Source: a virus | Lineage: Duplodnaviria; Caudoviricetes | Direction: 5' to 3' (one strand) | DNA length: 28,559 nt | IMG/VR virus record: IMGVR_UViG_3300048080_000045 | Location: 1-28,559 of that record | Shown: one piece after another, positions 1 through 28,559 of the stretch | Position numbering within the stretch: the first letter of the stretch is position 1 | Layout: each line of letters opens with the position of its first letter | Program-made: the position numbers and the translations under genes | The notes under the pieces: model-generated | Databases searched by the model: none | Told to the model about the DNA's origin: nothing | What the model saw: the letters and a program-made list of their open reading frames with translations, nothing else

Positions 1-189
1 CAGCTTCAGGACGAGAAACTAAAAGTAAACGTATTCAACCTGCCGGCCTTGCGCGAGTGGTTCTATTTTCGGGCCGCAAGTTTCACGATCACCGATACGC
101 CAAACGCATATTACACGACCCGATGTCGAGTCGTACCATTGGATAGAATCGATCCGGTGGCGTTTGTCATTGCCGGAAAGATAATATAG
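1..189 (+). CDS. 3' end of hypothetical protein (partial at window edge)
   Basis: Frame 1 is open from base 1 to TAG at 187-189 (QLQDEKLKVNVFNLPALREWF...RCRVVPLDRID...GKII). Confidence 0.6.
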   Translation, partial: QLQDEKLKVNVFNLPALREWFYFRAASFTITDTPNAYYTTRCRVVPLDRIDPVAFVIAGKII

Positions 190-570
190 CTAAGGCATCA
201 ACGCTCATCATCGCGCCCCGGATGAGCTACATACTGCAATACAAACCCGCTGGGGGGGAATGACCCCAGGCGCAAGGGCGGCGCAACTCACTCAGGTGAT
301 GAGAGGAGTCTAGGTGATCTCTCCGGTTGCGGGGAGTGCCGACGCTCGAAAGTGTCTAATTGGCTGTGGGCAAACCATTGGCGCGTCACTAGCATAGCAT
401 CCGGCAAGAGCCGGGATAGGACATGAGTAGATTACGACCGACCGACCGACCGACTGATGGCTAGAGTCATGGTCTAGGGAGTAAGCATCTATAGGCTTAT
501 TCCCTCTCTCCCTCACTCCCTCAGGCTATAGCCATTGGTCTGTCGGAGTAATTGCAGTTAGCGAAAGGAA
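190..570 (+). ncRNA. Candidate large structured non-coding RNA/leader
   Basis: About 380 nt with no convincing ORF. Stems: 203-209/221-227, 401-405/410-414, 446-468/524-546 and 476-486/495-505, with G-U pairs that work on the + strand. GNRA-like loops are present. Confidence 0.45.
435..454. repeat. (CGAC)5 tandem repeat
   Basis: cgaccgaccgaccgaccgac read directly. Confidence 0.9.
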
Positions 571-576
571 GCGATA

Positions 577-1116
577 ATGACAACCGAACTTGATAATTAC
601 ATCCCCCGGAAATATCCGGGCAATGATGCTCTCGGTCAACTCAAACCCGGCGAAACCGAATCAGTCGGCGCGCTCTACAGCGCCCACCACGCCAGCGCGA
701 CGGCCAACCGGCGGATAGCCGCGCTCATAGGTGAATTGTGGGGCGTGAATTACCTGGCCGCCGGGCCGGGTGTGCAGGGAACCATGCGGCAGGCCGGGCG
801 GCAGGTTCTTCTCGAATGCGAGGGGGACATCAGCGCCGTCGAGGGCCTGATTGAGAAAATGAAGGCGGATCCAAAATGGGCCGCTCCGTGTAAACTATGC
901 CAGAGCGCATACAGCATCGCCGGGCGCATCAAGGCGTATCGGGCGGTACAATTGTCTCTGGCAGAAAAAACGGCGGCGGCAAATACGATGGAGGGCGTCA
1001 TGGGCATGAGTTACGAGGAGTGGGAGGCCGAGGCCGCCGAGAACGCCCGCATCCGGGCCGAGTGGCTGGCGCGAAAGCATATCCTGAACGGAGATGAAGG
1101 AGCAAAAACAGAATGA
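577..1116 (+). CDS. Hypothetical phage protein (179 aa)
   Basis: ORF with AAGGAAG RBS; its stop overlaps the next start (ATGA). Confidence 0.75.
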   Translation: MTTELDNYIPRKYPGNDALGQLKPGETESVGALYSAHHASATANRRIAALIGELWGVNYLAAGPGVQGTMRQAGRQVLLECEGDISAVEGLIEKMKADPKWAAPCKLCQSAYSIAGRIKAYRAVQLSLAEKTAAANTMEGVMGMSYEEWEAEAAENARIRAEWLARKHILNGDEGAKTE

Positions 1117-1337
1117 TGAAACATCTTCAGCCCAAACTATTCATTGAGAATCTGGACGACAGTAATGATCCGCTGTGTGGTATCTTGTTTGGCCTCATCC
1201 TGCTCAGCGTGGTCATTGTCGGCCTTCGCCTGCGGTTGACGCGGGGCGACATTGGCGACGCGGGAATTATTATCCTTAATGTATACATCGGCCTCGAATG
1301 GGGTGGCGGGGAAAGGTCAGAAAAATGGCAACCATAG
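1113..1337 (+). CDS. Small hypothetical membrane protein
   Basis: ATGA coupling to the upstream ORF; two hydrophobic stretches. Confidence 0.55.
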   Translation: MMKHLQPKLFIENLDDSNDPLCGILFGLILLSVVIVGLRLRLTRGDIGDAGIIILNVYIGLEWGGGERSEKWQP

Positions 1338-1347
1338 ATTGGACACT

Positions 1348-1686
1348 ATGACCGTTGATATTCTTGCCTTCAAAGCCTGGATAAATACCCATCCGCACCC
1401 GCCGTCCCCGGTGACAGATGGGCGGCGAACATCAATTCGGATTCACCTGAGCGAGTTGTGCGACGATGATAACGATGCCCGCCACGAGTTTCTGGATTTC
1501 GTCTTTGGGGTGCGGTCAACTAAAGAACTGACCGATACCCAACTCTCCGCGCTCTGGATGTGGCTCGGCCCGCAGGTGGACGAGGAAACCGGAGAATGGC
1601 ACATTCGCCCGCAGTGTGCCGTCACTGTCAAAGCGGTGCTGAGGTCGCGGCAAGTGGAGATGAGGCAAGAGGAGCTAGAACTGTGA
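1348..1686 (+). CDS. Hypothetical phage protein
   Basis: Probable start MTVDILAF at 1348 within ORF 1252-1686; GTGA coupling to the next gene. Confidence 0.7.
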   Translation: MTVDILAFKAWINTHPHPPSPVTDGRRTSIRIHLSELCDDDNDARHEFLDFVFGVRSTKELTDTQLSALWMWLGPQVDEETGEWHIRPQCAVTVKAVLRSRQVEMRQEELEL

Positions 1687-2267
1687 AACCAAATAATTCG
1701 CAGATGAAATACAAAAGGGAAGGCAAGGTTCTGTTGAGCAGTCTCAACCGCGCGCGCTGGTCGCTGGCCTATCACGCTCTGAAAGGCAAGCAGGATAAAA
1801 TCGAATCGTGGGCCGCTATCCTGGCCGACCTTGCACGAGTGGAAGAGCGAACGGTACGCGAGTGGGCGCAGGCGGCAGAGTTCCGGGATGAAGTTGGGCG
1901 CGTCTTTGGCGGCTACATCGATTTGCCATATTCATTTTACGCACGAGCAAGCCGCAAATTAGATGCGCTGAAAATCGAGACCATCATTGAATTGATGCTT
2001 ACCTTTCAGGTTGACAAAAGCGCGAAAATTTCTGAATTCGATTCGCAACTCAATGCCCTGGCCGGGCCGGAACTTCCAGACTATGGCGGATTTCCGCCAT
2101 CGGGATACCCGCTGGCAGATATAATCCGGGACGAAATCTCAAAACTAAAAGAGTTGTCAGTTAGGCCCGATGTACCCGCCTATATCGGCAAATGGGTTGA
2201 AGTGGCCTATCGAACGCTTGATAAAGTATTGGCGATGTTAGAGAGTGAGGCAAAAGCGAACGCATGA
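1683..2267 (+). CDS. Hypothetical protein, possible HTH DNA-binding domain
   Basis: GTG start overlaps the upstream stop with GAGGAG RBS; LADLARVEERTVREW resembles an HTH. Confidence 0.65.
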   Translation: MKPNNSQMKYKREGKVLLSSLNRARWSLAYHALKGKQDKIESWAAILADLARVEERTVREWAQAAEFRDEVGRVFGGYIDLPYSFYARASRKLDALKIETIIELMLTFQVDKSAKISEFDSQLNALAGPELPDYGGFPPSGYPLADIIRDEISKLKELSVRPDVPAYIGKWVEVAYRTLDKVLAMLESEAKANA

Positions 2268-2335
2268 GTGAGTTGATTCGCGCCGACATAAGACGATGGG
2301 CGGCAGATGAGTTTCAATCTGGAGTGAGAGCATGA
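2264..2335 (+). CDS. 23-aa mini-ORF, possible deletion remnant
   Basis: MSELIRADIRRWAADEFQSGVRA; coupled by ATGA overlaps at both ends. Confidence 0.4.
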   Translation: MSELIRADIRRWAADEFQSGVRA

Positions 2336-2637
2336 CTGGCACAGAACTAATCAGCTCCGGCGCGGAACTCCTGCGCGCCACCGGTGGTAAGGTTGTCATA
2401 TTCAACAGCCGCTTCCTAAACTACAACGCTAAAGGGTTTGTTGACCTGGTTTGGATTTTCCGGGATACGACCTTTTACATCGAGGTAAAAGGCGCGGGCG
2501 ACAAAATGCGTCCGGCGCAACGCGAGTTTGCCGAATCCATATCTGACCACTGCGGTTTACACGTCCGGTATCGGATCATTACTACACTAGACGGCTTCGA
2601 GCAAATTGCACGGGAAGGGGCAGGGATACCACGATGA
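2332..2637 (+). CDS. VRR-NUC (PD-(D/E)XK) nuclease/resolvase
   Basis: KGFVDL...FYIEVK...KMRPAQREF motif is typical of VRR-NUC. Confidence 0.8.
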   Translation: MTGTELISSGAELLRATGGKVVIFNSRFLNYNAKGFVDLVWIFRDTTFYIEVKGAGDKMRPAQREFAESISDHCGLHVRYRIITTLDGFEQIAREGAGIPR

Positions 2638-2951
2638 CTCATCTCTACCACGCCACCCCGCCCACCGGCTTGCCTCGCCGCAAGAAAATGTACCCGGCTA
2701 ATCGCGCCAGTACCCGCAATCTCAAGCCAACCAATTCGGAGCGGGATAAATCATATGACGCAGGTTATCAGGGACGGGGCGCAAATCGTACCGATACCAA
2801 CACCGATTCTGATGGCACTGCCCGCCGCAGTCAGCGCGGCCTACGCATCTGCCACTGCGGGGCGAGGCTGAAGGTGAGCGAGCTAAACGCGCACTACAAG
2901 GCGCACCTGGCCGGGACTATCCCGGCAGTTCTGGAAGATGATGACGATTGA
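2634..2951 (+). CDS. Hypothetical protein with C-terminal C2H2-like motif
   Basis: ATGA coupling; CHCG...LNAHYKAH. Confidence 0.55.
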   Translation: MTHLYHATPPTGLPRRKKMYPANRASTRNLKPTNSERDKSYDAGYQGRGANRTDTNTDSDGTARRSQRGLRICHCGARLKVSELNAHYKAHLAGTIPAVLEDDDD

Positions 2952-2954
2952 GTG

Positions 2955-2982
2955 TTGACAAGATAAATTTTAGGAGTACAAT
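2955..2982 (+). promoter_or_regulatory. Sigma70-type promoter
   Basis: TTGACA (2955-2960), 16-nt spacer, TACAAT (2977-2982). Confidence 0.7.
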
Positions 2983-2988
2983 CAATTC

Positions 2989-3186
2989 ATGGACACAGTA
3001 AAATCAAATCTCCGTAAGCGTGGACGACCATCACTTCCAATTAGAAAACTAGTAAAATATTGGCGAACCGTTCGCATCGAACCGGCGCTATATCGCAAGA
3101 TGTCATTGGCGGCGCGGCGAGCTGGCAAGCCTCTGGCGCGGTGGGTGAACGATTGTTTGAGATTGACATTGGAGAATCACAAATGA
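2989..3186 (+). CDS. Ribbon-helix-helix/HicB-like DNA-binding protein
   Basis: RGRP motif followed by TVRIEPALYRKMSLAARRAGKPLARWVNDCL. Confidence 0.7.
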   Translation: MDTVKSNLRKRGRPSLPIRKLVKYWRTVRIEPALYRKMSLAARRAGKPLARWVNDCLRLTLENHK

Positions 3187-3214
3187 ATCCCGTTTATATT
3201 CCACCGACGAAACG

Positions 3215-3661
3215 ATGATTACCCCGCGTGAGATTTTGGAATTACGTATGAGATGTGAGGGAGCTGAGGCCCACGCCAGCCAACTCCAAATGGAATTGGA
3301 AGCGGCCAAAGCGATCATCCTGCAAGATTCGGAGCTCGCCTGGACGTTAAAAAAGCGGGCGGAGGAGGCCGAGCGCGAACGAGAGAGTTTGCGCGGGAGA
3401 TTAGCTGAAACTCTCAATGAAATTTCGGAATGGAAAGACCGCGCCGCCCTCTCCGCCACGCCCGCCGATTCGCTGGCCCGGCTAAGGGCTCTGGAAGCGG
3501 AGCATGTGACATTCTGCCTATGGTATGACAACGACGATGACTCGCTTGTCATGCCACTAATGAACGCTTTGCTAGATGCGCGGGACGCCGTCGAAGCGGC
3601 CCGAAGCGGGGAGAAGCGAAGGAAGGAAAATTATGACAACGAAAATATCTCTCGGAAATGA
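3215..3661 (+). CDS. Hypothetical coiled-coil protein
   Basis: 148-aa ORF with heptad-like Glu/Ala/Arg-rich composition. Confidence 0.65.
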   Translation: MITPREILELRMRCEGAEAHASQLQMELEAAKAIILQDSELAWTLKKRAEEAERERESLRGRLAETLNEISEWKDRAALSATPADSLARLRALEAEHVTFCLWYDNDDDSLVMPLMNALLDARDAVEAARSGEKRRKENYDNENISRK

Positions 3662-3842
3662 TGGATTAAATCTCAATCCGATAGACGTAGAACCAGGTGC
3701 TTGGTACTACGAAGAGAAAAACGGACTGATTATTTATCACAACGGTAAATTTATTTTCGTCATTCCCTGGCGCAAGTTGATCGCGTCGGTGAAGCGCAAA
3801 GAATCCGCCCGGAAAGAATCCGCCCGGAAGGAAGGAAAATAA
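3633..3842 (+). CDS. Hypothetical protein
   Basis: AAGGAA RBS then MTTKISLG. The C-terminal KESAR is duplicated (15-bp tandem repeat, 3798-3827). Confidence 0.65.
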   Translation: MTTKISLGNDGLNLNPIDVEPGAWYYEEKNGLIIYHNGKFIFVIPWRKLIASVKRKESARKESARKEGK

Positions 3843-3843
3843 A

Positions 3844-4029
3844 ATGTGCACGTGTTCAAAAACAAATGAGATTCCGGTTTGCCCTCAGACGGGTGAGGAT
3901 CTCGACCGCGTCGTTCAAATCATCAAATGCAAAATCTTTTTCGACATCATGACTGCCAGCGGGGGCAGGGCCGAATGCCGGGCCATAAATCTGCGGCTCC
4001 CGCCGCTCCCGGAGATGCCAACCGAATGA
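3844..4029 (+). CDS. Small hypothetical protein ending LPPLPEMPTE
   Basis: GAAGGAA RBS; contains copy 1 of the 108-bp repeat. Confidence 0.55.
   Translation: MCTCSKTNEIPVCPQTGEDLDRVVQIIKCKIFFDIMTASGGRAECRAINLRLPPLPEMPTE
3910..4017 (+). repeat. 108-bp exact direct repeat, copy 1
   Basis: gtcgttcaaatc...cccggagatg is identical to 5882-5989. Confidence 0.95.
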
Positions 4030-4181
4030 ACATCCAACGTCATCACATGGCGAGAAATAACATGCAGACCCGCCGCCAGAAGCGCGCCTGGGAAGCGGTG
4101 TTTGCGCTCCTGCTGGCACTGTCAGTCTGCTTCGCGCTCATGGCCGCTTGTGGGGCGATTGGGCTAGGAGGGACGGGATGA
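4026..4181 (+). CDS. Small membrane protein
   Basis: ATGA coupling; hydrophobic VFALLLALSVCFALMAACGAIGL. Confidence 0.6.
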   Translation: MNIQRHHMARNNMQTRRQKRAWEAVFALLLALSVCFALMAACGAIGLGGTG

Positions 4182-4985
4182 GAGCATTTAGCTTTGGCGG
4201 CGGCGTGCAATCGGTTGCGGTTCTGGTGTTGGGCGCTCAGGGAAAAGTCCAGTATGACTATTACCTGTTCTCTAACGTCGGAGAGGATAGTGAAGATCCG
4301 CGAACGTTGGAGTATTTTCGGAATATCGCCCTGCCGTTCGTTTGCCGAAGCACATCATTTGAATTTGATTGAGGTCTGGCGTGAATGGAAACGGGGAGAT
4401 AGAAAGGGTCAGCGCGAGACAGTATACATGCGAAGCATGGGCAACAATCGAAGCATCCCCATTCCGGCTAGAATGTCGAACGGCGCTCCCGGCAATCGCG
4501 CTTGTACATCTGATTTCAAGATAAAAGTCGTCAATAGTTTTTTGAAAGAGCGCGGGGCAACAGAGAAGAATCCCGCAACTGTTGGACTTGGCATCAGCGT
4601 TGACGAAATCCATCGAGCGAGAACAGAGAGCAACTTTCCCGAAGAAATACTTGAATATCCGCTGATAGATTTACGCCTAACTCGCCGCGACTGTGAACGC
4701 ATTATTCGCGATGCAGGTCTGCCCATCCCGCCAAAGTCGGCATGTTATTTCTGCCCATTCAAAAGCCGATCCGAATGGAAACACTTGAAATCCGATAGAC
4801 CGCAGTTATTTGATAAAGCAGTTAAGCTGGAATTGCGACTCAATGAGAAGCGAGGCAACTTGAAGAAAGACTGGGTTTACATTCATCCTGATATGGTTCC
4901 TCTCTCTCAAGCCGTTGCCAACGAACAAATGACGCTAGATCAAAACCCGGACGAGAACTGTGAATCTGGTTATTGCATGACCTGA
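4178..4985 (+). pseudogene. PAPS-reductase-like/adenine-nucleotide alpha-hydrolase (PP-loop) protein, +1 frameshift at ~4340
   Basis: N-terminal SFGGGVQS PP-loop in the frame of 4178. CTSDFKI, GISVDE, SACYFCPF and CESGYCMT lie in the +1 frame. A CGTT duplication at 4335-4342 joins the two parts. Confidence 0.8.
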
Positions 4986-5028
4986 GCGCCGTCTGCGGGG
5001 CGGCGGCGATGGGAGGAGGGTGAGAGAG

Positions 5029-5358
5029 ATGCCATTCAAAGGCAAGAAGAACTCGTATCAATGTGAAGTGTGCAACGGTGTAATCGTTACCGTTGATATT
5101 GATGATGGGACAACTCCGTTCCTTCTGTTGTGCAGGGCAACTCCCAGTTGTGACGGTATGATGAAATCAAATTTCTATCGCATTGACCAGTCAATAAAAG
5201 CGGGGTATGAATGGTTTCGGCCTGCATCGTCAAAGGGATACAGTGCGGGAATGAGACAGCACATTGAGATGGGCGGACTCGTGTTGAGAAAGATCGCCCC
5301 GCCGCCGGAGCGGGCCGCGCCGGTTGACCCCGCGCCCGAAGAAAGCGAGACGAGATGA
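5029..5358 (+). CDS. Zn-binding hypothetical phage protein
   Basis: GGAGG RBS; CEVC and CRATPSC cysteine pairs. Confidence 0.7.
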   Translation: MPFKGKKNSYQCEVCNGVIVTVDIDDGTTPFLLLCRATPSCDGMMKSNFYRIDQSIKAGYEWFRPASSKGYSAGMRQHIEMGGLVLRKIAPPPERAAPVDPAPEESETR

Positions 5359-5788
5359 GTAAACCAATCTTATGCTTGGACTTCGATGGAGTATGTCACT
5401 CCTATACGAGCGGCTGGAAAGGCGCAGATGTCATTCCCGATGATGCAGTACCCGGCTGTTTGAATTTCTCGAACAAGTCGCGCCGCATTTTGATATTCAG
5501 GTGTTCTCGTCAAGAAGCGATTCGTCCGAAGGCATTGCGGCAATGCAATTCTGGTTTGAACATCAACGCCGCAAATGGCGAGCAAACGGCGGGGGACAGG
5601 GATTTACTCAAATCATCAGTATTTCATTTCCAACGAAGAAACCCGCCGCCTTCATCACAATAGATGACCGCGCACTCACATTCAACGGCAAATGGCCGGA
5701 TGTCGAAAGCCTGAAATCGTTTCAGCCCTGGTACAAGCGTATCCCCGCGCCCGCCGGGGAGAGGGCCGAGCAAACGGCAGGAGAATGA
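5355..5788 (+). pseudogene. HAD-superfamily phosphatase-like protein, -1 frameshift at ~5456
   Basis: LDFDGV (HAD motif I) in frame 0. LFEFLEQV..VFSSR..KKPAAFITIDDRA continues in the -1 frame. Confidence 0.8.
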
Positions 5789-5881
5789 GATGGATAAATT
5801 GAAAATAGCGATTAATGCGCTTGACGAAGTGGTGCGCTTGTGGAAACGCAGTAATAAGCGCGACCGCAATACCTGTCAGCA

Positions 5882-5989
5882 GTCGTTCAAATCATCAAAT
5901 GCAAAATCTTTTTCGACATCATGACTGCCAGCGGGGGCAGGGCCGAATGCCGGGCCATAAATCTGCGGCTCCCGCCGCTCCCGGAGATG
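5882..5989 (+). repeat. 108-bp exact direct repeat, copy 2
   Basis: Identical to 3910-4017; out of frame with the ORF starting at 5790. Confidence 0.95.
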
Positions 5990-5997
5990 GAGGAGAA

Positions 5998-6213
5998 ATG
6001 AGCAACATTGTTTGGCCTATTCTCTCTACTGAGGGTGGGAGTGAATAGGTTATCCGTGAGACAGCGGAGCTATTCATTGCCGACGCCTACGAGCGCGGGG
6101 CGAAGGCGGCACGCGAGGCGGACATTGCATGGCTTGCAAATCAGATTGGCTTGCTCTCGCGAGAGAAGATCGCAAAGTTCCGCGCCCTGCCGCTCCCGGA
6201 GATGAATGAATAA
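5998..6213 (+). pseudogene. Small protein with in-frame TAG (6046-6048) inside a hairpin
   Basis: GGAGGAG RBS, then MSNIVWPILSTEGGSE*VIRETAELFIADAYERGAKAAREADIAWL...LPLPEMNE. Confidence 0.55.
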
Positions 6214-6541
6214 TACACACCAGATGATGTTAGTCACTACTCACCCATCCGGGGCTGAGGAGTGGACTTGCCAGGTGTGCGGACGGCGGATTATCATCGG
6301 CGCTCATCAGCTGCTGAAGATTGTCATGCTCAACGTCGGTGATATTACCGTTTTTCACAGCGGCGGTAAGGGCGGTCTGACAATTGGAGAGGTGCGGGTC
6401 GAGCAGGGCCGGCCCAACCCGCTCGCGTTGTCGTGGACGCTCGCCCCGGAAAATGAAGACGATGTTCGCCAACCCAGAAGCGAATCGGCAAAACGAGGTT
6501 GGAAAACCCGCAAACACAAGTACGGGCCAAGCGGACGATAG
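6206..6541 (+). CDS. Hypothetical protein with CxxC
   Basis: THPSGAEEWTCQVCGRR...HSGGKGGL; resembles a Chloroflexi hypothetical family (recalled, not searched). Confidence 0.7.
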   Translation: MNNTHQMMLVTTHPSGAEEWTCQVCGRRIIIGAHQLLKIVMLNVGDITVFHSGGKGGLTIGEVRVEQGRPNPLALSWTLAPENEDDVRQPRSESAKRGWKTRKHKYGPSGR

Positions 6542-6604
6542 GCGACGGCGGAGCAGATGGAGAAACAATGAAATCCAGAGAAAATGAGATGAAATTCAAG
6601 CAAC

Positions 6605-6940
6605 ATGCCACGTAGATCAATCGTAAAGCCCTTTGACGGCATACGCAAGAGAATGCAAGAGCGGTATGACGCTACCGCTGATGATAATGGAAATAAAAGC
6701 TACAGAACTGTTGCTGGAGAGTTTCACATTTCAAAGCCTATGGCGAGGCTGATTATCAAATATGGCTATGAACCAAAAAGCAATGCCATTCTTCGCATTC
6801 TCGGCCTTCCGACAACTCGCCTCGTTCGCGCCAACCCTCCTCGCCGCTGGCAAGACCTGCTGGTGGGCGAACTGCGGCGGACGCTGTTGAATAGGGTAGA
6901 ATATAAACCGTTGAATCCGGAGAACACGATTGACTTTTAG
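6605..6940 (+). CDS. Putative HTH DNA-binding protein
   Basis: SYRTVAGEFHISKPMARLII...YEP...ILGL is HTH-like. Confidence 0.6.
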   Translation: MPRRSIVKPFDGIRKRMQERYDATADDNGNKSYRTVAGEFHISKPMARLIIKYGYEPKSNAILRILGLPTTRLVRANPPRRWQDLLVGELRRTLLNRVEYKPLNPENTIDF

Positions 6941-6950
6941 AGGAGGAGAT

Positions 6951-7073
6951 ATGTTTCCATTCACAACGCAAGAGACGATTTTCATCACAGCCATTTCCGG
7001 CCTCGTCGTCGGCTTTTATCTGGTCTTGACTGGTCTGGCCGAGATGATTAAAAAACGATTCGGGAAATCGTAG
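6951..7073 (+). CDS. 40-aa single-TM protein
   Basis: AGGAGG RBS; MFPFTTQETIFITAISGLVVGFYLVLTGLAEMIKKRFGKS. Confidence 0.65.
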   Translation: MFPFTTQETIFITAISGLVVGFYLVLTGLAEMIKKRFGKS

Positions 7074-7076
7074 GCC

Positions 7077-7775
7077 ATGAAATTCGCGCTTGGGGTAGGG
7101 GCGGTATTAACGTCTCTGCTAACAGTTGGCTGGAGTTCCGTTGGTACTATGATGTATCATCGCCCGCTAACCGTCAATGATTATTGGCTGATGCCTTTTG
7201 CGTTCATCATCACCGTATCGTTGACGGTAATTGTCATTTCGTGGCCGAGCGTCTATAGCGAGCTAATGGCCCATATTGCAGAGGCCGAGAGGAACAAAGC
7301 CGATGCCCGACAGTATCGCCAGTTGTGGCGTGAGGCCCAACCCACCGTTTCCGCCTTTCTCACTCCGCAAATTACTATCCTGTCTGACCATGACCGGGCC
7401 TGGAAGCACTGGCTAATCCGATGTGCGGTAGAGAGTGAGCGGGTTGGGGGCGTGAGCTACCAAAAGATGAAGGGATTTTTCGGCGGAGACCAAACGAAGT
7501 GGCGGGCTTACGTGAATACCCTGGTCGTGTGGGATAAGTGCTGGCCCGTTCAGCCGAGGATTGAAACCTTCCTCAAGCCGGGTATCACCCCGACGCTTAT
7601 CTATGATCTTCTGATAGGCGGAGATTTTCCCCCCGCCCTACCGGACGGGCCGCCGCCTGTTCTCCAACAGCGTCAACAGGGGGATGAGTCAACAGGCTTC
7701 AACAGCGGGGAAACAGACGCCGACAGCCCGGTCATAAACCGTACAGCGCCGACAGGATACGCGGCGGAGCATTAA
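7077..7775 (+). CDS. Membrane protein (two N-terminal TMs) with soluble C-terminal domain
   Basis: 232-aa ORF with two hydrophobic segments. Confidence 0.75.
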   Translation: MKFALGVGAVLTSLLTVGWSSVGTMMYHRPLTVNDYWLMPFAFIITVSLTVIVISWPSVYSELMAHIAEAERNKADARQYRQLWREAQPTVSAFLTPQITILSDHDRAWKHWLIRCAVESERVGGVSYQKMKGFFGGDQTKWRAYVNTLVVWDKCWPVQPRIETFLKPGITPTLIYDLLIGGDFPPALPDGPPPVLQQRQQGDESTGFNSGETDADSPVINRTAPTGYAAEH

Positions 7776-7798
7776 TATCACGATAGGAAAGAGGAGAC

Positions 7799-7926
7799 AT
7801 GAATAGCACAATCTACAAACTGAAAGTAACATTTCTCACAAGTGTACTCGGCACGCAACCAAACAAGGACGTAGCGACCGAATACATTACCTCGAAGGCG
7901 GTTGACGAAAATGGCAACCTGCCAGC
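7799..7926 (+). pseudogene. N-terminal fragment of phage Cas7/RAMP-like protein
   Basis: GAGGAG RBS. YKLKVTFLTSVLGTQP..DVATEYITSK resembles the first RRM strand of RAMP-like phage proteins. Coding-like sequence ends after ~42 aa, where the repeat array begins. Confidence 0.5.
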
Positions 7927-8138
7927 GGTGTTGTGTCGAGTAACGTTTGGCGATGGCGCCGTGACGCCCCGCGTAGTCCGGTGCGGTCTAGTGCCGTGAG
8001 GCAAAGGCAAAGTACTGTTAAGTTAAGAAAAGTTTGGCAAAGGCATCGCTTGGCTTGGTCGAGTCGCGTGAGGTTTGGCAATGGTGTCGTAAAGCATTGT
8101 AATGTTTTGCAAAGGCAAAATACAGTATTGTCAGGCGC
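7925..8138 (+). repeat. NGY-NN pentamer array punctuated by GGCAAAGGC-like motifs (VIPR-like candidate guide RNA array)
   Basis: Punctuation motifs start at 7949, 8000, 8036, 8077 and 8108. Spacings of 51, 36, 41 and 31 are all 5n+1, and GT/GC recurs every 5 nt between them. Confidence 0.75.
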
Positions 8139-8148
8139 AACATATTAT

Positions 8149-8164
8149 TGTTTCACGTGAAACA
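8149..8164. promoter_or_regulatory. parS: parS site (perfect consensus palindrome)
   Basis: TGTTTCACGTGAAACA is the canonical ParB/Spo0J binding sequence. Confidence 0.8.
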
Positions 8165-8262
8165 CGAGCCGTTCCCTGACTTTCCGCGACCTGCCTTACC
8201 GGTGTAGGCCTCGCGGATAACAGACGACGGACGGCAGTCTGGCGAGATTATTCACGTAAATT

Positions 8263-8682
8263 TTACTCCCCCGGTGCAGGATCCGGCGTTGCATCGCACG
8301 GAAAGTAACGTATCCAAGTTCCCCCATCCATGTACTCGAAACACCACTCAATATACTGATAGTCATTGTCGTATGGATCGGCGTCCATTGTCGCCTGAAT
8401 ATCCGCGCCCCAGGTCGGTTCAATATCATCCGGTTCTGGCGTGTCTTCTATCGGCGTCTCATCCGGCCAACACCTATCCATCGGTGGATTGTAAATCTCC
8501 CCATCCGGGCAACTGGGTAGTGACGTTTCATCTGCTGTCGCTTCCAGCGTAGAAATTGTTATAGGCGCATCATTGCCGAGCGCATCCCGGTCAACTGGCT
8601 CAAGTCGTGTCAACCCCGACACGTTGACCGCTCCGGCAAGAGTCGCGCCGAGTGTGATAATAGTTAGAAGTTGTTTTATCAT
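8263..8682 (-). CDS. Secreted/membrane-anchored acidic hypothetical protein
   Basis: Start MIKQLL overlaps the upstream stop; N-terminal hydrophobic signal; Asp/Pro-rich with four Cys. Confidence 0.7.
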   Translation of the reverse strand: MIKQLLTIITLGATLAGAVNVSGLTRLEPVDRDALGNDAPITISTLEATADETSLPSCPDGEIYNPPMDRCWPDETPIEDTPEPDDIEPTWGADIQATMDADPYDNDYQYIEWCFEYMDGGTWIRYFPCDATPDPAPGE

Positions 8683-9407
8683 ATTGACCTCATCCTCCAT
8701 GCTCCCACGAAATGCAAAGTAAAATCTGCTGAAGCGCCAGGGCCGCTAGTTCCCCTAATTGCAATACATCCCGATGTTGCAGTCGAACAGGAATTCTCAA
8801 CCAAATACATATCCGTGATTGCTCCTAATAATGGCATGGCACTGGCATTGCGTGGGCCGATCATGAAGAATCTTTGACAAGTGCTTGTTTTTCCGACTAA
8901 CCAAGCATAATACCACCCGCCGCGAGATGCAGTATTCGAACTATGAGATGCTCCAATAGGAATCCAATACCCTATCGTTTCATTAGCGGCAGTATTAACA
9001 AGCGCCAAATTCAGTTCAGCGCAAGTATTGGCATTATTGAAATAGGTGCAAAATGCGGCAATGAATACAGCATCGTTTGCACCCAGATAGCTGGCGGCAT
9101 TGAATCCCCATACATCCCGACTCGTTCCGTCGGACAGCAATGTTGATGCAAGTGTTGAAACTTTTATCGGATAAAACGAATGCGTCCATTCCGGCGCAGT
9201 CCCGCCGCTGGCAACGGTCAAGGCCGTCCTTGCCGAACCTGCCGCCAGTCGGGTAAGTGTGTTCTTGGCAGTGGCGTAAACCAAATCAGCCGCCGTTGTT
9301 ACTGTCGCCGTTTCACTCGCGTTAAGGTTGTCGCGCAGATGTGTATTGAGCAATGCGGCGGTTACAATTTGATTCACTGTCCAGCGAATAGGAACCGTCC
9401 AAGCCAT
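8679..9407 (-). CDS. Tail fibre/receptor-binding protein paralog 3
   Basis: N-terminal MAWTVP..W....VTAALLNTHLRDNLN is shared with the two upstream genes; located at the end of the tail module. Confidence 0.7.
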   Translation of the reverse strand: MAWTVPIRWTVNQIVTAALLNTHLRDNLNASETATVTTAADLVYATAKNTLTRLAAGSARTALTVASGGTAPEWTHSFYPIKVSTLASTLLSDGTSRDVWGFNAASYLGANDAVFIAAFCTYFNNANTCAELNLALVNTAANETIGYWIPIGASHSSNTASRGGWYYAWLVGKTSTCQRFFMIGPRNASAMPLLGAITDMYLVENSCSTATSGCIAIRGTSGPGASADFTLHFVGAWRMRSI

Positions 9408-10169
9408 CTATACCGCCCTCGTCAACCACAATCCGGCAAAGCGCAAAATGCAAGAAATAGTTGCCGCCGCCGCACTATGGGTAATAGTAATGATGATATT
9501 ATGCGTTCCGCTTGATAAATCAATAGCACTCGTTGTCTCATTGATATAACTATCACATGCCTGACCAAGAGATAATGCCACAAGTGCCGTAGGTAATCCA
9601 GCTCCCGAATTCAAAAAATATTCCAGCGTATGTCTCTGAGAATCTACTGCGCCTTTATTTGCCAGAGTGTAATCCATCCATCCTAGACGACGAGACGCAC
9701 TCGTCGGATGAGCTAATACACTAATCGGCGTGAATATAACCGTTGAATCGGTTTTTATTTTTATGGTCAGGTTTCTATTGACGCCTGAATTGTTTAGATA
9801 CGATAAAAGGAAAAACAATTTTACTGCGCTTGTTGTTCCGAGCAATGTTCCGCCAATATCCGGGCTTGTATATATCGTCGTTTCGCTGGCGGTGTTGACT
9901 ACTTCCGTATCCTCCGTAACAATGTCCAGCGGCGCATAAGACTCTGCCCATTCCGGTATAGTTCCGGCGCTGTTGATAGTCAATGCCTCGTAAGTCGAAC
10001 CTATGGCAAGCGGTAATATGAAGTTTGGAAGTCCGGCATAAAACACATCTCCTGCCGCCGATGCTACACCTGCCGCCGATACGTTAAGATTATCACGCAG
10101 GTTGGTATTCATAATTGTGGCCGTGATGACCTCTAGGGTCGTAAATGTGCGCGGGGTATTCCAGGCCAT
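9408..10169 (-). CDS. Tail fibre/receptor-binding protein paralog 2
   Basis: MAWNTP...NTNLRDNLN; full-length similarity to 10171-10917. Confidence 0.7.
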   Translation of the reverse strand: MAWNTPRTFTTLEVITATIMNTNLRDNLNVSAAGVASAAGDVFYAGLPNFILPLAIGSTYEALTINSAGTIPEWAESYAPLDIVTEDTEVVNTASETTIYTSPDIGGTLLGTTSAVKLFFLLSYLNNSGVNRNLTIKIKTDSTVIFTPISVLAHPTSASRRLGWMDYTLANKGAVDSQRHTLEYFLNSGAGLPTALVALSLGQACDSYINETTSAIDLSSGTHNIIITITHSAAAATISCILRFAGLWLTRAV

Positions 10170-10170
10170 G

Positions 10171-10917
10171 TTATACCGCCCTCGTCAGCCACAACCCGGA
10201 ATGTCGAATGATGAGTGACTGGGTTGAGTTTGCCGATCCATGCTCAACGGTCATAATGATGTTGTGTATACCAGTAGATAAATCAACGGCGGTCGTCGTG
10301 TAGTTCATAATGGCCGATTGAGCGCCGCCAACGCTAGTTATCGCTCCGGTTGCCGCTGTTGCCTGAGATGATAAAAAATGTTTTTGTGAACTGGCAGATT
10401 GATTCTGTAATAGCATGTAATGAAATACCGTCGCTCTTCTGGTCACGCTGGTTACGTGCGACGCATCGTTTATAACAGTAAACAAGACTGTTGAATCCAA
10501 CTTTATCTTCACAGTTAAATCTTGTGTGGCTCCGGTATTGTTCAGATACGACAAGACCCACTCAAGTTTTATAGTATTGGTTGTCCCCAATAAATTGCTC
10601 CCGATATTTGGACTGGTATATATCGTCGCTTCGGCGGCATTGTTCAATATTTCGGCATCTTGAGTAATCACGTCAAGTGGGATATAACCTTCGCCCCACG
10701 TCGTAGCGGTCTGTCCGGCATTCATGGTCAGCACTTGATACGGACTGCCAATTGCTAGACGAGTGAGCGCCTTGTTTCCCGTCGCATAAAATGTATCTCC
10801 GGCTGTTGTACACACAGCGGGCGCAAGCGTGTTGAAGTTGTCCCGGATGTGGGTATTGAAGTTTGCCGCCGTTGGTACTTGGCCCGATGTCCAAGTCGCC
10901 GGTGTCGTCCAGGCCAC
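10171..10917 (-). CDS. Tail fibre/receptor-binding protein paralog 1
   Basis: MAWTTPATW...NTHIRDNFN; ends GLWLTRAV like paralog 2. Confidence 0.7.
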   Translation of the reverse strand: MAWTTPATWTSGQVPTAANFNTHIRDNFNTLAPAVCTTAGDTFYATGNKALTRLAIGSPYQVLTMNAGQTATTWGEGYIPLDVITQDAEILNNAAEATIYTSPNIGSNLLGTTNTIKLEWVLSYLNNTGATQDLTVKIKLDSTVLFTVINDASHVTSVTRRATVFHYMLLQNQSASSQKHFLSSQATAATGAITSVGGAQSAIMNYTTTAVDLSTGIHNIIMTVEHGSANSTQSLIIRHSGLWLTRAV

Positions 10918-11297
10918 TAGGTAATCACTCCATGCGTTTCATTCTCGCGCCGTAAATCTTCCAATGTCTCACCTGCCTGCCAGTTCTGATTTTCTGCCAT
11001 TTCACGCGTAAGTAGAATTGATTCGATTTCATCCCGCTCGTCAGGGTAGATGATTGCAATCTGGAAGAATGGCCCTTCATTTTCAAATAGTCGCAGGCGG
11101 TCACGGGGTGGAACAGTAGACAATATCTGCTTGAACATATCCGACAACCCATAGCCGCAATCGTAACAAGCGAATCGTTCGTATAGTTGCGGCCCGCCCA
11201 GGTTTTGAATCGTCAATGCCGAGCGGCATTTTGGACAGTCAGCTATCCAGCGTCCATGATTGACTCTCAGTTGTATTGTGCTCATATCAAAATCCAA
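10917..11297 (-). CDS. Conserved tail-module protein with two CxxC motifs
   Basis: VNHGRWIADCPKC...CYDC...NWQAGETLEDLRRENETHG. Confidence 0.75.
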   Translation of the reverse strand: MDFDMSTIQLRVNHGRWIADCPKCRSALTIQNLGGPQLYERFACYDCGYGLSDMFKQILSTVPPRDRLRLFENEGPFFQIAIIYPDERDEIESILLTREMAENQNWQAGETLEDLRRENETHGVIT

Positions 11298-12771
11298 GAA
11301 TGGCAGTCGTGTTCAATGCCGATGTGCCGAGTATCCAATAACTCGTCGTTGGCGCGGTGTCCACTTCCAATCTAACCTTGTGTAATTTAAATGGTTCGAT
11401 GCTGTGGCTGATAGCTTGCACGAAACAGGCGTAAGATGATAGGCCGGTTTGAGTTTCGGTTAGAGTGATACGTGAGCCAATCTCCAAATCACGGGCATAG
11501 CCCATTACCGTATCATCAGTATTCGCGACGAATGTAATTCCACTCACGGAATCAACCGGGTCTTTGTAGAGTGACAGAATGTAATCGGCCATGTCCTGCG
11601 CCGTATCCGGGTCATCCTGTAGCATGGCATTGAACGCCAGAGTCCTTTTTTCGTAAGACGTTTGCGATGATGCAGAAACGGCGGCCAGCGTTGGTGGCGC
11701 AAACACTCTAACTGCAAACCCTCGTACCTGAAGGAGATTTAGGTAGCCGGTAGACGAACCGCTATTCGTCAACTGCAGGTCAACGTTGTTGGCCCGAAGC
11801 GAGGCGGCTATTGTCAATTCAGACGTGATGTTAGTTCCCAGGCCACTAGGCGATGTCCTGAAAATATAATCAGTAGTAGAAGCGGGTGTAATCATGCACG
11901 CCCCACCGATGTCAAAACCGGTTTGATTCGGGTCACGATAGCGAGCGCGATAGGTGACAACCTGGGACGGCGATAGAGTCGGTTCGCGGCTCGTATCCAG
12001 GTTCCAAAGAATTTCACTCGCCGATCCAATAGCTCGCGGATGGGCAGTAACGTTGATGTCGTTGTATACCGAGTCAACTGCCTTTCTGTATTTCATTCCG
12101 GTCATGGAGTTAGTGAATGTCGCTATTGATGTTGTGTCCAAAATCCGGTGATGACGGTTTTCAAATGTAGGATACCCATCACGCCGGATATAGAACCAAC
12201 CCCAGTTAGAGGCGCAGATGTCCTTGATAACCTTCAATGCCCGTTGTCGTGATTTTCCGTAAACCAGATCATCGCTCCATTTATCTCCTGCAAACGGGTA
12301 AATATCCACGTCCGTATCATAGGCTGTGCCAGGCGGGGTATATACGTCATCTATGATAGTGTCTATTAATTCGTCACCGCGCTTGTTTTCCTGTAACGAG
12401 ATATTGACTTCGTGGATTTGCAAAAGCGCCATCGCATCTATACATTGGATGACCGCCCGCCGGTCGCGGTATATCCCGGCACTAGGGGAAATGGAATCTA
12501 TAAATCCGCGAAACAGAGTGACGGTCGTGGCGCTGAAAGTCATCCGCACTTGAAGCGGGCGGCGGGGCAGACGGTTTGATTGTGAGGCAGGGCTGTAGGA
12601 TTTCGAGGAGTTATTGACGACGATTGTGCAAGTTCCGGTATTGGCTATTCGGCTGATGATGTCGGAAAATCCCCGGTCAATATCTATCGAGATTACGTCG
12701 GCGGAGATGTCTGCTTCAAATGATCCGTTGTTATCCCAATCCACCTCTACAAGGTAAGTTGCTGAGGCCAT
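11287..12771 (-). CDS. Minor tail protein (tail tip/hub)
   Basis: 494 aa directly after the tape measure; beta-rich; VEVDWD..G.F...DI N-terminus. Confidence 0.75.
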   Translation of the reverse strand: MASATYLVEVDWDNNGSFEADISADVISIDIDRGFSDIISRIANTGTCTIVVNNSSKSYSPASQSNRLPRRPLQVRMTFSATTVTLFRGFIDSISPSAGIYRDRRAVIQCIDAMALLQIHEVNISLQENKRGDELIDTIIDDVYTPPGTAYDTDVDIYPFAGDKWSDDLVYGKSRQRALKVIKDICASNWGWFYIRRDGYPTFENRHHRILDTTSIATFTNSMTGMKYRKAVDSVYNDINVTAHPRAIGSASEILWNLDTSREPTLSPSQVVTYRARYRDPNQTGFDIGGACMITPASTTDYIFRTSPSGLGTNITSELTIAASLRANNVDLQLTNSGSSTGYLNLLQVRGFAVRVFAPPTLAAVSASSQTSYEKRTLAFNAMLQDDPDTAQDMADYILSLYKDPVDSVSGITFVANTDDTVMGYARDLEIGSRITLTETQTGLSSYACFVQAISHSIEPFKLHKVRLEVDTAPTTSYWILGTSALNTTAILGF

Positions 12772-12778
12772 ATCATTC

Positions 12779-15073
12779 TCATAGAACAGATGTTGCCGGA
12801 ATCAGGTCGCGCATCTGTAACTCGCGGATGACGGCCCTCGCTACCGATGCCGGGTCGCCTGCGCCGTCTATGTTGATATTTACCGTTCCGACACTCGCCC
12901 CACCACCGCGCATGACGAGCGCGCCGCCTTGAGGCACAACAAATTCATTTCGGTGAACGACTCCGGCAATTTCGTTACTCGATCCAAATCCGGTAAATCC
13001 GCCATTCTGAAAACCGCCGCCTGTTGCCGCCGCTCCAGCCGCCGCCGCTCCACCCAGGGCCGAGGCTGCTGCCGAGACTGCACCGACCACAACGTCATGC
13101 GCGACTTGTGCAATTTGTCCGGCCATTTGCAGAACACCGAGAATGATGTTATTGGCAAAATCAATTCCGAACTGTAGAGCATCTCCAAGTTTGGCGCGTA
13201 GATCATTGATAAGGTTTATAAGCCAGTCTTGTATGCCGCTGGTAATGTTCATCGTTCCCTGCGCGACGATTACTTTTAGAAGTTCCCAAACTTCAGTCCA
13301 TATCTGTCCAATTTCCGTAAGCGATGTGTCCATTGATTCGGCTATGGCATTTAGAATTGACGATACCGTTTCTAAAATCGTTTCCCATGCTCCCCGCCAA
13401 TCTCCCTGAATAAGTTGTAGGGCCGCCGCGATGACCCCGGAGATAAGCGTAATCGCTCCGATGATAGTATCGGATACAATAATCCAAGAGATTTGTGTAA
13501 CCCCGGAAATGGTATTGAAATTTTCCGACCACCATTTAGCAAGAGATTCGATTAACTCTCCGGCGGTTGAAATAGCCGTCCCCAAATTCTCGACCAGAAC
13601 CGGCCCAACAATAGCCCACATCTCTTGAACGCTCTTGCTAATCTTCCCCCATAGCTCCGCCATTTGCGGGCCGCGTTCGGCCACCGAGCCGGCGGCAGAT
13701 TGAATTGAGCCGATAAAACTTTGAACCCCATCAATGATTGGCTGAATGAAATCCAGGAATGATTGCCATGCCGTATTGGCTGTCTCTACTGCACCAGGAA
13801 GCTCTGCATTCATCCATCCTGTAAATTCTGTTGCCGCATCTACAACATCGGCTATGACGCCAATAATAGTTGTGAGCATGGCCTGAAAACTAAAGTTGGA
13901 AAAATCCAATCCCAGAAGTTCTCCAATAGTTGAAAACAATCCCCCAATGGAATCCCCCAACTCCTCCAGGCGAGGCCCCAAAACATATAGCGCCGCATCA
14001 AAGTTTTTGCTGAGAGTCTCAGCTACGTCCAAAATTATTGGAGATATTTTCGAGAATGTATCTTGAATAGATGGTAGAAGTTTTTTCCCTATTCCCTCAG
14101 CAACATCTAGTAGATTGTTTTTTAGAATATCCAATTGGCCTGCAAATGTCTTTCCTGACGCTTCTGCCGCGCCGCCGAATTTAGATTCCAGTTGATCAAG
14201 CAATGCCATTTGAGCGCCCATCACGTCGCCCGATTCATACATGGCCTTGATTGAATCCTGTTGCTCTTTCGTCATCCGACCTAATACCCGGCCTAAGAGA
14301 CTAATACCCTGAACAGGATTTTCCAGGGCTTTACCTACCATTTGGGCCGCGCTTCCCAAATCCATCCCCATTGCCGTTGCCATGTCAGCGACGGCCCTTG
14401 TAACATCCGGGAAAATATCCGCGCCAATGTTCTCAAATTTTAATAACATGGTTTGAGCCGATATAACCATGTCATCAGTGAATCGAGTCGTTCTTTGAAG
14501 TTCACTCGCCAACTCTAATATTTTTTCTTTTGTGATTTGGGCTACCGGCGGAACAAGACCCAGCGCGTCAACCAGGGACATTGTTTTAGGGCCAGCATTG
14601 GAAAGCTCCGCCGATAACCCTGACAACTCTTGTTGAAGTCTTTTTAGTTTTATGGCTTCTTCTTCATATACAGTATTAGCGGTTCCGTGTTCGGCGGAAA
14701 TCGCTTCCATCTTTGCCTGCTGTTTGGCAATGGCGATTTCTGTCAGACGATAATCATCTTGAAGTGTTGTCAATGCATCTCCGGTTAATCCGATGCTGGT
14801 AACAATCTGTCCTTGTGCGGCCTGCCACTGCGCCGCCTGTTCTGCCGCCGCCTCGCCAGTTGACCTTAATGCGACATCAAGCATTGCCTCTATCTCTTGC
14901 GCTTCCATTGCCTCTTTGATGGACAGCCCCACCGCCGCTGTCAGACCCGCAAAACCCGCCGCCGCTGCGCCGACTCCAATCGTGAGCGCGCCGCCGAGCA
15001 AGTCGGTGACGTTGCCGATAATTTTTGAAGCATGGTCTTTCGCTTCAAGAATTAGTTCTGCGGTATTAGCCAT
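12779..15073 (-). CDS. Tape measure protein
   Basis: 764 aa, Ala-rich and helical with Trp-spaced repeats; follows the chaperone; C-terminal GGF..GG..G...AGVVHRNEFVVP. Confidence 0.9.
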   Translation of the reverse strand: MANTAELILEAKDHASKIIGNVTDLLGGALTIGVGAAAAGFAGLTAAVGLSIKEAMEAQEIEAMLDVALRSTGEAAAEQAAQWQAAQGQIVTSIGLTGDALTTLQDDYRLTEIAIAKQQAKMEAISAEHGTANTVYEEEAIKLKRLQQELSGLSAELSNAGPKTMSLVDALGLVPPVAQITKEKILELASELQRTTRFTDDMVISAQTMLLKFENIGADIFPDVTRAVADMATAMGMDLGSAAQMVGKALENPVQGISLLGRVLGRMTKEQQDSIKAMYESGDVMGAQMALLDQLESKFGGAAEASGKTFAGQLDILKNNLLDVAEGIGKKLLPSIQDTFSKISPIILDVAETLSKNFDAALYVLGPRLEELGDSIGGLFSTIGELLGLDFSNFSFQAMLTTIIGVIADVVDAATEFTGWMNAELPGAVETANTAWQSFLDFIQPIIDGVQSFIGSIQSAAGSVAERGPQMAELWGKISKSVQEMWAIVGPVLVENLGTAISTAGELIESLAKWWSENFNTISGVTQISWIIVSDTIIGAITLISGVIAAALQLIQGDWRGAWETILETVSSILNAIAESMDTSLTEIGQIWTEVWELLKVIVAQGTMNITSGIQDWLINLINDLRAKLGDALQFGIDFANNIILGVLQMAGQIAQVAHDVVVGAVSAAASALGGAAAAGAAATGGGFQNGGFTGFGSSNEIAGVVHRNEFVVPQGGALVMRGGGASVGTVNINIDGAGDPASVARAVIRELQMRDLIPATSVL

Positions 15074-15649
15074 AGAATTCTTTTTGCAGTTTTATCGCGT
15101 AGTCATACAGCTTCATGTCATTCTCGCTGGGATTAAATTTCCACTTCGAATCCATTGCCTGAAGAATTCTGAAGATTGCATTTTGAGTATTAGATGCCAC
15201 TACTGCCGGAAGAACCCGCGTCTGGTCTTGGGTATCCAGTTCATCAAACGTCCAGCCGAACCGCTCGCAAAGTTGAATCTCAAGCAGTTCTTCGGGCGCG
15301 CCGCCGCCGCTTAGGACGTGCTGGGCGACGGCGGCAACGAGTTTTTTGCCTTGATAATCTCCGCCCGATTTTCGTAGAACGCCTTGATAATCCAGGTTGT
15401 TAATGCCTCGTCAACATCATCAAGTATTTCTGGCCCGCGCGCGCCATTGACGGGCAGTTCAACCAGTTTGCCATCTATGTCGATCATGTTCCAGGCGATG
15501 ACGTAGCTCAAAACAGTTTTCATCGTAAAGAGCGGGTCTTTGCTCTTATCAAGCGTCCGATTGAGCGAGAAGGGATACCCGGACGTTTTGAACTGTACCC
15601 ATACGTCCGGGTAATCGGGGTGGATGGATTTTCGTATGCCGTCTGACAT
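15066..15649 (-). CDS. Tail assembly chaperone long form (GT) via -1 frameshift
   Basis: Slippery A AAA AAC at 15347-15341. The -1 frame reads KLVAAVAQHVL...LCERFGWTFDELD... to TAA at 15066, overlapping the tape measure start. Confidence 0.8.
15311..15649 (-). CDS. Tail assembly chaperone short form (G)
   Basis: Lies between tail tube and tape measure; ends IKAKN-SLPPSPSTS at the slippery site. Confidence 0.85.
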   Translation of the reverse strand: MSDGIRKSIHPDYPDVWVQFKTSGYPFSLNRTLDKSKDPLFTMKTVLSYVIAWNMIDIDGKLVELPVNGARGPEILDDVDEALTTWIIKAFYENRAEIIKAKNSLPPSPSTS

Positions 15650-15677
15650 CTCAAACGACTCCTTTCAATTATATGAT

Positions 15678-16094
15678 TTAGACAACCGATGCCGATAGCG
15701 AACCGCTGGCAATCTGGAAGGCCGCCCCGAACGTGACCGCCGCCGTCACTATTGCCGCTTCATTGTAACTGTTCAACAAAAAGCATCCGGTGAAGAATGG
15801 CGAACCGGCGACTCGCGCCGGATATACCTTGAGCAACGTATTGGATGACCCGCTGGCGGCGTTGGACAACAGGTCTTTTGATGACCCGCCGCTATTCCAG
15901 ATTCCGGCGATGTCAAACGTCACATCGCGCAGGCCGGAAATTCGGTGAACGGTGTCTTTGGAAAATACCGTTACGTCTGGATTATCGCGTGACCAACTGA
16001 GAGTCCAGCTATTCAAATCTCCGGCGATATTCTGACTCGCGCCTGCGCTATCCCAGGCTTCGACAATTGCATTACGTCCGTGTATCTGTGACAT
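15678..16094 (-). CDS. Major tail (tube) protein
   Basis: IHGRNA...DVTVF......ISGLRD.TFDIAG.W is typical of tail tubes; AAGGAG RBS; synteny. Confidence 0.85.
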   Translation of the reverse strand: MSQIHGRNAIVEAWDSAGASQNIAGDLNSWTLSWSRDNPDVTVFSKDTVHRISGLRDVTFDIAGIWNSGGSSKDLLSNAASGSSNTLLKVYPARVAGSPFFTGCFLLNSYNEAAIVTAAVTFGAAFQIASGSLSASVV

Positions 16095-16128
16095 TGTTTA
16101 CTCCTTCAAAGAGACGGTTTCAACCGTG

Positions 16129-16173
16129 AAAACAAAACGCCCCGCCGACTCTCGTTAGAGAATCAGCGGGGCG
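16129..16173 (-). terminator. Intrinsic terminator/attenuator upstream of the tail tube gene
   Basis: CGCCCCGC/GCGGGGCG stem followed by TTTTGTTTT on the minus strand. Confidence 0.7.
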
Positions 16174-16220
16174 ATATTCCGCTTGTATCCCGCCTTGCGC
16201 GGGCGCTTACGTCTGTTTGT

Positions 16221-16226
16221 ATTATA
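16221..16226 (-). promoter_or_regulatory. TATAAT -10 element (weak -35)
   Basis: Perfect TATAAT on the minus strand in an intergenic gap. Confidence 0.5.
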
Positions 16227-16262
16227 GCCTTTCGGACATTGTTACTCTATGACACGCTATGC

Positions 16263-16703
16263 CTATGTAATCTCTTCGGCCACCATTCCAAACCCCACTA
16301 CAAAGAACAACTGCCCGTTGACATCGCGGCCTGATGTATTAATGTCGAAACTAAATCCATTCAGGGTTGACGAGAAAGCTGCGCCGTTCAAGGTGTCGTC
16401 CTTGCGAATCGTGTTATACAGGTCGTCGTGCACCTGCCACACCCGCGATAAAACCAATTCCGGGTCGCCGGTGTCTTTAAGATAGGCTTCACCGTTGATG
16501 CCCCACGCCCGGAGATAACCCCGCGCTGGGGCGTTGTTGTTGCGATTCGGAGTAATCGTCGTCGTGCCGGGCAGAAACATTAGCGCACAGCCTGATGTTG
16601 ATTCGATGATGCCAAAATCACAGGTGCTGATTTCAGTCTCGTCCCAGGGGCCGCAGGCGGTCAGCGTCCTGAATAGCCCGTTGCGAATGGCGGCCAGGCT
16701 CAC
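16263..16703 (-). CDS. Tail terminator/completion protein
   Basis: MSLAAIRNGL...D.TLNG motif; immediately upstream of the tail tube. Confidence 0.7.
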   Translation of the reverse strand: MSLAAIRNGLFRTLTACGPWDETEISTCDFGIIESTSGCALMFLPGTTTITPNRNNNAPARGYLRAWGINGEAYLKDTGDPELVLSRVWQVHDDLYNTIRKDDTLNGAAFSSTLNGFSFDINTSGRDVNGQLFFVVGFGMVAEEIT

Positions 16704-17134
16704 GATCCCATTCCTTCCATCTGGAGAATATCTCCCATGTCGGCCTCTACTTCTGCAACCATTTTTTCAACTGCTTCATGTTCAACGGCATCTCTAATAA
16801 GTACCCAACGACCTTCGTGGATCAATGCCTGACCATGACCAATATAGTTTCCACCGACATTAACTGTGTAATGCCTGCCCTTTTGAACTGCATCGCTCTC
16901 CAACCTTGCGCCGATGATTCCTGTTCCGAGTTTGATAAGCTTAAACGAGCGGCCATAAATACCCGTTCGGATATAGCGTTGATTGGGCAATTCGGGCGGA
17001 TACTTCTGCGCTCGTTCTTTGGCATTGGTCATTAGACGCCATAGAACGCGAAACCCTATTTTGGGAATCGCGTCCCCGACGTTCTTCAACGAGCGCCGGA
17101 CTTTTTCAGATTCAATCTTGACCGTTAACTGCAT
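16700..17134 (-). CDS. Neck/tail completion protein (HK97 gp10-like position)
   Basis: YPP....RYIRTG.YGRS motif; synteny. Confidence 0.65.
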   Translation of the reverse strand: MQLTVKIESEKVRRSLKNVGDAIPKIGFRVLWRLMTNAKERAQKYPPELPNQRYIRTGIYGRSFKLIKLGTGIIGARLESDAVQKGRHYTVNVGGNYIGHGQALIHEGRWVLIRDAVEHEAVEKMVAEVEADMGDILQMEGMGS

Positions 17135-18368
17135 TCTCTTCTACCTTGCAAATCTGAAGTATTGCCTCAATCGTTCGCGTTGTTTCCCCGCCGGTCTTGT
17201 ATCCAGCGGCATAGGTTTCGATGAAATTATCCCAATCGGCGACGGCCAGCGCCGAGTCAACAAGTGCAGGCAAGTCACTCGCTTGCCCGCGTGGGGGGAA
17301 TGTGTGCGCGAAGTCAAAGCCTTCGGTCTGGATATAGCATGATGGGCGGCCCATCATAGCCGCTTTGATGCACAAGTTGCTTGGCCCATGACAGACCACG
17401 ACATCAGCGGCCATCGTCGTGTAAACCTTGTGTGTCCGAGTCACAATCCGCCCCGGCCCGCCCAGGCCCGCCGCTTTCATTTTGTCGGCATAGACCTGCT
17501 CCCTTTGCGGTGCTTCGTTGGGGTGCATGTTGACGATTAGATTAGCGTCTCTCGCCTTCGCTAGTTCAACGACGGCCAAAAACGACTCTTCAAACTCAAC
17601 TTCAAATGTGCTGCGGAGTGAGGTCGTTTGCCCCCAGGTCGTGCCATAGTTGAGAGTCAATCTATCCGGCAGGCCCAACACCCGCCGCGCTTCGGCCTTG
17701 TCTGGTAGATTTGAATCGTATACCCCCTCCCACTCTGGCAAGCCGACCTCAATCATTCTCCAATCGGCAACGCCACAATCCCGATAGAACTGAGTCATAT
17801 AGCGCCCACTGGTGAGTATCCAATCCGTCCGAGTCTGGCGGTGAATGTCCTCTATGCCCGGCAGAAGGTGACAGGCAGCATGAGGCAGGTGAATTGTCGG
17901 AATACGACTGGCCTTGCAGTATAGGACGATTGAGCGCATATCCGGGGTTACATCCTCGTGAACTAAGCACCCAACGATTGATTCTGATTTGACCATATTT
18001 TCGAGTACGGCAATCGTCGTTACCTGCCCTAAAATACGCTCGTGAATGAAACCTGTAAACCATTCCGGTAATTTGCTGTTGAGCGCGGGCGGAACGCCAT
18101 GTCCATATACATTGACGATTCTTTCTGATAGTACTGGCATGTCGCGGATAATATCGGAAGTCAAATTCAACGCATCGCTGAGAACTCGTTCCCGAATCTC
18201 AGAAGTGAAAAATTGACTGGGTGATATGACGTCAATGCCATTCTCACGGGCTACCTGTTCGGCAGCGGGTGCGATGAAGGCCAGCCGGAAATGCTCTGCC
18301 AGTCCCGGCCACAGCGGGCGGGTATTGGCCGCGCCGGAGATAAGAAAAACTGGCTTAGGGTTGCTCAT
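17112..18368 (-). CDS. GT-B fold glycosyltransferase (capsule biosynthesis/CDP-glycerol transferase-like)
   Basis: Probable start MSNPKPVF. Motifs HED..., TIHLPH, D.ILTSG, EVG.P.W, MHPNE and ADVVV...SN...AAMMGRP. Confidence 0.7.
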   Translation of the reverse strand: MSNPKPVFLISGAANTRPLWPGLAEHFRLAFIAPAAEQVARENGIDVISPSQFFTSEIRERVLSDALNLTSDIIRDMPVLSERIVNVYGHGVPPALNSKLPEWFTGFIHERILGQVTTIAVLENMVKSESIVGCLVHEDVTPDMRSIVLYCKASRIPTIHLPHAACHLLPGIEDIHRQTRTDWILTSGRYMTQFYRDCGVADWRMIEVGLPEWEGVYDSNLPDKAEARRVLGLPDRLTLNYGTTWGQTTSLRSTFEVEFEESFLAVVELAKARDANLIVNMHPNEAPQREQVYADKMKAAGLGGPGRIVTRTHKVYTTMAADVVVCHGPSNLCIKAAMMGRPSCYIQTEGFDFAHTFPPRGQASDLPALVDSALAVADWDNFIETYAAGYKTGGETTRTIEAILQICKVEENAVNGQD

Positions 18369-18534
18369 TGAGTTTTGCCGCCTGTTCGTCAAACCACTGC
18401 TTCCAAATTGCGCCGAGTTGCCGCCTGACCTCATACTGAAATACATCTACCAGGTCAACGCCTTTGTATTGCAAGTTGTCGCGCCACTGTTGCGCGAGTG
18501 TTGCATTTATTATTTCTGCTTCGTCTTTGGTCAT
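18355..18534 (-). CDS. 59-aa hypothetical protein
   Basis: MTKDEAEIINATLAQQWRDNLQYKGVDL...; ATGA-coupled to the upstream GT and overlapping the next start. Confidence 0.6.
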   Translation of the reverse strand: MTKDEAEIINATLAQQWRDNLQYKGVDLVDVFQYEVRRQLGAIWKQWFDEQAAKLNEQP

Positions 18535-19862
18535 GCCGCCACCGTCGCCACTTCGTCAATATAGGTAATCCCCGGCAAACGCGCTTTGTTGCCTCGTGTA
18601 ATCTTGTCGGCAATGATGCGCCCGAAGATGTCGCCGTATACGTTTGCGTTTGCTTCAAACGTCACTTTCCGCATTGCCCACGCCTGCCGACTAAGAGCCT
18701 GTTCTTTCTCTCGCTCCAGATATTTAATCTTGTTATCTAATGCCGTAAACCACGCATCGGGTGTATTGTTCACCAGAGTCCCCATGTGATTCAAGTCATT
18801 GTATGTCTCCGATTTTGATGCAACCCAGGGGACACCAGCGCTGAGATACTCTACTGCTTTGAGCCATGACCTTCGTTCATCATAGCCGACGATGGGCGCA
18901 CCCTCGCGCCAGGGCGGGTCAAGCGGGCGGGTATCCAGGGGCGCTATCCCGATGTCGAAGGTTGCTACGACGTGCGGCCAGTCTTCGGGTTTGACGCCAT
19001 CCTGCCGGATAATGCGACCTTCCCATCGTTTGAAAATATAATCCAGCCTGCTTTCATGCCCGCAGAACTTTAGCCGGGCTTGCGGATACTTTTCAAATAT
19101 CCGGTCAAGGGCCTCTATCGCGCCGCTATAAATCCACGAATCAACGTGGGAGATAGACCCGCCCCATCCAATGATAATCTCGCCCGCACTCCCATCTCTT
19201 ACCGTTCCGGTTAATTCATATCGCTCCGGCTTGTCGGGCGGGATAGGCTTATAAGTGTAGGAAATATCCGGCGCGTCTACCGGCTTATGCGCTACTTTTT
19301 CGTACCACGCCCGCCGCGTCCAGTTCGGTATCCAGTAACCAGGGATGATGTGCGCCCAATCAGCACAGATGACCTTTGACGGTGAGGTTAGGGCGTCGGC
19401 GTGCCTCATGCCCTCGGCAAGCGCCTCAATCGGTGCTACCGGGTTATCGCCCATGTTGCGGATCCAATATTGGAAGGCCGGGTTGGAAGGCGGCAAGCCG
19501 GGGTAATGGTCATCCAAGTCTACTACAACTGCCTTTCCGAGCGCGCGCCAGTAATCCATCGCCGCATATACTTCAGGGACAATCACGTTTCGTTGAAAGC
19601 ATAGAACGTCGGCCATACCAAGTGCCTTCTGGACTGTCGGATTATCCCAAGCCAACGCCGTTGGCATGTAATAGAGTTTGATGGTGTGCGGAGTTCGGCC
19701 CGCTTCATGCTCGGCATTGACGGCATTGCCGGGTGAAAGACATCGCCATTCACTGCAATTCCACTCTCCAGGAGATTTTTTCTTTTTTCAAGAATCCGCA
19801 AAGAGATGGATGATATGTAATCCCCCTTGCGGATTCTTCAACTTAGCAGAAGTTGTTGACAC
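18531..19862 (-). CDS. GT4-like glycosyltransferase; probable true start GTG 19862 with internal TGA (19790-19788) needing bypass or readthrough
   Basis: QRN, DLDD, IGWGGS.SH, FDIGIAPL, SWLKAVEY...GVPWVAS motifs. The upstream in-frame segment has a GGGGGTG RBS and reads ...HIIHLFADS*KKKKSPGEWNCSEWRC... Confidence 0.8.
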
Positions 19863-19917
19863 TATGACCACCCCCTTTGTTTACCGTGAATTTAGGCAAT
19901 AACATCTCATTTTCCTA

Positions 19918-19926
19918 TGGTATAAT
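19918..19926 (+). promoter_or_regulatory. Extended -10 promoter, antisense to the virion operon
   Basis: TGGTATAAT (TGn-TATAAT). Confidence 0.6.
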
Positions 19927-19929
19927 TGA

Positions 19930-20045
19930 ACTGTCTAGGTAGTTCGGTTTCTCTGTTATTTCTGTTTATCGCGCTCGCCCATCACCCGGTCTACCTAGAC
20001 AATAGACAGAGTTGTGATTGGGCGAGCATCTTTTAACAGGAGAAT
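19930..20045 (+). ncRNA. Candidate structured small RNA/cis-regulatory element
   Basis: Stems 19932-19942/19991-20001 (11 bp perfect), 19973-19985/20014-20027 and 19949-19958/20034-20044. Confidence 0.45.
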
Positions 20046-20049
20046 TGCC

Positions 20050-20274
20050 TTAGCCATCCCCCTTCTTCCCTTTCTTCGTCTTCACTTCCACTGGCGGATA
20101 TTCTTCTTCAAAATGCAATCGGTCATCCCGCCATATCCAAATCTCAGACCATGATTGGGGATGAGCATCAAGCCAGGCCCGCGCCTCGTCAAGCGAATGA
20201 CAGGTGTGCAGAAAATCCCGCCCGCCGCCGTCCGGTATTTGTCCAGTACCGCCGAAAATCCAGAAGATACCCAC
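20050..20274 (-). CDS. Hypothetical protein
   Basis: AAGGAG RBS; 74 aa. Confidence 0.65.
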   Translation of the reverse strand: MGIFWIFGGTGQIPDGGGRDFLHTCHSLDEARAWLDAHPQSWSEIWIWRDDRLHFEEEYPPVEVKTKKGKKGDG

Positions 20275-20288
20275 GTTATTTTTCTCCT

Positions 20289-20825
20289 TCAGTCATCTCT
20301 CGTTTGCGGGTCGCCACTCGACCCGCCCGGCCCAGGCTCCAGCGCCGCTGGATTAGAGAACATCCCACGAGCAAAGCGCGGCGTTACCCGGTCAGTATCC
20401 CCTTCGATTGTCTCTTTGTCGCTCACGCTGATACCGCCCGCATACATCCGGCTGATATTGGTGACTCCCATTTCTGACAGGTCGAGCGACAACAGCACTT
20501 TCATCAATGCATCAAAATCTTTCTTGAACATATCCGCCCGCGTGCGTTCGTCAGATGATACGCGGGCATTTAGCCTTGACCGTTCGGCCCACCAGGCGCC
20601 ATAAGCGGCATTTGCCTGCTTTGCTACATCATAGGCGTCGGATGTTGACGCAATCGGTGCACTGTATCCAGCGGATTTTATTTGAGAATTGATAATGGCG
20701 CAACCCGTCGAGAGCCACATATTTACGGCGGTTATAGTAGGTGACGTAGACATATCAAAATCTTCGGCCTTGCCGAGTAGATTTTGACAGAGTATCCCAA
20801 CGTCGGAAGCGGAGCAGTAAGCCAT
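20289..20825 (-). CDS. Head-tail adaptor/connector protein
   Basis: MAYCSASDV N-terminus and I..QI...GY..PI pattern are typical of adaptor proteins. Confidence 0.75.
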   Translation of the reverse strand: MAYCSASDVGILCQNLLGKAEDFDMSTSPTITAVNMWLSTGCAIINSQIKSAGYSAPIASTSDAYDVAKQANAAYGAWWAERSRLNARVSSDERTRADMFKKDFDALMKVLLSLDLSEMGVTNISRMYAGGISVSDKETIEGDTDRVTPRFARGMFSNPAALEPGPGGSSGDPQTRDD

Positions 20826-20838
20826 AGAAAGCCAATCC

Positions 20839-21120
20839 TTAAAGCTTCTGTTGAATTATAGCACTTGCGCCCGTTCCAGATATGCTCGCCGCCGCCCAGC
20901 CATAATTTGAAATGAATGGCCCAAACATCTGCGTTGTAAGCGGTGAGGCAATGATTACCTGAAACGGCGATCCGGTTGCCGATGCTCCGACAAACCACAT
21001 GACTGATCCGCTCGCGCCCGCAGTCGCCAGACCTACCCATGTCCATCGCGCTGGACTAGCCGGAGCAAATGAGGCCGATACGGTAAAAATACTTGCAGTA
21101 TTGGGAACTAGAATTGCCAT
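20839..21120 (-). CDS. Small Ser/Ala-rich virion protein
   Basis: Probable start MAILVPN, 1 nt after the upstream stop with GGAG RBS. Confidence 0.65.
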   Translation of the reverse strand: MAILVPNTASIFTVSASFAPASPARWTWVGLATAGASGSVMWFVGASATGSPFQVIIASPLTTQMFGPFISNYGWAAASISGTGASAIIQQKL

Positions 21121-21121
21121 G

Positions 21122-21406
21122 TTATATCTCCGATGTATCCCGAACCTGAATGAAAAACGTCCTGTCATTCGTCCGGCTTCCAGATGTTGCAATTTTATTG
21201 GTCACGGAATATAGCGTCGAAGCTGTGCCGCCGCTCAGGAAAATTGAGGCACAGGCCGAAGTGCTGGCCGTAGAAACTTGAGTCAAACCAACAGGCACAA
21301 CCCAGCACGAAGTCGTAATCGTGTCCGTGCCAATCCAGGTTGTCCAATCTATCTGATAATCCAATATCGCACTTGGCGATTTCGTATAAGTTCTTACCTG
21401 ACTCAT
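21122..21406 (-). CDS. Phage fibre adaptor-like protein
   Basis: K.P.AILDY.IDW..W...DTI..S.W...LSGG.....Y.VTN.I.T..SRT.DRT motif. Confidence 0.7.
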   Translation of the reverse strand: MSQVRTYTKSPSAILDYQIDWTTWIGTDTITTSCWVVPVGLTQVSTASTSACASIFLSGGTASTLYSVTNKIATSGSRTNDRTFFIQVRDTSEI

Positions 21407-21726
21407 TAGGTCATGCTCCTTGATTCAGGCGGCACGCGGATAATACGCTCATCAGACTCAACCAATAACTGGCGGGACAGCGCTGGAATTCTTACAGACC
21501 TCAATTCGTCGTCAACTAAAAACCAGCGCGGATGATAAGGGACGCGATATGTCCTGTCTCCAGGCGGTTCAATAACGATGATAATAATAACCGCCACCAC
21601 ACCGCGATACAGCCATGTCATTTGTTGGCGGTCGTTAGCATCCGTCGTTGCGTCTGCCGATGGCATGACGATAATCGGCAAAGAATTTATGGCTGAGGCG
21701 CGTTTATCCCGGCTATCTATTGCCAT
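21406..21726 (-). CDS. Hypothetical virion-associated protein
   Basis: MAIDSRDKRAS...DRQQ..WLY.G; coupled to neighbouring genes. Confidence 0.7.
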   Translation of the reverse strand: MAIDSRDKRASAINSLPIIVMPSADATTDANDRQQMTWLYRGVVAVIIIIVIEPPGDRTYRVPYHPRWFLVDDELRSVRIPALSRQLLVESDERIIRVPPESRSMT

Positions 21727-24407
21727 TATCCGCTTACCATCTTTTCGCGGCTAAAAATGCTGGCCGCGCTATCGGCTATGCTTGCCTTTGCAATCACCGT
21801 TCCAGCATTATTCGTAATCTGAATACACCCGCTGGAAGTGCTTGCCGAATTGCGAAGAGCCATGTATAGAAGTTGCATTGCTTGTTCAAGCGTAGGTGTT
21901 GCCGATGGTTGCCCGACTCCTAGCTCAGTCATGCTGATACCTGTCAGGGTAACAATCGCAAATCGTGATGCGGCACTATCGGCAATCTCGGCGCTTGTCA
22001 GAGACGAAGCCGAAAATTTGCAAGCCGATATGGTGGATGCCGCAAAAGCCGCCGCGTGGATACTGTTCGCCGCCAGAGTAGAAGCGGCAATAGTAGAAGC
22101 CGCCATAGCGCCTACGCTAGAGTCCATCCGTCCACCGACGAGCGCGGCGGGTATCCGGGTCTGAATATCATCGGTATCAGATTGAACGGTTGATAGAGCC
22201 GCAGATGTAGCCAGGCCGGATTGAATCTCTGTCACTGCATCCGTTGCCAGAGCCGCCGCGTCCAATGCGTTAGCCGAAATCTTGCAAGCACTAATCGTGC
22301 TCGCGGCAATTGCCGCCGCGTGGATACTGTCAGCGGCAAACGTCGAAGCGACAATTAGAGATGCACCAATGCTCGTCAATGTCCGAGTCGCGCTCTGCCA
22401 AATCTCGTCCGCCGCCCCTTGCGTGAATTCACTCACCCCAATAGATGAGGCGGCCATAATGTTTTCCGAGATGGCACACGCTCCGAACTTGGCGTTGGTT
22501 AAAGTGCTGGCTGCTACGTGAGACGAGTCAATCGCATTCGCCCCAATTTTGGATGCGGTCAAAGTTGACGCGCCGATGATGTCGGCGGTAATAGCAGCCG
22601 TTGCGAACTTGGCATTCGTCAATGCGCTGGCCGCAATCGCCCCGGCATTGATGGTATTATCCGCCATCGCCGCCGCGTCAATGGCATCGGCCTGGAAGGA
22701 TGAGGCATTGATAGCCGATGCACCTGTACCCGTAATCGTCCGAGTAGTTGTTGACCAGGCTTTATCCGCCGCTCCTTGAGCGAACTCGTTAGCGCCTATC
22801 GCATCTGTCGCAATGGAAACCGCATCAATAGCGCCCGCCTGAAAGGTGCTGGCCGTGATTGCGCTGGCAGTCAGAGTCCGGGTCGTACTACTCCAAATCT
22901 GGTCAAGCGCCGCCTGAGTAATCTCGCTTATCCCGATGGACGACGCGCCCATTATATTTTCCGATATAGCACAAGCGGCGAACTTGGCATTTGCCAAAGT
23001 GGAAGCGGCGAGAGTAGCAGCCTCAATTGAATTCGCCGCGAACTTGGATGCGGTGAGGATAGACGCTCCCAGAGTATCGGCTACAAGAGCGCCACTGCCG
23101 AACTTGGTAACGGTCAAGGTGCTGGCCGCTATTGCTCCAGCGTCTATCGCATTGTCGGCAATCGCAACTGCGTCAATCGCTCCAGCCTGGAAAGTGGAAG
23201 CAGTTATAGCCGAAGCTGTGAGCGTACGGGTTGTGAAATTCCAAATATCGGTCGTCGTCGGAGCGGTTGCGCCTGGGATTGACCCAAACGGCAGAACGAC
23301 GAACACCGAATCGTTAGCAGGCGCAGTGATGAAATTCGAGTTGGGAATTGCTACACGAGTTGACGGGAAATCAGACAATACCCGCGATTGCCCGCTTCCC
23401 GTTCCGCCGACAATCATTAGCATCGTGTTATTGAAGAAACTCGCCGCGCTGGGGCTGTCATCTCTGAATGTAATTGTCCCTGCCGCACCTGCACAGGCCG
23501 TCCCACTGTAAAGCGGTTGCATCCGTTGGCCGAAGGTATTGTTGGTCGTATGTATCCCGCTGGCCGCTTCTTCCCAAACCAGGCCCGCGATGTTAGACGC
23601 CGCGCTTTGGGCAAACTCACTCACGCCGATTGCCGAGGCCCCGATTGCCACCGAGTCAATTGCGCCAACGCCGAAGGTAGAAGCGACAATCATAGAAGCA
23701 TTTAGGGCGGTGAGTGTCCGGGTTGCGCTACTCCAAGTTTGGTCAATTGCGGCTTGCGTTATCTCGCTTATGCCGATAGATGATGCCGCCATGATATTCT
23801 CGGAGATAGCGCAGGCTCCGAATTTGGCATTGGTCAAGGTTGACGCCGCAACTGTAGCCGCTTCGATGCTATTTGCGGAGAACTTGGAAGCGGTCAGCGT
23901 AGAAGCGGCAATGTGAGACGAATCAATGCTGTTGGCCGAAATATTGCAGGCAGAGAGAGTCGAGGCATTGACTGCCGCCGCGTGAATTGCATTGGCGGCA
24001 ATAGCCGAAGCGTTGATAGCCGAAGCCGCGATACTTCCGATTGTGACTTGACTGGAGCTATTGACAGCAATCCCTGTACCGCTCGTAGTGGGGAATGCTA
24101 GGTCTTTTAGTTGACGAGTAGCAGTATAGATAACTCCAATTGCTTCTTTGGCGCTGGCTGTTGTCGAAATGGCTTTGTAAATGACAATATCGGCGTCCAT
24201 CTCTGTCGAGGCACACGACAAAGTGTAAACGCCTTGACTAGCGCCAATCTCGGCAGGAGCATTGCTCGCCGCCGAAAATCCCGCGCCGTCCTTGCTAATG
24301 CAAGCTGCTAAACCTGCGCCGCCTTTTATGATTGCGCCACTGGCATCATAAATGGGGAAGGCAACTAAGAGCGAGGCTCCCTTGAGAGGCGGGGTATCGC
24401 TGGACAT
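21726..24407 (-). CDS. 893-aa Ala/Ser-rich repetitive fibre protein (head/collar fibre-like)
   Basis: 10-aa periodic repeats (IAASTLTASK/FSANSIEAAT) plus a larger block repeated three times. Confidence 0.75.
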   Translation of the reverse strand: MSSDTPPLKGASLLVAFPIYDASGAIIKGGAGLAACISKDGAGFSAASNAPAEIGASQGVYTLSCASTEMDADIVIYKAISTTASAKEAIGVIYTATRQLKDLAFPTTSGTGIAVNSSSQVTIGSIAASAINASAIAANAIHAAAVNASTLSACNISANSIDSSHIAASTLTASKFSANSIEAATVAASTLTNAKFGACAISENIMAASSIGISEITQAAIDQTWSSATRTLTALNASMIVASTFGVGAIDSVAIGASAIGVSEFAQSAASNIAGLVWEEAASGIHTTNNTFGQRMQPLYSGTACAGAAGTITFRDDSPSAASFFNNTMLMIVGGTGSGQSRVLSDFPSTRVAIPNSNFITAPANDSVFVVLPFGSIPGATAPTTTDIWNFTTRTLTASAITASTFQAGAIDAVAIADNAIDAGAIAASTLTVTKFGSGALVADTLGASILTASKFAANSIEAATLAASTLANAKFAACAISENIMGASSIGISEITQAALDQIWSSTTRTLTASAITASTFQAGAIDAVSIATDAIGANEFAQGAADKAWSTTTRTITGTGASAINASSFQADAIDAAAMADNTINAGAIAASALTNAKFATAAITADIIGASTLTASKIGANAIDSSHVAASTLTNAKFGACAISENIMAASSIGVSEFTQGAADEIWQSATRTLTSIGASLIVASTFAADSIHAAAIAASTISACKISANALDAAALATDAVTEIQSGLATSAALSTVQSDTDDIQTRIPAALVGGRMDSSVGAMAASTIAASTLAANSIHAAAFAASTISACKFSASSLTSAEIADSAASRFAIVTLTGISMTELGVGQPSATPTLEQAMQLLYMALRNSASTSSGCIQITNNAGTVIAKASIADSAASIFSREKMVSG

Positions 24408-25196
24408 TTATATAGGATTCCATGAGCGCGGGCGGTCGTTATATCCCGGCGCGAATACCGTACCTTGTTGCCGATGCTTGACGGGTTGAATGACTTCACC
24501 TCCCCCTACAGGAACTACGATTTTGGGAACGAGATAATACGACTGTGCGCCCCACGAAACGGGCGGCGGGTCTTCATCGGTCAATGTCCCGGCCGCGGTC
24601 CAGGGATGAACATTGCCCAATAAATCAATGATTCGTTCTCCGCTTCCGGGAAATATAGGCCACCAGCCATACAAACTATCACGTCTTACTGGATAGGCAA
24701 CATTCATCTCCTGTAAAATTTCGGTGGCTGTCAATTGAATCCCTTCCCACGCCTTGACATAGGCCACCCGTCCATTAAAAGGACGAGAATTTCCAGAGAA
24801 CTCTGCCCCGATTTCAAAGCGGGTATTAGCTAATCCGCCATTACTAGCGCGAGCAAGGGTAATATCAAGCACGCCGTTGAGATAGGCCCGGAGATTTGAA
24901 CCATCTAAAGGCGCGGCATCGCGAGTTAGAGCAATGTGATACCAAGTTCCTACCGCTAGATTTGTTCCATTTGCCCCTGCCGCCCCGTCATAGACCCTAA
25001 GCGTCGTGCCATCCGAATTCAATCCGATGCGGTCAATATTGGCTACATCGTTATCATTGAGACACATGAACACACCAAGCGCGTTGAGGTCGGTGACAAT
25101 CTGAAACCATCCCATGATCGTATATAGACCCAGCCTTACAAGCGGGTCTGTAGAAATCAACAGGCGGTCGGCGGCGGCATCAAATCTAACAGCCAC
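24408..25196 (-). CDS. LamG/concanavalin A-like domain protein
   Basis: TIMGW...GTWYHIALT...YLNG...IG...FNGRVA.VKAW...LTATEI. Confidence 0.8.
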   Translation of the reverse strand: MAVRFDAAADRLLISTDPLVRLGLYTIMGWFQIVTDLNALGVFMCLNDNDVANIDRIGLNSDGTTLRVYDGAAGANGTNLAVGTWYHIALTRDAAPLDGSNLRAYLNGVLDITLARASNGGLANTRFEIGAEFSGNSRPFNGRVAYVKAWEGIQLTATEILQEMNVAYPVRRDSLYGWWPIFPGSGERIIDLLGNVHPWTAAGTLTDEDPPPVSWGAQSYYLVPKIVVPVGGGEVIQPVKHRQQGTVFAPGYNDRPRSWNPI

Positions 25197-25690
25197 TATT
25201 GGCTATCCCGAAATTCAAGAGCCGTGTTGTAATAATCGCCCGCCGCATTATCACTTCCGCTCGTTGCATTGCGACCAAGACGTAATCGGAAATAGTCGCC
25301 TACAACTAAACTGCCGGTATTGGTGAGTTGCATTGATGCCGTGAACGGGTAGCCTGCCGATGCAGGTACGCCTATCGCACAGGTTGAGTTAGCCGTATCC
25401 CAATAAGATGCTGAGCCAATATCTGAGGCATCGCCGGGTGTTACTGCTTCAATAAAAAATTGTAATATCAGACTGCCGCTCGTTGCCGTTGCCATTGCGC
25501 CATGAGCGAACACCTTAAATGGTGTAGTAATGCCGCTAGGAGCAATCGCCGTCCATTGTGCATACTCGGCGCTCGCCGCATCATAAGCCAGTACCGGACG
25601 GCGTTGACTGGCATTCAGTGTCGTCAGTTGAGCAAATGAGGCGCTAAGATATTCGGCAGCATTGGGGACGAATGTATACAGAGTTGCCAT
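25196..25690 (-). CDS. Hypothetical virion protein (beta-sandwich)
   Basis: 164 aa, coupled to the LamG gene; GD...LRLGR.A....D...GD. Confidence 0.7.
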   Translation of the reverse strand: MATLYTFVPNAAEYLSASFAQLTTLNASQRRPVLAYDAASAEYAQWTAIAPSGITTPFKVFAHGAMATATSGSLILQFFIEAVTPGDASDIGSASYWDTANSTCAIGVPASAGYPFTASMQLTNTGSLVVGDYFRLRLGRNATSGSDNAAGDYYNTALEFRDSQ

Positions 25691-25698
25691 GATGAGCC

Positions 25699-25953
25699 TT
25701 ACGAGAAATCAAAGCGACGAGCAATGATGAGCATCAGAATAAGCGCCTTCTGTTTTGCTGATAACGTTCCTCGTGCCGGTTGAGGCAGAGCCGCATTGAA
25801 ACTGGACGCATTGTCATCTATCCATTGATCGGCGGCATTAACTGCCGCTCGTAGTTCCGGCTTTTTGATTCCGCACGGCAAAGCGCGGTCACTGAACTCG
25901 CGCATGATGCGCTCGTATAAATGCAGGCGTTCTAAATCTGACAACGCGGCCAT
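25699..25953 (-). CDS. Hypothetical protein
   Basis: 84 aa; K.ELRAAVNAADQW.DDNA.SFN.ALPQPAR. Confidence 0.7.
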   Translation of the reverse strand: MAALSDLERLHLYERIMREFSDRALPCGIKKPELRAAVNAADQWIDDNASSFNAALPQPARGTLSAKQKALILMLIIARRFDFS

Positions 25954-26009
25954 AGAAAATTTACCTTTTTGGTTTTCGGGGTTTTGGCTTCGCCATCGCG
26001 TTCACCAGT

Positions 26010-26042
26010 GGCCGGGAGCGGAGAGGATGGCCGCTCCCGGCC
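26010..26042 (-). terminator. GC-rich hairpin after the second cement gene
   Basis: 12-bp perfect stem GGCCGGGAGCGG/CCGCTCCCGGCC; no U-tract. Confidence 0.45.
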
Positions 26043-26063
26043 TGAGGAAGGGGGAGAGATAAC

Positions 26064-26513
26064 TTAGCTGGCAGACACCGGGCTAGTCGAGAACCAACCC
26101 ATCGTATTCAGGAAAACTTCACCAGTCGTACTTGATCCACTATTAGAAGCAGTCAGCCATCGGCCCATCGTCACGATGCACGCACCACCGGGGCCAGGAG
26201 TAATATAGCCATCCGACCCAGCGGTAATGAGAGTGCCGGGCTTTAGCCAGCAGGCCGCCGGGCAAGCGGTAACAGTCGAACGCCCGAACATCCTGACGCG
26301 GGCAGGCTGGCCCGCCGTCGGCGCGTTTTGCAACACACCCCAGGGGATGGGGTTGGATGCGCCGGTTGCCAGGATGACCTCGCCGGCAATAGAACCAGGA
26401 GAGACAAATCGGCCTAGACCCGATACGCTCAGGTTGACGGCGGCGGTAAACATCTCGTCGGCTACGAAGCCGCCGAGCGCCCGAAGTTTAGTTCTTACAT
26501 TTTGTCCAGCCAT
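26064..26513 (-). CDS. Capsid cement/decoration protein paralog 2
   Basis: GSIAGEVILATGASNPIPWGVLQNAP..GQ.A.V.M.G is shared with 27527-27952. Confidence 0.7.
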   Translation of the reverse strand: MAGQNVRTKLRALGGFVADEMFTAAVNLSVSGLGRFVSPGSIAGEVILATGASNPIPWGVLQNAPTAGQPARVRMFGRSTVTACPAACWLKPGTLITAGSDGYITPGPGGACIVTMGRWLTASNSGSSTTGEVFLNTMGWFSTSPVSAS

Positions 26514-26528
26514 GATAGACGATCCTTT

Positions 26529-26574
26529 CGCGGCCCGTTCATGGCGCGAGTCTTATGACTGCGAACGGGCCGCG
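26529..26574 (-). other. Hairpin between major capsid and cement 2
   Basis: 12-bp perfect stem CGCGGCCCGTTC/GAACGGGCCGCG with an inner AGTC/GACT stem; abuts the next RBS. Confidence 0.6.
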
Positions 26575-26587
26575 CTTAGAGTGTCAG

Positions 26588-27514
26588 TTACGCTACGACA
26601 GACTTGAGTAAATACCCGGCATCCGTCGCGGTTAGCTTGACATCAAACGACCACATGCCAGCGATTACGTCTTGTTTCTCCTGATCTTCGCGGTATCTCT
26701 CAATCACCCGATTTTTGTACGTCATCACATAGCCCGCGTTCGGCGTGCCAAGCGATGCGCCGCCCACCACATAAGCCAGAAGCATGTGCTTGCCCCAGAT
26801 GAATGAGAGCGAATCGGTCGCGCCTTCAGCGGCGGTATTCTCAATCTGCGTGCCGACGAGCAATTTGTCCAGCCCAAACAGGGCGGCAATTGCATTGAGC
26901 GAAACAATCGCCGGAGATTGCGGCCCAGCCGCGCCGCGAATGCGATCGACAATATCAGGATGATTCTTAAAATCGGACAGAACGTTGTATCCGATGACTC
27001 CAACATTGGGCATCGCGCCGATGGCGGCCACGATTGTTTCAAATCCGACTTCGACATCTTCAATAGGCGTTGAGCTTGGATTGTCCCAGGTTACGCCAGG
27101 GGTAGACGACGAACTCCAGCCCGTACCGAAGGCATCGGCAGCAACTTTGGATTCAAGTTCGGCATGAAGCTGTCGGGTTACAAACTCCGTGCCATCGCGC
27201 AAGGGATTGAGCGGGTTATTAGAGTTTCGTACTTGTTCATCAGTAACCGGAGTCGCAAAAGCATACTCGATGCAGGTGTATTGACTGGTAGACAGGCTAT
27301 ACCCGCCGCGAACGGCGCGAGTACCGGGGCCGCGCGGCTGTGCTTCACGCCGGAGCCAATCGCCTTTGTTGAAGATGAAATACTTATCAGTAATTCTCTC
27401 CACTGGGACGACGGGGAATACCTGTTCATGAATGAACGTTTGCGGATTGTAGGCGATGCTGATATTCGTCAGCGGCACGTCAATATGGTACTGTTGATAA
27501 GTTGGCTTGGTCAT
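26588..27514 (-). CDS. Major capsid protein
   Basis: 308 aa; HID.PLTNISIAY....FI...VFP.VPV, W....S.PI.D, L.NHPDI.DRI and DAGYL motifs; AAGGAG RBS. Confidence 0.9.
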   Translation of the reverse strand: MTKPTYQQYHIDVPLTNISIAYNPQTFIHEQVFPVVPVERITDKYFIFNKGDWLRREAQPRGPGTRAVRGGYSLSTSQYTCIEYAFATPVTDEQVRNSNNPLNPLRDGTEFVTRQLHAELESKVAADAFGTGWSSSSTPGVTWDNPSSTPIEDVEVGFETIVAAIGAMPNVGVIGYNVLSDFKNHPDIVDRIRGAAGPQSPAIVSLNAIAALFGLDKLLVGTQIENTAAEGATDSLSFIWGKHMLLAYVVGGASLGTPNAGYVMTYKNRVIERYREDQEKQDVIAGMWSFDVKLTATDAGYLLKSVVA

Positions 27515-27526
27515 GTCTCATTCTCC

Positions 27527-27952
27527 TTAGCAGGACGATATTGAGCATCCAGATAGCGGCCCCCAGAAGAAGCCTTCGCCAATAACTGAAGCGGTGGTTG
27601 CAGTTGGGGCTAACCAGGTTGCTGAATAGCTATTGCAGGTCGTGACATCGAGAGCTTGACCAAATCCATCCGAAGCGCAGATGATGTACTTGCCGAAGCT
27701 GATGGTACAAGGCGCACCGTTGACGGCCAGCTTTGTCGGGCCAATCATCACTACAACCGCTTCCTGTCCAGTGCTGGGGCTGTTCTGCAAAACTCCTAGC
27801 GGGCCGGGGTTACTCGCGCCGCTGGCAAGCCTGACTTCACCCGCGATAGACCCGGCGCGCACAAAGCGGTATTGCGTTGTCGGGCAGGCGGAGAAGTCAA
27901 CGCCCGCCACAAATGTAACAGGATTAACTCCGATATTTCGTTGAGTAGCCAT
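27527..27952 (-). CDS. Capsid cement/decoration protein paralog 1
   Basis: QYRFV...GVLQNSP..GQEA.V...G.TK...G; directly upstream of the major capsid gene. Confidence 0.75.
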   Translation of the reverse strand: MATQRNIGVNPVTFVAGVDFSACPTTQYRFVRAGSIAGEVRLASGASNPGPLGVLQNSPSTGQEAVVVMIGPTKLAVNGAPCTISFGKYIICASDGFGQALDVTTCNSYSATWLAPTATTASVIGEGFFWGPLSGCSISSC

Positions 27953-27963
27953 TGGTCATCTCC

Positions 27964-28559
27964 TTATTTGTGCGACGGCGCATAGGTCTCGTTGTAGACG
28001 GCGAACAGATCGGGACGTTCTTTCGCCGCAACGTCAAGAGCGTCAACGTATTTGGCCGGGTCGCCGCCGAATTTGTCTTTGTGAATCTTATCGGCGAAGG
28101 CCTCGTAGGTTTCCACGTTGCCATCCTTGCGGGCGCTGGACATCTGTGAGAACAGACCGGCGGTGTGAATTTGATTGCTTACCGTATTTAGCAAGCTGTC
28201 AAAATAGGTGAATAGCTCCGGGTCTTTCTCTTCAAGCGCCTGGAGTTTGTCGGCCAGAGTTTCGGCCTTGTCGGGGATGGCGGTGAAGTGTTCGACGCAA
28301 TGGGTAATGAGTTGATCGCGGCGTCGAGCGCGCTTTGTCTCAAGCAACTGAGCGGCGAATGTCTCAGCCTGAGTTTTGAGCGTGGCGAATTGTTCTTTGA
28401 GCGCCGCGCCCTCTGCCGCCTGAGCTTTCAATGCCTCAAATTCTTCTTTCTTGACGCTGAACGACTCCGGCTGTTGGGGGGGAGTAGGGGTTGTCATCGT
28501 TTCTCCTTGTGATTTATCCGCCGGAGTTTCGGCGGTAGGTACGCTTGCTTTTTCTTCTT
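27964..28559 (-). CDS. Scaffold protein / C-terminus of protease-scaffold (partial; internal start at 28497)
   Basis: Frame is open to the window edge (EEKASVPTAETPADKSQGET-M). Coiled coil, then Y.DAL..AAKERPDL...Y C-terminus. Confidence 0.75.
   Translation of the reverse strand, partial: EEKASVPTAETPADKSQGETMTTPTPPQQPESFSVKKEEFEALKAQAAEGAALKEQFATLKTQAETFAAQLLETKRARRRDQLITHCVEHFTAIPDKAETLADKLQALEEKDPELFTYFDSLLNTVSNQIHTAGLFSQMSSARKDGNVETYEAFADKIHKDKFGGDPAKYVDALDVAAKERPDLFAVYNETYAPSHK

Follow-up and report, generated by a model that had tools for sequence, protein, structure and literature searches.

The window, i.e., the whole stretch of 28,559 nucleotides analysed here, is a partial genome of a tailed phage, with the genes of a major capsid protein (26588-27514), a tail tube protein (15678-16094) and a tape measure protein (12779-15073). 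The glycosyltransferase gene studied here sits among the capsid and tail genes of this virion operon; it and all local features described below lie on the minus strand. A second glycosyltransferase-like gene of the same operon, with a match to PF04464, is located downstream (17112-18368, minus strand). Structure prediction identifies the product of the former as a glycosyltransferase of the GT-B fold (GT4-like). The AlphaFold model of P0003, a homologue that is 82% identical to the window protein, has a pLDDT of 93 and a pTM of 0.90 and comprises two Rossmann-like domains with a group-1 donor-binding region; in a Foldseek search it matched PimA, PimB' and MshA (E about 1e-11 for PimA and MshA), with a sequence identity to the solved structures of merely 10-14%. 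The match to Pfam PF13692 was below the cut-off, and the PHROG assignment was glycosyltransferase. A role in virion glycosylation is a candidate one, suggested by the position in the virion operon alone. Among cultured phages no match to the glycosyltransferase was found; its named relatives are encoded by a contig of a Steroidobacteraceae MAG (58%, intact) and by Anaerolineales MAGs (28-32%).

The reading frame of this gene is interrupted close to its 5' end, and the interruption agrees base for base with its description in the earlier note. A GTG start codon (19860-19862), present also in the homologous locus L071, opens a 24-codon ORF1 (19791-19862), supported by homologue comparison and purifying selection, which encodes a 12-residue extension (VSTTSAKLKN..), absent from coupled intact homologues, followed by GLHIIHLFADS, the first beta-strand of the GT-B fold. 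The last codon of ORF1, TCT of Ser24 (19791-19793), is the putative take-off codon, as indicated by the sequence and by family comparison. Immediately 3' of it, an in-frame TGA (19788-19790, context UGA-A) begins a coding gap of 18 nt (TGA, AAA AAG AAA AAA, TCT; 19773-19790) that is missing in intact homologues. The gap ends with the putative landing codon TCT (19773-19775), and no triplet before it matches the take-off codon equally well. The remainder of the glycosyltransferase is encoded by the unbroken, 413-codon ORF2 (18531-19772), which starts with PGEWNCSEWRC. Provided that the 18 nt are skipped, both parts give a protein of 437 aa (24 + 413), in agreement with the ~437 aa claimed previously. 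In the predicted structure of P0003, strand 1 (residues 6-11) is coded 5' of the stop, and the gap site falls in the loop that separates strand 1 and helix 1.

The start codon is preceded by an extended Shine-Dalgarno (SD) sequence, AAAGGGGGTGGT (19867-19878), which is the strongest in the window; its duplex energy of -16.6 kcal/mol, compared with -9.8 kcal/mol for the runner-up among the 37 window starts scored, bears out its description as a good ribosome binding site. A possible upstream ORF of 20 codons (MLLPK..KGGGH..; 19843-19905), kept in L071, runs through the SD. A putative promoter-like motif (19921-19939), common to four other gapped and two intact loci, is located about 75 nt ahead of the start; the strict promoter pattern, relative to which its spacer is one base too long, had no match in the window. 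A variable slot further upstream contains a 74-aa ORF (20050-20274) with no family match and no recognisable nuclease, which is present also in the intact loci L017 and L027 and in the gapped locus L071.

Gene callers annotate the start of the window protein (P0002) at ATG 19667, 3' of the gap, as would be expected if translation terminated at TGA and re-initiated there, yielding a peptide of 24 aa and a protein of 378 aa. Such a downstream start, which the earlier note had weighed against its own interpretation, lacks an SD (+2.3 kcal/mol), and its product would lose the first strand and helix; the invariant N19, W23 and R24, coded together with helix 1 between the gap and the ATG, would stay untranslated. 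We find re-initiation scarcely credible. A host that recodes UGA was rejected because TGA ends 14 of the 37 listed window genes (the glycosyltransferase gene being counted twice). Selenocysteine insertion was also rejected, as the UGA is followed by an A-rich unpaired sequence and the homologues have no residue at this position.

The closest homologues of the window protein indicate that the 18 nt are an insert. The cluster-mates P0123/P0124 and P0003 read HLFADSPGEWNC, without the insert, with HLFADSPGEWNCSEWRC as the unbroken reading at the gap site (identity to the window protein is 91% for P0123 and 82% for P0003). The six extra codons, predicted to be absent in relatives, are indeed missing from these proteins, which read FADSPGEWNC continuously. 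The KKKKS segment is likewise not a family feature: the D-x4-W-N spacing is kept in 108 of 113 distinct N-terminal segments, while five have one additional residue and none has more. An assembly artefact, considered earlier as a possible source of the gap, does not explain it either, since a Logan unitig of depth 26.7 carries the gap unchanged and is identical to the window over 18400-21000, with no difference, indel, joint or bubble. This unitig is probably from the same sample and may be the own source run of the window DNA, which excludes an assembler error, yet does not make it an independent sample.

The unitig bears also on phase variation at the DNA level, in which the gap would be excised between the 3-nt direct repeats in a fraction of the population. 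The gap is flanked by a direct repeat and a hairpin, and near-identical intact and gapped alleles exist, as such a process would predict; however, a single bubble-free unitig crosses the site (rare variants, which contigs drop, would be missed), the exact repeat is lacking in over half of the gaps found in the family, and the intact alleles differ across the whole 5' module, beyond the gap. We therefore regard phase variation as highly unlikely.

The set of homologous loci (L001-L140) was obtained by scanning viral contigs with an alignment of 59 proteins and a pattern of the N-terminal part; scans of these contigs with single proteins gave no match, while the alignment query succeeded. A profile search and an Atlas search contributed family breadth alone. 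Together with the window, the scanned loci include 69 distinct ones with a usable 5' end. Gaps were called by protein-to-DNA alignment against the nearest intact homologue, followed by exclusions, which concerned L043, whose 5' end could not be aligned, L021 and L125, both at about 40% identity, the first, intron-like break of L015, L062 (a stop-first gap close to the contig end), and breaks located in variable loops or in C-terminal tails, judged to be alignment noise as the natural ORFs stay open. An insertion unique to the window genome would have argued against a programmed element, but 36 gaps are known in 25 of the 69 loci (one gap in 15 loci, two in nine, three in one), representing 33 different strings of 4-18 nt; 41 loci are cleanly intact. 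On a quick tree the gapped loci are scattered, and 14 events of gain or loss are needed, of which at least 11 are forced; the events are nevertheless related by descent, and the p-values given here therefore overstate their independence. The gap is located at codon 11-35 in 35 of the 36 cases (for genes whose start could be located) and near codon 100 in one. When the other genes of the window were compared with 3814 ORFs of L001-L140, no further frame break was found.

The gaps share an architecture rather than a sequence. In 30 of 36 the gap begins with an in-frame stop codon, compared with a mean of 6.1 in shuffles of the gap letters placed by the same rule (maximum of 16 in 3000); 25 of these 30 stops are TGA, and TGAC (UGA-C) accounts for 18 of them, while a sense codon opens the remaining six gaps. 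The reading frame changes at 26 gaps, by both +1 and +2 and with lengths up to 17 nt, and is kept by that of the window and nine others; in-frame gaps were flagged only when they contained a stop, whereas frame-shifting gaps were detectable with or without one, and 20 of the latter 26 are stop-first. The last triplet of the gap repeats the take-off codon exactly in 13 of 36 cases (null about 1), can be read by the same tRNA in 17 (null about 2) and matches it at two or more of three positions in 28 (null about 7), several of the mismatches being of wobble type (TCT/TCC, AAT/AAC, GCT/GCC). The match is literal at a single position in eight of the 36 landings, with a poor pair in L095 (TGG/TAC), and among the first gaps of the 25 loci nine have a same-tRNA match. 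The landing triplet is the first best match in 20 of the 36 gaps, and the take-off codons of the family specify 11 amino acids. In accordance with what had been anticipated for related phages, a matched or near-matched codon, a stop and an upstream stem are kept, with variable gap length (4-18 nt).

Since the window gap is in frame, UGA readthrough fits the window copy taken alone. According to this explanation, which for the relatives has to be supplemented with assorted +1/-1 frameshifts, the gap is decoded and residues are added to the protein; the nine other in-frame gaps and the position of the site in the loop between strand 1 and helix 1 are compatible with it, and UGA-C, the commonest context in the family, is a weak terminator and the context of the RF2 shift. 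However, the 26 frame-shifting gaps, of both +1 and +2 type and of up to 17 nt, are difficult to reconcile with decoding, intact homologues accept at most one extra residue at the site, and readthrough needs neither matched end codons nor a stem that tracks the take-off codon. The use of TGA as the end of 14 of 37 listed window genes also speaks against it, and we allow this explanation only a slim chance.

Alternatively, the gap could be removed from RNA, by a trans-acting ribozyme or by a nuclease and a ligase, or be skipped by RNA polymerase at the nascent hairpin. The hairpin that ends at the break would suit a polymerase jump as well, and in neither case would the poorly matched landings require re-pairing of tRNA. 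Moreover, L015 contains, in the same motif, a 207-nt group I-like insert that interrupts the Trp codon of EWNC, is preceded by U and has G as its last letter; its putative P1, P3, P7 and P10 pairings were read by hand after the features of group I introns, and in a comparison with Rfam the insert had no match at E<=1. On the other hand, a self-splicing intron needs more room than the 4-7 nt of the shorter gaps, the group I ends (U before, G last) can be placed in just five of the 36 gaps, and the similarity flanking the gaps is codon-sized, in frame and wobble-tolerant, while splicing has no use for an in-frame stop at the head of the gap. A search for tRNA and Rfam families in the window and in the six gapped loci examined gave no match. 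A group I intron in the window itself was rejected, as the gap has 18 nt and no sliding of its ends yields a terminal G. Altogether, removal or skipping at the RNA level appears quite improbable to us.

The gapped genes might also be dead, either as pseudogenes or as repair scars at a nuclease hot spot. The presence of 41 cleanly intact loci among the 69, a possible dispensability of glycosylation and the neighbouring nucleases, which could leave scars, are in line with this possibility, but the condition of the genes is not. Of 24 gapped loci tested, 21 have an ORF 3' of the gap that stays open for 335-517 codons and ends with a normal stop, while in the other three it leaves the contig; no decay is seen over about 400 codons. 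The dN/dS values between gapped genes are 0.062 for the window and L071 (208 codons), 0.061 for L072 and L039 and 0.10 for L075 and L076, at dS above 1 in these pairs. Selection extends to the part 5' of the stop, where pooled pN/pS is 0.14 (pS 0.78, pN 0.11; eight gapped pairs) and where all 11 residues compared between the window and L071 are the same despite about six silent changes. Both exons flanking the gap are, by these comparisons, under purifying selection, and therefore both sides reach a product. The strongest SD of the window, a compensating stem (see below) and the double and triple gaps also argue against dead genes, which we consider very unlikely.

Two signals accompany the gaps. 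The first is the SD, whose duplex has a median of -15.0 kcal/mol in 22 gapped loci vs. -5.9 kcal/mol in 43 others (p=2e-7); strong SDs occur also in the intact L041, L022 and L001, and within L001-L140 the extended-SD pattern marks almost exclusively the glycosyltransferase gene. The second is a stem formed by the 12 nt that end at the take-off codon with upstream sequence, usually with codons 2-6. In the window, the hairpin of 12 pairs with a G-U extension noticed earlier was reproduced: its 5' arm (19827-19838), located within the codons of the N-terminal extension, forms 12 Watson-Crick pairs with its 3' arm (19790-19801), which takes in the take-off codon plus the U of UGA at its end, and folding adds the G-U pairs. 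This hairpin has a fold z of -2.62 (2 of 200 shuffles equally good); for the region 19770-19865 the z is -4.52, with none of 200 shuffles as good and with the A-rich gap unpaired. A small hairpin of 6 bp occupies the interval between the start codon and the 5' arm (19839-19855) and is present also in L071. Across the family, the median of upstream pairing is -13.0 for 29 events vs. -7.3 for 314 tests at the same positions in 41 intact genes. Codon-order shuffles of the upstream part were beaten at p<0.05 by 16 of the 29 events, and left unbeaten by 13, compared with 15 of the 314 control tests. The signal has its maximum at an offset of -3 to 0 relative to take-off (window z -5.8).

The comparison of the window with L071 is particularly informative as to the stem. 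L071 has the 74-aa upstream ORF, the SD and the first nine codons as in the window, and no gap at Ser24; instead, a 5-nt gap is present ten codons further on, and the 5' arm differs from that of the window and is altered so that it pairs with the take-off site of L071. The stem thus appears, from these two sequences, to be remodelled when the gap moves. Full zipping of the window stem would leave 14 nt from the stem foot to the landing codon, which is about what the ribosome covers on its 5' side. A constant distance between stem and landing was looked for across the family and not found, nor was a 3' barrier, the sequence 3' of the gaps folding less strongly than that of intact genes (-8.1 vs. 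-10.3). In a few gaps (L020, L051, L054, L109) a local hairpin encloses take-off, stop and landing.

A stop that follows the take-off codon, a similar codon where the gap ends, gaps of any frame and a stem that forms while the mRNA exits the ribosome are marks of take-off, sliding and re-pairing of peptidyl-tRNA. As the tiny and diverse gaps lie behind a tailored hairpin in a gene that is kept working, ribosomes most likely hop over them, and we consider it probable, judging from sequence comparison, that the glycosyltransferase is made as a single 437-aa chain through programmed short-range translational bypassing. Ribosomes would load at the strong SD, read 24 codons and pause, the P site being occupied by UCU and the A site by UGA. 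The arm of the stem in the N-terminal codons would then zip with the exiting mRNA, pull it and drive the ribosome forward, while peptidyl-tRNA-Ser would detach, slide across the unstructured A-rich gap and re-pair at the second UCU, and decoding would restart at the CCU that follows. The strong SD may offset the losses of ribosomes to termination and to the stem covering early codons. The numbers of landings that are the first best match (20 of 36), match at one position (8 of 36) or suit the same tRNA in first gaps (9 of 25) indicate that anticodon re-pairing alone would be insufficient. The earlier proposal of a bypass element is thus retained as the best reading of the locus, but the analogy it drew between the hairpin and the take-off stem-loop of T4 gene 60 is not: the take-off codon of the window is at the 3' foot of the hairpin and not on the 5' side as in gene 60, and therefore the hairpin is an upstream stem of the 'driver' type.

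Natural programmed bypassing is in print for very few systems, namely, T4 gene 60 and its relatives, Magnusiomyces mitochondria and the Hau3 terminase. The window element shares with gene 60 a stop after take-off (TGA in the window; a stop in 30 of 36 family gaps), a matched or wobble-matched landing (TCT/TCT in the window) and pairing of the exiting mRNA as a proposed driver (bioRxiv 10.1101/2024.12.09.627546; PMC5009743). As in the gene 60/MobA system (bioRxiv 10.1101/2022.08.31.505936; PMC7026636; bioRxiv 10.1101/2024.12.09.627546), the gaps are located in an invariant motif near free-standing homing endonucleases, which in many cases have been lost or replaced. However, the gap of gene 60 has 50 nt and belongs to a MobA-type cassette in the gene of a topoisomerase large subunit, whereas that of the window has 18 nt, lies in a glycosyltransferase gene and has no nuclease upstream; the glycosyltransferase family has no topoisomerase or MobA homology. 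Take-off occurs at Gly46/Asp45 in gene 60 and at many sites and 11 amino acids in the glycosyltransferase family, where its position at codon 11-35 would in the shortest cases be too early for a nascent signal of the gene 60 type. The take-off codon of gene 60 is in the 5' side of a stem, an arrangement seen only in a few relatives of the window, and the 5' stem-loop of gene 60 ends 9 nt before take-off, while the 5' stem of the window, as indicated by prediction and covariation, runs into the take-off codon. Gene 60 has also a mini-SD 6 nt before landing and a 3' slippage barrier; the window gap is A-rich, the family has no 3' barrier and its strong SD is, unlike that of gene 60, an initiation SD.

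In the terminase genes of Streptomyces phage Hau3 and StrepC.1, gaps of 7-10 nt have been described, with the junction peptide identified by MS in E. coli (PMC10732093; PMC5009743). Like the glycosyltransferase gaps, they are short, interrupt conserved motifs and may occur twice per gene, and a 5' stem-loop and an upstream SD were proposed as signals. They differ in that they involve the rare sense codon UUA at internal sites, in 3 of 100 genes and in a Streptomyces host, whereas the gaps studied here mostly begin with UGA, are start-proximal, concern 25 of 69 loci and a different gene, and are in no case of the 36 opened by TTA. Read as a bypass element, that of the window works like those of gene 60 and Hau3 and belongs to neither by its gap size, gene, stem position and lack of UUA. 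Some family gaps, i.e., those of L056 (AGG TGA AGG; CTT TGA CTT), L065 and L117, resemble the synthetic 'stop-hops' of Weiss (1987), in which a stop lies between matched codons and 9 nt yield one residue at a low, unprogrammed level (described in PMC5009743). According to the same 2016 review, no natural in-frame stop-hop was known and short-range counterparts were expected. The byps of Magnusiomyces mitochondria (PMC5009743; bioRxiv 10.1101/2022.08.31.505936) are likewise numerous, several per gene, and imperfectly matched at landing, and the local hairpins of L020, L051, L054 and L109 recall them; they are, however, related mobile hairpin repeats of 27-55 nt that act with an unused sense codon in a relaxed system, while the glycosyltransferase gaps have 4-18 nt and mostly unrelated strings and are met by a bacterial ribosome for which UGA is a normal stop. 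Virion operons of Cluster O mycobacteriophages (PMC4351075) likewise contain glycosyltransferases, a possible bypass being reported there in different genes. In the main texts of the mostly open-access literature searched, no paper on bypass gaps in phage glycosyltransferases or on start-proximal micro-gaps was found.

The family represents a natural allelic series, with 33 gap strings, 11 take-off amino acids, single, double and triple gaps, and gaps in and out of frame; intact near-twins serve as controls, and the stem shows compensatory change. Since a cassette of about 110 nt fits a reporter, the proposal of the exiting-mRNA driver and the requirement for codon match at landing are directly testable. 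The family also exposes a blind spot of annotation, as gene callers place protein starts 3' of the gap.

As to the purpose of the gap, it had been suggested that it limits or times glycosylation. This is unsupported, and nothing in the data calls for regulation; the 41 cleanly intact homologues and the near-identical intact and gapped pairs argue for a dispensable selfish insert. We lean slightly towards the view that the gaps spread as immunity to homing endonucleases, with the conserved YADS..EWNCS.WR motif as the nuclease target; the group I-like insert of L015 lies in this motif as well. Each gap would destroy the cut site and leave the protein unchanged, would be carried along in gene conversion of the 5' module and would persist after the loss of the nuclease, as in the window, where no homing endonuclease was found upstream of the glycosyltransferase gene. 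The gene 60 gap was described to protect against MobA and to outlast it (bioRxiv 10.1101/2022.08.31.505936). Among loci with at least 700 nt upstream, in which up to four of the longest slot ORFs were inspected per locus (89 in total), a homing endonuclease is located directly upstream in four of 16 gapped loci (L012, HNH; L015, L020 and L075, GIY-YIG type) vs. two of 35 intact ones (L001, L079; p=0.069), a weak association. The doubly gapped L075 has a nuclease, while its 83% relative L076, likewise doubly gapped, has none. Between L009, which has two gaps, and the intact L040, protein identity is 99%, with DNA near-identical from just past the second gap and unrelated upstream, a pattern such as a conversion tract would leave.

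Scans of viral contigs with the SD pattern gave 7 and at least 80 loci (at least 75 distinct starts), of which short ORFs were judged by eye. It is tempting, although on balance doubtful, to regard the glycosyltransferase gaps as one case of a portable phage micro-bypass module, in which the initiation SD of a gene and its initial codons have been turned into a driver stem. Ordinary bacterial ribosomes would then hop 4-18 nt early in the gene, several times per gene and even onto poorly matched triplets, the place of landing being determined by the SD and the stem rather than by the anticodon alone. For homing endonucleases of unrelated types (HNH, GIY-YIG, LAGLIDADG-like), the module would be a third immunity route beside introns and inteins, in genes as unrelated as those of the glycosyltransferase, an SNF2 helicase and RNase H, and many phage genes annotated as truncated or broken at the 5' end would be whole. 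Among the matches listed, the module is apparently present in the latter two genes, each represented by one sequence found by the SD pattern alone. In L147, an ORF of an HNH-type nuclease terminates over the SD, a stretch whose end is an ATG pairs with codons 1-3, and a 7-nt gap that opens with CGG is followed by an SNF2 helicase motif as in Paenibacillus phage LincolnB. In L148, a nuclease ORF (PHROG match 1.6e-20) terminates within the SD, and the DG.C..PNPGG motif of RNase H contains a 4-nt gap, TAGC, as judged from a homologue that is merely 36% identical. A portal gene candidate, L205, reads TAT TAG TGT in comparison with a 38% homologue.

The 5' ends of the intact glycosyltransferase genes in three of the loci fetched for comparison (L001, L008, and L041) retain a strong Shine-Dalgarno (SD) sequence and/or an N-terminal extension resembling the stem arm of the gapped genes, and look as if the gap had been precisely lost or not yet gained. 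Thirteen database homologues of the window glycosyltransferase (P0010, P0016, P0030, P0040, P0045, P0049, P0084, P0086, P0088, P0093, P0095, P0103, and P0125) have junk N-termini, with the frame joined inside the EWNCSEW motif, and are probably further gapped or intron-bearing alleles that were mis-started by gene callers. In locus L015, a 207-nt group I-like intron (9792-9998) lies within the Trp codon of EWNC, with a GIY-YIG gene upstream of this insert and a 6-nt stop-first gap downstream; a search of Rfam with the insert gave no match. Locus L110 encodes a TnpB-like protein with a Cas12f1-like TNB domain (1270-2652), and an intact glycosyltransferase homologue follows downstream.

Upstream of the window glycosyltransferase, a short ORF (19843-19905, minus strand) spans the SD and terminates within a small hairpin immediately 5' of the stem arm. 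Because nuclease ORFs likewise end over the SD in loci L020 and L147, this ORF could be what is left of a nuclease gene, or it could modulate the stem. A promoter-like motif located about 75 nt before the start (window 19921-19939) is common to L009, L024, L026, L035, L001, and L003, being 42 nt before the start in the last of these. Run X1 contained a low-depth contig, the 5' region of which is similar to a motif-bearing one.

Candidate gap modules are also present in other genes. The SNF2 helicase gene of L147 (1399-1951, minus strand), which lies directly 3' of an HNH-type nuclease ORF, has a strong SD, a start-to-take-off stem, and a 7-nt gap with CGG as its first triplet. The RNase H gene of L148 (277-765) has a 4-nt gap, TAGC, at codon 12 and is preceded by a nuclease ORF ending in the SD. 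In the portal gene of L205 (718-890), which has a strong SD, codon 54 is an in-frame TAG (TAT TAG TGT), a candidate for either a hop or readthrough; the homologue compared is too distant to distinguish these.

In the window, a 59-aa ORF between the two glycosyltransferase genes (18355-18534), conserved in many loci, clusters with those versions of the first glycosyltransferase that are longer (480-510 aa), and is therefore probably a split-off C-terminal domain of this enzyme. The virion operon also encodes a repetitive, Ala/Ser-rich protein of 893 aa (21726-24407), a possible glycan acceptor.

The early-region stretch encoding MQNLFRHHDCQRGQGRMPGHKSAAPAAPGD is present twice (5815-6048 and 3844-4181), as a direct duplication. 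A PAPS-reductase-like gene (4148-4985) is apparently split into two overlapping frames (4148-4372 and 4194-4985), a break found in no homologue among the fetched loci. The tail module ends with three paralogous genes in tandem (8679-10917), the products of which (242-253 aa) share the N-terminus MAW(T/N)..P(RT/A)TWT.
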